Shown piece after piece: positions 1-64,000 of a stretch of DNA of 64,000 nucleotides. Within the stretch, counting starts at the first letter, position 1. Each line of letters starts with the position of its first letter. A model generated the notes under the pieces. The model was not told where the DNA came from. It worked only from the letters and a program-made list of their open reading frames with translations, and did no database searches. Origin of the DNA: Guillardia theta CCMP2712 (lineage: Eukaryota; Protista; Cryptophyta); NCBI RefSeq assembly GCF_000315625.1, contig NW_005434640.1, positions 476,452 through 540,451 on the forward strand. The letters run 5' to 3'. Position numbers and translations under genes: made by a program.

Positions 1-251
1 GGTAAAAAGTGCCTCAGGCAAAACAAAGCAGGAACAAGCTAAACCTCCAGGCACTGGCACAGCACACAGCGAGAAGCTGCACAGCTGCAGCGTCGCCGCC
101 GTCACGGGCAGCTACCGCTGACTCGGCTACCGCTGACTCGGAGGCTAGCGAGGAGGACTACCTCAAGCGGTACCGTGTTCCTGTGTCCAGCCTCCCTCCG
201 TCCGCTGCCCCAGGCGGACCCCCGGGCAACGCCGGCTCCTTGTCGGCGGCT
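1..251. repeat. Chimeric copy of retroelement-remnant sequence
   Basis: 1-83 is a near-identical inverted copy of ~3714-3792. 84-251 is a near-identical direct copy of ~4416-4595, with small indels. Confidence 0.85.
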
Positions 252-699
252 GCCGGCGGCGCTCTCAACTGACCCCTCTGGTTTCCAATAGTTTTCTGTG
301 GGGGTATCCTTCCACACATGTGAATAGCAAATGGCAGTTGGGGTCTGGGGTGGGTCAGACGGCTGGGAGCTGATTCAAATTGGTTGGGACGTGTTTAAGG
401 GGGTAGGGTACTTCCTGGTAGCAAATAATTGTACCAACAGTACCAATTTTATGGTACATATTCGAGTACTGTTAGGAAAACTTGTACCAAAATAGTTTAT
501 GCGGTACCTCCCCTGTTCAAACTATGATGCTTTGGACCCACCTGTTTCCCAGTGAAAGTCCCTTCTCCGATGGGGTCAAGTTTTGGACCCTACCCTGCCT
601 CCGACCAACATAGACCACCCTTGTAGATCAGAGGGAGCTCTCAAGCCTTGCCCCTTCCCTTCCCTGGTTGCATATCCAAGGTTAGCAAGCGAATGTTAC

Positions 700-2440
700 T
701 CATCTGCAGCAGGAGAGCTCAGACCAGGACAAGCAGAGGCAATCCCTGCAGAATCTGGTGTGAGCGCAGCAGTCTGAAAACATCTCTGTGATTGCAAACA
801 CATGTAAAGAGGGTTGATCATCATAGATTTTAGCAGCTTGAATAAGGAGTACTCCGCACGGACCGTCCGCTAGTGGCGCTGTACGATGGATGACATTGAC
901 TCTCATGAGCAATAAGTAGGAAGTCATGAAGCATGTCACGGAGACAGCATGATCTATACTTATTTCATAGGAATCTGCTGCAAAGAGTCGGGCTTGAGGG
1001 CGGTCTGAGCAATATGCAAGAGTATTGCCAAGGCATGTAAAGAGTTTCAAGGAATACCAGTGCATTCATCAAATGGCAGTGATGAGGTACCACATGAAGG
1101 TATGACTTGCAAATTGATTGCATGTCGTGTTCTATTTCATGACTTACAATCAAGACGCTTTGAGCGACAAAACGATACCCCTTATAGCATTGTAAATCAT
1201 ATTTCATTTCCTTCACCTCGAGTCGAAGCAAGAAATTTTCAAGGTGCTGATATCTTTGTTGTGACTAGACTGACATGGTATCAGGAGCAGTTAATTGATG
1301 TTGGATCCGATTGAATCATGCAGACGAAAATGGACGTACCCTTTTGAATAAATCTTTCTTCTCGAGTCTCATACCAGAGCTTTCTTGCCTCTTTCTTTGT
1401 AACCTAACATGTACAAAGCATTGGCATTTTCTTACACAAAGAAACTGAGCCTGACCAGCTTCTCTTATTCGCTGCATTCTCGCCCTTTCATCATTCTGAT
1501 CTTTTCCTCGCTTGACACCCTTGGGCCAAAGCGAGTTGCATGCTGCGATATCATCAATTGTTTGGAACCAAGCGATAAGTGGAACAAAGCGCTCAGGTGC
1601 TATGCAGGCTGCAATGCATCGCCGGCATTCCAACCATATGGATAAGTTTGCCAACTTTGCGCTGCTCATATTACTTGCAGCGAAAGTCAACCATTCCAGA
1701 TGATAAGGACAATGTATGAGACTTGCGCAGAAGAATGTGCAAACACTTCCACACGACGGTGAGTGTGCACGATTCCACATACACAAGGGCCGAATGCTGC
1801 GCAGAAGCATCTACCAATTTCTTGTCTAACCACTCTTTTGATGAATGAGCATCGACTTCTCTAACATGTACATCAGGTCATGCAGGCTCATGGAGAAATG
1901 ATGATGTTGTTAGCAACAACTTGGCTTTGTTTTATTGAAGTACGTTGAAAACATCACCTAGGCCGCTACATATTCCCATGTCCGCTTTGCAACAGTTCTA
2001 AACCACGTATCACCATAAAGTTGTACATCATTCGACTAGTCCGATAACATCTTCATGTAGAGTCTCAGTTTCAAGCACAACGCGGTTTGGAGCGATACTG
2101 TGACTTGTTTGCCTGGTATGATTACATGTGACATGCTCTCTTACACAATTGAAGAGTATTGTAGAAAATTCAGTCAAGCGGTGCACAGTTCAGCCTTTCT
2201 TTCTTGCTATTCATCAAACATAGTGTATCAGACAGATGTCATCGTGTGGATCGACGCAAAATAAAGATGAACTCGAAGTTCTGTCTGAAAAATGACCCTT
2301 TGCAAGTACTGATGGATCGAGAGCAAGTTCTTGATGCTGTATCATTGAGAAGTAAAATGACAGTCATAAGCCAGTGCTATACGACTCGAATCCATCAGCT
2401 TGAAATATGAACCACTGAGTTTCATTCCATGAATCATCTT
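700..2440 (-). CDS. Possible multi-exon hypothetical protein; boundaries uncertain
   Basis: Several minus-strand ORF pieces (700-1065, 965-1231, 1316-1810) downstream of a TACCC-rich block. No recognisable motif. Confidence 0.25.
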
Positions 2441-3042
2441 TCCTCCCGCATTCAAACTGAGAAACTCAGTGCTTGTCAACTCATGGGCATGGTTTCAGAG
2501 TTTGAATTTCCAGCAAGTTGAGGAAGGACAAGGCAGACAGAAGCGTCAAAGAAAGTTGAGGGTCATCAGGGAAGGTCTGACGAGAGTCTGAGACTCATGG
2601 ACAGGGAAGGATAGGGATGCGCAAGTGCGGAGGGCAGGGAGATGGGGAGGGAGACCTTCTCTGCTAAATGTATTTTAAAAGGTACCCATTACAGTACCAG
2701 ACCAAGACCTGTACCCCCCACCCCCCTGTCGCGTCCGTTGGGTTCGAATCATTTGAAATACTACCACGCCTACCCATCAGGTTCTGGTACAAATCATTAC
2801 TCCACTATACAAGGGCCTAACTAAGTGATCCTATGCAAAGGCAATAGGAACAACTGTTTACTTATCTAAGCTCTCAATTACCCCCGGTTGCCGTTGAACT
2901 TGCAGCGCTGGAAATGGATTTTCAAACCTTCCAATCCTTCGATTTTTTACTCACACACAATTTTGTACTGGAAAATGCCTGGATCTGGTACAAATCCCAA
3001 TTGTCAGCAAGTTCCTTGACCCGACAACGCTATGCCTTTCTT

Positions 3043-4596
3043 CGTCCGCGGCCGCCGGCTTTGTGGCGGCAGCGGACGTCTCGACTGACAGTGGTCAGTC
3101 GGCTGCCGGAGTCCGGGTATCGCGTCTACTGCGTCTAAGGGATTTTATTCCTCCTGCATGCTCCTGCTGCTTGTTGTTGAGGCACTTTTTACCTTCTGCC
3201 CGTAAATCCATCTCTCTACGATTCGGTCGATGCTCAACGAAGCTGGTCTTCAGAGCGTCATCGATACAGTGGGGGATCCTCGTTCTCGACGGCAGGTACC
3301 CTCCCATCCTCATGGCCGCAAGATGAAGGGCGATATCCACATCCCTGGAATCCGCGATCGAGGGTCTGAGCAGTACGAGGGCTTGATGGCGGACGTGACG
3401 TTGGTCCACCCTTACATTAGTAGCTCTGCCGACCTGACCAAGTGGGGGGAAGTCAACCTCGACGCCCTCCGCGGCCGCCCGCCGCTTTCAACGGTGGCGG
3501 CACGTCTCGACTGACAGTGGTCAGTCGGCTGCCTCCGGGTATCGCGTCTAAGGGATTTTATTCCTCCTGCATGCTCCTGCTGCTTGTTGCTTGATTGCCT
3601 GACCCTTAGGCTGCTTGTCTGCGCGGCCGCGGCGGCTTCGCGCTTGGGCTGGCGCTGCCGCGTCTGGGTGCCAGCAGTGCTGGTTCTTTTCGGGCTTGTG
3701 TTTTGTGTGTGATTGTGCAGCTTCTCGCTGTGCGCTGTGTGCCAGGAGGTTTAGCTTGTTCCTGCTTTGTTTTGCTTGAGGCACTTTTTACCTTCTGCCA
3801 GTAAATCCATCTTCCTCCCTGTTGCAGCGTCTGAGAAGATTCGCAAACATCGCGCTGCATATGCTATGACTACTCCTCCTCGAGCGTTCATCCCTCTTGC
3901 CATCTCGACGGACGGTACCCTGCATCCTGACACCCTCCGCTTCATCTGGTATCTGGCGGACATCATTGCTCAGCGCTCGATGCCTCTTGAGGATGCGGCG
4001 TTTGGTCGGCACTTCGTGCCTGATGACGGCCCTGCTGCTGAGGTCTTGGCTCGCAAACGCGCCGCCACCTATCAGCGCCTCACCATGCAGCTGACGCTGG
4101 AGGCGCTCTTGTCTGGTGCGAGGCGCATGACGCCCTTGCGGGCGCAAGCACTTCTCGAGCCAGAGGACAGCTCCTCCTCGGACTCTTTGTCGAGTCGCCC
4201 GAGGGGGAGTCTTCCGACCGGAGGTCTCCGACTCCGATGGGGGAAACATCCAGAGTGGCGCCGCCGATCGGCGCGGAGCTGGCCAAGCGTCTCCGTCCCT
4301 CACTGTGACGTCGGGTGCCTCCGGAGAGCTCGACAACACTGGGGTGCTTGCTGCTGGTCCGAGCTCGCCTGCTTCCTCCCCGGCATCGGTCGGGTCACGC
4401 CGGTCCTTGGGCATTGCTGCGGCGTCGCCGCCGTCACGGGCAGCTACCGCTGACTCGCGGCTACCGCTGACTCGGAGGCTAGCGAGGAGGACTACCTCGA
4501 GCGGTACCGTGTTCCAGAGGAGTCCAGCCTCCCTCCGTCACGGGGCCGCTGCCCCAGGCGGACCCCCGGGCAACGCCGGCTCCTTGTCGGCGGCTT
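3043..4596 (+). mobile_element. Degenerate, rearranged 3' remnant of a non-LTR retrotransposon with a restriction-like endonuclease (CRE/R2-type RLE)
   Basis: ORF 3230-3514 has KGDIHI...LMADVTLVHP. ORF 3767-4453 has AASEKIRKH...FIPLAISTDGTLHP. These match the RLE pattern PD...DVT..P / A...K..KY....F.P.A.E..G. Internal duplications present; no RT domain visible. Confidence 0.7.
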
Positions 4597-4619
4597 GACG
4601 GAATACAAGTTTGTTAGAC

Positions 4620-5125
4620 TTGTACTAGTCCAAAGTCACGCAGATATCACATCGACCTTAGTTGTAACAAGACAGTTTTTGCTCAAGACCGAGTTTAATG
4701 CACACAAAACCAGAATTGAGGAGCACATGAGAGATAGACTGTATGCTAGGATGTGAAACCCAAGCATCCAGACATGAGAGGACCTTAACAAGACGGCCCT
4801 AGGAAAGTCCCCTCTTCATCCCACGTACTACATGCCGCCTCGCCACGTAAGTCGTCTTGGTTTACAGGAGAGTTTTTGTTAACTCGGCGCTATCTGACTG
4901 GCACGGCTGGCATACGTACCATCCTCCCCCCGAGTTTCTGAAATAGTACGTTACATCGGACGTCAGAAAGTCACTCAAACAAGAGAATGTCAGCAGATCC
5001 AAGTCAAGATACGATGATACAACGTCAAGTTCACAGTCATGCTGAGTGGGCAATAACCATTGGCAAGAACTTCAGATAACAGAGAGAGAGAGAGAGAGTT
5101 TACCTTCTGCGAGTAAAACTTCATT
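4620..5125 (-). CDS. Possible small multi-exon hypothetical gene
   Basis: ATG AAG TTT TAC TCG CAG AAG followed by a GTAAAC donor near 5104, then a (CT)n intron and exon-like ORF 4862-5040. No motif. Confidence 0.2.
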
Positions 5126-5139
5126 CTCTCCTCACTAGG

Positions 5140-5810
5140 GCCTCCGAGTCAGCGCCGGTAGCCGAGACCAACATCACCCGTGACGGCCGCGGGCGGTCGG
5201 ACGCCCGGTATCAATGCCCAAGGACCCGGGGGCCGCGGCTGTGCGGCACTGATCGGGCGAGGCCGCGGCACTGGGCCCCGGGCGGCCGGGCCGGCCGCGG
5301 CCGGGCGAGCGGACTCCCGCCGGGAGCCGAGGCTCGGACCACCCGGGGTGACCGTGGTCCGATCCGGGTCAACCAGAGGGGTTACCAGGAGCTTTTGTAC
5401 CATATATACATTCTATCAGTAATCTCTCAAAACTTGAACAACATTTATGAAATTACTCAAAAACCGTTTGTGGTACAAAAATTCAAACCAGACAGACCAC
5501 CACATCACCAAAGGTACCCCAATTCATCATATACGAAAGGGGCACCTTCAGCGGTGAGACGGTGGTGTCACAGCCTCGAGCGGCATTATTGACTCGGCCG
5601 GGCGGCGACGACGCGGCAGTGCAGCTGACGGTACCGATCCAAGTAACTTAGTAATGCAAACAGTCCTCCTCACCGCCGCCGACAACTTGCAAGGAGCCAT
5701 GGCCGGGCACAGGCCCGCCGGCGGGCCGTGACACTGCCGCGGCTGAGCCTCTCACTGACTCACACTCGGCACTCAGAGCTTAACGGCATCGTAACGGGTA
5801 CAATGGCACC
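5140..5810. promoter_or_regulatory. Hairpin/palindrome-dense GC island with AT-rich core
   Basis: CCGGCCGCGGCCGG palindrome 5291-5304; TCGGACCAC/GTGGTCCGA stem 5334-5362; TTTTGTACCA (5393-5402) and TGGTACAAAA (5471-5480) inverted pair. Confidence 0.45.
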
Positions 5811-6407
5811 AGTGGTTTTTCCTGATTATCCGAAAAGACTTCTTTTCATATCTCATACCCGAGCGCTTCGAACCCAACCCCCGCAAAACCCAGGTCTGGG
5901 AGGGTAGGGGTTAATTTGGAGGTTGGAGAGGGTAGGGGTTAATGGAAAGTTGGGGGGGTAGAGAGCCATTTCAGAGTACCACAAAAGATCAAACATAGGT
6001 ACGGGGTAGGGGTTCAAGGAGGGGGTTGTATAGGGTTACTGAGGGTAGGGTCTGCACTTACAAAAGAGGATGACGGGTAACCCTCACCATCGTGTCTTCC
6101 TCTTCCCTAGTACCCACCACATCTACTACATTTTCATTAGAAATACACCGGTATCAGTATCACTCCACCCCAGCCTGGATCAAAGGTGCCATTTATGATT
6201 GTTCAGCTGCTGCGACTAGAGTCCTGCTTCATCCCCTCAGTCTCTCCCCTCACCCGCCTCCCCCCCGCCTCTTCCTTCTTCCAAGTTTCCCGTGTCTCAA
6301 GTCCTTTTCGCAACCTGCCACTGCTAGTCTGGCTGCTCACCTGATAATCAAGTTCTTACAAGTTCGCTATTCATCGCCTTCAGCAAATTTTTTCGTTGCA
6401 CACTCAA

Positions 6408-7216
6408 ATGGTCATTCTCGGAGGCATGCCCGAGAGACAGAAGGGTACCTTCTTAATGCTAATGTCTGTTTTCATTTCCGTGACTTCGTCTGCCTATTGC
6501 TTCAACCCATATTTTGCCATTCAATCGGCCAAAAGGGAACTCACGTTTCAGCAACGTGCACGCCTCGCTCTCCGCAAGGTATGTAGTTTAAACGGTCTAG
6601 AGTGCACTGATTTCATGTACAGAATTCGGCCTTAAAAACAAATGTCACAGACAGGTCAAGCAGTTCGCTTCGTATGGTAGCGATTGGGGCGGGAGCAATG
6701 GATCAATGCCCTAGCAATACAGCAGTGAAAGGGGATACGGTCATAGTCAAGTACACCGTAACGGCGGAAACGGGGGAGAAACTAGAGGGAAGTGGAGGAT
6801 TTGCAAAGTTTTTGAAACAAGACGGAGTTCTGCCGGATGGCTTCATTGCTACTCGGTTCGTTCTGGGTAAATCTCAAGTATCGGCCAAAGTTGAAAACGC
6901 CGTCTCCACACTGAGATCTGGTGAGACAACGAGAATACTCCTTGATGATTTCTTTGGCAAGCAGGAGGAAGATAAGATTTACACTATCACCAAGAACATG
7001 GTTGGACTGCCACCTGACATGCCAGTGGCCCTCGGCACGACATTCAAAATAAATGGAGGGGCAAGTGCGAGGGTGGTAGAGGAAGATGGCGAATGGCTTG
7101 TGCTGGACGCGAATCACATACATGCTGGGAAAAGATTATTCCTTGATGTCACCCTCGTTGATATCCAGGGTAAACATGCTGGACCACAGGAGGTAGACTT
7201 CGAGATGGACCAATGA
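6408..7216 (+). CDS. SlyD/FkpB-type FKBP peptidyl-prolyl isomerase, probably plastid-targeted
   Basis: VKGDTVIVKYTV and VLDANHIHAGKRLFLDVTLVDI (cf. SlyD VDxNHPLAGKxLxFxV). A 44-bp intron (6579-6622) joins an exon carrying a hydrophobic signal ending SSAYC-F in frame. Confidence 0.85.
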
Positions 7217-7559
7217 TCTTTTCAAGAAATCTTGCTACCTCAGGTTGAATGCATCTCCCCATCTACACCTCTTTTGCAAGATCGCAGCACTTGTTGCACA
7301 CTCCTGCGGATATAGTTTGATCATTGTTCTGACTCAATTATCCGATGCTCCTTCAAACTCTTACTCAACCGCCTTCCAAATTGGATTTGTTTCGTTATGT
7401 TTGAGATGGGTTCAGAGAAAAATACATAGATGCATAGCTGCAATCTCACTCCAAGATCCCATCATTCGAACAATTAAAAAAAAACAACCATCGCCTAACC
7501 CATCGCCACCCCATCACATCTCTTGAATCAACAGCGTGAGCCGCTGATACGGGTCACCG

Positions 7560-8235
7560 ACCGTTCGTTACTAACGTTGGAGCATAGAAGCGAATGAATC
7601 TAACAATCTTGGATCGCAACATTGCAAGGGCCCCATGCCATTGTAAAGTCTTTTGGAGCTCCAAACTCCTCTCTGCCATCGGGATACACGCGGAATGGTG
7701 TCTGCGAAATGATCAGAAACAGTCTCACACTAAAGCCGTTTCTAAACCTCATCGCACCAAGCACCCGGGCACTTGTAAGGGGGAACACCTTCCATGCTTC
7801 CATATGCAACCTGCACGATAGTTGGTACAAACCAACGTCTATCACACACAATACCCCGTCCGTCTCGTAGTATCTCTCCACGGGTAAGTCTCTGGCCTCA
7901 AGAGCCAGAGCTTGAGTTGGATGCACAAATGAGGGACCAGCTGTCTTTCTAACGAGAACTGGATAATCAATCTTGCGAGTCTGATACAGAACTGAATCTT
8001 TTTTCTGTAAAAAGAGTATCAGTCCACATCCATACATCACAACACGAACAACTGTCCAATGGTCCTCAATGAGACAACCAAAGATTAAATCAGATCTCAC
8101 AGGCATGGCACACGCACAAGCCATCTCTCACACTTGATCTACCTGTACAGAAGATCCAACGATGATCAGTAGGAGCGACAACGCAGCCGCTGTTGTGGCC
8201 ATTGCCCCGGCTACAATGGCTTCCTGTCGCGCCAT
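7560..8235 (-). CDS. Hypothetical secreted/membrane-anchored protein, multi-exon; 3' end uncertain
   Basis: MARQEAIVAGAMATTAAALSLLLIIVGSSVQ followed by a GT donor; further ORF pieces in 7600-8124. Confidence 0.4.
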
Positions 8236-8926
8236 GTTGATGTTGGGAATGACACAGAAAACCCCTTCTGGTATATGTACACCCTGTAAAACGTGCTGAA
8301 AGTACCGGGTACCACAGGCCATCGGTATCACCCCTACCCCCTCTACAGTCCGCGAGCGAAGAGTCAATACCTGGACCCCTACCCCCTTTCCCTTTCTACC
8401 CCCTCAAACATGATCATGTTTTAGGGTATGGAGTTATTAGTCTTGATCTAAATCACCCTACCCCTTGTGATGATAACGTCTTTCAAACCCTCAGTACCCC
8501 AACCAAAGTTCCCACCTACCCCTTTAAGACCTACAATTATGCTGAAAAAGTACCCCCGTGCATTTGACCCTACCCTATATTCATGTACCCCCCACCCCCC
8601 TGAATGTTAGCTGATCGCCTATCCATGCAGGTACGATGGGTTACAAAGGTCGAAGATCACCTGTGGGCTATCATGACCTGTCGAGTCATGCTGTCTTGTT
8701 GTTCTTGTCCTTGTTCTCATCTACATTCACTCCCCTGTCTTCTTGTTCACCTTGTCCAGTTCCTGCTCTTCTTGTGTCCATATGTCATGCCTCATCGATA
8801 TTCCTCGCAGTACCCAGCAAATTTGTGCATTGCACTATTCGTTTGAAATTTCGTGAGAGATACTCTGGCAATTACAGAAAAACGCAGTGAAAAAAGTTCT
8901 CGTTACATCTCTTTTATTTTTATATC

Positions 8927-11383
8927 ATGTCAAATAAGTGTCCCCTGATGTTTCGTTCTTATTCTTTGTCTTCTCGGCTATTCTTGATCACTTCGTTTGA
9001 ACTTTGCTTCACTCATCTGACGCCTCGGTTCTGGCAGAGCAAGGCTGTTTTCATCATTGGAGCGGGAGCCTGTTCTGCCTTGGGCGGCCTGTGGTTGTGG
9101 TGGAGGTGGAGGAAGTATCGGGTTTTCTTGAAACCCGTTTTCGATGAAGATGGCGTCCCCGTCGAGCGAATGATCCCACCCAAGGACGTTTTGTTCGGCA
9201 AAGTGGAAGGCGAAAATCGTGGCCCTTGCCCAATGGATCCAGCGCTGAAGAGGAAAGATGACCTCTACTGGCTCCGTGACGACACGCGCAGCAACCCTAA
9301 AGTGCTCGCACATCTGAACCGTGAGAATGCTTACTTCGAGCACAAGTTCAGGCCGCTCCGCAGGTTGCACACCAAGATCTACAGAGAGTTTGTCAGTCAC
9401 GTGAAGGAAACGGATGAAGAGGTTCCCTATCCTTGGGGTAATTACATCTACTACACCAGAACGGTGAAGGGCTTGTCGTATCCCATTCATTGCAGGAGGT
9501 TGACGGACACAAAGGAGAAGGCGAGCGCAGAGGAGGTTGTTCTGGATGTCAACTTGCTCAGCAAGGGAAAGAAGTACTGCGACGTTCACTCAGTTGAGCC
9601 CAGTCCTGACCATCAGCTCATCGGCTTCACGGTGGATCACACCGGGTATGAAACGTTCGAGATCAAGATCAAGGACATGGCGACCGGTCGACTGATCCCG
9701 CTGGGTGTCGATGAATCGGCTGGGCAAATGGTTTGGGGCTCGAGCAACTCAGAATTTTTCTATACGACCATGGACTCAGAGCATCGGCCTTACAAGGTAT
9801 GGAAACATGTCCTGGGAGAGGACCAGAGCAAAGACGTTTGTTTGTTCACGGAAGACGATGAGCTCTTCTGGATCGACATCGACAAGACCTGCAGCGGAAG
9901 GTTCCTCATCGTCGAGTCGTGCTCGCCAACTACATCAGAGATCCACGTCCTCGACTTGCAGGACAGCAAGGCGACGCTGTCAGTCGTGCAGCCACGAGTC
10001 AAGGACCACAGATACTCGGTCGAGCACTGGGGAGAACATTTCTACATCATCACCAACATGGACAAGTGCATCAACTCTAAACTGGTGAAGACTAAGATCT
10101 CAAGTCCAAGCAGGTAACCCCTTGCACAAGGTTGCTGCGCCTCGTTACTGAGTTGACTTGCTCCCGATGGTATAGGGATCACTGGGTTGAAGTCCTTCCG
10201 TATGAGAAGTCGACCAAGCTGGATTATCTTGTATGCTTTGCGGATCACGTTGTGATCAATGGGCGAAGCAATGGCTTGAAGATGTGCAAGATCATGGACA
10301 TGCGGACTGGAGCTGTTCACGATCTGCACTTTGACGAGGAGTGCTACGACATGTATCCCAAGAAGAACAAGCAGTTTGACAGCAAGCTGTTTCGCTTCGG
10401 ATACTCCTCTCTCGTCACTCCGCACTCCACATTTGAGTATGACATGACAACAAGGAAGAAAACGATGCTCAAGGAGCAGGAGGTGCCGGGCTACGACCGG
10501 AGCATGTATCGCACGGCTAGAATCATGGCGCAGGCACGGGACGGAGAGCAAGTGGCCGTCTCCCTGGTCTTTCACAAGGACTGTGCGTGGGCGAAATCAA
10601 GATCTCCCTCCCCCATGATGCTCTACGGGTACGGCTCCTATGGTATCTGCATCGACCCTTCCTTCGACTCCAAGACCATCAGCTTCTTGGATCGCGGCAT
10701 GATCTATGCGATTGCGCACATCAGAGGAGGTGGAGAGATGGGAAGGCAGTGGTATGAGGAGCAGGGGAAGTTTCTCACCAAGATGAACACCTTCACCGAC
10801 TTCTGTGACTGTGCTGAGCACTTGATCAAGCTCGGCATGACCACCTCCTCTCGCTTGGCCATCTCGGGCAGGTTTCCTTCTCTCTCTCTCTAACTCTCGT
10901 CTGTGTGACCTCAAGGACGGCAGGAGCGCTGGTGGTCTGCTCATGGGCGCGGTGATGAATCTTCGTCCCGATCTCTTCCGCGTCGTCGTCGCGGGCGTTC
11001 CGTTCGTGGACATCATGGCGACGATGAGCGATCCGAGCATACCCCTGACCATCACCGAGTGGGAAGAGTGGGGAAACCCCAACGAGCGGCGCTTCTTCGA
11101 CTACATGCTCTCCTACAGCCCCGTCGACAACATTCGCGACGCTCACTACCCCGCTCTCCTCGTCACCGCAGGTCTCAACGACCCGCGCGTGCCCTACTGG
11201 GAACCGGCTAAGTGGGTCGCACGACTGAGGGAGAAAAACAAGAGCAAGAAGCCGATGCTGCTTCGCACCGACATGAGCTCAGGTCACTTCGCAGCGTCGG
11301 ACAGGTACCGCCTCATGGCTGAGCGATCCATCGAGTTCGCCTTTGTCGTTGACCAGCTCGAGTGCCGGGAGCTGCTCAACTAG
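8927..11383 (+). CDS. ptrB: Oligopeptidase B (peptidase S9A)
   Basis: DDLYWLRDD, YGYGSYG, AHIRGGGEMG. Triad motifs GRSAGG (rebuilt across intron 10872-10923), NDPRV and SGHF. Intron 10114-10175. Exact start uncertain. Confidence 0.95.
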
Positions 11384-11630
11384 AGACTCTTAAAAAACGT
11401 GAGCCGTTACAAAAGTACGTCCGTTACACAATGACCGTTTCGAAACTGCGAAGATGCCATGCGATGGGGGGGGAGGAGAGAGGGAGGAGGGAGGAGGGAG
11501 GAGGGAGGAGGGAGAGGGACAGGGAGAGAGGGACAGGGACAGGGACAGGGAGAGAGGGGAAGGGGGAGGGGGAGGGGCTCTAGTTGACCCGCGTGACTCA
11601 GACTTCTCGCTCCGCACGCTCCTCCTGCGA

Positions 11631-13616
11631 ATGTCTCGAAACCACGTCGATCGCTTCTCGCCGGAGGTTGCTCCAATGCCGTCAGTCGCCAGTAAGGATA
11701 ATGGAGAAGATGGAGATGATTGAGACGATGATTGCGAGGATGATGATGACAGAGATGATTATGATAATCATAATGGAGATGGAGATAATGATGAAGATGA
11801 TGACGGTGTTGGTGTTGGTGTTGGTGTTGGTGTTGGTGGTGAAGGATACGATGGTGGTGGTGGTGGTGGTGGTGGTGGTGATGGTGCTGACTTGAAGCAG
11901 AGCAGGCAGGTGTGGGCCTGATGCTTGGTGAAGAGAAAGGTAGAGATGGTGTGTTTGTGAAGCAGCTGGTGCCCAGAGGATCAGCAGAACGAACGGGCAA
12001 GGTAAAGGAGAGGAAGTAGACGAAGCTGGAGGAGAAAATGATGGTGTGCTTAGATCAAGATCGGCGATCAGATCGTGAGGGTCGGCGATCAGGAGGTGGT
12101 TCACAGGAATGTCGCTGAGCTGCGTCACCTCATCATCGGCGAGATCGGCAGCGTCTGTGAGATCTGCTTCCTCGACCAGCATGGTCAGGCGAGTTCGTCT
12201 CTTGTCTCACTTGTTCTCCGGCTTGTCTTCTTGCTGATGGGCCTGCCAGACCTACACAGTCCAGCTGCGCAGGGGAACACCTGAGTACCTGGACTCCTTG
12301 AGCAGAGAAGCAGGAGGACGAGGAGGAGAGGAGCTGAAGCCAAGCAACAGCGGCAGGTGAACACATATCAAAGGCTGGCCTGCTGGGGATGACAAGGCAG
12401 CAGCTGGGGACCTCCTGCAGGTCACGCGTCGCTTCAGGAGGAGAACGACTGGCTGCGTGCAGCTCTGCGACTTGCAGGTCGTGGCAGGAGAGGAAAGGAG
12501 GGGCAGGAGATGAAGTCGAGCCGCAGAGTCGCACGTGAGAGGCAGCAAGGAGGAGCTGCGATCGCTACACGTCATGTTTGAGCGGCAAAAGGAGGAGGCA
12601 GAGAAGCGCATGGCGATGTTGCAGGAGCATGTCACTCGCAGTGACGAGGAGCGAAGGCAGGAGGAGCTGCTTGTGGCGACGCTACCTGACGATCTGCAGG
12701 ATGTCAGAGAATCGGACATGGCAGGCGGAGGAGAGTCTGCGAGCTGCTGAGCTGAAGCTCGCAGAGGCGTCGAGACGAGAGCAGGCTTTGAAGGAGGAGT
12801 CAAGGAAGGTGAAGGCTGTCGAGGAGAGGCGGCGCTTGCGCTGACGAGTGTCAAGGCATATGAGAACGAGCAGATGAGGTTGGAGTATATCCAGGAGCTC
12901 AAGCGGAGGTTCGAGGAGGAGAAAAGGTTCAGCTCGTTGCCTTGTTGGCTCATTGTCACTATCAACCGCAGGTCTCTCGAAACAGAACTAGTGCGCATGC
13001 ATGACGGACTGCGACTGGAGCGAAGCAAGAGGCTTGAGGAGGAGGCTGCTAATGCGACTCTACGGCAAGAAGTGGAGGTCTGCCTTCTCCTCCCCCATCT
13101 TCTCTCCTCTCATTCCTTGCAGCGCGTGTCGGAGGCATACAAGATTGCAATCATCAACAACAACGAGGCAAGAGAAACCCCTCACCCCCCCCCTCCTTGC
13201 TCGCTCGCTCGCCACCCCCCCCTCCTCTTTTCTCGCTCGCTCCCCCCTCCTCTTTTCTCGCTCGCCCCCCGCTCGTGCTCTCCGCCCCTTCCCCTCACAA
13301 TCAGCAGGGGGCCGAGAAGGTCCGCGAGCAGACGGAGAAGATCCGCGAGATTCAGAGGCACAACAGCAACCTCACCATCCTCCTGTCTGAGATCCATCCT
13401 CGCCTCACCGTCCTCGAGCAGGTCCTCCGCTTCTCATCCCCCTCTTCTCATCCCCCCCTGTCTCTTCCTCCCCTCACCTCCAGCTACCTCAGGATGTTCT
13501 CAGCGTGTCTCGCATGGGCGCCTTCGATGCCTCCAACGGCGTTGGCGGGCGAGGAGGAGGAGCGACGCGAGAAGAGGAGGTCATCATGGCATGAGTTCAC
13601 TTTCTTCTCCTTATAA
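11631..13616 (+). CDS. Hypothetical coiled-coil protein, multi-exon
   Basis: E/R/K-rich helical exons (EELRSLHVMFERQKEEAEKRMAMLQE; EQTEKIREIQRHNSNLTILLSE) separated by short GT-AG introns. Confidence 0.55.
11700..11890. repeat. Degenerate (GAT)n/(GGTGTT)n/(GGT)n microsatellite, probably intronic
   Basis: Directly visible tri- and hexanucleotide runs. Confidence 0.9.
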
Positions 13617-14735
13617 GGTAAATGCTCTCGCGGAAGTACGAGCACCCTCGCTCTCGCCATCGCTTTTCCTCCTCCTTCACTTCTCTCCGCTGCTCATCGT
13701 CAGTTTCTCTCCGCGACCAGCGCTTCTCACCTGCAGCAGCTCCACCACGTATCGCTCCTCGTACAGCCTCCTCACCTCCTCTTCTGGTATGCTGTATGGT
13801 GGGCCAAGCTGCAAGCCGTCATTCTTCTCCCTCCTCCCTCCTCCTTCCTCGCGTCACCTTGCCGTTGGAATATCCGTCATGCTCCACTGTGACCAGGAGG
13901 ATGCGACCCCCTCGTTCCATCAGCCCGTCGGTCACTTGCACGTACTCTCCTCGATGCTCCGGGGGGATGGCGACCAGCGCTCCTCGGTCAAAGCACGCCT
14001 GCAGCCGCGTCACCACCCACCCTCCTCTTCACTCGCAAGCGCCTCGAAGCGGCCGGCAACGCCCTCGTGCAAGAGGAAGAAATCTCCGACTAGGAAGGTA
14101 AAGGAGGCGCGGGAGGCAGGGAGATAGAGGATCATCTTTTTGAACTCCTTTCCTTCTCCTCTCGTCGCCGTCAGCTTGTGCTCTGCCTCAAGCTCCTCCA
14201 CGGCAGCAGGGCAGCAGTCGACGCCGACGACCTACGGCCAGGCTTCATTCGAGCCTCCTCCTCCTCCTCCTCCTCCTCCTCCTCCTCCTCCTCACCTCCC
14301 CCTCCTACCTTGTGTCCCATTGAAGCCAGCCAAGGAAGGTCGACAGTCTTGCCGCAGAGAGGAAGAAGAATCGCCTTAGGGAAGTGAGGAGCGCTGATTC
14401 CATCCTCGAACAGCTCGAGCAGATGCGCGGAGAGCGCGGGATGCACGTGGGGGAGATGAAAGCTGGTCTGACCGTTCTAGACGAAGAAGTGAGCGCTCGG
14501 AGAGAAGCAGGGAGATGAGCAAACAGATAGGAGGGAAGGGAAGGGAGGGGGAAGGGGAAGATTAGGTATCGCTGACCTTCCAACGAGTATTCCAGGCGTC
14601 AAGCTCATCCGAGTTGCACCTTCTCCTCCTTCTCCTCCTCTCCTCCTCGTCTTCTCCTCCTCCTCGCATCCACATCATCCCCCTCATCCCCGCCATCGTC
14701 GCTCCCACCCGTCGTATCCCCAACCATTCTCTCAT
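13597..14735 (-). CDS. TPMT: Thiopurine S-methyltransferase family protein
   Basis: Spliced exons give DAWNTRWK..FH, ILLPLCGKTVDLPWLASMGH, VVGVD, VGDFF, FDRGALVAIPP and GPPYSI. Stop TGA at 13597-13599. Confidence 0.92.
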
Positions 14736-14921
14736 CGCAACTTGTTGGCCTCATCCCCACTCATCCCATGGTTATCTCGCCTCCCAGCCCCCTCATAGCC
14801 CATCACCTCAAGGTCGCATATTATTCGAATCCCGTCATAAGCTCTCGTTCCCATCCTCCTACCTTTGCGCTTTCCTGATTTGTCACCTAGAAACCTTACG
14901 AGGGGGAGCGTATGGTGCAAC

Positions 14922-14986
14922 GGGAGGGAGGGAGGGAGGGAGGGAGGGAGGGAGGGAGGGAGGGAGGGAGGGAGGGAGGGAGGGAG
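14922..14986. repeat. (GGGA)n microsatellite between divergent genes
   Basis: About 16 GGGA units. Confidence 0.95.
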
Positions 14987-15098
14987 AGAGCACAGGCTAG
15001 AAGGCGAGGGAGGAGACGGGGAATCTGGAGCTGATATCTGTCACTTATCTTTCTGTGTTTGCAGATGAACGTGTCTAGATGAAATTTGAGTCGCCAAC

Positions 15099-17801
15099 AT
15101 GAACGAGATGGAGCAAGAGACGCAGGAACCAGGGCGAAGGAGATCTGGAGGGAGAGCGCGAGTGATGGAGGTTCCGATGCAGCTGTGAGGGAGGGGTTTT
15201 GGTGCGTGTGTCTTCTGACGTCTATGTAGGTGGCGCAAGTACAGTGTGCTTCTGCTGTGGTTGGCGGTGGGGCTCGACCTGATCGTCTCCAAGTTGGGGT
15301 TCTGCTACCTCGGTCAGAGCATCAGCATCCTCTTCGTCGTCCTCTACCTCATCGACAACGTCAGTCTTCGTAGAGCCGTGTGCTCGTTCTGGTTCGGCAT
15401 GATGGACTTGTACTTCCGTGAGATCTCCGTGGGAGGGGAGCAGAAGATTCTTCCCATCCAGGACGGACGCGCCGTCATCTTCGCGTGTGCCCCGCACGTC
15501 AATCAGTTCGTCGACCCCATCGTCGTCATGAAGGTCGTGGCGCTCAAGACGCGGCGGCACATCAGCTGGATGACAGCTGCCAAGTCCTTCGCTCGCCCGG
15601 CCATCGGCAAGTTCGCGCGAGCCCTCAAGGGCATCCCCGTCGTGCGTCCCGAAGACAACGAGGAGCGAGGAAGCGGCTTCATTACCACCCAGGGCTGCCA
15701 GGTCAGAGGCCACGGAGGAACACAGTTCACGAGGAGCTTCAAGAAAGGCTGCGTGCTGGTAGTGAAGCGCAAGGGGTCGAAGCTGAGCGGGAAGGTGGCG
15801 GAGGTGATCTCAGACGAAGAGATGGTTCTCTCCTCCCCGATGCAAGAGACTGTCAAGACCCTCCAGCCCTCCGACAACTCCAAGGCCTTCCACCGCGCAC
15901 TGTCCACACCCACGACTCTCCTCCTCCTCCTCGCAACGCTGCTCCCCCTGCTCCTCCTCCTCCCCAGGGTCTTTCCCCCTAATTGGTGGCCGATGGCGTA
16001 CATGCTGGCTTGCCAGCTGGCGTGTCTCATCACGAGCTTGATCTACAAGGTGCTGAGGGACGAGAGTAAGCCCGAAGAGCTCATCCGAGTCGTCGCTCCT
16101 CTCAAGGGGCTTCTCAAGGTTGCCTCCTCCGGCCGTCTGAGCTCCCTCGCCAGGTTGACAAGGCGACTCTACTCTCCCCCTTCTCCTCGCTTCATTTCTC
16201 TTCCTCCTCTTGCTCCCCTCCCATTCATGCTGAGGCAAGCAGCAGGCATGAGCCCAAGAAGAAGGGGCTGCAGACCTCCCTGCGAGCGGCAGGCGACGAG
16301 GCGACGCAGCAGGGAGTGAGCAAGCGATCCGTCGACGTCACAGAGCCATCGGCCTACAGTTTCCTACCTTACGTGGACCAGAGCGAGATGTTCGAGCAGG
16401 CATAGTTCCTCCTCTCCTCCTCTCTTCCTCCTCTCTCCTCCTCTCGCTGCTCCTCATCTCTTGCAGGTCTACGACTTCCTCCTGCATGGCGGGACCATTG
16501 GCATCTTTCCGGAGGGAGGGACACACGACGGGACGCAGGTAAGCGCGTGGGGTGAGGGAGGGGCCTGAGGTTGCCGCAGCTTCTTCCCCTCAAGTGGGGC
16601 ATCAGCACCATGGTCCTCGGGGCCATGGCCAAGCACACGGGCCCAGAGCCTCTCAAGATTTCCGTGGTGCCGGTGAGGAGGAGGGAGGAGGGAGGAGGGG
16701 AAATGACATTCTGGCAGGTCGGGCTCAACTACTTCTCTCCGCATCAATTTCGCAGCACAGTGTCCGTTGACTTCGGGGACCCGATCGATGTGGATCAGGC
16801 GACCGTCGACCGATGGAGGAGCGGGAGCAAGGAGGTGAAGGTCGCAGCGGCAGCTGCAGCGGCTGACACTTGTGAATCCACAGGCGAAGCAGGAGGCCAA
16901 CGCCGCCGTGATGGACCTCGTCATGGCGGGGATGAGCGCAGTGACCCTGCAGGTGAGAGGAGGGCGAACGCTTGGGGGGGAGGAGGGGGAGAGGAAGGCG
17001 GGGCAGCTGTGATGGTGGAGCAGGCGAAGGATGTGGAGACTCTGGAGCTCTACCGGACGATCCGTCGGCTTTTCGTTCCTCTTGGCTCCCGTCTGTCGGT
17101 CAAGGACAACGTCGCCCTCACTCAGAGCGTCGCCGCCAGCCTCAACTTCGAGACGCGCAAGGAACCTCGCGTCCAACACTTCCTGTCTCGGTGCCGGCAG
17201 TACAGGTGAGGCCCGTTTCCTCCTTCTTCTCTTGGCCTCTCCCTGACTCCATGGCAGCGACATGCTCACTCAGTACAAGGTGCATGACTATCAGGTGCAG
17301 CGCTTCCGGGAGCGAGCCCTCTCGGACTCCCAGCGCTTGTCCGTCATTATGAAGACTCTGCATCGCCTCTCCATGGCGCTGCTGCTCGTCGCGCTCCTCC
17401 TCCCCTGGTGGTTGTGCGTCGCCCCTGTCTCGCTCTGCATCGCCGTCGTCTCGGACTGGCAGGCGAGGAAGGCCAACAAGATGAGCGTCAAGGGAACCTG
17501 GAAGATCCTCGCCGGCACCGCCGTCATCCCCCTCACTCACTTTCTCTGCACCTGCGCCTTCTGGTTCACCTTCGGCGAGTTCGTGGGCCTCGTGTGGTTC
17601 TTCACAGCGCCGGTGGGGGGCATGCTGGCCATCTACGCGACAGAGGAGAGCTTCCAGCTGCTCAAGTCCCTCAACTCTCTTCTCTTCGTGCTCGCCAACA
17701 AGAACGCCGGCGAGCAGCTCTACAACCTCCGTGAAAGCCTCCGCAAGGAAGCCCTCGAGCTCATGCCCAGCTGCATCGGAGCTCCGGAGGGAAGGGAGTG
17801 A
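15099..17801 (+). CDS. Glycerol-3-phosphate/DHAP acyltransferase, fungal Sct1/Gpt2 type
   Basis: APHVNQFVDP (motif I), IPVVRPED, PYVDQSEMFEQVYDFL, IGIFPEGGTHDGTQLLPLKWG, VGLNYF..HQFRS and C-terminal TM helices. First intron 15185-15229; GC-AG intron 16400-16466. Confidence 0.9.
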
Positions 17802-17958
17802 CGGGGAGGAGTGGAGGAGGGTCAGAGTAAAGGGACTACGAGGTAGTGAAGTCCAACTGTTGGAATGAATGAACGTGCAGGAACGCGTGACAACGTGGAT
17901 GATGTGCGAGTTAGAGCAACGGGAGCTAGACTGCTAACAAGAGTTTTCATTCATGTGC

Positions 17959-18679
17959 TTATGCTTCTCCTGGAGCTGATCTGATGATGTCTGAATCGCC
18001 AGGGTCTGTGATGGACAAGGAGGCTACGCGGAAGTACTTACCGCACGCTGTTCCGAGGTCCACGTTGTCTGCAACTAATGTCAATCTTGCGACGACTGAG
18101 GGAGCTTGCAACAACCACACAACGAAATGCACGGCGAAAGATACATAGAAGAGAAGAGACGGGATGAGATGAGAAGAGGCGGGATGAGATGAAAGAGACG
18201 GGATGAGATGAGATGAGACGGGATGAGATGAGATGAGATGTGGATATCTGGTTGGTAGCCAACACACGAAGCCTCTGAACTCCCGAAAGAGAAGAAACTT
18301 CGCTTCAGCTTCTCGTGACGTAGAAGCGATATTTTGAAAGTGAAGCACGACAGAAAGCAGAGGCAGCCATGCGATACACAAGAGACGCGATCCCGAGAAA
18401 GGACACCACAGAACGATACATGACATCACAATCAGGAATGCAAACAAAATACTCACTTCCAGAATAATGGTGGACGTTGGTCTTGGCAAGCATAGCGTAG
18501 TACTCGATCTCAGACTTTCGGAGAGGGGGGCAGTTGTTGCAGATGATGACAAGCTTGCTCTTGCCCGACCGGAGGGTCTTGAGGGTGGACTTGTATCCTA
18601 GCGTGTACTTGCCCGACTTCATCACAAGCGCCAGGCGCGAGTTGATGCTCTCCTGCGCTGTCTTCCCCTTCTTCGGCAT
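17959..18679 (-). CDS. RPL30: 60S ribosomal protein L30 (eL30)
   Basis: [20 protein letters not shown]...[13 protein letters not shown]...[16 protein letters not shown]...DPGDSDI. One intron at 18069-18456. Confidence 0.98.
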
Positions 18680-18950
18680 GGCGTTCTCCTCCTCGTGTGC
18701 CCGTTCTTTTTTTTTAACCCCCACCCCCCTCTCTCCTCCTCCATAGGGGTGGCTTCATATACTACCCTACTACCCTTCAAATCACATAGAAAGAGTGGGG
18801 TGCATTGAGATTTCCATCACCACTATTTTTACCAGGACCCCCCTTCGAACCCGTTCTGGAGGGGTAGTGGAACATTTGGATATTACAGGGGGTGGGGTAG
18901 GGCCCACGTGCTCGACCATGCTGGTCCAGGTGAGATAAATGAGGACACTG

Positions 18951-19140
18951 GAAGGGAAGGGAGAGGAAGGGAAGGGAGAGGAAGGGAGAGGAAGGGAAGG
19001 GAGAGGAAGGGAAGGTAGAGGAAGGGAAGGGAGAGGAAGGGAAGGTAGAGGAAGGGAAGGGAGAGGAAGGGAGAGGAAGGGAAGGGAGAGGAAGGGAAGG
19101 TAGAGGAAGGGAAGGGAGAGGAAGGGATGAGAAGAGGGGA
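18951..19140. repeat. Polypurine minisatellite (~16-bp GAAGGGAAGGGAGAGG units)
   Basis: Directly visible. Confidence 0.9.
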
Positions 19141-19546
19141 GGGTTGTGGTCAGGTTGTCAGTATTAGGATGCGTTTCGATTACCAAGTGGGAAGAAAACG
19201 TTGGGACAAAACTACAAGGATCTCGTCCTACTGGAACTGAAGTTTTCTTCTGTAGGTCGAATACGGACATGTCAATCATGTGAAATATCCTACTGCTTGT
19301 CAAGTTCGTTGAGCAGTGATTCAACAACCCGTGAAGCTTTGTGATGTAAAGCTTTTGCACCAGTACATGGTCCTCATCGCTATCTCGAGAGCGGTTGGAT
19401 GATAGAGGTGAGATTTTTTATTTTACTGTTCGTCTTGCATGTTTCTTGTCTCTTGCCCTCGCGACGAAGAAAGTTTGCGTGTTAGGAGAAGTGAAATATT
19501 TCAGCATCGTCTGTTGTTGATATGTTTTCACGTGGCCTTGTGCTAC

Positions 19547-20026
19547 CTATGAATGATGCGCAGGGGTACTGAGCGAACTGTGATGAAACAGATTGAAGTC
19601 GTGACGTGATGGAGTGCTTGTGACATGTAAATGGTGCAGATAGGACGAAGGAGGCGCATCGACATGTAAATGGTGCAGATAGGACGGAGGAGGGGCATCG
19701 ATAGCTCTGAGCAGGTGAAGTCTCATCTCTCTCTACGAGTGTCTCTTGTTGTGTGGCTGTGAGGAGAGATGCTGCACATTGGTCGAACGAGACAGCTTAG
19801 CCCGAGAGCCGGCATGTCCGGAGAACCCACTCGGGGCAGGTGTCTCCTCGTGAGAAGACTGTGTGGCTGTCTGAGCCTTGATCTTGTGGAGAAGCTCTCG
19901 CGACGTGCCAAGCGTGACAAGGTGTTGAAGCGTTTGCTCGCAGGCCGTCACTCGTCCAGGCCCCCACAAACCGATGAGCCTCCGAGGGGCTCCGCGAACA
20001 AGACCGGCCAACAGCAACAAGAGCAT
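19547..20026 (-). CDS. Possible small secreted hypothetical protein with His-rich 13-aa repeats
   Basis: MLLLLLAGLVRG start. A likely second exon includes the 39-bp repeat translating DAPP(P/S)SYLHHLHV twice. Confidence 0.35.
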
Positions 20027-20134
20027 GGAGTTGTCATATGTAGTTCATTAATGAAACACTGAGGCTCTTGACTGTTATAATCATACCTTAGTACCGATTG
20101 ATTTCTCAAAGTATAATTCCATGTATGCCCTTCA

Positions 20135-20383
20135 TCAGCCGTCGGTTCCTTTCTGCGGCCACATGTATAGACCGTGAGCAAACACTGTATGGCAAGTCAG
20201 CCTGTACAACAAGTCGTCGAAATGCTTACAAACTCCTACGCACGAGAAGAACACGCGATTCCTCCATACTGGATTGTTCTTCAGAAGGATTCGTGACATT
20301 GGAATGGTCGGTGCCCATAAGAGAGGAGTCAGCATGTTCCAGTTGACTTCGCGTTGACGTCTAGGGGGTTCGTGAGCTTCCAT
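20135..20383 (-). CDS. Small (~67 aa) membrane protein of unknown function
   Basis: A 45-bp intron (20185-20229) gives VNWNMLTPLLWAPTIPMSRILLKNNPVWRNRVFFSCVGVLFAHGLYMW. From memory it resembles small uncharacterised plant/algal proteins (PLIYAP..P..R..L...P..R.R.F....AHG). Confidence 0.7.
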   Translation of the reverse strand: MEAHEPPRRQREVNWNMLTPLLWAPTIPMSRILLKNNPVWRNRVFFSCVGVCKHFDDLLYRLTCHTVFAHGLYMWPQKGTDG

Positions 20384-21419
20384 CACGCTGCAATCAAACG
20401 TCAGGTGACGACCGGTTCGACATGAAGTCTCTCCAAGGGGGCATAAACACCTCGTCTCCTCTTAATGTGCAGAGAAAACCAACGAAAACCAAGCACGAGA
20501 GAAGCAGCAGCCTGAAACTAGAACAATTGCCCGAAAGAAGTGGGTCGAAAGGCTTACACAAAAGATTACCACAAGTCAATTATCAGAAGACATGAAAGTT
20601 CAACACTAAGCCGAGCAGCGAGGAGCATTAGCAGCAGTGTGAGACGAGCCTAACATCAGAGGAACATGAGGAGCTGGATCTGGTGGAGCTGTTGAGGTGC
20701 CAGTACAGCAGCACATGGGGACAGCAGCAGCAGCAGCAGCAGTTAGGGCAGGTGGAGAGGAGGGGAGAAGTATGGGATAGAGGTAGGAGGGAGGCGGGAG
20801 GCGGGAGGCGGGAGGAGAAGGAGGAGAGGAAGAGAGGTAGGGGATGGAGGAGGGAGGCGGGAGGAGGGAGGCGGAGGAGGAGAGGAAGAGAGGTAGGGGA
20901 TGGAGGAGGGGGAGGGGATGAAGAGGAGGTGAAGGAAGTTCTACACTCTTCCGATCATCGCCCAGCGCATGCATTACATGTTCAAGAGTTACCCACCCCA
21001 TCTGAATGACCCCTACCCTGTTAATCTTGTTTCCTGTACCCCCTACCCAGTAAAATATGACCACCACAGGACCCAGCTCTTTTTTACTACAGCTAAACAC
21101 TATCTTTTTTAACCACCCTACCCTGATCAATTCCCCAGTCTTTCCATGACACCCACCCACTCGATCATTGTTCTCAACCCCCACCCATTATTTTCCATGT
21201 CTCACCCACCCCACCCCCATCTTGGAACTCCACAAGAGATGAAACCTCTAGCTTGCAGTGCCCATGTACCCCTACCACCTCAATTTCAGTAAAAAGAAGG
21301 GGTACACCTGTGTCAGCAGGTAAGCAATGTCATAGAACGTCAGGTCCCCATGTATGAGGGCGATGAAAGAGTTGACTGAACTGAAATGCTGTTGAGGCGG
21401 ACTCGAGGTTTGACGTCAG

Positions 21420-21840
21420 CCTGATTTTTAATGATTTTTTATTAGACCGACGGTTACCTTTTAATTAACCGTCACACGGTTGCCAAAGTTGTACGCCTGA
21501 TACTAACTTAACTTGAGTACGCCGCCACCTGGCACTGCTGCCAGTCACAAGTTCCGAAGTTCCCGTGGCGGCCGCTCAGTGGCAACCCGCCGACGGTGAT
21601 CGGACCCGCTGCGTCCCGGAGTCCGATCACGCCGCCGCAACGCCGGGTTAAGTTACCCGTGACCGTCTGTCACTGCCGGGGCCCGTGCCATTGCAGCACT
21701 GAGCCATGGCACACCGTGTGACCCGCGGCACAGCGGCAAGGCTCGATGGAAAGCGACCCGCGCGCCGGGCGCCGCCTCTCGAGCCTCCGGGAACTTCCGG
21801 GAAGTACCGTGACGGTGTTGATCATGCCAAGTTCAATCAA
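21420..21840. promoter_or_regulatory. Hairpin-dense intergenic island
   Basis: Stems GACGGTTA/TAACCGTC (21449-21473), CTGGCA/TGCCAG (~21529-21544) and GTGATCGGAC/GTCCGATCAC (21596-21630). Confidence 0.45.
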
Positions 21841-21843
21841 TTG

Positions 21844-23033
21844 TTACGCGACATCCCCAAACATGAGCTCTGCTGCAGGCTTACCGTCAGCGTAAGTCGT
21901 GATGTTCATCTTGACCCCCGTGAAGTTGAATGTGTATCCCAGTTTCACGTCCTGTGGCCACTTGGCAGTCACTCTTGTCTTCATCTCATCGTCGCTGTAG
22001 TAGTCCTGGTAGGGTCTGTGCCCCGAGTCGTTGTGCATCACAAACCCCAGCTTACGGTAGACGGCCAGGAGTTTCCCCGTGGGGTCGATCCGCATTAAGA
22101 TCGCCTGGAAGTCTCGCTGGAAGTGCTCAACTCGGCCGAGGAAGTTGAGCCCTGGCCGACCCTTGGAGTCGTAGATGAGAGGGTATTGCTCATACTCCGT
22201 GTGGTACCCGCACCCTCCGCGCCCCTTGTTGAAGAGGAACTGTCTGAAGCTGCAGTACTTTGCCGCAAGCTCTTTTCTTTTCTTCAAGTCCTTGACAGCC
22301 AGCTGCCTCCTTTTCAGCCCGTAGCTCCAGAAAGACACTGCGCGATCCCACCTAGGTAGAACAACTCACAGGTGAGATGCATAGGCCAACGGCGAGCAAG
22401 CTCACGGGTTTCTTGTGAAGGCAAAAGAGAAATAAGATGGATTCTTCACACACTTCTCGGATATCTTGAAATGTTTCATCCTTGAGGTTCAGCAGTCACA
22501 AGAACGCGTACTGCGGCATCCCTAAAACCTCACCTTTGCTCTTTGGTGTCGCATGTCGCATTTTCAGTTGCTGCACAAAATATATCTGCCAGGTTCTCCG
22601 CGACTGAGCTTCCAGCGTTCTTAGGAATATGCAGAAGCATGGCCTTCCAACGATCGTTCATGTAGCACAAAAAGTACATCTGCGGCTGGCTGGTCTTGGA
22701 ACCATCGGGACCAGGATGGGTCAAGTTGCCGAAGTCCAAGGCACGCATTGAGTGTGATTCCGCATCGTCACTTGCACTCTCTTCCAGTTCCTTTCGCTGA
22801 CCTTGTTCACCTGCTTCTTGTTTCAGCCTCTTCTTGCAACAGCAGAGAGCTGCCAACCTCTCGGCGCTGATGGCGACAACTTGCCGGGTGAATAGTTGGG
22901 AATCGAAGCTGCGAGGGAAGTCAGAGCGAGGATGTCTGCATGCGCTCCAATGCTCTGACCTGGATCGATCAGTTTCTGCTCTTGTAGTAGAGGCTAAGAT
23001 GCAAGGGTCAAGAGTGAGCAATAAGAACCTCAA
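21844..23033 (-). CDS. Sulfotransferase family protein (carbohydrate sulfotransferase-like); 5' end uncertain
   Basis: 5'-PSB motif LLHIPKNAGSSV; 3'-PB motif FAFTRNP/WDRAVSFWSY across an intron; NFLGRVEHFQRDF. Confidence 0.85.
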
Positions 23034-23531
23034 ACCTCAACTTACAACTCGGTGGAGCTGATGGTTGTTGGCCTTGTCTGAAACAGGAATAGTAATGGTT
23101 ACAAGCACCTTTCGTGCAAAGAGATTAGCTTGTAGACGGCATGATGAAGATGTACCATGACAGATGCCAACCAGGTCATGACATGTTTCTTCAACATTTT
23201 CCGTGGTACTCCTAATCTCTGCTCTCCCCCAACGACATTGAAACCCTTACAACTCTGCTGTAAGTCCTCAAGTAATGCGCAGAGCCTCCTTGCTCATGAT
23301 ATCGACATCCTGTGGCGCCATCGACGTATCCGATGCGTTTGCTCGTCTCTTCCCTTGCTGTTCCCTCGCTCCTACGGATGACCCCTTGAGGAGAGGAGGA
23401 GGGTTCCTGCTAAGGGGGGTGCTGTCCCACTGTCTCTGAGTTGGAAGGTGGAGGGTGTGTGGGGGGATGCGGGGGGATTCAATCAATATGGTCTACCATC
23501 TGCGTGGATCACATCAGCGACCCTTCGAGCG

Positions 23532-25241
23532 ATGAAAATGCTGAGGGCGGTGGCGGCGGTGATGTGGGTGGGGCTGATGGCGGTGGAAGGAAAGCAGGTA
23601 ACAGGAGGGAAGGGAGAGTATGAAGATACCTCTCATGTCGCCTCCAGATCCTCTACCAGCCCTCCAAGTCTTCCACCTTCGTCGCCAGGGAAGAGCTTCC
23701 TTTCACCATCCAGTACGCAGGTAGACGAGCAGCGTGGTTCTGCGAACCCTCTCCTGCTTCCAGGCAGCATGACAGCATGATTCACAGACGCCAACGCCAT
23801 TGAAGCCATCACCTGCTTCGACTACGTGCAGGCAAGTTCTGTCAGTGCCCCTCCATGTCCAGCTGATCTTGATGCAGCTGGGCCATTACAAGGCGCGGGT
23901 GCCCTTCGGCTGCTTTCTGCGAGCATCGACACCCCTGCTCAAGAACGTGGACGGAGTCGCAGGGTTTGGTATCCCCAAAGTCGGTGCCAATGGCGAAAAG
24001 CTGCCGATGCCTCTGCTGTGGGCGCTGACGGACCCGAGGAACGTGGAGAGCAACGCTCGCGGGTTGAAGAGGAGGTACACCTTCTTCGCGTCCAAGGACC
24101 ATGGAGAAGTTCAACTGGGGGGATATGACCCGCAGTCAGTGGAGGGAGGAGAGATGAAGTACTTCAAGTCGCTCTCCTCCGGTGAATTCGTTCTTGGAGT
24201 CTCGTCGATCCGTTTGGGAACTTCACCGGAGAACGCAGTTGAAGTTTTGCGATTTCGAGATGAAGATGACAAGGCAATGGATGAAGCTGGTGGCGAAGAT
24301 GTCGTTCAGGCAGAGGACAACAAGCGCAACGTCATCCCAGCTGTGCTCGATACAGGTCAGGGAGAGCGTCGAGCTGTCACTGAGCTTCTTGTGGGCTGAC
24401 TGGAAGTGCAGGAACCTCGTGCCTGGTGCTGCCGTCCAACGACCACGGGGGGCTGCTGAAAGAGTCGCCATTCGAGATCTTTGTGAAGCACTTCCGCCAT
24501 CCTCCCTCTCTCTTCAGTGCAGCTCACGCGAAGATGATCAACGAAGGGCTCAAGTCATCCGGCAGCAACGTCTACATGACTGTCAACGGCGAGGAGATGG
24601 TTCTCCCCTACGAAAGCCTGCTGATCACAGGGACGGACAAGCCTTGCGTTCGAGGGTCGCCGCCTCTGCAACAGGGCAGCATCATTCTGGGGGATGTGTT
24701 CTTCAGGAACTATGCCGTCTTGTTCGACATGGAACATTCATCGAGGGTGGAGCCAGCCACCATCGGCGTCGCAAAGATCAACGCGAACTACAAGATCATC
24801 CCCGAGTCGACTCCCATCATCCCCGTTAACGAGCTCGGCGAGCCTCTTGTGCGCATGCACGTGCATCGGGGAGTAGACAAACTGCCGATCGAGGACAACT
24901 CGCAGGGCACTCAGTACTTCGTGCAGCTCACGATCGGTACTCCCCCGCAGCTCTTCAAGTTGGCCTTCGACACGGGCTCTTCTACTCTCGGTGTTTTCGT
25001 GGCACCGCCGACCATGAACGACGTCATGTCCGAGGAGCTTGGCAGGCCCATCCCGGTGGTTCCCCAAGAGCTCATGAAGCAGGAGGCTCTCCTCCAGACC
25101 AAGGCAAGAGCCTTTCGTGCCCCCCCCGCGACGTCGCTAGTCCCCTGGCTTGTGCTGAGCCTCTTTGGCATTGTCGTCGTCGTGCTGCTGGTGCGAGAGA
25201 GGAGGCGAAGGATTGTAGACCCCCCCTATGATGTTCTATGA
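23532..25241 (+). CDS. Membrane-anchored pepsin-family (A1) aspartic protease, apparently circularly permuted
   Basis: Signal peptide; introns 23598-23647, 23721-23787, 23832-23877 (GC-AG) and 24356-24411. Motif order: YQPSKSSTF, IQYADA, FGC, DGVAGFG, GEVQLGGYD, LDTGTS, ILGDVFFRNY..FD, then YFVQLTIGTPPQ..FDTGSS, TM helix, YDVL. Confidence 0.9.
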
Positions 25242-25320
25242 TAAAACCTGAGCTGGAATGTCAGCTCGTCGGTCTCTTCCGACAGAAGGCCTGGCGAGGT
25301 CAAACGCAGGCAGTAAGTTG

Positions 25321-27978
25321 TCAGTCAGGCGATGTTGGTGCAGGAGTGAGGGGAGGAGGATGAAACTCTCCGACTCGTTTGATCTCATCGCATGTGCCGG
25401 GCATGACAGGCGCAATAACGTCAGTCAGCCACATCGAGCCTGAGGGGTCAGGCGAGGGAGCGAGGAGAACCGAGACGAGCTCTCTGCCCCCTGTAACACA
25501 CACAAAGCTCGAGCGACAACAGATTGACAGTGAAGGATGGAAGGAGATCATGTTCCAGGTGCCTTTGCGATAATATTCAGATAGATTCAAGCACGTAGTT
25601 CATCTTGCATTTGAGCTGCTCCCATTGCATCTATTCATGTATAGTACAATGATGGTCTCGTGTAGGATCCGAGTGATGAACGAGACTCGATTCAGCTGCG
25701 CTTGGAGGTTGTGACGCGTCGCGAGTTGTGGCCAACTCTCAAGGGAGCAAGCGAGTGATCCGACGAGGTCACATCAAGACCAGCCGTCAACAGTGACCAG
25801 CTTTACTAGCAGCGCCATCTTTCATATCACATCCTCCACAAGGTCTTCCTCGTCCTCGGTCAGCTCGTTGTCATTCACAGCAACAGGCGCATCTGGCTCT
25901 GCTCTCTCGACTTGTACCGTCTCGTCTGACACGAGGTCCTTGCCAGGTAAGCTTGCTTCGACATCCTTGGCGGAATCAGTCTGCTGGCTCTCTGCTTCGT
26001 GCAACAGCAAGATTTCTGCACTCGCGTCCTCCTCCTCCTTCTTTTCTTCTTTGCTTGTCGTGCATTCCTGCACTTCTGCATCCCTCACACCTGCCGGGGA
26101 CTTGGCGACACTCTTCCCCACTGAGAGAGAAGCTGCTGAGGGTTGAGGAGAGCACAAGGAGAGAGGAGGCTGGACGTCCTTGCTTGGAGTCTCGAAGGTG
26201 ATGTCAGACTTGTTCTCCTCGTCGCTCTCACCTGCCAACGAGCTGTGAAGAAGAATCGCGACAAACGCGTCAGAGAATCACCGACATACGCAGCACCCTC
26301 GTCCTCCTGCCACTCGTCACCATCGTTGGTTTGTTGCTCCGCTAACTCAGGTGGATCTAGGATGGTCTTATCAGCACGGCATCCAAGCCTTCAACAAGCC
26401 TCACTGTCTGCCTCCCGCTCTTCGCTCCCTTCATCTGTCGCACCTGCCATTCCTTCACTGGTCAGCAGTTCTCATGGCAATGAGCCTCAACCTGTAGACC
26501 CCTGAGCTTGCAGAGCTTCGAGGCGCTTCTTCGCTCTCAGTCTATTTTCTTCGATTCTCTTGAGCACATCATCCGAGATGCTTGACGCAGGCTTCTCGTC
26601 ACTGTTTCTTTCAGCGCTACTCTCCTCTTCTGCATTCGAGTTTAGACCGAGCAGACGCTTCTACTCTCACAGCGTTACCAACGTACTCAGCCGCCACATC
26701 TTCCTGCCACTCTTCCTGCTGCATGTACTGGTTGGGGTCCTCAGGCTCCTCTGCGTCAGCATCAGGTTGTCGCTTGACACTCCTCGCTTCACAGTGCTAC
26801 CATCGTCATCCTCCTCCAGTGAGACCATCGCTTGCGGGGCCTCGCTCCCTGTCCCAGCATGCTTCTGCTGCTCCTGGTCTTCTACTGGTCCTGCTTCAAA
26901 CGCGGTGGATTCCCCGGCTGATTCCTTGCCATCCTTGTCTTCCTTGTATTTGTCCGCCTGCCCCCATGTCACGGGACGCCAGCAGGGGAGAGTTTCGACC
27001 TCCACTTCACGGTATGCGTCGAGCGCTCGTTGGATCATGAACGTGTTTCCAACAGATTCGACCTGATGCAGCGTCAACCGACTGGGAGCCAACGAGACAG
27101 AAGCCACCTTGAAGATTACGTCATCGAAAGACAGGGCTGGGCAGAGCTGGTATGCCCATTCCTGCCAAGGGCAGGTCTTGTCAGTAAGATGTACGAGAAG
27201 CTTGTGTCGGAGAGACCTGGTACTTTGACATCATCAACTTCAAGTCAGTCTTTTCGTGTCCCTTTCCTTTGAACTTGGTGTCACGGAAGATTCTTTCAGG
27301 TCACAGAGTTAGAAGTCACAGCCTCGTCTGCTCTGCACAAGTCACCGGTAAAGTTTCGTAAGGCCGTCTGGTGAGATCAACTTCTCTTGAAACGCCTGCA
27401 AGTAGCAACGTCATGACCTGTGCCGGGAGGAAGGAGCTCAAGTCTTTACGTTCTTGTCCAGTCTTGCTCGCTTTCTGATATTTTGAACGATTCAGAGCAC
27501 AGACAAGTAAGCATTACACACAAGAGAACCTCTTCTTGGAAGTCTTTTCATCCTTGTCCTTCTCTTCCTGATCGTCTTTCTCGCCATCTTTTGATTTCTC
27601 TTCATCATCCTGCGTCGTCAATTCTTTCAGGGATGAAATGCTTCAAACCTCGCCAACCGCCTCCATCTCACTCCCTCCAGCTCCGACTATATCCAGCTAA
27701 CTATATCCCTCCACTCTGAATCTGACATTTCGGAATTGTCTGATTCTACAGTCTTATATATTACCATCCTTCAACTCCTCCACGCTTTTCCTCTCCTTTC
27801 CATCTTCGCTTTTCCCTCGATTCCCTTCTCTCGTTCCCTTCTCGTCCCCTCGTGCATTGTTCCTCTCCTCCTCTCATCATCTTCTGCTCTCCTCCTCCTC
27901 TCCTCTCACCTCCTGGCTCAGCATCTTGCCCAGCTCCGCGAACGGCATGTACGAGTGCGCCGTTCTTGCAAACGCCAT
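25321..27978 (-). CDS. Large acidic low-complexity hypothetical protein, multi-exon
   Basis: ATG at 27978 (MAFARTAHSYMPFAELGKMLSQE then a GT donor); acidic ORF pieces 26667-27107 and 25822-26238. 3' end uncertain. Confidence 0.5.
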
Positions 27979-28444
27979 GGCGCCAAACGGGAAGGGCTTC
28001 CGAGGACCACCCATCAACACCCCAATCAACACCGGAAAATACAGGGGTACTGGGTGAAATCAGGAGGGGTTCTTGGCCCTCCAAAACGGAGGGTGGCAAA
28101 TTTCATACCAGGGGTACATTCGTATGAAAAGACACCGGTACCTTTGTTACCTGATTTTTGACCACCTTACATAGCTACACCCCTCTTTTACTCGATGAAA
28201 TCACCCCTACTCTAGAGTTTCGCTCTCACTACCCCTCCATTCGACCTAAGAAGTAGGGTAGGAGCAGCAGATCGGTCGCAACCGCCATGGCACTTAAGGC
28301 CCTCCATGGCATGATCCATGGCATGATCCATGGCGCTGATCCTTGAAGGCTTGCAGGAAAGCATGAGATGAATCTCGAAACATGAGCTAAGGGAGTCAGT
28401 AACACTACCAGCTCCTACTAGCCGAGACAGACATCATCGACTTG

Positions 28445-29614
28445 CATTCAGAAATGGAGGAGTAATTTCCTCCCATAATGCCGCTCGTACAGCTTAAACC
28501 ACTCAGACAGTCTTGTAGGACGGGGAGCTCGTTGGCGCCGTTCATGCTACAGGTCACAGATGACTGTCATCTGTGAGCTCATCATGGCATGTCCTTGGAC
28601 GAGTATGTCATGCCGGTCAACCCTCTGACTTAACATCCTACAAGTCCGTCTCGTCCATCGTTGATCGCTTGGCTCGGAACAGCAACAATGGTGCATGTCT
28701 ACCCTTATGGCGCCCAGGAGCAAGCATCGCTTTCCCTAGCAGAGCCTCCAGCTCCTCGGGTGCTTCATCACCGACTACTCGCTCGCATCTCAGGGCCAGC
28801 TGGGGACTGATGGCCGTCAGCCTTAAGGCGTCAGGGATGTATGTACACCTCCATCTCAGTCGCCGACCTCGTTGCTCTCTCTCCCGCCTTCACTGCTCGC
28901 AGTTGTCGCTCACTGTGCTCGGCATGGTTCGCTCCTTCTGGACGCTGCTGCCCCTCAGCCGCACCTGGAGGGTCCCAGTGTCCTTGCTGGACCAGGACAA
29001 GCAGGGAATTGTTAGGGATTGACAACCCTGATGATCTACCTTGAATCTGAACTTGAGCCCACTTGCTGTCTTGCGTTAAGCAAGCAAACAGGAACCTCAA
29101 CACGCTCGATGAACGTATAGAAAGTTAGGATAGATTTATCATCAAACCGACAGGATAAATCGGCTAGTTAACTGAAGTATACGTAACCTCTCAAGTGACT
29201 CCTTTCAGGAATGAGCGGGCGAGGAACGAGGAGAAGTAGGAGGACCTTCGAGCAGATCGCCAGCGCTTCCTCTACCTCGTCCTCACCAACCGACGTGACG
29301 CGTACAGGATCTGAGGGCCCGATGACTCGGATCTGCTGGTCCGTCAGCTGGGCGGGCGACCCCCTGCGCCTCCTCGATTCTTCAATGCGGAGAACTGAAA
29401 GGAGGAACGAGATTTCATGCAGAGAAGGACCCCTCTTGTTACATCGATAGCCGCTCCGCAGGCCCCTTCCCCTCCTTCCTTCCTTTATCTCTACTATCTT
29501 TTTTCTCCCTCCCTCCCTCCCTCCCTCCCTCCAGTGGCCTTGTCCCCTCTCTTTCCCCTCCTCCTCCTCCTCCTCACCATCGTCGTCGTCGTCGTCGTCG
29601 TCGAGTTTGCACAC
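28445..29614 (-). CDS. Hypothetical protein, multi-exon
   Basis: Exon-like pieces IRVIGPSDPVRVTSVGEDEVEEALAICSK, LALRCERVVGDEAPEELEALLGK and RLSEWFKLYERHYGRKLLLHF* flanked by splice sites. Confidence 0.35.
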
Positions 29615-29754
29615 ATAGGAAAGTAATTTTAATTTGGTAGTAACTGGGACCTCTTGGTGTACTGCAATAAAAAAGAGTAAAGTTTAAAATGTTTTTATAG
29701 AGGAGAAAACAGAAATGGACAAAGCACGTTGGGCACAAGACAGAGAGGAGGAAG

Positions 29755-29862
29755 AGGGAGGGAGGGAGGGAGGGAGTGAGTGAGTGAGTGAGTGAGTGAG
29801 TGAGTGAGTGAGTGAGTGAGGGAGGGAGGGAGGGAGGGAGGGAGGGAGGGAGGAGGGAGGAG
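29755..29862. repeat. (GGGA)n-(GAGT)n-(GGGA)n compound microsatellite
   Basis: Directly visible. Confidence 0.95.
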
Positions 29863-30071
29863 GAACTTGAGCTAGAACGGGGTAGGATTGAGAACTGGAT
29901 GGAGCAGCGAGTCAACATAGAAATCAGGGCAAACAGAGCAGTAAAGGAATCAAGTGGTGCCGTACCTATCGCTGAGAGGAGGAGGAAAAGGTTGTTGTTG
30001 TTGTTGTGATTGATACTGCAGGTGGATGGAGGCAGGAGGGTTCAGTTGAGTGACATGGAGGAAGTCCCAGC

Positions 30072-32074
30072 ATGAAGAGTCTCCTTTCCCCTTCCTCCAG
30101 GCGCAGGGAAAGCCTGAGGACGCTGCTGAGCGATGAGGCGAGCAGCCGCGAGGAGGAGATGGAAGGGCTGGGGCTGATGGCGATGTCGCTGGTGGAGGAG
30201 GATCATGGGGAGGAGGGAGGGGAGGGTCTCCCCTCGCACCTCTACATCCTCGTGCATGGCTTCAACTCCCGCGCCGAGCACCTCAACTACGTGGCCAAGG
30301 AGATGGCGAACAGGCTGGGGCCCTCGGCTGCGGTTTACAGCTCCTTCTGCAACGAAGCCAAGGTGCCCAACTTCTTGTTCCACCCGACGCACGAAGGGAT
30401 NNNNNNNNNNNNNNNNNNNNNNNNNNNNNNNNNNNNNNNNNNNNNNNNNNNNNNNNNNNNNNNNNNNNNNNNNNNNNNNNNNNNNNNNNNNNNNNNNNNN
30501 AGGGAGGGAGGGAGGGAGGAGGCGCAGGAGGAGGCGCAGTAGGAGGAGGAGGAGCTGAAGTTGTTCAGGGCTCGTGGCCGGGCTGATTCCCCTCACCTTC
30601 ATGACAACCGCTACTCCTCATCTTGGAACGCAAGCGCTGCTTCCCAAGGCGCTGGAGAAGATGGTGACAGGGCTGGCGCTGTATGGCGGGAGGAGTGCGA
30701 AACAGGTAGAGGATGAGGATGAGGATGAGGATGATGATGATGACGCATGGCAGCTGTTCCTTGTCGACCAAGGTGAAAGAGTTGTGCATTACGCGAATGG
30801 AGAGAGCGAAGAAGAGATGTGAGTGAGGGCCTGCTGCTGCTGCTGCTGCTGCTTGTCCTCCGGTTGTGTCTGACATGTCAATAGCCGACGACTTGAGCGA
30901 AGAAAAGAGAAGAATGATATCAGCTTCAGCACTCGAAGCAGATCAGTGAGCTTCCTCTTCCTCTTTCTCCTGATCCTCCTCCTCCGCTTCCGCTTCCGCT
31001 TCTTCTTCTTGTCTTCCTGTACTCGCTCCCTCCCTCTCTCACCATAGGAGTCTGAGTTCCGTCAGGATGCGTCTGCTCGTCCTACCTCACCGACCTTCAG
31101 CCTCGGTGACGATCAGGTGGAGAGGGGAGGGGAGGGACAAGGAGATGCTTATTAGAGATGCAGGACGAAGCGAAGGAGGAGGCAACAGAAGGAGGAGGTG
31201 AGAGGGTGTGGGCCTGCTGACAAGTTGACGATGGATATCAGACGAGACCAACGAACAAGCCTGCTCCTCCCAGGTGCTCCACCACCACCACCACCTCCTA
31301 CTCCTCCGCTCCTGCTCCTCCTCCTCCTGCTCCTCCTGCTCCTGCTCCTGCCCCTCTTCCATCATTCTTGTCTCTTCCATCTTTTGCTTCCTGATTCTCC
31401 TCTTCCTCTCCCCCTCTCCTCGTGTCTCTAACTTCCGGCAGCAGGCGAAGAGGATCAAGGTGCCTGTGCTGGAGGGTCAGGCAGGAAGTGACGGCAGGGC
31501 GGCAGGGGATCAGGCGTTCCTTCTTGGGTCAGCTTCTCTTCGGGAGCGTCTCCTCCACTCCTTCCTCTCCCTCCCCCTCCTCTCCCTCCCCCTCCTCTCC
31601 TTCTCCCTCCTCCCCCTTCCCATCTCGCCTTCAGCACAGGAGGAGCCAGGAGTCGGTGAAGCAGTGGGGGGTCAAAGATTTCTTCAGGGACAAAATCAGC
31701 CCCCGATCCTCGAGGAGGAAGAACAAGTCTGCCGTCAACCTTGACTTCCTCAAAGACCTCCAAGTCGCCTCCTCTTCCCCCTCCTCCTCCTCCTCTTCCC
31801 ATGCCGACGCCTCCCAGCACCCGCTCTCTCCGCTCAGGACCAAGAGCTCCTCCGAGGGGCTACCGGGGAGCGAGGCTCATGCTGACGAGTTGGAGGAAGA
31901 GTACCTGCGGAGCTGCTTGGGGGGAGAGGAGTTTGAAGGTGAGCGAGAGAGAAGGAGACGAGGGGGTGAGAAAGGGAAGGGAAGGAGGAGGAGGAGGAGG
32001 GGCGGCGGAGGGAGGGAAGGACTTGAAGGGTTGGGGGAAAGGGAAAGGAAGAGAAGGAGGAGGTGGCTGTAGTG

Positions 32075-32132
<58 letters not shown>

Positions 32133-33216
32133 AAGGAGGAGCAGGAGGAGGAGCGGTAGGAGGAGCAGAAGGAGGCGGTGGTGGTGGTGATGGTGGTGGT
32201 GATGGTGGTGGTGATTGTGGTGGCGGTGGAGAAGGAGGAGAAGAACCTGATTCAGTTCCCTCAGATTTCCTTGCGAGGGAGGAGGAACACGAGCTCTCCT
32301 CCTTCTCCCAACGGCTGACTTTCCTCCGAGACCAGCACCGTCCCCTCCTCCTCGAGATGACGACCGACGACACTCTTCCCTTCCTCTCCGCTCTCCGCGC
32401 CTTCAAGCATCGCGTGCTCTACGGCAACACCTGTAACGACTTTCTCGTCCGCTACCCCACCGCCATGATCGCTTCGTCCTTCCTCCCCCGCTGGCAGATG
32501 TTCAACCCTGTCTCCCACAAGTATCCCCACGTGATTCACGACTCCCTTGAAGAAGTCTTCATATGGCCTCCTCCTCCTCCTTCTCCTCCTCCTCCTGCCG
32601 CTACCGCTGGTGCTGGTGCTGCTTCAGATGCGTCTCCCTCCTCTCCTCCTTCCCCCTACTTCCTAGGAGACCCCAAGGAGAAGGAAATTCAAGCGATGCT
32701 AGAGAATCTCTCGCAGCTTTCATGGAGGAGGATCAGCGCGGTGAAATTCCTCCCTTCCCTCTTCCTTTTCTCCCCTCCCCCCTCCCCCTTTCGCTTCCCT
32801 CTGGTTCCCTCAGCTTCTCTTCCTCTCACTGGGCCTGCAGAGGTTCGAGCGAACCATCAGGGTCGGTGACAGTCAGCGTCCTCTTCCTGGTTTCCTCTCC
32901 AGCTTCGCCTTGGATGCTCACAACCGACTCCCAGTTGTCAGGCATGAACCTTCTCTCCTCCCCCCTCTTCCTACTCCTGCTCCTGCTCCAGCTCCTGCTC
33001 CAGCTCCTGTTCTGCTCCTGCTCTTGCTCTCCGTTTCCTCAACGTCTTCATCTTCTTGCCTCTCTTCTGCGTGAGTTCTCCCTCGCCTTCAGTTTGATTC
33101 TCGTCCCTCGCAGGCCCTTCATGGACGGGGACGGGAAGGACACGGTGAAGCACATCTGCGACATCTGGATGGAGCATGCGATGCGAGCGGGAGATGACGA
33201 GCTTCAGCATGAATGA
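30072..33216 (+). CDS. DUF676 / Rog1-like alpha/beta-hydrolase (putative lipase/serine esterase)
   Basis: HLYILVHGFNS, FMTTATPHLG, FLSALRAFKHRVLYGNTCNDFLVRY and LSWRRI. The expected GHSxG falls in the gap at 30401-30500. Confidence 0.85.
30401..30500. other. Assembly gap (100 N)
   Basis: N run. Confidence 1.
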
Positions 33217-33278
33217 CAGCCCCCTCCCTCCTCCTCCTCCTCCTCCTCCTCCTCCCAGTCAAGTTAGAGTTTATTTCC

Positions 33279-35282
33279 TCACGCCCTATTCTTTCTTCTC
33301 TTTCCCCTGGCTTTTTCTTCTGCTTCCTCTTCCTCCTCTTCCCCCTCTCCTTCAGCCGCGAGCAGCGACTTGATAGGCTCGAATGTTTTACGGTGAATCG
33401 GACAAGGGCCATGCTGCGCTATCGTCAGACATATCTCCCCCTCCTGCCTCTCACTCTACCTGCCTCCTCCTCCTGCCTCTCACTCTACCTGCCTCTCCCT
33501 CCTCCCTCCTTCTGCCCCCCCTCACCCCCCCCCTGTTCTTGCGCTCTGCTTCCTCCAGTACCTTGCTGATAGCAGCGACGTGTCGGCTCGTGCCGTATCC
33601 CTTGTGCTGCCTCGGTGTCAGCGAGTCACCCGCACGTCCCTCCTGACCTGAGCGAAGTCGTAGACGGGCCAGCGCTCGTGATGCTCCTTCATGATGCGAT
33701 CTCGCGTGACCTGCACATACTGAGGAACGGGAAGGAGGTGCGGGTGAGGGAGTAGGGGGCAGATAAGAGGGAGGAAGAGAAGGGGAAGGGAGGGAGGGGA
33801 GAGGAGGAGGTAGATGGAGGGAGAGAGGGGAGAGGAGGAGGTAGAGGGAGGGGAACGAGGGAGAGAGGGGAGAGGAGGAGGTAGAGGGAGGGGAACGAGG
33901 GAGAGAGGGGAGAGGAGGAGGTAGAGGGAGGGGAACGAGGGAGAGAGGGGAGAGGAGGAGGTAGAGGGAGGGGAACGAGGGAGGGAGGGGAGAGGAGGAG
34001 GAGGAGGAGCGAACTTCGCCTCCCCTCACCTTGGCGATAATAGAAGCAGCAGCAATCGCCATGCACTAGGAGAAGAGGTTAGACAGCGAAGGTGAAGGCC
34101 AAGGGATTGCACCTTACTGTCTCCTTTTACGATGGCCTGAGAAGGAGCTGAGAGGTCGGACGGGCATCTGTAACACACCATCATCATCCTCTTTATCCTC
34201 CTCCTCCTCCTCCTCCTGCTTCCCGCTCTCCTCCTCCCCTTCGTTCAACCACCACCAGGTCTCTCCACATCGAGCACTTTGCTGTGACACTGACCTGTTT
34301 CCATCTACCAGCACAAAGTCAGGTGGTTCCTCCAGCTGCTTCACGGCCGAGGACATGCCGAGCATGGTCGCTTGGAGGATGTTGATCTCGTCGATGACCT
34401 CGTGCTCTATGACGCTCACCTTACACCCTCGTCAGTTCCTCCCTCGCCGCCATGCTCCTCTCCTCCCACCCCGATGGTCACTTTCTTGCTCTGCGTCAGA
34501 GTCTCGTAGCACGCCTCCCTCTGTGCTCCAAGACCATGTCAACGACGAGAGGTGGGAGGGGACGAGGAGAGGCAGAGGGGACGAGGAGAGGCAGGAGGGG
34601 ACGAGGAGAGGCAGAGGGGACGAGGAGAGGCAGGAGGGGACGAGGAGAGGCAGGAGGGGACGAGGAGAGGCAGGAAGGGACGGACCTCCTCTTCCGTCAT
34701 CTTCTTGCTGTCTTTGATGCCTCGCAGCATTTCCTCCTCCTCTGCCGGTAAGATCACAGCCGCCGCTACCACTGGACCCGCCAACGGCCCTCTGCCGGCT
34801 TCATCAACTCCCGCGACTCTCTTGAATCCTTCCTGCCACAGAAGTTGCTCGTGTTCCCTGCTAGGGCACTTGGAAACAACGATCCTGTTCACCCTAGAGC
34901 AGACCGTCTCCACCAACCCATTGTCACTCCCCCTCAGCTTCTGTGCAGCCACGACCTTCGATATCGATGCTCCTACCTCTCTCTTCTTGCGCTTTGAAGG
35001 TTCTTTGGTGGCACCAGCGTCGGAGCCTCTTGTCTTCTCCTGCTCCTTCGTTCCAGCATTCAAGCTCTGCTTTCCTCGCGGCGACCTCCTCAGAGCATGG
35101 CTTCTCTCGGCGTCGAGAGGTTCTTTCTCCGTCCCTCGCGGCAATCTTCCTTTCCTCCTCCCTCCCCTTGGCCCCTCATCATCATCTTTCGCTTCATCGC
35201 GTGTTCTTCCCTTCAAGCTGCTTGTTTCCGGTCCTCCTCTCCTCTCCTCCTCCTCTCCCCCCTTCCGTTTCCCTGCCGCCAT
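33279..35282 (-). CDS. rnhB: Ribonuclease HII, bacterial type, with long basic N-terminal extension
   Basis: [68 protein letters not shown] and [13 protein letters not shown] over several exons. Confidence 0.95.
33790..34005. repeat. Intronic 40-bp polypurine minisatellite
   Basis: About 4-5 copies of GAGAGAGGGGAGAGGAGGAGGTAGAGGGAGGGGAACGAGG. A second ~20-bp repeat lies at 34557-34680. Confidence 0.9.
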
Positions 35283-35299
35283 TCTCCTATCTGCCCCTC

Positions 35300-35700
35300 A
35301 TCCAGCCCCCCACCGACACCATCCGGGCCGGGTCCGCCCCCCCGGTCACGGTCAACGGCGGCCTATCACCTCCGAACCGTTGCGAGCTTGCGATCCGACC
35401 GCTCAGGCCCCGAGGTTCTTATTACTTGATAAATAAGGATACTCGGAGTTTACCGCGAGGGTACGTGACCCGATGGACCGGAAGGTCCGCGGTCACGGTT
35501 TTATTTACAAACTCCGAGGAGTCAGTTTACTCAACTTTGATGAGTAAACCCTTACAACTGACGCGCTACTTTTACTCAACTCTCCGAGTCTCTGACCGCC
35601 TCTCACTTTATAATTAGTTTTTCGGAGTAGAGGCTGGACGGCCCTCATCCCACCTCATTCCCAATGTATCGGTACCTGATTCTGGTACCGATTGGGCGGC
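35300..35700. promoter_or_regulatory. Hairpin-dense island upstream of RNase HII
   Basis: Nested stems at 35442-35518 closed by a GGAA loop; second hairpin at 35525-35549. Confidence 0.45.
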
Positions 35701-37197
35701 CCGCACAACCGAAACCGAAACGGGGAAGCAGAATTTTCTTTTTCCCCTCCCCAGGCTCCTCCCGTACCCCAACCTACCTTGTGCCTCCTCTCACTCCCTC
35801 TCCTCCCTCCCTCCCTGACACGCCTCCCCTGGCCTCTTCCCTTCCTCGGCCTCACCTTTCCTCGCTTCGCCTCTCTCCCCCCTTGCTTCCTTTCGCACCT
35901 TCCCGTCCCTCTCCTCGCTGAGGCTCGGGAAAGTGAATCTTTCCTCCCTTCTCGACCTTTAGCCTTGCCTACCAGTCTAGCCTCACCTCCTCTAACTTCA
36001 CTTTCCCCAGCCTCGCCTCGCCTGATCTGTGTCCCTCCTCGTCTCTTCTTGCCCTTGCTCGTCTCACTATCCCTTTCACCCCTGAGTCGCTGCCCCCTCT
36101 CGCTTCCTGTTGCTCCGAGTGCAATGCTTCCTCCTTGTCCCACGTATCCCTTGCCACTCCTCCCCTGTGTACTAGGCTCGCTCCAGTGTCCTGCACACCC
36201 TCATTCCTCCATTGTTCTCCTGCATCTTTTTTTACCGCACTGGCATCGCCGCATTACACTCGCAGGTTCGATGCTTTCTTTCACTTTCTTCTCATTCTGC
36301 CTACTGTCCCTTCTCCTCTCCAAACATCTGGCAACCTCCCTCCCTTACCGCTTGCGCTTTCATGCTCTCCTATTTTACCGCTTGCTTGTACGGATGCTCG
36401 GTCCCTCGTTGGTTCTCTTCTCACCCTGTAGTCTCGGAGTCTTGCGCCGCTCTGCCATGAGCTCAGATGTAGGGAAGCAGACGAGTCGGTCGCTCGGCAT
36501 CAACGACTATGAGGAATCTTACCTCATCGGCCCCGCAAGACTTCGCCGCTTGCATCGTCAGCAAAGTGATTCCGCTGTTGTCTCTGCCCTCCATTATTCC
36601 CACTCCTTCTCCCTCTGACCTCCTCCCCTCCTCCTCCCTGCTTTTGACTTCATTCTCGCACTGCTTGTCATGCCTGCTGTGTCACGTCCATGGGTCAGAT
36701 GCCTCTTCTTGTTGAGTGACTATGCACTTGTCGAAGTGAAATCTGTGAAAGCGAGTGCTGGTGATGTCCATTGAATGGTTATGAGTCAGAGAGGAGGACG
36801 ACGACGGGCTTTCAGCAGCTCAACACATATACTCGATCGACCTGACTAAGTCGCCAACGAATTTAGCAGGCCCAACCAGCCATTTCACATGAAGTCCAAT
36901 AGGCGTTTTACCGCTCGAAAGCTGACAGAAGCCTCGCCAATGTAACCTAGAAGATACGAAAGGAGATCTACATGTATGACCTAGTTAGATATGACCATAC
37001 TGTTTGATAGGGCTACTTTTGATTCCTAACAAAGAAACTCTGTTCGAAGATGAACAAGCTTGTTTTCGTTTGCAAAAGCATTAGCATATGATGAAAAATA
37101 CATGTTAACTATCTGATCAGTAGCTTGAATTGCTTTACAAGCAGGAAGAATAGGATAAAATTTGATACCCATTGCAGTGTAAGTTCATTACAGCTTA

Positions 37198-38334
37198 TCA
37201 AGGAATAGATCCGTGCTGCCTTTCCATCTCCCTACACTCCCACAGCATCTCAACGCTCTCAAACAGCTCCCCATCACGCCCTGTCACTGCAGCCCCTCCG
37301 TACACAGACATGCTGTGCTCCGGCGGGCACCAACTCCCCAGCCCGTCCTCGACGGATAATCCCTCCAGGTACTCCTCGATGTCGACCGGAGCTATCCCCG
37401 ACGACACGAGGTCATCCAGCACGGCGTCGATCCCGTCCCTCGCTCGCTCCTCCTCGTGTGAGACCGGGGGGGTCGTCCTTGCGCCCTCCATGCCGGGGAA
37501 GAACGAGCTCGGTCCCTGCGCCATCTGCTCCACGTCGTCCTCGTCGACGTCGACGTCCTCGTCCTCGTTGTCGTGGTTGTGGGAGGTGCAAGCATGGCCG
37601 TCCTCTGCAGCGAGCTTGTCCCCGTGCCCGAGGCCCGCGCGAGAGGCGTCGACGTCCAGCGGCGGCGCTCCGTTAGCGAACGCCTCCCACCGGCAACGCG
37701 CCTGCTGGCAGAGGTCCAAGAAGCGATCCAACGGACACTGCGTCGCCAAGAAGGGCCCCGCGTTGCTGACCAGCAGCTCCCAGCCCTCCACCAGCCGCGC
37801 TCGGTCCTCGGGGAGAGCGGGGTTCCTCCACCTCCGCGCGGCGTACATGTAGCGTACTGGCGACAAGAGCAGGCGAGTCAGCTGAGCCATGAGGGACGGG
37901 ACAACAAAGGCGAGGAGAGGAGAGGGAGCAGACGACTCACCCCTGGGCGTCCAGTCGTCGTGTCGGTCTAGGAAGGACCGCCTGGACCTCACCTTGTAGA
38001 AGCCGTTGTGCTCCAGGAGCTTGTTGAACTCGATCTCCGTCATGCCGTGGCGAGCGCTCAAGGGGTCTTCGCTCCTGGTGGCCGTGGGGCAGCAGATCTT
38101 GAGCAGCGAGTAGACGGAGCAATAGCCGCTGCGGCAGACGTAGGAGGAGGGGCCGGCGTGAGCGAGCACCTGGAGGGCAGGAGAAGGACCCAGACTCTCG
38201 CTTCACCTGCTCGTACGCTATCTTGAACATGAGCCGAGTAAGGAAGACCGGATGTCGGGTGTGGAAGTACGTACCGTGTTGGCGAAGGTGAGTCCGATGC
38301 GTTTGTTGTAGTCGGAAGCGGAGGGACGGACCAT
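37198..38334 (-). CDS. Lineage-specific hypothetical protein, copy A
   Basis: MVRPSASDYNKRIGLTFANT, intron, then VLAHAGPSSYVCRSGYCSVYSLLKICCP...YMYAARRWRNP and an acidic tail. Exons are conserved with copy B. Confidence 0.75.
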
Positions 38335-39809
38335 GAATTGTGCGATGTGCAACGTTGGGAGCAGTTCGAAGTTTATCAGAAATGGTTTGGAGCTGGAACG
38401 GGGATTTGAATCAAGGATAATCAAAACACGGATGTCTATCTGCAACAAGTGGCGTGATGGGAATCTAGCGCTCACAAGGGTAGGGAAAGCACAGAACGCA
38501 AGCTCAAGAATGGTTTCTAGGTCAGAGGCCTTTCCAACAATAGCAGAGATGATTGGAGTCGGAAGCAGAGCAACACAGCAAGCACAGTAAGAGCAGGAGG
38601 TACAGGAGGCACAGGGAGAGAGCGGACAGAGCCTGGAGGCAGAGGAGCAAGTTGAGGCAGAGGAGGCAGAGGAGGCAGAGGAGGCAGAGGAGGCAGAGGA
38701 GGCAGCGGGTGAGGTTGGGGAGGGAAGGAGAACGTTTTATTTCTTTGAGAATTCTCTGCTGCGGGGGTAGGGTTAATTTCTTTTTAGCACAAGGGGTGGT
38801 AAGGGGTATCGATTGGGGTGGTGAAGGTAAAGAATTTTTTTGCGTAGAGGGGTGCAGGGGTCCCTGCCTCATCATGATTCAACTACCCCTTCATTGCCAC
38901 GATACAGAGGGGTAGGGGTTAATTGTGTCGACGTCGCCACCGTCGGTTGTAAATATGAAGAAGGAATTCAAGGGGTGGGGGTGGTACTCTTTCAGAAAGG
39001 GGGTGGGTGGAATGGTACTGCACGAAAGAGACCCAATCGTAAAGAGTGGTGGTACGTTGTATTGTCAGGGGTGTGGTGGTTGGTCAAAAGTATGTAGTAA
39101 AGATGGTTTCGTGACCGTTGGACGATGACCCCTCCCAAAGATTCTCAGAAGTACCCCTCCTTATCGAGCCTCTGCGGTAGAAACATGTCGGTCAGCAGGT
39201 GGCGGAGGCGAGTCGGTTTTAATGGCCATGTGCCGGTAATCAAATATTAACTTATCATCAGCAGTACAAAGACTTGTACCGGGATCTGAGAATTTGAGTA
39301 ATTTTTAAAAGTTTTGGAGGTGCGGAAGCTCAACTTTACACTTCTCGCCGGATCTCCGGGTTCGGACTGCCAAAAAGACCCCCGGGGGGGTCAGGGGTCT
39401 GACCCGGCGGAAAATGGGGTTTAAGGGGTACCGACTGCGCAATCCGGAGTTTTTAATTAGGAGGTTATAAAGGCCCTCGTGACTCATAAAACGTTGCGAT
39501 CTCTCATCACAACTCCGATTTCCGTTTGGTTTCGGCGGTTGGCCGATACAAGTACCCCACCCCTGAAATGGATCGCAGTAAAGAAGGGGTACTCTGAGGA
39601 GTCCGGGATCTCTTTTTTTTCTTTCTTTTCCTCTCACCTCAGAGTATGAGGAGACAACTGCTCGTTCCACCCTGCTCATCCCCCCCCGCCCCGCCCCCCC
39701 CGCCCCTCACTCTTCTTCCAACGACTCTGCAGCGCCACCGCTGCTGTAGAGCTCGATCCCCCCGTTGCCTCATAGCACACCTCTCTGCTACAGGCGAATA
39801 CCTCCATCC

Positions 39810-40980
39810 ATGGTCCGTCCCTCCGCTTCCGACTACAACAAACGCATCGGACTCACCTTCGCCAACACGGTACGTACTTCCACACCCGACATCCACGCCC
39901 CCTCCCTCCCCTCCCCCTCCCCCTCTCGTCCCCCCCGCCAACATCAAAGCTACATTCCCTCTCACTCCTCACACTCCTGCCCTCCAGGTGCTCGCTCACG
40001 CCGGCCCCTCCTCCTACGTCTGCCGCAGCGGCTATTGCTCCGTCTACTCGCTNNNNNNNNNNNNNNNNNNNNNNNNNNNNNNNNNNNNNNNNNNNNNNNN
40101 NNNNNNNNNNNNNNNNNNNNNNNNNNNNNNNNNNNNNNNNNNNNNNNNNNNNNNNNNNNNNNNNNNNNNNNNNNNNNNNNNNNNNNNNNNNNNNNNNNNN
40201 NNNNNNNNNNNNNNNNNNNNNNNNNNNNNNNNNNNNNNNNNNNNNNNNNNNNNNNNNNNNNNNNNNNNNNNNNNNNNNNNNNNNNNNNNNNNNNNNNNNN
40301 NNNNNNNNNNNNNNNNNNNNNNNNNNNNNNNNNNNNNNNNNNNNNNNNNNNNNNNNNNNNNNNNNNNNNNNNNNNNNNNNNNNNNNNNNNNNNNNNNNNN
40401 NNNNNNNNNNNNNNNNNNNNNNNNNNNNNNNNNNNNNNNNNNNNNNNNNNNNNNNNNNNNNNNNNNNNNNGAGGCGTTCGCTAACGGAGCGCCGCCGCTG
40501 GACGTCGACGCCTCTCGCGCGGGCCTCGGGCACGGGGCCAGCTCGCTGCAGAGGACGGCCATGCTTTGAACTCCCCACAACCACGACAACGAGGACGAGG
40601 ACGTTGACGTTGACGAGGACGACGTGGAGCAGATGGCGCAGGGACCGAGCTCGTTCTTCCCCGGCATGGAGGGCGCAAGGACGACCCCCCCGGTCTCACA
40701 CGAGGAGGAGCGAGCGAGGGACGGGATCGACGCCGTGCTGGATGACCTCGTGTCGTCGGGGATAGCTCCGGTCGACATCGAGGAGTACCTGAAGGGATTA
40801 TCCGTCGAGGACGGGCTGGGGAGTTGGTGCCCGCCGGAGCACAGCATGTCTGTGTACGGAGGGGCTGCAGTGACAGGGCGTGATGGGGAGCTGTTTGAGA
40901 GCGTTGAGATGCTGTGGGAGTGTAGGGAGGAGATGGAATGGGAGGGTTGGAACAAGTGTGTTTACCTAGATGAGTTGTAA
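39810..40980 (+). CDS. Lineage-specific hypothetical protein, copy B (inverted duplicate, partly in gap)
   Basis: Near-identical reverse complement of 37222-38334 with a different C-terminus. Compensating indels and a stop near 40538-40575, next to the gap. Confidence 0.7.
40053..40470. other. Assembly gap (418 N)
   Basis: N run; length equals the homologous interval 37687-38104 in copy A. Confidence 1.
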
Positions 40981-41597
40981 AGAAAACAAATCTTTTCTCT
41001 ACTGCCTTGTTTTCTGCCACCATCTTTGTTGATGCAATTTCATTCCATTCTCAGTCCTGGTCGTCGAGGAGTGTAGAGTGCAGTCGGGCTGCTAGTGGCG
41101 CATCTAATCAAGTGCTGGTGGCGGGTGTTGATGTTGCAGGAATGTTAGGACATCGAAATCTTGAGCTGTCGTGTATGCTGCGCACGTAGTTGTTATCAGT
41201 GAGTGAGTTGTTCGATCTGTCCTGTGACAAGCATTGTCTTAAAGGGAGGACGAAGACGAGGACGCGAGGAAGACGAAGAGGAGGGGGGAGCAAGGGGAGG
41301 ACGAGGGGGACGAGGAGGAGCACCAGGAGGAGGGGGGAGGGAGGAGGGGAGGAGGAGGGGAGGACACAAACTCTAAAAATCGATTTTTTGATTCCATTGC
41401 TTTGTGATTGTAACTTACAAATTATGAGGCTTCTTCATAGTGAAGAGTTGACAACAAATAAATACAACATGTTAGCAAGTGTTTGCCCGCATATACAGTA
41501 TAGACATGTGCAAGATTGAATCAGCATTTACAATCTCTGTTCCCCGTCTTGTGCTCCTACTCAGTCTTGTCAGTTTCGCTTAATTCCTCGAGTCCCT

Positions 41598-43890
41598 TCA
41601 CCTCTCAGGGCAGCGGCTCGACATCTTGACGGACAACCTGAACGACTTTTGTTCATAATCGAGGAGCTTCTCAGTTGATTCGTCCCCGTTAGCTGACGAG
41701 ACTGTCAATTGGACGTGCCCCCTCTTCGTCTTCCTCTTCTCTCCCCTTCGATTCCCCTCCTCCCTCCCTCTCCTTCTGTTTCTTCCCATCGCCAGCCACT
41801 CTCTCCCCATCCTCGCATCCTCGTCTCTCTTCCGCGTGTGCTCACCACTCCCATTCTCCTTGGCATCCAGCGCCTTCTCGCCCGTCCTCTTGCTGGCCAT
41901 CTGCTCCAGCATGACGCGAGGGCGGATGACCTTGGAGCTCTAGGAAGCCATCAGGAGGAGGGAGGGGAGAGGAATCGGGAAGCGCAGAAGGGAGGTGGTT
42001 GCAGGAAGGAAAACAGAGAAAGAGAGGGAAGGTGGGTGGATGCGTGGGAGGGAGGGAGGAGGAGGAGGGAGGGAGGGGGGGGGGGGCGTTGAGTGGTAGG
42101 GAGGGCCAGCAGCTCACCGACTTCTTCTTGTTCACCTGGATGAAGGCAGTGGCATCCCAGGAGCGAACGAGCCCGCTAGCGGCAGCATCAGCAGAGCACA
42201 AGGAGCATGGGCAGTAACAAGCACCTGAAGGAGGCGAACAGAGAGCTAAGGTTGTTGGCCGGCAAGAGGCAGTCGACCCTCTTCCATGCCAGCACCTGTT
42301 TCACATCCCCCGACTCCACGTCCCATACCCGTAGGTCTCCTCCGCTCCCGCTGCAGAGGTACCTTGCTCCGGGAAAGACCGTCAGGTCTCGGACGGCATG
42401 TAGGTGCCCCTGGTAGAGCTGTAGGCACAGGCCACTGTCAAGCGACCATGCTCGCACTGTCTTGTCCTCCGACCCTGTGAATAGCGTGCCATCCACAACC
42501 TGATCAGGCTCAGATTCCAGCAGCAGCAGCAGTCCCCCCTCCTTCTCCATCCCCAACCTCGCCTCCTTCTCCTCTCACCCCCCCTCCCCCTCCCCCTCCC
42601 CCTTTCCTCCTCCTACCTGCATACAAGTGATCGCGCCCTGATGGCCGTTGAACGCGCACAGTCTTGCGCTCCCTCCCCCCCAGAACTCCCACAGCTCTGC
42701 TCCAAGCGACCCCCCGACGAGGAAAGACATGCAGGCAGCTGGGCGATCGCTCTTTGTCGACTCCCCCCCCCGCATGCTTCATCATGAGCCGCGATGGCCG
42801 AGCAGCCGGTCGGTCGAAGATGTTGAGGTCCTGCCGTCGGATCTCCTCCTTCTCCTGCTCGTGGAAGGGAGCGACAAGGCACGTGGCGGACCCGACGCTC
42901 GTCGGGATCTCTGCCAGCAGCGCCTTGTGCTTCTCAGCTCCTCGCGAGAGGTCCCAGTAGCTCACGCAGCCATCCGAGTCTGCGCAGAAGAAGCTGTCGC
43001 CAGACACCGATATCATGCTCTTGATCGCAAACCCCCTGTCCCTCCGCCAGCATCCCTTGAGATCCTCCTTCACCTCCTCCTTCCCGTCCTCCTCCCCTCC
43101 CTCCAAGAACGTTGCGATCCTCCATAACCGCAGACTCCCGTCCTCCGAGCTGCTGATCACTGTGTCGAGCCGCACGTGCAAGTTAGTGATCCAGTCTGTG
43201 TGTCCCTTATATGTATGCATACATCTCCCCGTGTACATGTCCCACGCCTTCACCGTCTTGTCCAGAGACCCGCTGTACAGGACGCTGCTCGCCATGTCGG
43301 CTTCCACGCAGCTGATCCAGTGGCTGTGTCCTTCAGCCGCGTTGAACCTGCTGGGGCATCGGATCGCGTGGACAAGAGCGTCAGATCTCCTCTCGGACTT
43401 GGCAGGAGGCGTTGAAAGCTTGTCCAGCACCTCGTGCGTCTCCCAGTACCTCGCGAACTTCTTGTGCTCGCTGAAGTCCCAGATCCTGATAGTCCGGTCC
43501 TCCGACGCCGTCACCAGCAGTTCAAGCCCCTCACCGACCAGCTTCATGCAAGTCACGCTGTGCTTGTGCGCAGGGAGAGCCTCCGACAAGACGCCGGAAG
43601 AGCTGGCGGCGGGGAGGGAGCTTTGGACGAGCTCGAGCCCATTGCAAGAGGACGCTAGGACGACGATCCGGTCTCAAGGACACACTCGCTCAACATCGTC
43701 TGCCCCTCATGACAGCACAGGACAAGGCAGAGGAAGCGAGCGAGGAGTCGGGAGACTGACAAGGCCTCATGCAAGGCTGCATGAGAAGCCAGCTCGACCC
43801 CAGCACAGCTCAGATCACGTTACCATCCGCGCGCTAGGCCCGTTGCCCTTGATAAGGACCAAGGAGCTCAGTGGCTGGCGCCATGAAGCG
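41598..43890 (-). CDS. WD40-repeat protein; ends uncertain
   Basis: AHKHSVT..LVTASEDRTIRIWD, GHSHWIS..SGSLDKTVKAWD, GHTDWIT..SSSEDGSLRLW, GHQGAIT..TGSEDKTVRAW and GHLHAV..LRVWD. Confidence 0.9.
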
Positions 43891-44889
43891 ATGAGGCCAT
43901 TTGCAAGGCTCGCAGTATGCGAACTAACTTGCAGAATTGCTCGAACCTGAAAGAATATCGAACGTCATTGGGAGGAACATCGCAAGGTTGAGACGAAACA
44001 AGAAACAGCCTCGCTTCACTTCGTTTCCTCTTCACTTTTGTCTTTGTTCCTTCCTCCCTTCATATTGTTCATTCCTCCCATCACTTCCGTCTTATCACCG
44101 ACCTGAAGTTCAGAACATTTGTCTGTCTACTTCAACCAGCTTCCCGCCATCCCATCTTTCCTCTCCTCCCCTTCACCTCTGCTCTATTCGCGTGCACGAG
44201 ATTTGGAATGCTCCACGTGACCGAGCATGAACCAAGTGGCATGCACAATGATGTATCCCAACTATCTCACGGACTGGACTAAAGTTCTGTCCTCCATCTC
44301 GTCCTGTGCCAGTCAATGTCGTATCACCAGCTCCCCCGCACCGCAACGGAACTCGCTCGAGTTAACTTTGCTCTACTCATTCCTCTGCCATCACCTTTGT
44401 ACGCGTCACTGTTTTCGTTATAATTCACTTCTCATTCTTTTCGTTTTGTCATCATCTTCATATCTTCTTACAGGACACATCCTCTTCGCTTCTCCTCCTC
44501 TCCCTTCACAGCTTCCTCACCCTCTTCCTGACCCTCGCTTCCATGTATTCCCACCCCTCCTCTGATCACTTCTAGACCTGCCTTTTTATGTGTCTTTCGT
44601 CATGCCTTCATCGTCTCTTCGTCCCATCCTGCTGTTACTGGATCTAACATGCCTCGTTGTATGCTGACCTGACCTGATAAAGCCGTGCCTTCATTGGCCC
44701 TGATCTTTGCTATCCTCTTCTTTCTCATCCCTCTGTGCTTCTCCTTGCTCGTCACATCCCTTCTTTCTATGACACGTTCTTGGTTTCTTGCCTACATCCT
44801 CTCTACCTTCCCGCTCCTCTCTCCTCCTCCTCTCCTCCCTTCTACTGAGCTTGCAAATGTCCAGCATGGCGGTTAGACTGCTGATGACC

Positions 44890-45780
44890 ACCCACCCCTC
44901 GATCTCATTTCAAGTACCTACCTCACCCTCATCTAATTCACCCTACCCTAGCCCAACACAACCATACGTGCTGCAGATGACCCCATTATGTCATCACCCC
45001 CACCCCCATAAATATATCCCGAATACTAAAATCACGGCAGGAATTGACCCACCCCTACACTAACTTACCACCCCCACGTACTCTACCAAGTTCTGCTTGA
45101 TTTCACCAGTCCTTTCCAGCTGGTACCACCCTGATCCTACCACCCCTACCCCCTGCCGAAGAACCCCCGAGTCAACCCTTTATTTAGTGTTAATTTGTTG
45201 AGATCCGAAGAAACCCTAGTCGTATTAACGTTAATTCACCTGGGGCCCGGCGGGCCGGAGCTCCGACCCGACCGTCAATCACTCAGTGAGACTACTTGCG
45301 TTCAATAGAGAATAAAATAATATTTATATCTCCTTTCACATGGATTGTACCAGGAATGACAGAATTCTGAAAACATCGTACAGTTTATATTTATTTTTAT
45401 TTGAAACTTTCTAGAAAACATTTAGATAATATTTCAAAATATAATAAGGCAGTACACTTACATGCAACACCGGTACAAACGGTTTCCTTAGTGTGGTGGG
45501 GTGGAGGAACTCTTTTGCGATGGGGTGGGTTCAAAAAGGAAAATTCGAGGGTGGGTCATGAAGAAATTTGAGGGGTACTGTGAGTGGACCCACCCCTACT
45601 TATGTGTCTTTGTTTGTTTTCAAACATGGGGGTATGTAGTCAAAGGGTGGGGTCATCGATACAATGATGAGGGTAGGTAGTTATGACACTGACGTTGGTA
45701 GGGTAGAATTTTCATGTCACCAGGGGGTGGGGGGTGGGGTCGTGGCTCTCATCGCCAGCGCATGCTGGTACCCAGCGCAA
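44890..45780. promoter_or_regulatory. Symmetric divergent-promoter-like module: TACCC block, palindromic/AT core, GGGTA block
   Basis: C-rich CCCTACC motifs 44890-45180; ATTAACGTTAAT and GGAGCTCC palindromes and an AT core 45220-45480; GGGTA/GGGTGGG motifs 45490-45780. Lies between the divergent WD40 and GH31 genes. Confidence 0.5.
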
Positions 45781-46217
45781 GGTGGGAGGGATGGGAGGGA
45801 ATTGCAGGGCGATGGAAGAAGAGGAAAGAAGAGAATATGCAGATAGACGAAAGTGCGGAAGAAGAAGAAATATGCACGAAGATGTAGATGATGAGAGCGA
45901 AAGGGATTCGCAGAATAGGGGGGAGTAGAGGTTAGTGGAACAGAGGATGTTAGGTAGAGGGAGGGCAGAAGTAAAAGGAACGCTCAAGGTTGCATACAGA
46001 AGTGAGTAATAAGCAAGAAAAGGGAAGGTATGGTGCGTGCAACGATCAAAATTACTTTCGGGCGAGGTGTGAAGCGTTGCTCGGTAGTCTACTGCCATTC
46101 TCATCGTAGCGGATGCGCATTATCCTGAAAGAAATGACCTGCGCATCATGACGCGTCTTCTCTAGTTTTACCGGACCAGCAAGGATTAAAGCGCTTGGAA
46201 GCACCACCAGCGTCGCC

Positions 46218-49200
46218 ATGGGACTCCGACGACCACGATCGGGTCTTCGGCCATCGATTGTGCCGTGCTTCGTTGCCTTTGGTGAGATCATTTACACATG
46301 CCATAGCGCCGCCTCTCCTATCTCTCTTCTTACATGAATCAACAGCGACCATCTCCTCGTTGCTGTCCCTGTCCATGGCGTTCAAGGAGGAGGAGTTCCG
46401 CTACTGCAAGGACAGCAGCTTCTGCCGGAGACAAAGGAAGTTCGATGGACAGGTAGCACCGATTGTTCCCCTGACATGCACGTTCGTTGGCTGCTCGTGG
46501 CGATGAATCGACCTCCTCCTGACTTGTCTCTGACAGGATGATCGGGCGACGTACAAGCTGCATAACGCGCACCTTGAAGACAACGGCGTTGTCGCGGAGA
46601 TGAAGAATGCGTTGAATCCAAACCAGCCGTTGAAGCTGCGAGCTACCATCTACAAGTCCGGTGATGCTCCTGCTGGAGTGAAGCTGTCAACTGACGAGCT
46701 CATTTACTGACAGGAATCTTTCGTATTGAGATTGATGAAGCGTCTTCAGCAAAGCCGAGATATAGAGTGAAAGACGTGCTCGTTGGGGACATCTCGCAGC
46801 ACAGCGTTAAGGGCGACTTGTCATTGGAGGAAGGAGTCGCCAAGTATCGCTCTGGCGATCACGAACTCACGCTTCAGTTCCCTCCCTCTTTGCGATCTTA
46901 GCGAAAGGTTGACTCTGAAGCCTTCAGCTCGACCCGTTGCCTTTTCTTGCTCGTCTCACATACAAGGGAGAGGTTCTCTTTGTGATGAATTCTCGTAATT
47001 TGATGAAATGGGAAGTGCGCCGGGACAAGGTCAGTCTGTTTCACCTCGATGGGATATTGTCTTACTTTGGCCTACGAAAGTCTTCTGAGGGTGCAATGGA
47101 GGACATTACGGGTGAAAATGATGGCCTGTGGGAGGAATCATTCAAAGGACATTCGGACAGCAAGCCTAACGGCCCGGAATCTATCGGTGTTGACTTCGAC
47201 TTCATGGGTGCCAAGCACGTCTACGGTCTCCCCGAACGTGGATCTCGGCTCATGCTCGGGAACACTCGCGGGGAGGGGGCGGCAAGGGATGAGCCCTACC
47301 GCCTGTACAACCTTGATGTGTTCGAGTACGAGGTGACTGCCGATCGTGCACACCAGCCGCTGTACGGCGCAGTTCCCATCCTCTACTCGCATCGCCCCAA
47401 CTTCTCCTCTGCTCTCTTCTGGCTGAACGCGGCTGAAACGATGGTGGACGTGGAGGATGGCCCGGACATGAAGCGCACGCACTGGTTCAGTGAGAGCGGC
47501 GTGATCGACGTCTTCCTGCTCTCCTCCGACACCCCCAAGGGCGTGCAGATGCAGTTCGCGAGCCTTGTGGGAACTCAGTTCATGCCCCCAATGTTCTCAC
47601 TCGGGTACCACCAGTGCCGCTGGAACTACAAGGACGATGCTGACGTGAGGATGGTGGACTCCAAGTTTGACGAGTACGACATCCCCTACGACGTCCTGTG
47701 GCTCGACATCGAGCACACGGTCGGCAAGCGCTACCTCACCTGGGACAAGCACCTCTTCCCCGACCCCGAGGGCCTTCAGCATGACTTGGCCTCCCGCGGC
47801 CGCAAGATGGTGACGATCATTGACCCCCATCTCAAGGTGGACATGGGCTACTCGGTGTACGCGGAGGCGAAGCGTCTGGGCTTCTTCTGCAAGAACAAGG
47901 ACGGCGGAGACTTCGAGGGACACTGCTGGCCCGGCACGTCCTCGTGGCTGGACTACTTGAACCCCGAGGTTCGGGACTACTGGGCTAGCAGGTTCCTCCC
48001 GGCCAACTACGTGGGCAGCACTGAGCACCTCTACACCTGGAACGACATGAACGAGCCCTCAGTGTTCAACGGGCCAGAGATCACCATGCCCAAGGACCTC
48101 CTGCACTACGGGAATGTGGAGCACCGCGACGTACACAACCTCTACGGCTTCTACATGACCATGGCGACTGTGGCCGGGCACAAGCTGCTGAGGCCCGGCC
48201 GGAGGCCCTTCATCCTCTCCCGCGCCTTCTTTGCGGGCTCTCAGCGTTACGCTGCCGTCTGGACTGGAGACAACGGGGCGAGATGGGACCATCTGGCCTC
48301 GGCTACCCCGATGCTCCTGCAGCTCAGCTTGGGCGGCATCCATTTCTGCGGTGCTGACGTCGGCGGCTTCTTCGGCAACCCGGAACCCGAGCTGCTGGTC
48401 CGCTGGTACCAGGCAGCAGCTTACACGCCCTTCTTCCGAGGGCACGCGCATATCGACACTCAGCGCAGGGAGCCATGGCTGTTCGGCGATGTCGTGATGG
48501 GCCAGATCCGAGCTGCGATCCGCGCCAGGTACCTCGTGCTCCCCTACCTCTACACGCTCTTCCACATGGCTCACACCCAGGGGCTGCCCATCATGCGGCC
48601 CCTCTGGATGGAGTTCCCGGGCGACGAGGTCACCATCGCCATGGACGACGAGTTCATGCTCGGCGAGGCTCTCCTGGTCAAACCTGTCGTCTCCGCCAAC
48701 ACCAGGAGCTCCAACGTCTACCTCCCCTCCGACAAGGACGACGTACCCTCCTCTTCATGCGCTCCCCTGACGCTGACCCTGGCATGCAGATCTGGTATCC
48801 GTTCCGCAACGGGCAGACGCCCAAGGAGCAAGGAGTCTTCACCTCCCTCTGGAGCCGCTTCCGCGGGCAGACAGGCAGCCTGCGAGGACAAGCGCAGGCG
48901 GGCGGCAAGACGATCTCAGTCGACTCGGGGGTAGAGCAGGGCATCCCTGTGTTCCAGCGAGGAGGAACCATTATCCCCACCAGGGAGCGAGCCAGGAGGT
49001 GAGTTGGAGGGGGAGGAGGAGGCAGCTGACCTTGGCTCAGGTCCACAAGCGCCATGCGAGCAGATCCCTTCACTCTTCACGTAGCGCTCAACGTCAGGGA
49101 GGAGGCGTCGGGGTCTCTCTACCTGGACGATGGAGACACAGACGAGCATACGGCCGGCGGTTTCTTCCTCTTCGGCCTCAAGTTTCAGTCCAACCAGCTG

Positions 49201-49589
49201 GAGTACCGGCAGACGGAGGGCTCAGGCTTCAAGTTCTCGCACCCTCCTCCTGCTCTCGAGCGTGTGATCGTGTACGGCATCACGAAGCAGCCGGCGCGGG
49301 TGACGCTGAAACGGAAGAACGGCGGTGGCAGCGAGCTCGAGTTCATCTACGACAAGGAGTCAGCGGTGAGACGAGCGAGAGGGAGGGGGGAAAGGTTGGA
49401 GGGAGAGATGCAGGAGGTGCGGTGGTGGGTGGGTGGGTGGGTGGGTTGGGGAGGGAGGAGCGGGGCTGGACAGGAGGAGGGAGGGAGAGGCTGGATGAGG
49501 GAGAGTTTCTGACGATGCAACAGATGCTGATTGTGCGAAAACCAAACGTGCCAATGAACGAGGAATGGAGCATCAGCTTTGCGAAGTAG
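46218..49589 (+). CDS. GANAB: Glucosidase II alpha subunit (GH31)
   Basis: Signal peptide then FKEEEFRYCKDSSFCRRQR; PYRLYNLDVFEY, GYHQCRWNY, WLDIEH, WNDMNEPSVFNGPE, WTGDN, GADVGGFFGNP, HAHIDTQRREPW; ends IVRKPNV..EWSISF. Confidence 0.96.
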
Positions 49590-49723
49590 ACGAGTGGGAG
49601 ATAAATTTGCATTTTATGAAACGGGAAAACATGGGAGATGAGGAATACCAGGAGATGAAGCAGAAAGGAGAGGGAGCAGGAGGACGAGTAGCAGCAGCAG
49701 TGACCAGCTTGTTTCGCTCCTCG

Positions 49724-52225
49724 TCATCTCCGCGCCTCTGCCAGCATCCGCGTCACGGCATCGACAGGTCGGGAGCAGTCGGGGAAGAGGCGGAGGGCGA
49801 GGGAGCTGAGGGCGCGGCCGAAGAGCTCCAGAGTAACGCCATCCCGCGACTTGTCGGCCGTCACCTCGAGGAAGACAAGGTCTACGTCCGCTCGCGTCAA
49901 ACGCTTCCCGTCCAGAACGTTGAGGTGCCGCAGAGCTGCCGCGAGCCGGGAGGGCGTCAGACCCCTCAGTCCCTGCCGCTCTCGATCCCCCACGCGGGCC
50001 GCGAGCTCGAAGGCCTCGATGACGTCACGGCGGGTGGTGGGGAAGAGAAGGTCGAGCTCCTCGTCCTCCCCGTCGTAGAGAACTTGGAAGTCTCTCAAGC
50101 TCTTCCTCTCCCACTGCTGCGCCTTGAGATGCGCCTGCCACCGCCGCTCGCGCGACTGCAGCACCTCCTCCTCTGTCACGGGGGCGCCGCTGCCTCCTCC
50201 CCCCCCACCCCCTCCTCCTGGCTGCTTGTAGATGGTCTTGACCATCGTAAGCGCCTCCTCGACCAGCCGGCACTTGATGTCTCGGTCCACCTCCTCGTCC
50301 ATGTTGAAGCTCGGCCCGTTGTTGGTCTCCAGCAGCCAAGGCCTCAGCTCATGGTCCAGCAGCACGTCCACCCCGATGATCTGGAACGCCATGCTCGGGC
50401 CGGTGTCGGTGGTGACGGTGGAGTGATACTGGAACCAGAGGTGAGGGAGTTTGGTCAGCATCGTCCTCCTGCACAGCTCCCGGATGCTCTCCCATGCCTT
50501 GGACGTGTCGTGACCCATCGCCCTTACCTGCTCCCACATGACGGAGAGCGAGCGCTTGCTGCCCTCCTCCTCGTCGTTGCGGATGAAGCCTTCGGAGTTG
50601 TGCTTGTTGAGCGAGTAGTTGGTCAGGTGCATCATCGTCTCCTCCAGGTTCTTCTTGCTCGGCGCTACGTACTTCTTGGTGCAGAACCGCGCGAGCCCGT
50701 CGGAGTGGAGGAAGCAGCGCAGAGGGTCAACGGAGGTTACCAGCACGTAGAGTCGCATGTCGAACTTGAACCCGTCCAGCAGCAGCGGCCGGTGCACGTA
50801 CCGCTGAACGATGTACCGATCGCTCCTGAGCAGCTTGTTCTCGTACCCAGTCCGCATGAGGAAGATGCCAGTGCCTTGAGCGCCCCCGTCAGGCTTCACG
50901 ATGAAGGTCTTGGGCTTCTTCTGCCTCAGCTCCTCGTCTAGCCGCTCCCAGTCCTCTGGCAGGACCCACGTCTTGGGGAAGAAGAAGAAGTCTTCCTCCG
51001 ACGCCGACGCCTTCATGCGGTTGAGCAGGCGGTAGAGCGGGCGCTTGTTGCACATCTCCTTCATGCCCGGCAGGAAGTTCACTCGCTGCTTCCTGCAAGC
51101 CCTCGCAAGCAGGTCAGCGCGACTGCCGTGCGAGGGATCGAGCCAGATGAAGCGAGCGTCCGCCTCCTTCTCCACCTCCCGCCAGCCCATCGCGGCGATG
51201 ACGTGGCGCACGAGCTGGAGGGAAGTGTTGTTGCAGTAGCCCAGGAAGACGCAGAGCTTCTTGGGGAAGGGCCTCGACCGTCCCTTCCTCCTCCTCCTCC
51301 CCACCGTCGCATCCACTTCGCCATCGCTGTCCCCCGAGGAAGACGCCTGCTCATCTGTCTCGGCGGTCAAACAGCTCGACCCTCCGCTGTGGGTGTCCAA
51401 GGGCGTGTCAGTAGAGCTGGAGGAAGGAGCATCCAGCAAGGTCGCCAGCTCGTGTTCAGCTAGGGAGGAAGGGAGGACATTGGAGATTTTCCTGTTACTT
51501 GGCCGGTCTGTCTGGACCCCGTTGGTGCGGGGAGAGTCGACGGGCGAGGCGATCGGGAGGTTCTTGAGAGCAGGAGAGGAATGCTTCCTCGCCCTCACAA
51601 ACGTGTCTCTCCGGCTGTTGTTCTTCCTCAGCAGCTTCTGCCCAGTCAAGGCAGGGGATGAGTCCGTGAGCGGGTCGCGGAGGGGGGAGGAGGAGGAGGA
51701 GGAGGAGGTTGTAGGGCTGCTTTGTCGTGGCATGACTCGCAGCTTCCCCGCGCTCTTCAACTTCCCAGCTGTCTCCGTGCTGTCTGGACTGACGGGGGGT
51801 CGACGGAACTTCCTGGGGTCGGTGGAGGAGGAGCGGGAAGAGTCAGCTCCTGCTGACCTCCCTGCCTCCACCGGCGACTCGTTGCTCCTCCTCCTCTGGT
51901 ACACCAGCTCGCTTCTGTTCCTTGTCTGCGGCTGGACGACGAACTGATCCTTCTCTACCAACCATCCAGCTTCTCCCTCCTCTCTCCTCCCCCTCCCCGG
52001 CAGCCTCCGCAGCGCCTCACCCTCTCCTTTCGTCCTGAGAAAGCTCGTGCCAACCACACCCCCCAGGCCCTCGAGGTCGACGCCTCCTACTGGACTCCCT
52101 GCTGCTCGCAGGCCCGTAGAGTTCACCTTCCTCCATCCGCCTCCTATCCACCCGCGGCCCTCCTCCTGCCCACTCTCCGTGATGTGCCCGAACTGTGTGG
52201 GGAGCAAGCGCAAGTTCTTGGACAT
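49724..52225 (-). CDS. TTLL: Tubulin-tyrosine-ligase-like protein, likely a polyglutamylase
   Basis: VNFLPGM, FFPKTWVLP, FIVKPDGGAQGTGIFL, VQRYVHRPLLLDGFKFDMRLYVLVTS, GLARFCT, HLTNYSLNK and GVDVLLD..PWLLETNNGPSF in an 833-aa ORF. Confidence 0.95.
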   Translation of the reverse strand: MSKNLRLLPTQFGHITESGQEEGRGWIGGGWRKVNSTGLRAAGSPVGGVDLEGLGGVVGTSFLRTKGEGEALRRLPGRGRREEGEAGWLVEKDQFVVQPQTRNRSELVYQRRRSNESPVEAGRSAGADSSRSSSTDPRKFRRPPVSPDSTETAGKLKSAGKLRVMPRQSSPTTSSSSSSSPLRDPLTDSSPALTGQKLLRKNNSRRDTFVRARKHSSPALKNLPIASPVDSPRTNGVQTDRPSNRKISNVLPSSLAEHELATLLDAPSSSSTDTPLDTHSGGSSCLTAETDEQASSSGDSDGEVDATVGRRRRKGRSRPFPKKLCVFLGYCNNTSLQLVRHVIAAMGWREVEKEADARFIWLDPSHGSRADLLARACRKQRVNFLPGMKEMCNKRPLYRLLNRMKASASEEDFFFFPKTWVLPEDWERLDEELRQKKPKTFIVKPDGGAQGTGIFLMRTGYENKLLRSDRYIVQRYVHRPLLLDGFKFDMRLYVLVTSVDPLRCFLHSDGLARFCTKKYVAPSKKNLEETMMHLTNYSLNKHNSEGFIRNDEEEGSKRSLSVMWEQVRAMGHDTSKAWESIRELCRRTMLTKLPHLWFQYHSTVTTDTGPSMAFQIIGVDVLLDHELRPWLLETNNGPSFNMDEEVDRDIKCRLVEEALTMVKTIYKQPGGGGGGGGGSGAPVTEEEVLQSRERRWQAHLKAQQWERKSLRDFQVLYDGEDEELDLLFPTTRRDVIEAFELAARVGDRERQGLRGLTPSRLAAALRHLNVLDGKRLTRADVDLVFLEVTADKSRDGVTLELFGRALSSLALRLFPDCSRPVDAVTRMLAEARR

Positions 52226-52894
52226 GGGAGGCTAGAGGAGGAGTTGAGGAGAACAGCAGCGGAAGGCGAAGAAGCGCTTGAAAGTAGGAGAGAGAAGAGA
52301 TGAGGAGATACAGCGCCTTTAGGACGATGATGCTCGAGTCAGAGGCGAGAGAAGGAGGGTTTGTGAAATCATCGCAGATCGGGTATAGGATGCGTGGATG
52401 AAGGAGAGAGCAGGAGAAGGAGGAGAGTTAGGGATGGCAGAAAGAACTCGAACGAAAAGGCTGTAGGAAGAGAAGCAAAGAAGAGAGGGAGGGGCTGGGG
52501 TAGAAGGTGAGCGACTCGAGAGTCGGAAGAGCGAGGGAGGCGGGTGTGGGTTGCAGAGGAGCAGGGGAGTGAGAATGGAAGGAGAGGAGGAGGGGAGAGA
52601 CAGGAAGGGAGATGGGAGAGGAGGGAGAGGAGAGGAGGAGGGAGGAAGAGGGGGAGAGGGGAAGAGCAGGCGAGGGCGGCACAGTTGGGGAGCGGGGGAA
52701 GAAATTTGTCTGCCACGTTCGCTAGCGCATGGTGGGGGGAACTGGAACGCAACGATTCAGTAATAACTTTTTTAAGAACATCAACAACTTGGTACAAACC
52801 ATGTTTTATGATTATAAATGAATTCCACATTGTACCAGGATATCGGATTTGAACGACGATGAGAAAACTAGTTTTAAAAACACGCGAGCACGAC

Positions 52895-53911
52895 ATGTCG
52901 AAGCAAGAGGAGGTGCGAGGGCGGGAGGAGGAGGAGGAGGAGGAGGAGGAGGAGGAGGAGGAGGAGGAGGAGGAGGATCAGGGAGGAGGAGGAGGATCAG
53001 GGAGGGGTTCATTGGACGGGGGTGGTGAGAGGGTGCAAGGTGGTGGCAGGCTGACCGGCATGGGAGCAGGACGAGATAGCGCGGGGATGGGTCTACCGGA
53101 TCTTCTACTGGCTCTTCTGCACGTACGCGGAGGTAGTGCATGACATCAGCGTGGAGGGGGAGGAGAACATCAAGGAGGGAGAAGCCGTCCTCCTCGTCTC
53201 CTTCCACACCTCCCACAACGTCGACATCCTTATCTCCCTCTTCCTCATGCGCAAGACCCTCGGCCGCGTCCCCCGGGCGCTCTTTCATCGTCCCATGATG
53301 ATGTTCTGGGGTCCTCTCCTCCGCCGCTTCGGGGGAGTATCAGGGACGAGGAAGAGGGCGGTTGAGCTGCTCAGGAGAGGCTTCTGCTGCTGCTGCGCCC
53401 CGGGGGGGTGGAGGACGTTCTGCATCATGTGAGCGGGTGCGGCAAGGACGCGTACGAGCTCTACTGGCTGTCGCACAACTCGGGTAAGCGGCTGGGGTAT
53501 GCGCGGGTGGCGGAGGAGATGGGGGCAGGGAGCAAAGTGATCCCCTACTTCTGCGAGAACGCGGAGGAGATGAAATGGAATCCTTTGTTCGACCTCTGGT
53601 CCTTCCTCCTCCTCGACAGACTCTACGGCGCCGTCATGCGCAGCATGCCCGGGCCCATCCACTTTCTGATGTGGCAGTTTGCTATCCTGTGCTGGTTCTC
53701 TCTGTCCTTCTTCTCCCTCCCCGTCCCTGTGAAGGTCATCGCGCACATCGGGGAGCCGGTGGTGCTGCAGAAGGGGGAGCGGGCAGAGCAGTTTGCTGAG
53801 CGAGTGGAGAGAGCGCTGCAGGAGCTGATGGTGAAGAAGCAGAACGGGACGAGGAGGAACTACTGGAAGGGGTTGAAGCAACGGATGGAGTGGAGGAAGA
53901 AGTTGGAGTGA
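52895..53911 (+). CDS. DGAT2/TMEM68-like PlsC-superfamily acyltransferase with an apparent 1-nt frameshift
   Basis: VEGEENI, VSFHTSHNVD, PGG(V)ED, RLGYARVA, VIPYFCENAEE and HIGEPV. The frame changes within the G7 run at 53402-53408. Confidence 0.8.
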
Positions 53912-54579
53912 GAGTATCGGGGAAGCGCTCTCAGGAAGGAGTGGGGCCGGGTAAGTAAGGAAGGAGGGATGCTGGGACTGAGGGCGAGGGAGGAGGGACC
54001 GAACGTGGAGGAGGAGGAGGAGGAGGAAGAGGAGGAGGAGGAGGAGGAGGAGGAGGAGGAGGAGGAGGAGGAGGCAATAAGGATATCTACAGGTTTATTG
54101 TTTCAAATGGAGAGAATCAGCAGAACATCTGATCAGTGTACCTTGAAACTTCTTCATCCCCGCCCAACTCCCTCCTATCTCGCTCACACCTCCGACCCCC
54201 CCCCCACCTCCCCTCCCTTCCATCACTGCCACCCTTCCTCCCTGACCTCCCTGACCTCCTCCGCCTGGACTCTTCCCCCTCAAGATCTCTTCCTCCACCT
54301 CTTCAACTTCGAATTTTCAGTCTTGCCTGTACGAACATTGAGCTCTTCCTCCCCATCCGTCCACCTTGTTTCCCAACCTCGCCCTGTTCGCTCAGTCAGC
54401 ACTTGTTAGCTGGAAGAGCAGGGGCAGGAGCAGGGGCAGGAGCAGGGGCAGGAGCAGGGGAAGGGGAACAAGGAGTTTTTCGCTCTTTCGATCGCCGAGA
54501 CAATCGGAGAACCGAAGGTCTCTAGGAGAAAGGAAGCGAGGATGTTGCAAGGAAGCGAAACTGCGAGAGAAACAGACAA

Positions 54580-56155
54580 GACTAACGCAGCATTAGGCCC
54601 TGCAAGGGGGGCTGGTGGGAGGAGAAGGCAGAGGCGTTGGGTGGTGCAAGAGAGGAAAGCAGGACAGTGAGAACTGGAGCGAGGAAAGAGGAGTGGATAC
54701 GAGGAGAGACGAGGAGGGCAGGAGTGGATACGAGGAGAGACGAGGAGGGCAGGAGGAGAAGGACCTTTATGTAGTCTTGACCTTCTTCTTGTTGGAGGGC
54801 TGAGTCCTGTCGCAACCTCGTCAGCTTTGTCAGGGCAGGCAAACGACTCGCTCCACCTCTTCTCCTCCTTGAGCAGCTCCTGCATGGCGCTGCTCGCGCT
54901 GCTCTCCTGCTGTGACCGCAGGGACCAGACGGAGCGGAAGGAGCCGACGAGGATACCCGACCTCTTCTCCAGCAGGTAGGCTCCCATCACCCCGATCAGC
55001 GTTCCCAGCAGATGAACGCGCAAGGCGTCGAGGCCGCCATGGAGGAAGGCAGAGGCGACCGCAGGGACCATATTGAGCGCGGGGCCGGTGTTGGCAATGG
55101 GGCTGCGGATGGTGGTGACAACACAGGTGGCAACGGCGAACGGGAGGAAGGAACCGACGCGGGGGCAGACGAAGCTGGCGACGAGGTTGAGGAGGAGAGT
55201 GTGGAGGGCCTCGTTGAGTACGGCACCCATGGAGAAGCCGGAGGAGGAGAGGGAGGGCCACACGGGCACGCACGCGTCCGGCTTGACGATGGAGCGATGG
55301 AAGGAGGTGGCGGTGGGATGGGTGCAGAGGTTGATCTTGGGGAGAGCATCGCGATAGACCTTGTCCGCGAACTGAACCTCCGCCACTGGCGATACCCCAA
55401 TCCTCTTCACAGCAGCTGCAAACACAGCTGCCGCTCCCAGCTGCAGCACGAACTTGACCGCTCGTCGCTTGACAGGCATCTGAACGAAGAGCAGCTCCAT
55501 GGGGTTGGTGGTGTGAGGAGGGAGGAAGTAGGTGGTGATGGCGACGAGGGAGAAGATGTAGGAGAAGACAACACCCTCCTCGCAGCTGAAAGTGAGGAAC
55601 TGAGACAAGTTAATCAGTGTCGCTCGCATACATCAGCTTGATCTTCCTCCCTCTTGTGTCCTCCCTTCCCCTCCCTTCCCCTCCCTTCTCCCTCCTCTTC
55701 CTCCTCCTTACCTTGCCACCCGACGACCTCGAGCACATGCGAGGAATCGCAAACTCGCTCCAGATGACAGTGCATGACATGCCAGCCAGGAGGATCCAAG
55801 TACAGAGAACATCGGTCAAGTTCGCGGTGACCTCCTCCTCAAACCCCAGGTTCTTCGATTTCCCCTTGCCCGCATGCGCGCTGCCTGTGAACGATCTTGA
55901 CGTCACAGAGTTTCTTCTATGTTGCTCCAACGCTTCCTCCCCTCTAGTTTCTTTCCTTGAACCATCACTCCCTATAACATCTGTTCCCTTCCTCTGCTTC
56001 CCCCGTCAAAAATCCTCCCCAGCCCTGCCCCGTCCGGCCCTCTCCCTTCATTACACTATCCTCATCAATCCTCTTCCATCCTTTCCTCCCTCCCTCCCTC
56101 TTCCTCTTCCTCTTCCTCTTCCCTCTCAGGTACCTCGCTGCTGTTTCCTTGGCAT
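54580..56155 (-). CDS. Highly divergent aquaporin (MIP; unorthodox AQP11/12- or SIP-like)
   Basis: About six hydrophobic helices with loop motifs HTTNPM and TGPALNMVPA at the two NPA-equivalent positions; VLNEALHT and HLLGTLIG helices. Ends uncertain. Confidence 0.6.
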
Positions 56156-56426
56156 GGCCTCCGCTCGTGGATCCACCCCACCCCTCGATTCCTTCAACCC
56201 AACGTGTAATCATGACCCCTTCATTTACACTACCCCATTATTTACTATCAACTACCCCACCTTTACAGATTCACTGTTTCCTCCTTGAGGTGACCACCCC
56301 TGCACAATATTCCGTTGCACCCCTCCTAGTTACAGTAACGGTTTTTAACCGTCCAGACTCGTCACCGAATCCTGACTGGGAGTTTACGCCGAGACTCGGC
56401 AACTTGTTGGTGGTCCCAAAGTAGTC

Positions 56427-56800
56427 CAAGTTGTTCACAAGTTGTTCAAAAAAGTTCACTGTTTGTTCACAAGTTGTTCACCAGTAGTTCACTAGTTGTT
56501 CACTGGTTGTTCACTGTTTGTTCACCAGTAGTTCACCAGTAGTTCACCAGTAGTTCACCAGTAGTTCACCAGTAGTTCACTGTTTGTTCACCAGTAGTTC
56601 ACTGTTTGTTCACCAGTAGTTCACCAGTAGTTCACCAGTAGTTCACTAGTTGTTGACTGTTTGTTCACTAGTTGTTCACTAGTTGTTCACTGGTTGTTCA
56701 CTAGTTGTACACCAGTTGTTCACTAGTTGTTGACTGTTTGTTCACTAGTTGTTCACCGGTTGTAATGCTACTGTGTTGTAATGCTAGTTGCAATGCTAGC
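56427..56800. repeat. 11-bp tandem repeat array (~30 units; TAGTTCACCAG / TTGTTCACTAG / TTGTTCACTGT variants)
   Basis: Directly visible; grades into TGTAATGCTA variants at 56760-56800. Confidence 0.95.
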
Positions 56801-56858
56801 GGCCTCTCGTCAAGGTGAATGAATAAGTCTTGTACATTACAGGCATCATCTCTTCTAC

Positions 56859-59800
56859 TTAGTAGTTGATCTCTCGGCAGGCAGTGATGGCGGCAAGAAG
56901 GTTTTCCTTCATCAGCTCCTTGGTTCTGTACCTGCAAGGGAGTCAGCGAGGAGGAGACACAGCAGGTCTTGTCTACTTGGGAAGCTTCACGATGAAGAAA
57001 CACGTCTCGGCCTCGGGCAGGACAGAGTCACCGTCCCCGCGATCGGAGGGGAAAAGTTTCATGGACGAGTGCTCCGAGTAGTCTGACTCGAGCGGCAGAC
57101 GCTCTCTCCCCCACCTGCCAGCACGGGTGAGGAACCAACGCAAGCAACCGCTACACCCTCACGCGAAGCGGATGAAGAGTCGACGATCCTCCTGGCTGAA
57201 GCCCTCCAGCACCTCCCAGAACATCTGGATGTGGGGCGAGTCCGCAGAGAAGGATCCGCGGTAGCGCGTGTGGCGCTTGAGGGTTGCGATGTCGATCTCG
57301 GGGATCCCGCAGACGCGCCGCTCGAGCTCTTCGTGGGTCATGAGGCAGAGCATGGAGGAAGGAACGATGGAGCAGAGCCCGTCCCTCATCTTACTCAGCT
57401 GCTCCTTGCTCTCTCGCAGTCGTGCTTGCTTCACCAGCTCCGCGTACTCATGCCGCCTCTCGAAGGTCACGCGCGTCTCCTCTCCTCCCTCGAAAAGAGG
57501 AACACACTTGCCGTCGGTGAGAACGGTCATGAAGGTGTACTGGAACAGCTCCTCAAACTTGTTGGCGCCGATCGCTTGCCCGTCCTCATCGCGGAACTGC
57601 AAGGAGCTCCAGCAGGAGTAGTCGGTGGCCTTCAGATCCTCCTCGTCCAGCTCAATGCCGATCAGCGACTTCCAGACAAGAGAAGGGAAGTCGAGACTGA
57701 GCAAGTTCTGCGTCCGCATGGCAACCCCCATGAGCTGACCGATGAAGAAGAACATATCCAGCAGCTCAGGGCTGCTCGCTGACGGCCTCGGCACGAACTT
57801 GTCACGGTTGTCCCCGATGCCAGAGACAGCATTGGCGCACTTGATGAAGAGGGGAAGTTGAGGAGACTGCAGGTCCGTGCACAGGGCGGACATAGCTTCC
57901 CTGTAGGGCCCCTGGTAGCCCTGGTGCCCCTCCCCTTGGAACTTCACCCTCCACGCCATCTCATCTCGTTGCCGGAGCCTTGCAGCAGGCACGTACCGCA
58001 GTTGCCTGTAAGTCTGCATCAGCACCCCGTCGGCGCTGATGGTCGCCACCAGCGTCCCTCCCCTCATCATGAGCAGCATGCTGTCCGCCAGGGAAAGCAA
58101 GACGGCCGGGATCGCCACATCGTCCCCGGAGTTTCCGAGCTCTGTGCTCATGAGGAACAAGGGCCCTTCCTTGGAGTCTGCCATGATCACCGCCACTGCC
58201 CCAGCCTCCTGCGCTCGCCTCACGACATTGACAAACTGCCCCCCACCGCGTTCGATCAGCGCGATGTTGCCTTTGATTTCGTCCTTGTTCCGTAGAGGCA
58301 TAGACCCGTTAGGGGGATCTGTGAAAACAAGCTTCGCCCTGACCAGCTGATCCGCTGCCATTTCCCTAGCGCTACCAAAGTCTGAAGGGGCCACGAGGAA
58401 TTCTTCGAGCCTCGAGTGAGGTTCTGTCTTGGACGAGATCTGCAGCCTCCACCTCTCGTGCTCTTCTGCCTTCTCCTTGGAGTCTCGTGCCCTTCGTCCC
58501 GGTCGGTGGATCAAGACTTCCAGGAGTCCCCGATCGGAGTTTCTAGACTGGCAGGCAGTCCAGTCGAGCACGAGGTTGTGGAAAGAAGCCTTGGTCTGAT
58601 AGAAGATCAGATACTGCAGGACAAAGGGAGAAGTCAGCTATACGATCACAGACGAAAACAAGGGAAGAATTAACCTGAAGCTCACAGATAGTCGCGGCAA
58701 TGGAAAGCTGTACATTACGATGAGAGAAGTCTACCAGCACAATTGCCTGGTGAAGGTGGCGATTAAATAACTTCAACAAGATGAATCGTCTTTGCAGTGA
58801 CTGCTGAGGGACAGAGTTGAGACGAAGCAACTTCCTCCTGTAATACTCAGTGACCACGATTTGAGCTGCGGGAATCTTCATAGCCGCGACTCCAGTGTCT
58901 TCACTCTGCATGTTCACAAGAGAAACCAACTCTGCATCTCTATCAGTATCCCATCTCACCAGATACCTGCCTTGTCGTCAGGCACTTCGGCACAGGAAAT
59001 TGAGGGTTACCGATCAAAATGGAACGAAAAGAAAATCTCCCACAGCTTTGAGATGTCTTGCATTGCTAAAGTCTTGGCTTGATTCAAGAAGTCCTTTGGC
59101 TTCGTCGCCCGTGGCTGGGCGGGGTTCAAACATCTGCATACCTGATGAACTGCATCTGGCTCCAGCTGAAACAACTCATTCAAGGCCTCCTCTGCTCGTG
59201 CTGACAGCTCGCCGTTTCCACTCTCGTCAAAGATCGAGCTCATGGATTCGTACTTGTCGCACTCCATCATGATGGATCTGTCTTCTTCAAATATCATGTA
59301 TCCATCATCGATCAACGAGTTTCTCTCGCTTTCCTTCCCATCATAGAGCTTTGCCGCGATCCTCATCGTCTGATCTAGACTGTCCAACCAAGGGGCGTTT
59401 GACGACGGGTTTACCTCCTTAGGATGCGCAGTCATGCATGGCTCAAACACCAGGGAACGAGTGGCGAGAAGCTCTGCAAGAGAGCACATGTACGTCGATC
59501 GAGGGCACAGCAGATCTTCCGAGCTGCCCCTCTTGCCGCTGTAGTGCTTGCTCTCCCACACGAACCTTGCATTGGCCTCGTGCATCTAGAAGAAATGTCA
59601 CAAAGTGTCATGGAGGAAATCAAGAGGCAGGGAAAAAGAAAACGAAAAGAGGGAGGAAAGGAACTCACAAGTTTTGAGAAAGCCGAATGCAAAGCAAGTG
59701 ATAGACTGCAATCAGCCGTTGACCCCAGTTGGCGCATCAGCCTGCACGTGATGTTGTGCAGTTGCAGGCAATGAGGGATTGCAATGGCAGATGACTTCTC

Positions 59801-62800
59801 CAACAGGTCAAGAAGGCCCTCCAGCATTGTGTAAAAGTGTTGCCTTGCCAACAGTGTGTGACAATTCAGCAGCAAGTTGCAAAGTAAGATGGCCGATGAC
59901 AGATGTTTCTCGCCGATCGCAAGGGCTTGAACTCTGAAACCCCAGCTCTGTTCCGAGTCTTCTGTCGGGGCTGTGCTGGTGCTGTTAGAAGTAGTACTGC
60001 TTGATAGCGTCATCCATACAGGTGACGGGAGGATAAGCGGCATGAATGCCTTCCTCCTATCGTCCGACGTCGCAGTTGCTATCAAATCAGTGCAAGCAGC
60101 ATCGCTGTAAAACTTCATCGCTTCATGATTCAGCAGAGAACATCGCGCGTCAAACACCACATACAACCATGAAACTCCCTCGATGTAAAAATGTCGAGCA
60201 CCGGCTGAGCCAGCGGTTGCCTGGCTGCGGATGTAAGGGTGTTCCGAGCTTTCTTCAACACTCGAGAGCGTCGCCAGAGCATTCTTCAAGCTGGACTGGC
60301 ACTCGTCGACCAGGAAATCGATGATATTGGATTGAAGGTCCTCTCCGTCTTTTTGAAATACTGCTCCACCCACACCACCGTAGGTAAGGCTTAAGTTGGC
60401 GCCGTACCCAACAGGATTTGAAGTCAACTTCCTTCTCTTTTCCTTCAACGCAACATCAGATTCCTCTGGCAAATCCAGCATTTCCTTCCATTCGCTGTCC
60501 ATCCCAAGGTCGGCTCGATCACGTTTCTGCCTCTCTGAGCCCATGTGCCTCTCCGTAGAATCGTTGCTCTCGTTAGATTCGAAATCTTTCATTTCGCCCT
60601 GCAGAAGCATCTCGATCCTCCTCTGAAGGACGTCCGCAAAAGTCAAAGCATCCTTCTCCCTTCTGGCAGAGGTTGGGAAGATGAGGAACTTGTCCAAAGT
60701 CAAGAAACTGCTACCTACTGCTGCTGCATTGATCAGGTTCATTAGAGACGATCGGCCTCCAAAAGTTGCTTCGCTGAATGAGAAATTTGCTGGAAAGTTG
60801 GCCAACAGCAATCGGATACAACTCCTTGCATACATGCTGCATAATTTGTGATCCAGGTCCGCCAATGATCTCATCATTTCATGAGGAGTTGCTTCGTAAT
60901 CCAAGAAATTGCTGTAGCTTCTATTAACGCGATCCAAACAACTCGATGGGACAACAACAGAGTAAACTATAGACGATGTGCTATCGTAGCATAACAACTT
61001 AGCCATATTGACATCTGAAGATGATTTTTCTATTCCATCTACGAACATACAACGACCTATCAGCTTCCGATTGACACCGTACATGGCTTCACGAACATCA
61101 CTGACGTCAAGCTCCGACAAGATAACGAGCATTCCCGGTCGAAGACTCTCTTCGCGGGCCCTGTGGGAAGAACTGCTAGACGGGATTAGAACACTCCCTC
61201 CCCCCCGAGGCCTGCCCAGCAGAGTGATAGTTGGTGTGCTGAGGTACGCCCGTTCGTCGTAGATCCGGTCGTCATTATTTCCGAAAGCCCTCAGCTCATC
61301 CAGGACACTAGACGGGAATTCAGTGAAAGTGCTTCCAAATCCAGAGGTGCTTGAGCTGATGCCTAGCTCGCTTTCTATTGCAACGCTCTGGTTGGTATCT
61401 TCATAGAAACTGTAACAGTCGCAGAGCAAACACAAAGGAACTTCTGAATCATCTGTCGTGGAATTCAAATTGCCGCCCTCCCCACCCCCATCTGCAGCCT
61501 CTGAATACTCAGGGTGATCAGACAAGAAGCTCTCGCCATGTTCAAAGATCCAGTTCGCAGCTCTGTCCTGATTTCCGTTCTCCCTGTCCAGCGCATGTTG
61601 GCACAGTCTCAGAGGGCTGCCGGTGATTTCAGCAAGATTCGCCGCCGCGAGTTCCCTTGTCCGCCTTTGATCGTTCCTCAAGGGAGCTCGAGAATTTCGC
61701 ATGAACGACTCCATCGCTGGGATCATCCGCTGCGATCTTGGGGGATTTGAGGAGGGTGTCGAACCGACAGGCATCGAGCTGTCTGCGCTTCCTGCCATCC
61801 CTCCACCTCCTCCGGGACCCGAAGCTCGGGCGTTGGAAAGCAGGGTCAAAGGGGCTTTGTCCTTGCTTTCGCACAGCAGAGAAAGGATGCCTGCGCGCTT
61901 CACTTCGTGGGTGATCGGGTCAAGATGGTTGATATTCTTCACAGCAAAGTGAATGAGGTCGTCCAACACACCGTTGGCTAGAAGCTCTGTGTGATCAACG
62001 TCATTCTGGTTCAAAATGGTAGACAGGGACGAGAGGAGCCGGCTCTGGAATGACCTACACCACCTCTCGGCATTGCCCTCCTTCTCTCTCATCAACCGCA
62101 GGCAAGCAAACATATCCATGATGTTCTGGAGGGCCAGTTTCGCCTCGTTTTGGTCGCTTCCCAAGAGGAGCTGAAAGAGGGAATCGTTCTTCTGATTGAA
62201 AGAACAGGTCGAGCTCACAATCGGAAGAGTAATTGGAACCCAGTTTTGCAAGGATTTCGAGAAGATGACGTCTTCAGGCAGTACACACATCATACCCAGC
62301 AAATGGTCGCAGCGCACAACGATACCATATCTTGAGGGCACACGGCCAGCCGACCCGATCATCGGCAGCCTGATTCTCGAGCCAACTCGAATGCTGACAT
62401 CGGTTTCAGCACAGAAAAGCTCAACCGCTGCCATTCCTTTTGCCAAAATGGATTGATTGATACTAGAACTAGGAAGAGATCGCGATGAAAGGAGATGTTC
62501 CCTTGACAATTTCATCATTTCAAAGGCCATCCCTAGAATCAACTTCCGCAAAGAAGGATTCGCACAAATTCGCTTCATGAAATTCACCAATTCCATTGCG
62601 ACACTTAACTTTGCGTGCCCACTCCTCCACCTCCATGGCTTATTGTTCTCCGACTTGCTGGTTGTTCGCCCCCTGATCACAACTGTGAACGCTACTGACG
62701 ACTCCCATTGCAACGACAAAGATTGGCAATCGTCATATGATCCTTCATACAGAACACATTTCTGATTCGTCTGTAGCTGGTTTGACAACTCTGACGCCTC

Positions 62801-64000
62801 CTTCTTCAAAGATTCTTCATCCATATCTTTGAACTTGCTTGTCAACTTCAAAGCCTTTTGACAATCACACATGAATTTTTGAGCAGACGATGAATCCATC
62901 GACACGCCATGACTGTAGGGAAATGCCAAAGTAACCCACTGCGCATTCTTCAACTCATTGCTGTCTGTAGAGAAGTCAATAGGTGCCTGCGGACTCGAGG
63001 CTGACTTGTCGCTGTAGCTTTCCTCCCTTGTAGCGCCAAGAATCGTTCCAATATCTCGAAAGATTGTATCCAACAAATTTCCATGGTTCTGCAAATCGAA
63101 TAGCTGACGCACACTTGCCTCATTCTGACTCTGCATTGCATCACAGACATCGCTGCATCTGATGACATTGCTCAGGAGAACAAGAACAACTCTCTGAATC
63201 TGAGGACTTTCAGCAGTGATGGCCCACCGGCACAACACTGAGAAGAGTTCTGTATTTTGGAAAATCATTAAAGAGATGTATGACTTCCGATGGGCTAGTC
63301 CATGCAACCATGTCAGGGTCTTGAGCTGCAGCAAATCCTTTGATTCATTTGGCTTCAGAGCATCAATACTCTGAAATAAATTTTGTCCAAACGCAATGGC
63401 ATGACTCAGAAATGTATGAATGTCAGCTTGCAGCTCTGAATCGGAAGGATCAAGTTGTGCGCAACTGGAGGAGACATGAAACAGCACCGACATAGCTGCG
63501 TCACAAAGACCGGTCAGCGTATCTAGATCAACCCGATCCCCTTCAGTAGAAGTGAAGCATGGAAAGTGCTTCAAAGAAGGATCCAACATGAGTTGCGATA
63601 GCTTGGCCACGATCGAGTTTTCTATCATAAACTTGACATCTTCTGGTTCCAACTGGAGAGAGAAGAATGCACTTAGTACCAAATGCTTCAACGACGTATC
63701 AGTTCGATCCATGGGTCCTTCTCGGTCCAGCAGAAATTCAGCCAGATATCCAAATAACTTTGCCGATTCATCCCTTAGTTCGATCTTTGATGATTGATTG
63801 TACAAGTAGAGTGCATTTGTGATATGAAACCGTGGCACACTCCTTTGCAGATCTGGTGGGAATGGACCGGTTGTGAATGTAGATATCATGATCTGTTTCA
63901 CAGAGGTGAAAGATATCTGCTTCAACAGCCCTGACATCGTCTGGAGACGCATCTTGCGCCTTGCTATGACATTTCTATTTTCTTGTGCTGCCTCGATCAC
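56859..64000 (-). CDS. Giant HECT-type E3 ubiquitin ligase (5' end outside window) with UBA, CUB-like and PA domains
   Basis: [65 protein letters not shown] and catalytic LPEAETCFF. UBA-like CQHAL..NGNQDRAANWIFEH; ESSEHPY..VVFDARC; PA motif KGNIALIERGG..AQEAGAVAVIMAD. Confidence 0.95.

What the first reader, a model, noticed from the sequence alone, without database searches (positions are those of the whole stretch)
23532..25241. Naturally circularly permuted pepsin-family protease
Seen: after splicing, the signal peptide is followed directly by ILYQPSKSSTF, the flap (IQYADA), FGC, DGVAGFG, GEVQLGGYD, catalytic LDTGTS and ILGDVFFRNYAVLFD..IGVA, which normally ends a pepsin. A ~45-aa linker then leads to LPIEDNSQGTQYFVQLTIGTPPQLFKLAFDTGSSTLGVF (QYFV.. 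begins ~24912), a TM helix and a YDVL tail. Known: in A1 proteases PL.N....QY...I.IGTPPQ.F...FDTGSS is the mature N-terminus carrying the first catalytic Asp and comes before YDPSKSSTY. Inference: the first ~45 residues have moved intact to the C-terminus, keeping both DTG aspartates and losing the N-terminal prosegment. The linker piece LVRMHVHR resembles the first prosegment strand. The result would be a membrane-anchored protease with a YxxL sorting signal and perhaps no zymogen step. The junction lies inside one open exon (24412-25241), which argues against a splicing artefact.
Basis: partly seen in the sequence, partly recalled or inferred. Interest (0 to 1): 0.92.

Follow-up and report, generated by a model that had tools for sequence, protein, structure and literature searches.

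The report
Circularly permuted membrane-anchored pepsin-type protease
This expressed algal gene encodes a pepsin-type protease whose normal first ~45 residues, carrying one of the two catalytic aspartates, sit at the end of the chain beside a membrane anchor; a large protist family shares this order, and I found no paper describing it.

Summary
Confirmed. The five-exon gene (23532-25241, 496 aa; genome matches Guillardia theta) is spliced as modelled, and one RNA contig runs from the ATG across the junction. After the signal peptide comes pepsin ~52-326, a 32-residue linker, pepsin ~1-44 with Asp32, a stalk, a membrane helix and a YDVL tail. All five A1 hallmark motifs are present; Trp39 is Gly. 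About 25 loci of this genome belong to the family; the 20 with a detectable first segment all carry it last. Over 150 near-full-length relatives (some redundant) share the order, in five cryptophyte genera plus Ancoracysta and Andalucia. AlphaFold models of two relatives are confident (pTM 0.90, 0.89) and match pepsin 51/52-326 at 2.0-2.5 A; I could not measure the Asp-Asp distance. Refinement: the prosegment was probably not simply lost. A shortened remnant seems to sit in the linker, reduced here to one strand (suggestive only). Most likely an active endosomal/lysosomal protease born by tandem duplication and trimming. No solved structure or paper found with this order. The scan noted the same family earlier on other loci of this genome. 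The joined spliced protein was not searched or folded.

The parts
23532..23597 (+). Exon 1: signal peptide (about 20 aa, predicted cut after AVEG) plus KQ
   Evidence: RNA contig starts at 23529; orthologues P0004, P0337, P0338, P0331 have hydrophobic leaders ending at the same place
23598..23647 (+). Intron 1, GT-AG, 50 nt
   Evidence: joint in X1 and X4
23648..23720 (+). Exon 2: new N-terminus, pepsin ~52-76; flap Tyr75 equivalent at 23714-23716
23721..23787 (+). Intron 2, GT-AG, 67 nt
23788..23831 (+). Exon 3: second flap strand
   Evidence: 79-93% identical to orthologues
23832..23877 (+). Intron 3, GC-AG, 46 nt
   Evidence: (46-nt skip, cut can slide 5 nt onto GC..AG)
23878..24355 (+). 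Exon 4: rest of N-lobe (VAG psi-loop motif, pepsin Gly122, within 23950-23970), interdomain strand, start of C-lobe with catalytic Asp215 equivalent at 24349-24351
24356..24411 (+). Intron 4, GT-AG, 56 nt, splitting the Gly codon of the C-lobe DTG
24412..24776 (+). Exon 5, first part: remainder of C-lobe, ILG psi-loop motif (24684-24692) and the strand that normally ends pepsin (IGVAK 24762-24776)
24777..24872 (+). Linker joining the old C-terminus to the old N-terminus; holds the prosegment-like strand LVRMHVHR (24846-24869)
   Evidence: strand E344-352 in model of P0338
24873..25001 (+). Moved segment, pepsin ~1-43; catalytic Asp32 equivalent at 24969-24971; Gly in place of Trp39
25002..25136 (+). 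Stalk, about 45 aa
   Evidence: family median 45
25137..25193 (+). Predicted transmembrane helix (mean hydropathy 2.9 over 19 aa), followed by RERRRR
25194..25241 (+). Cytosolic tail ending in YDVL (25227-25238) and stop

Best explanation
A type I membrane aspartic protease of family A1 with a circularly permuted fold. SHOWN: gene structure, expression, order of segments, conservation of both aspartate motifs and of the order across a family. INFERRED: the chain enters the ER by its signal peptide; pepsin 52-326 folds, the linker leads back from the old C-terminus, and the last segment (pepsin 1-44) slots in to finish the N-lobe, bringing Asp32 next to Asp215 under the Tyr75 flap, so the chemistry is that of pepsin. 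The membrane helix anchors it and the tail YxxL sends it to endosomes, lysosome or vacuole, where it cuts luminal or membrane proteins. In this gene's subfamily only 15 residues separate the prosegment-like strand from Tyr14, leaving no room for an inhibitory prosegment body, so it is probably active once folded and acidified. INFERRED origin: one old tandem duplication of a signal-pro-A-B gene, trimmed to signal-B-(pro remnant)-A, with the cut in the surface loop at pepsin 44-51.
For: RNA joints and one spanning contig. Family profile gives two stretches on solved pepsins in swapped order, e.g. chymosin 51-321 then 2-44. Models of P0338 (77% identical to exon 5, 68% to exon 4) and P0038: pLDDT 91/90, pTM 0.90/0.89, moved segment 94-97 with three strands; first part superposes on pepsin 52-326, Z about 22-23, 2.0-2.5 A. 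D[TS]G kept in 120 of 125 (C-lobe) and 124 of 125 (moved) aligned members, flap Tyr in at least 109. Membrane helix in 104 of 119; tail YxxPhi in 53 against 20 expected by shuffling. 20 loci of the genome have the head last, none first. 61 permuted rows separate from 15 ordinary rows with support 100.
Against: No activity data. Covariation was too shallow to show contacts (Neff 112). Trp39 and the Cys45-Cys50 loop are gone. The two models disagree on which linker strand is ordered. Prosegment homology: hhalign E 0.26, no A1_Propeptide hit. The tree lacks BACE, plasmepsin V and A1B outgroups. Location is inferred from a motif only.
Confidence: 0.8

Rival explanations
1. Permuted zymogen that is matured to two chains: the linker keeps a prosegment role, its strand first fills the slot of the interdomain sheet, and a cut in the linker lets the mature N-terminal strand swap in. 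The product is a small membrane-anchored chain with Asp32 holding a large soluble chain with Asp215. This differs from the best explanation only in activation; it is more likely for the members with long spacers than for this gene.
For: Strand then spacer then D-R/Q-I-P-I-x-N pattern in most linkers; spacer longest in Andalucia, Ancoracysta and other deep rows. BLASTP aligns an ordinary prosegment start with a family linker (RVPMQKL against RVPVQKL). Profile built only from ordinary zymogens: 6 of 27 linkers at p<0.05 against 1.4 expected. The P0338 model orders the prosegment-like strand, the P0038 model the mature-type strand. In pepsinogen the prosegment forms part of the six-stranded sheet (PMC4077824).
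Against: In this gene the spacer is a single Gly, with no basic helix to block the cleft. Profile match not significant. The model difference may only reflect a poorly aligned linker.
Confidence: 0.25
2. The moved segment completes the fold in trans, in a domain-swapped dimer on the membrane.
For: The linker is long and flexible (pLDDT under 60 in part); only monomers were modelled.
Against: Monomer models are confident; pepsin's N- and C-terminal strands lie in the same central sheet (established knowledge), so 32 residues suffice in cis.
Confidence: 0.06
3. A catalytically dead or nearly dead binding protein with a pepsin fold.
For: Trp39 is Gly/Ala in 120 of 123; a few paralogues have lost the motifs (C226 DTS, C19, C9:1007k).
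Against: All five hallmarks used to call an A1 protein functional (PMC4079213) are present here; active BACE has Trp39Ala (PMC3116508); both aspartates are near-invariant over sequences only 25-40% identical.
Confidence: 0.08
4. Assembly or gene-model artefact: two neighbouring gene pieces, or a missed upstream exon.
For: RNA contigs of run X1 break and lose depth at 24770-24850.
Against: Single open exon; spanning RNA and DNA contigs; no other head segment in 64 kb; same order in 20 loci and in independent transcriptomes and metagenomes.
Confidence: 0.01

Closest known systems
Pepsin / cathepsin D / renin (MEROPS A1A, Pfam PF00026)
   Same: Bilobed fold over residues 52-326 (Z about 22, 2.0-2.5 A), both D[TS]G motifs, both hydrophobic-hydrophobic-Gly motifs, Tyr75, signal peptide.
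   Different: Residues ~1-44 come last; no N-terminal prosegment; Trp39 is Gly; residues ~45-51 with the Cys45-Cys50 bond are absent; C-terminal membrane anchor; about 20% identity.
BACE1/BACE2 (A01.004/041) and oomycete BACE-like PxAP8
   Same: Type I membrane anchor; small residue at 39 (PMC3116508); PxAP8 has no propart; structural match Z 21.8.
   Different: Ordinary chain order in BACE; no Trp at position 80 after the flap Tyr here; BACE-type disulfides not evident; kinship not tested on a tree.
Plasmepsin V and nepenthesin-type A1B enzymes
   Same: Show that the stretch between residues 39 and 75 tolerates a large insert (PMC4079213), the same interval where this family's chain is opened; plasmepsin V is membrane-bound.
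   Different: They have an insert in a continuous chain; here the chain starts and ends there, and there is no Cys-rich insert.
Fungal yapsins (recalled from memory, not checked)
   Same: Membrane-bound A1 enzymes cut in a loop after the first aspartate into two chains, so a break near here is compatible with activity.
   Different: The break is made by proteolysis in an ordinary-order precursor, not encoded; GPI anchor on the large chain.
Swaposin (plant-specific insert of phytepsin)
   Same: The only circular permutation tied to aspartic proteases in the papers found (PMC3320104, PMC3179968).
   Different: It is the inserted saposin-like domain that is permuted, not the protease fold.

Membership tests
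A1 aspartic protease (hallmarks of PMC4079213) | D32-[TS]-G | tested here: met
   DTG at 24969, aligned to pepsin 32, but at the C-terminal end
A1 aspartic protease (hallmarks of PMC4079213) | Tyr75 in the flap | tested here: met
   IQYA at 23708-23719; family profile aligns this Tyr to renin/chymosin Tyr75
A1 aspartic protease (hallmarks of PMC4079213) | hydrophobic-hydrophobic-Gly122 and Gly302 | tested here: met
   VAG in exon 4, ILG in exon 5
A1 aspartic protease (hallmarks of PMC4079213) | D215-[TS]-G | tested here: met
   DTG across intron 4, splice confirmed
A1 aspartic protease | Bilobed pepsin fold | tested here: met
   models of relatives superpose on pepsin 51/52-326
A1 aspartic protease | Both aspartates meet in one cleft | tested here: inconclusive
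   high pLDDT/pTM, but no coordinates returned and aligners are sequential; covariation too shallow
A1 aspartic protease | Canonical order: Asp32 segment N-terminal | tested here: not met
   this is the variant feature
A1 aspartic protease | Proteolytic activity, pepstatin sensitivity | not testable with these tools
   needs an assay
A1A pepsin-type zymogen | N-terminal prosegment (PF07966) and Trp39 | tested here: not met
   signal peptide abuts pepsin 52; no PF07966 hit in 10 linkers; Gly at 39
A1B nepenthesin type | Cys-rich insert between Trp39 and Tyr75 | tested here: not met
   the chain ends and begins in that interval; no Cys there
BACE-like subfamily | Trp39 replaced by a small residue; membrane anchor | tested here: met
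   Gly/Ala in 120 of 123; membrane helix in 104 of 119
BACE-like subfamily | Trp relocated to position 80 and BACE disulfides | tested here: not met
   no conserved Trp after the flap Tyr in alignment A1; only two invariant Cys
BACE-like subfamily | Phylogenetic grouping with BACE | not tested
   no BACE sequence among the fetched proteins

The most novel reading that the evidence does not exclude
An undescribed, ancient eukaryotic branch of the pepsin family with a natural circular permutation, found in Cryptista, Provora and Discoba, which has wholly replaced ordinary pepsin/cathepsin D in Guillardia theta, and which carries its prosegment inside the chain so that some members are activated by an internal cut and strand swap while this gene's subfamily has lost the switch.
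Probability: 0.3. Interest if true: 0.85.

Novelty: new variant of a known kind. Interest (0 to 1): 0.72.

Why it matters
In the structures and papers searched, pepsin-family enzymes always have the Asp32 segment first. This family shows the fold can be opened at residues 44-51 and closed between its old ends while both catalytic motifs stay conserved across distant protists. Pepsin depends on its prosegment to fold (PMC4077824); a natural version with the prosegment cut to one internal strand tests directly how much of it is needed and whether chain order sets the folding barrier. It also exposes an annotation blind spot: databases label these only 'Peptidase A1 domain', and screens that demand the hallmarks in canonical alignment order would tend to drop them. 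It may be the only pepsin-type system of a whole algal group.

Tried and rejected
Upstream-exon and splicing artefacts: rejected. Alternative acceptors for intron 2 (23763, 23775) give stops; RNA picks 23787. The gene's own full-length product was not returned by three homologue searches or the representative search, so relatives were folded. Following the operators' note, I searched the spliced model exon by exon and left out every search or fold of the joined protein; scripts computed only exon lengths, phases and per-exon translations. No permuted chain among solved structures: all top matches stop at the old C-terminus. No viral match at E 0.001. The Atlas feature search gave only Asp clusters without taxa and the shape search only ordinary-looking fungal/animal clusters. 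Prosegment homology by Pfam and hhalign not significant; my linker motif count (83 of 104 against 12 shuffled) was tuned on the same data and shows conservation only. Covariation analysis inconclusive. Seven literature searches aimed at a permuted pepsin and a text search of the 2026 CIRPIN survey (supplement not held) found no description; the library lacks most subscription papers and MEROPS was not searchable.

Full report
Observation. The region holds a five-exon gene on the + strand: 23532-23597, 23648-23720, 23788-23831, 23878-24355 and 24412-25241, 1491 nt, 496 aa, with consistent phases and introns of 46-67 nt, the third GC-AG. Contigs of two RNA-type runs from different studies show all four joints, the DNA run shows none, and one 1503-nt contig of run X4 runs from 23529 to 25250, across the junction in question. 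The raw-read run gave only 32 reads, nearly all at 3' ends; those over this gene's 3' end lie on the + strand. In run X1 the contigs break and depth falls near 24770-24850, which I cannot explain, but X4 and the DNA run are continuous there. The neighbouring gene is transcribed the other way from about 23386, and a profile of the first segment of ordinary pepsins finds a single hit in the whole window, at about 24912. No upstream exon supplies an Asp32 segment.

Order of segments. Within the last exon, Pfam Asp positions 242-308 come first and positions 1-29 after them; against solved pepsins the same exon gives 253-317 and then 1-40. A profile of 125 relatives matches chymosin 51-321 and then 2-44. 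The protein therefore reads: signal peptide, pepsin ~52-326, a 32-residue linker, pepsin ~1-44, a 45-residue stalk, a membrane helix and a tail ending in YDVL. About seven residues at the break, including the Cys45-Cys50 loop, are gone. All five hallmarks by which PMC4079213 calls an A1 protein functional are present. Trp39 is Gly here, and Gly or Ala in 120 of 123 relatives against Trp in 18 of 18 ordinary ones; active BACE also has Ala there (PMC3116508), though the compensating Trp80 of BACE is not seen.

Family. About 25 loci of this genome match; in the 20 where the head segment was found it lies downstream of the rest, and none has it upstream; an ordinary cathepsin-D-like query finds only these loci. 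These counts are lower bounds. Among fetched proteins, 209 show the permuted order and 157 are near full length, with redundancy from cluster members. Named sources are Guillardia, Hanusia, Hemiselmis, Rhodomonas and Baffinella, plus one protein each from Ancoracysta twista and Andalucia godoyi; most are environmental. In 125 aligned members the C-lobe D[TS]G is kept in 120, the moved one in 124 and the flap Tyr in at least 109. A membrane helix follows in 104 of 119, with a YxxPhi motif in 53 tails against 20 expected. In a quick tree, built after putting database proteins into canonical order for comparison, 61 permuted rows separate from 15 ordinary rows with support 100; the window's orthologues form their own subfamily, and the Andalucia and Ancoracysta rows fall outside the cryptophyte-rich group. 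The outgroup is narrow (fungal and cathepsin-D-like only), so a single origin is allowed, not proven.

Structure. The joined product could not be submitted, so I folded P0338 (77% identical to exon 5, 68% to exon 4) and the more typical P0038. Both models are confident (pLDDT 91 and 90, pTM 0.90 and 0.89), with the moved segment at 94-97 forming the three strands expected of pepsin 13-42. Their first parts superpose on pepsin 51/52-326 at Z 22-23 and 2.0-2.5 A. The aligners are sequential and no coordinates are returned, so completion of the N-lobe by the last segment is a strong inference, not a measurement. None of the top solved-structure matches extends over the moved segment, so no permuted A1 structure turned up.

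The linker. Most members have a basic/hydrophobic strand, then a spacer, then the strand that starts mature pepsins. The distance from that first strand to the Tyr14 equivalent is about 29 in most members, up to about 60 in Andalucia and Ancoracysta, 32-79 in ordinary zymogens, and 15 in this gene's subfamily. BLASTP aligns an ordinary prosegment start with one paralogue's linker but not with this gene's; a profile from ordinary zymogens alone scores 6 of 27 linkers at p<0.05; hhalign picks the same register at E 0.26 and Pfam gives nothing. The two models differ: P0338 orders the prosegment-like strand and leaves the mature-type one loose, P0038 does the reverse. In pepsinogen the prosegment contributes to the six-stranded sheet (PMC4077824) and, from general knowledge, is replaced there by the mature N-terminus on activation. 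So a prosegment remnant probably moved with the head. This is what permutation by tandem duplication and trimming (PMC3320104) predicts: signal-pro-A-B-pro-A-B becomes signal-B-pro-A.

How it most likely works. Shown: expression, order, conserved catalytic motifs, anchor. Inferred: ER entry, folding in cis with the last segment completing the N-lobe, pepsin-type two-aspartate catalysis, delivery to an endosomal or lysosomal/vacuolar membrane by the tail motif, and, for this gene, activity without a prosegment-removal step (confidence 0.8 for an active permuted protease in cis). Rivals are maturation to two chains by a linker cut (0.25, compatible with activity, likelier for long-spacer paralogues), completion in trans (0.06), a dead enzyme (0.08) and artefact (0.01).

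Novelty. It works like an A1 protease and meets the residue hallmarks, but fails the canonical order and fits neither A1A, A1B nor the BACE subfamily by their defining features: a new variant of a known kind. Literature searches found only swaposin, where an inserted domain and not the protease is permuted; the library is incomplete, so a prior note in MEROPS or a subscription paper is possible. The scan's own notes record the same family at other loci of this genome; these are unchecked AI notes and not independent support. My reading, including the internal prosegment idea (note), was formed before I saw the notes that mention it.

Noticed in passing
window 21844-23386, - strand: Divergently transcribed, spliced neighbour (four CT..AC joints) whose transcript contigs start about 145 nt from the protease's; motifs look sulfotransferase-like by eye, but two pieces gave no Pfam hit.
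   Followed up: partly
window 25354-27107, - strand: Convergent expressed gene with acidic, low-complexity frames; its 3' end lies about 100 nt from the protease stop; no Pfam hit.
   Followed up: partly
L039 (C226), L040 (C9:1007k), L041 (C19): Paralogues with degenerate catalytic motifs (DTS in both lobes in L039; no DTG in L040, L041): likely inactive members of the permuted family.
   Followed up: partly
P0044, P0049-P0051, P0066, P0068, P0080, P0117, P0128: Several subfamilies have 60-130 extra residues between the signal peptide and the pepsin-52 start, possibly a newly gained pro-region; absent from the window's gene.
   Followed up: no
P0217, P0226: Database proteins holding two complete ordinary pepsin units in tandem: the kind of intermediate the duplication model needs, if not assembly artefacts.
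   Followed up: no
alignment A1 columns C202 and C277: The only two invariant cysteines: one just after the C-lobe DTGTS, one in the CVQ strand; probably a family-specific disulfide replacing pepsin's 249-282 bond.
   Followed up: no
window 24770-24850: In RNA run X1 contigs break and depth falls from 876 to 212 over the linker; not seen in X4. Could be a variant bubble, 3' decay or a shorter transcript.
   Followed up: no
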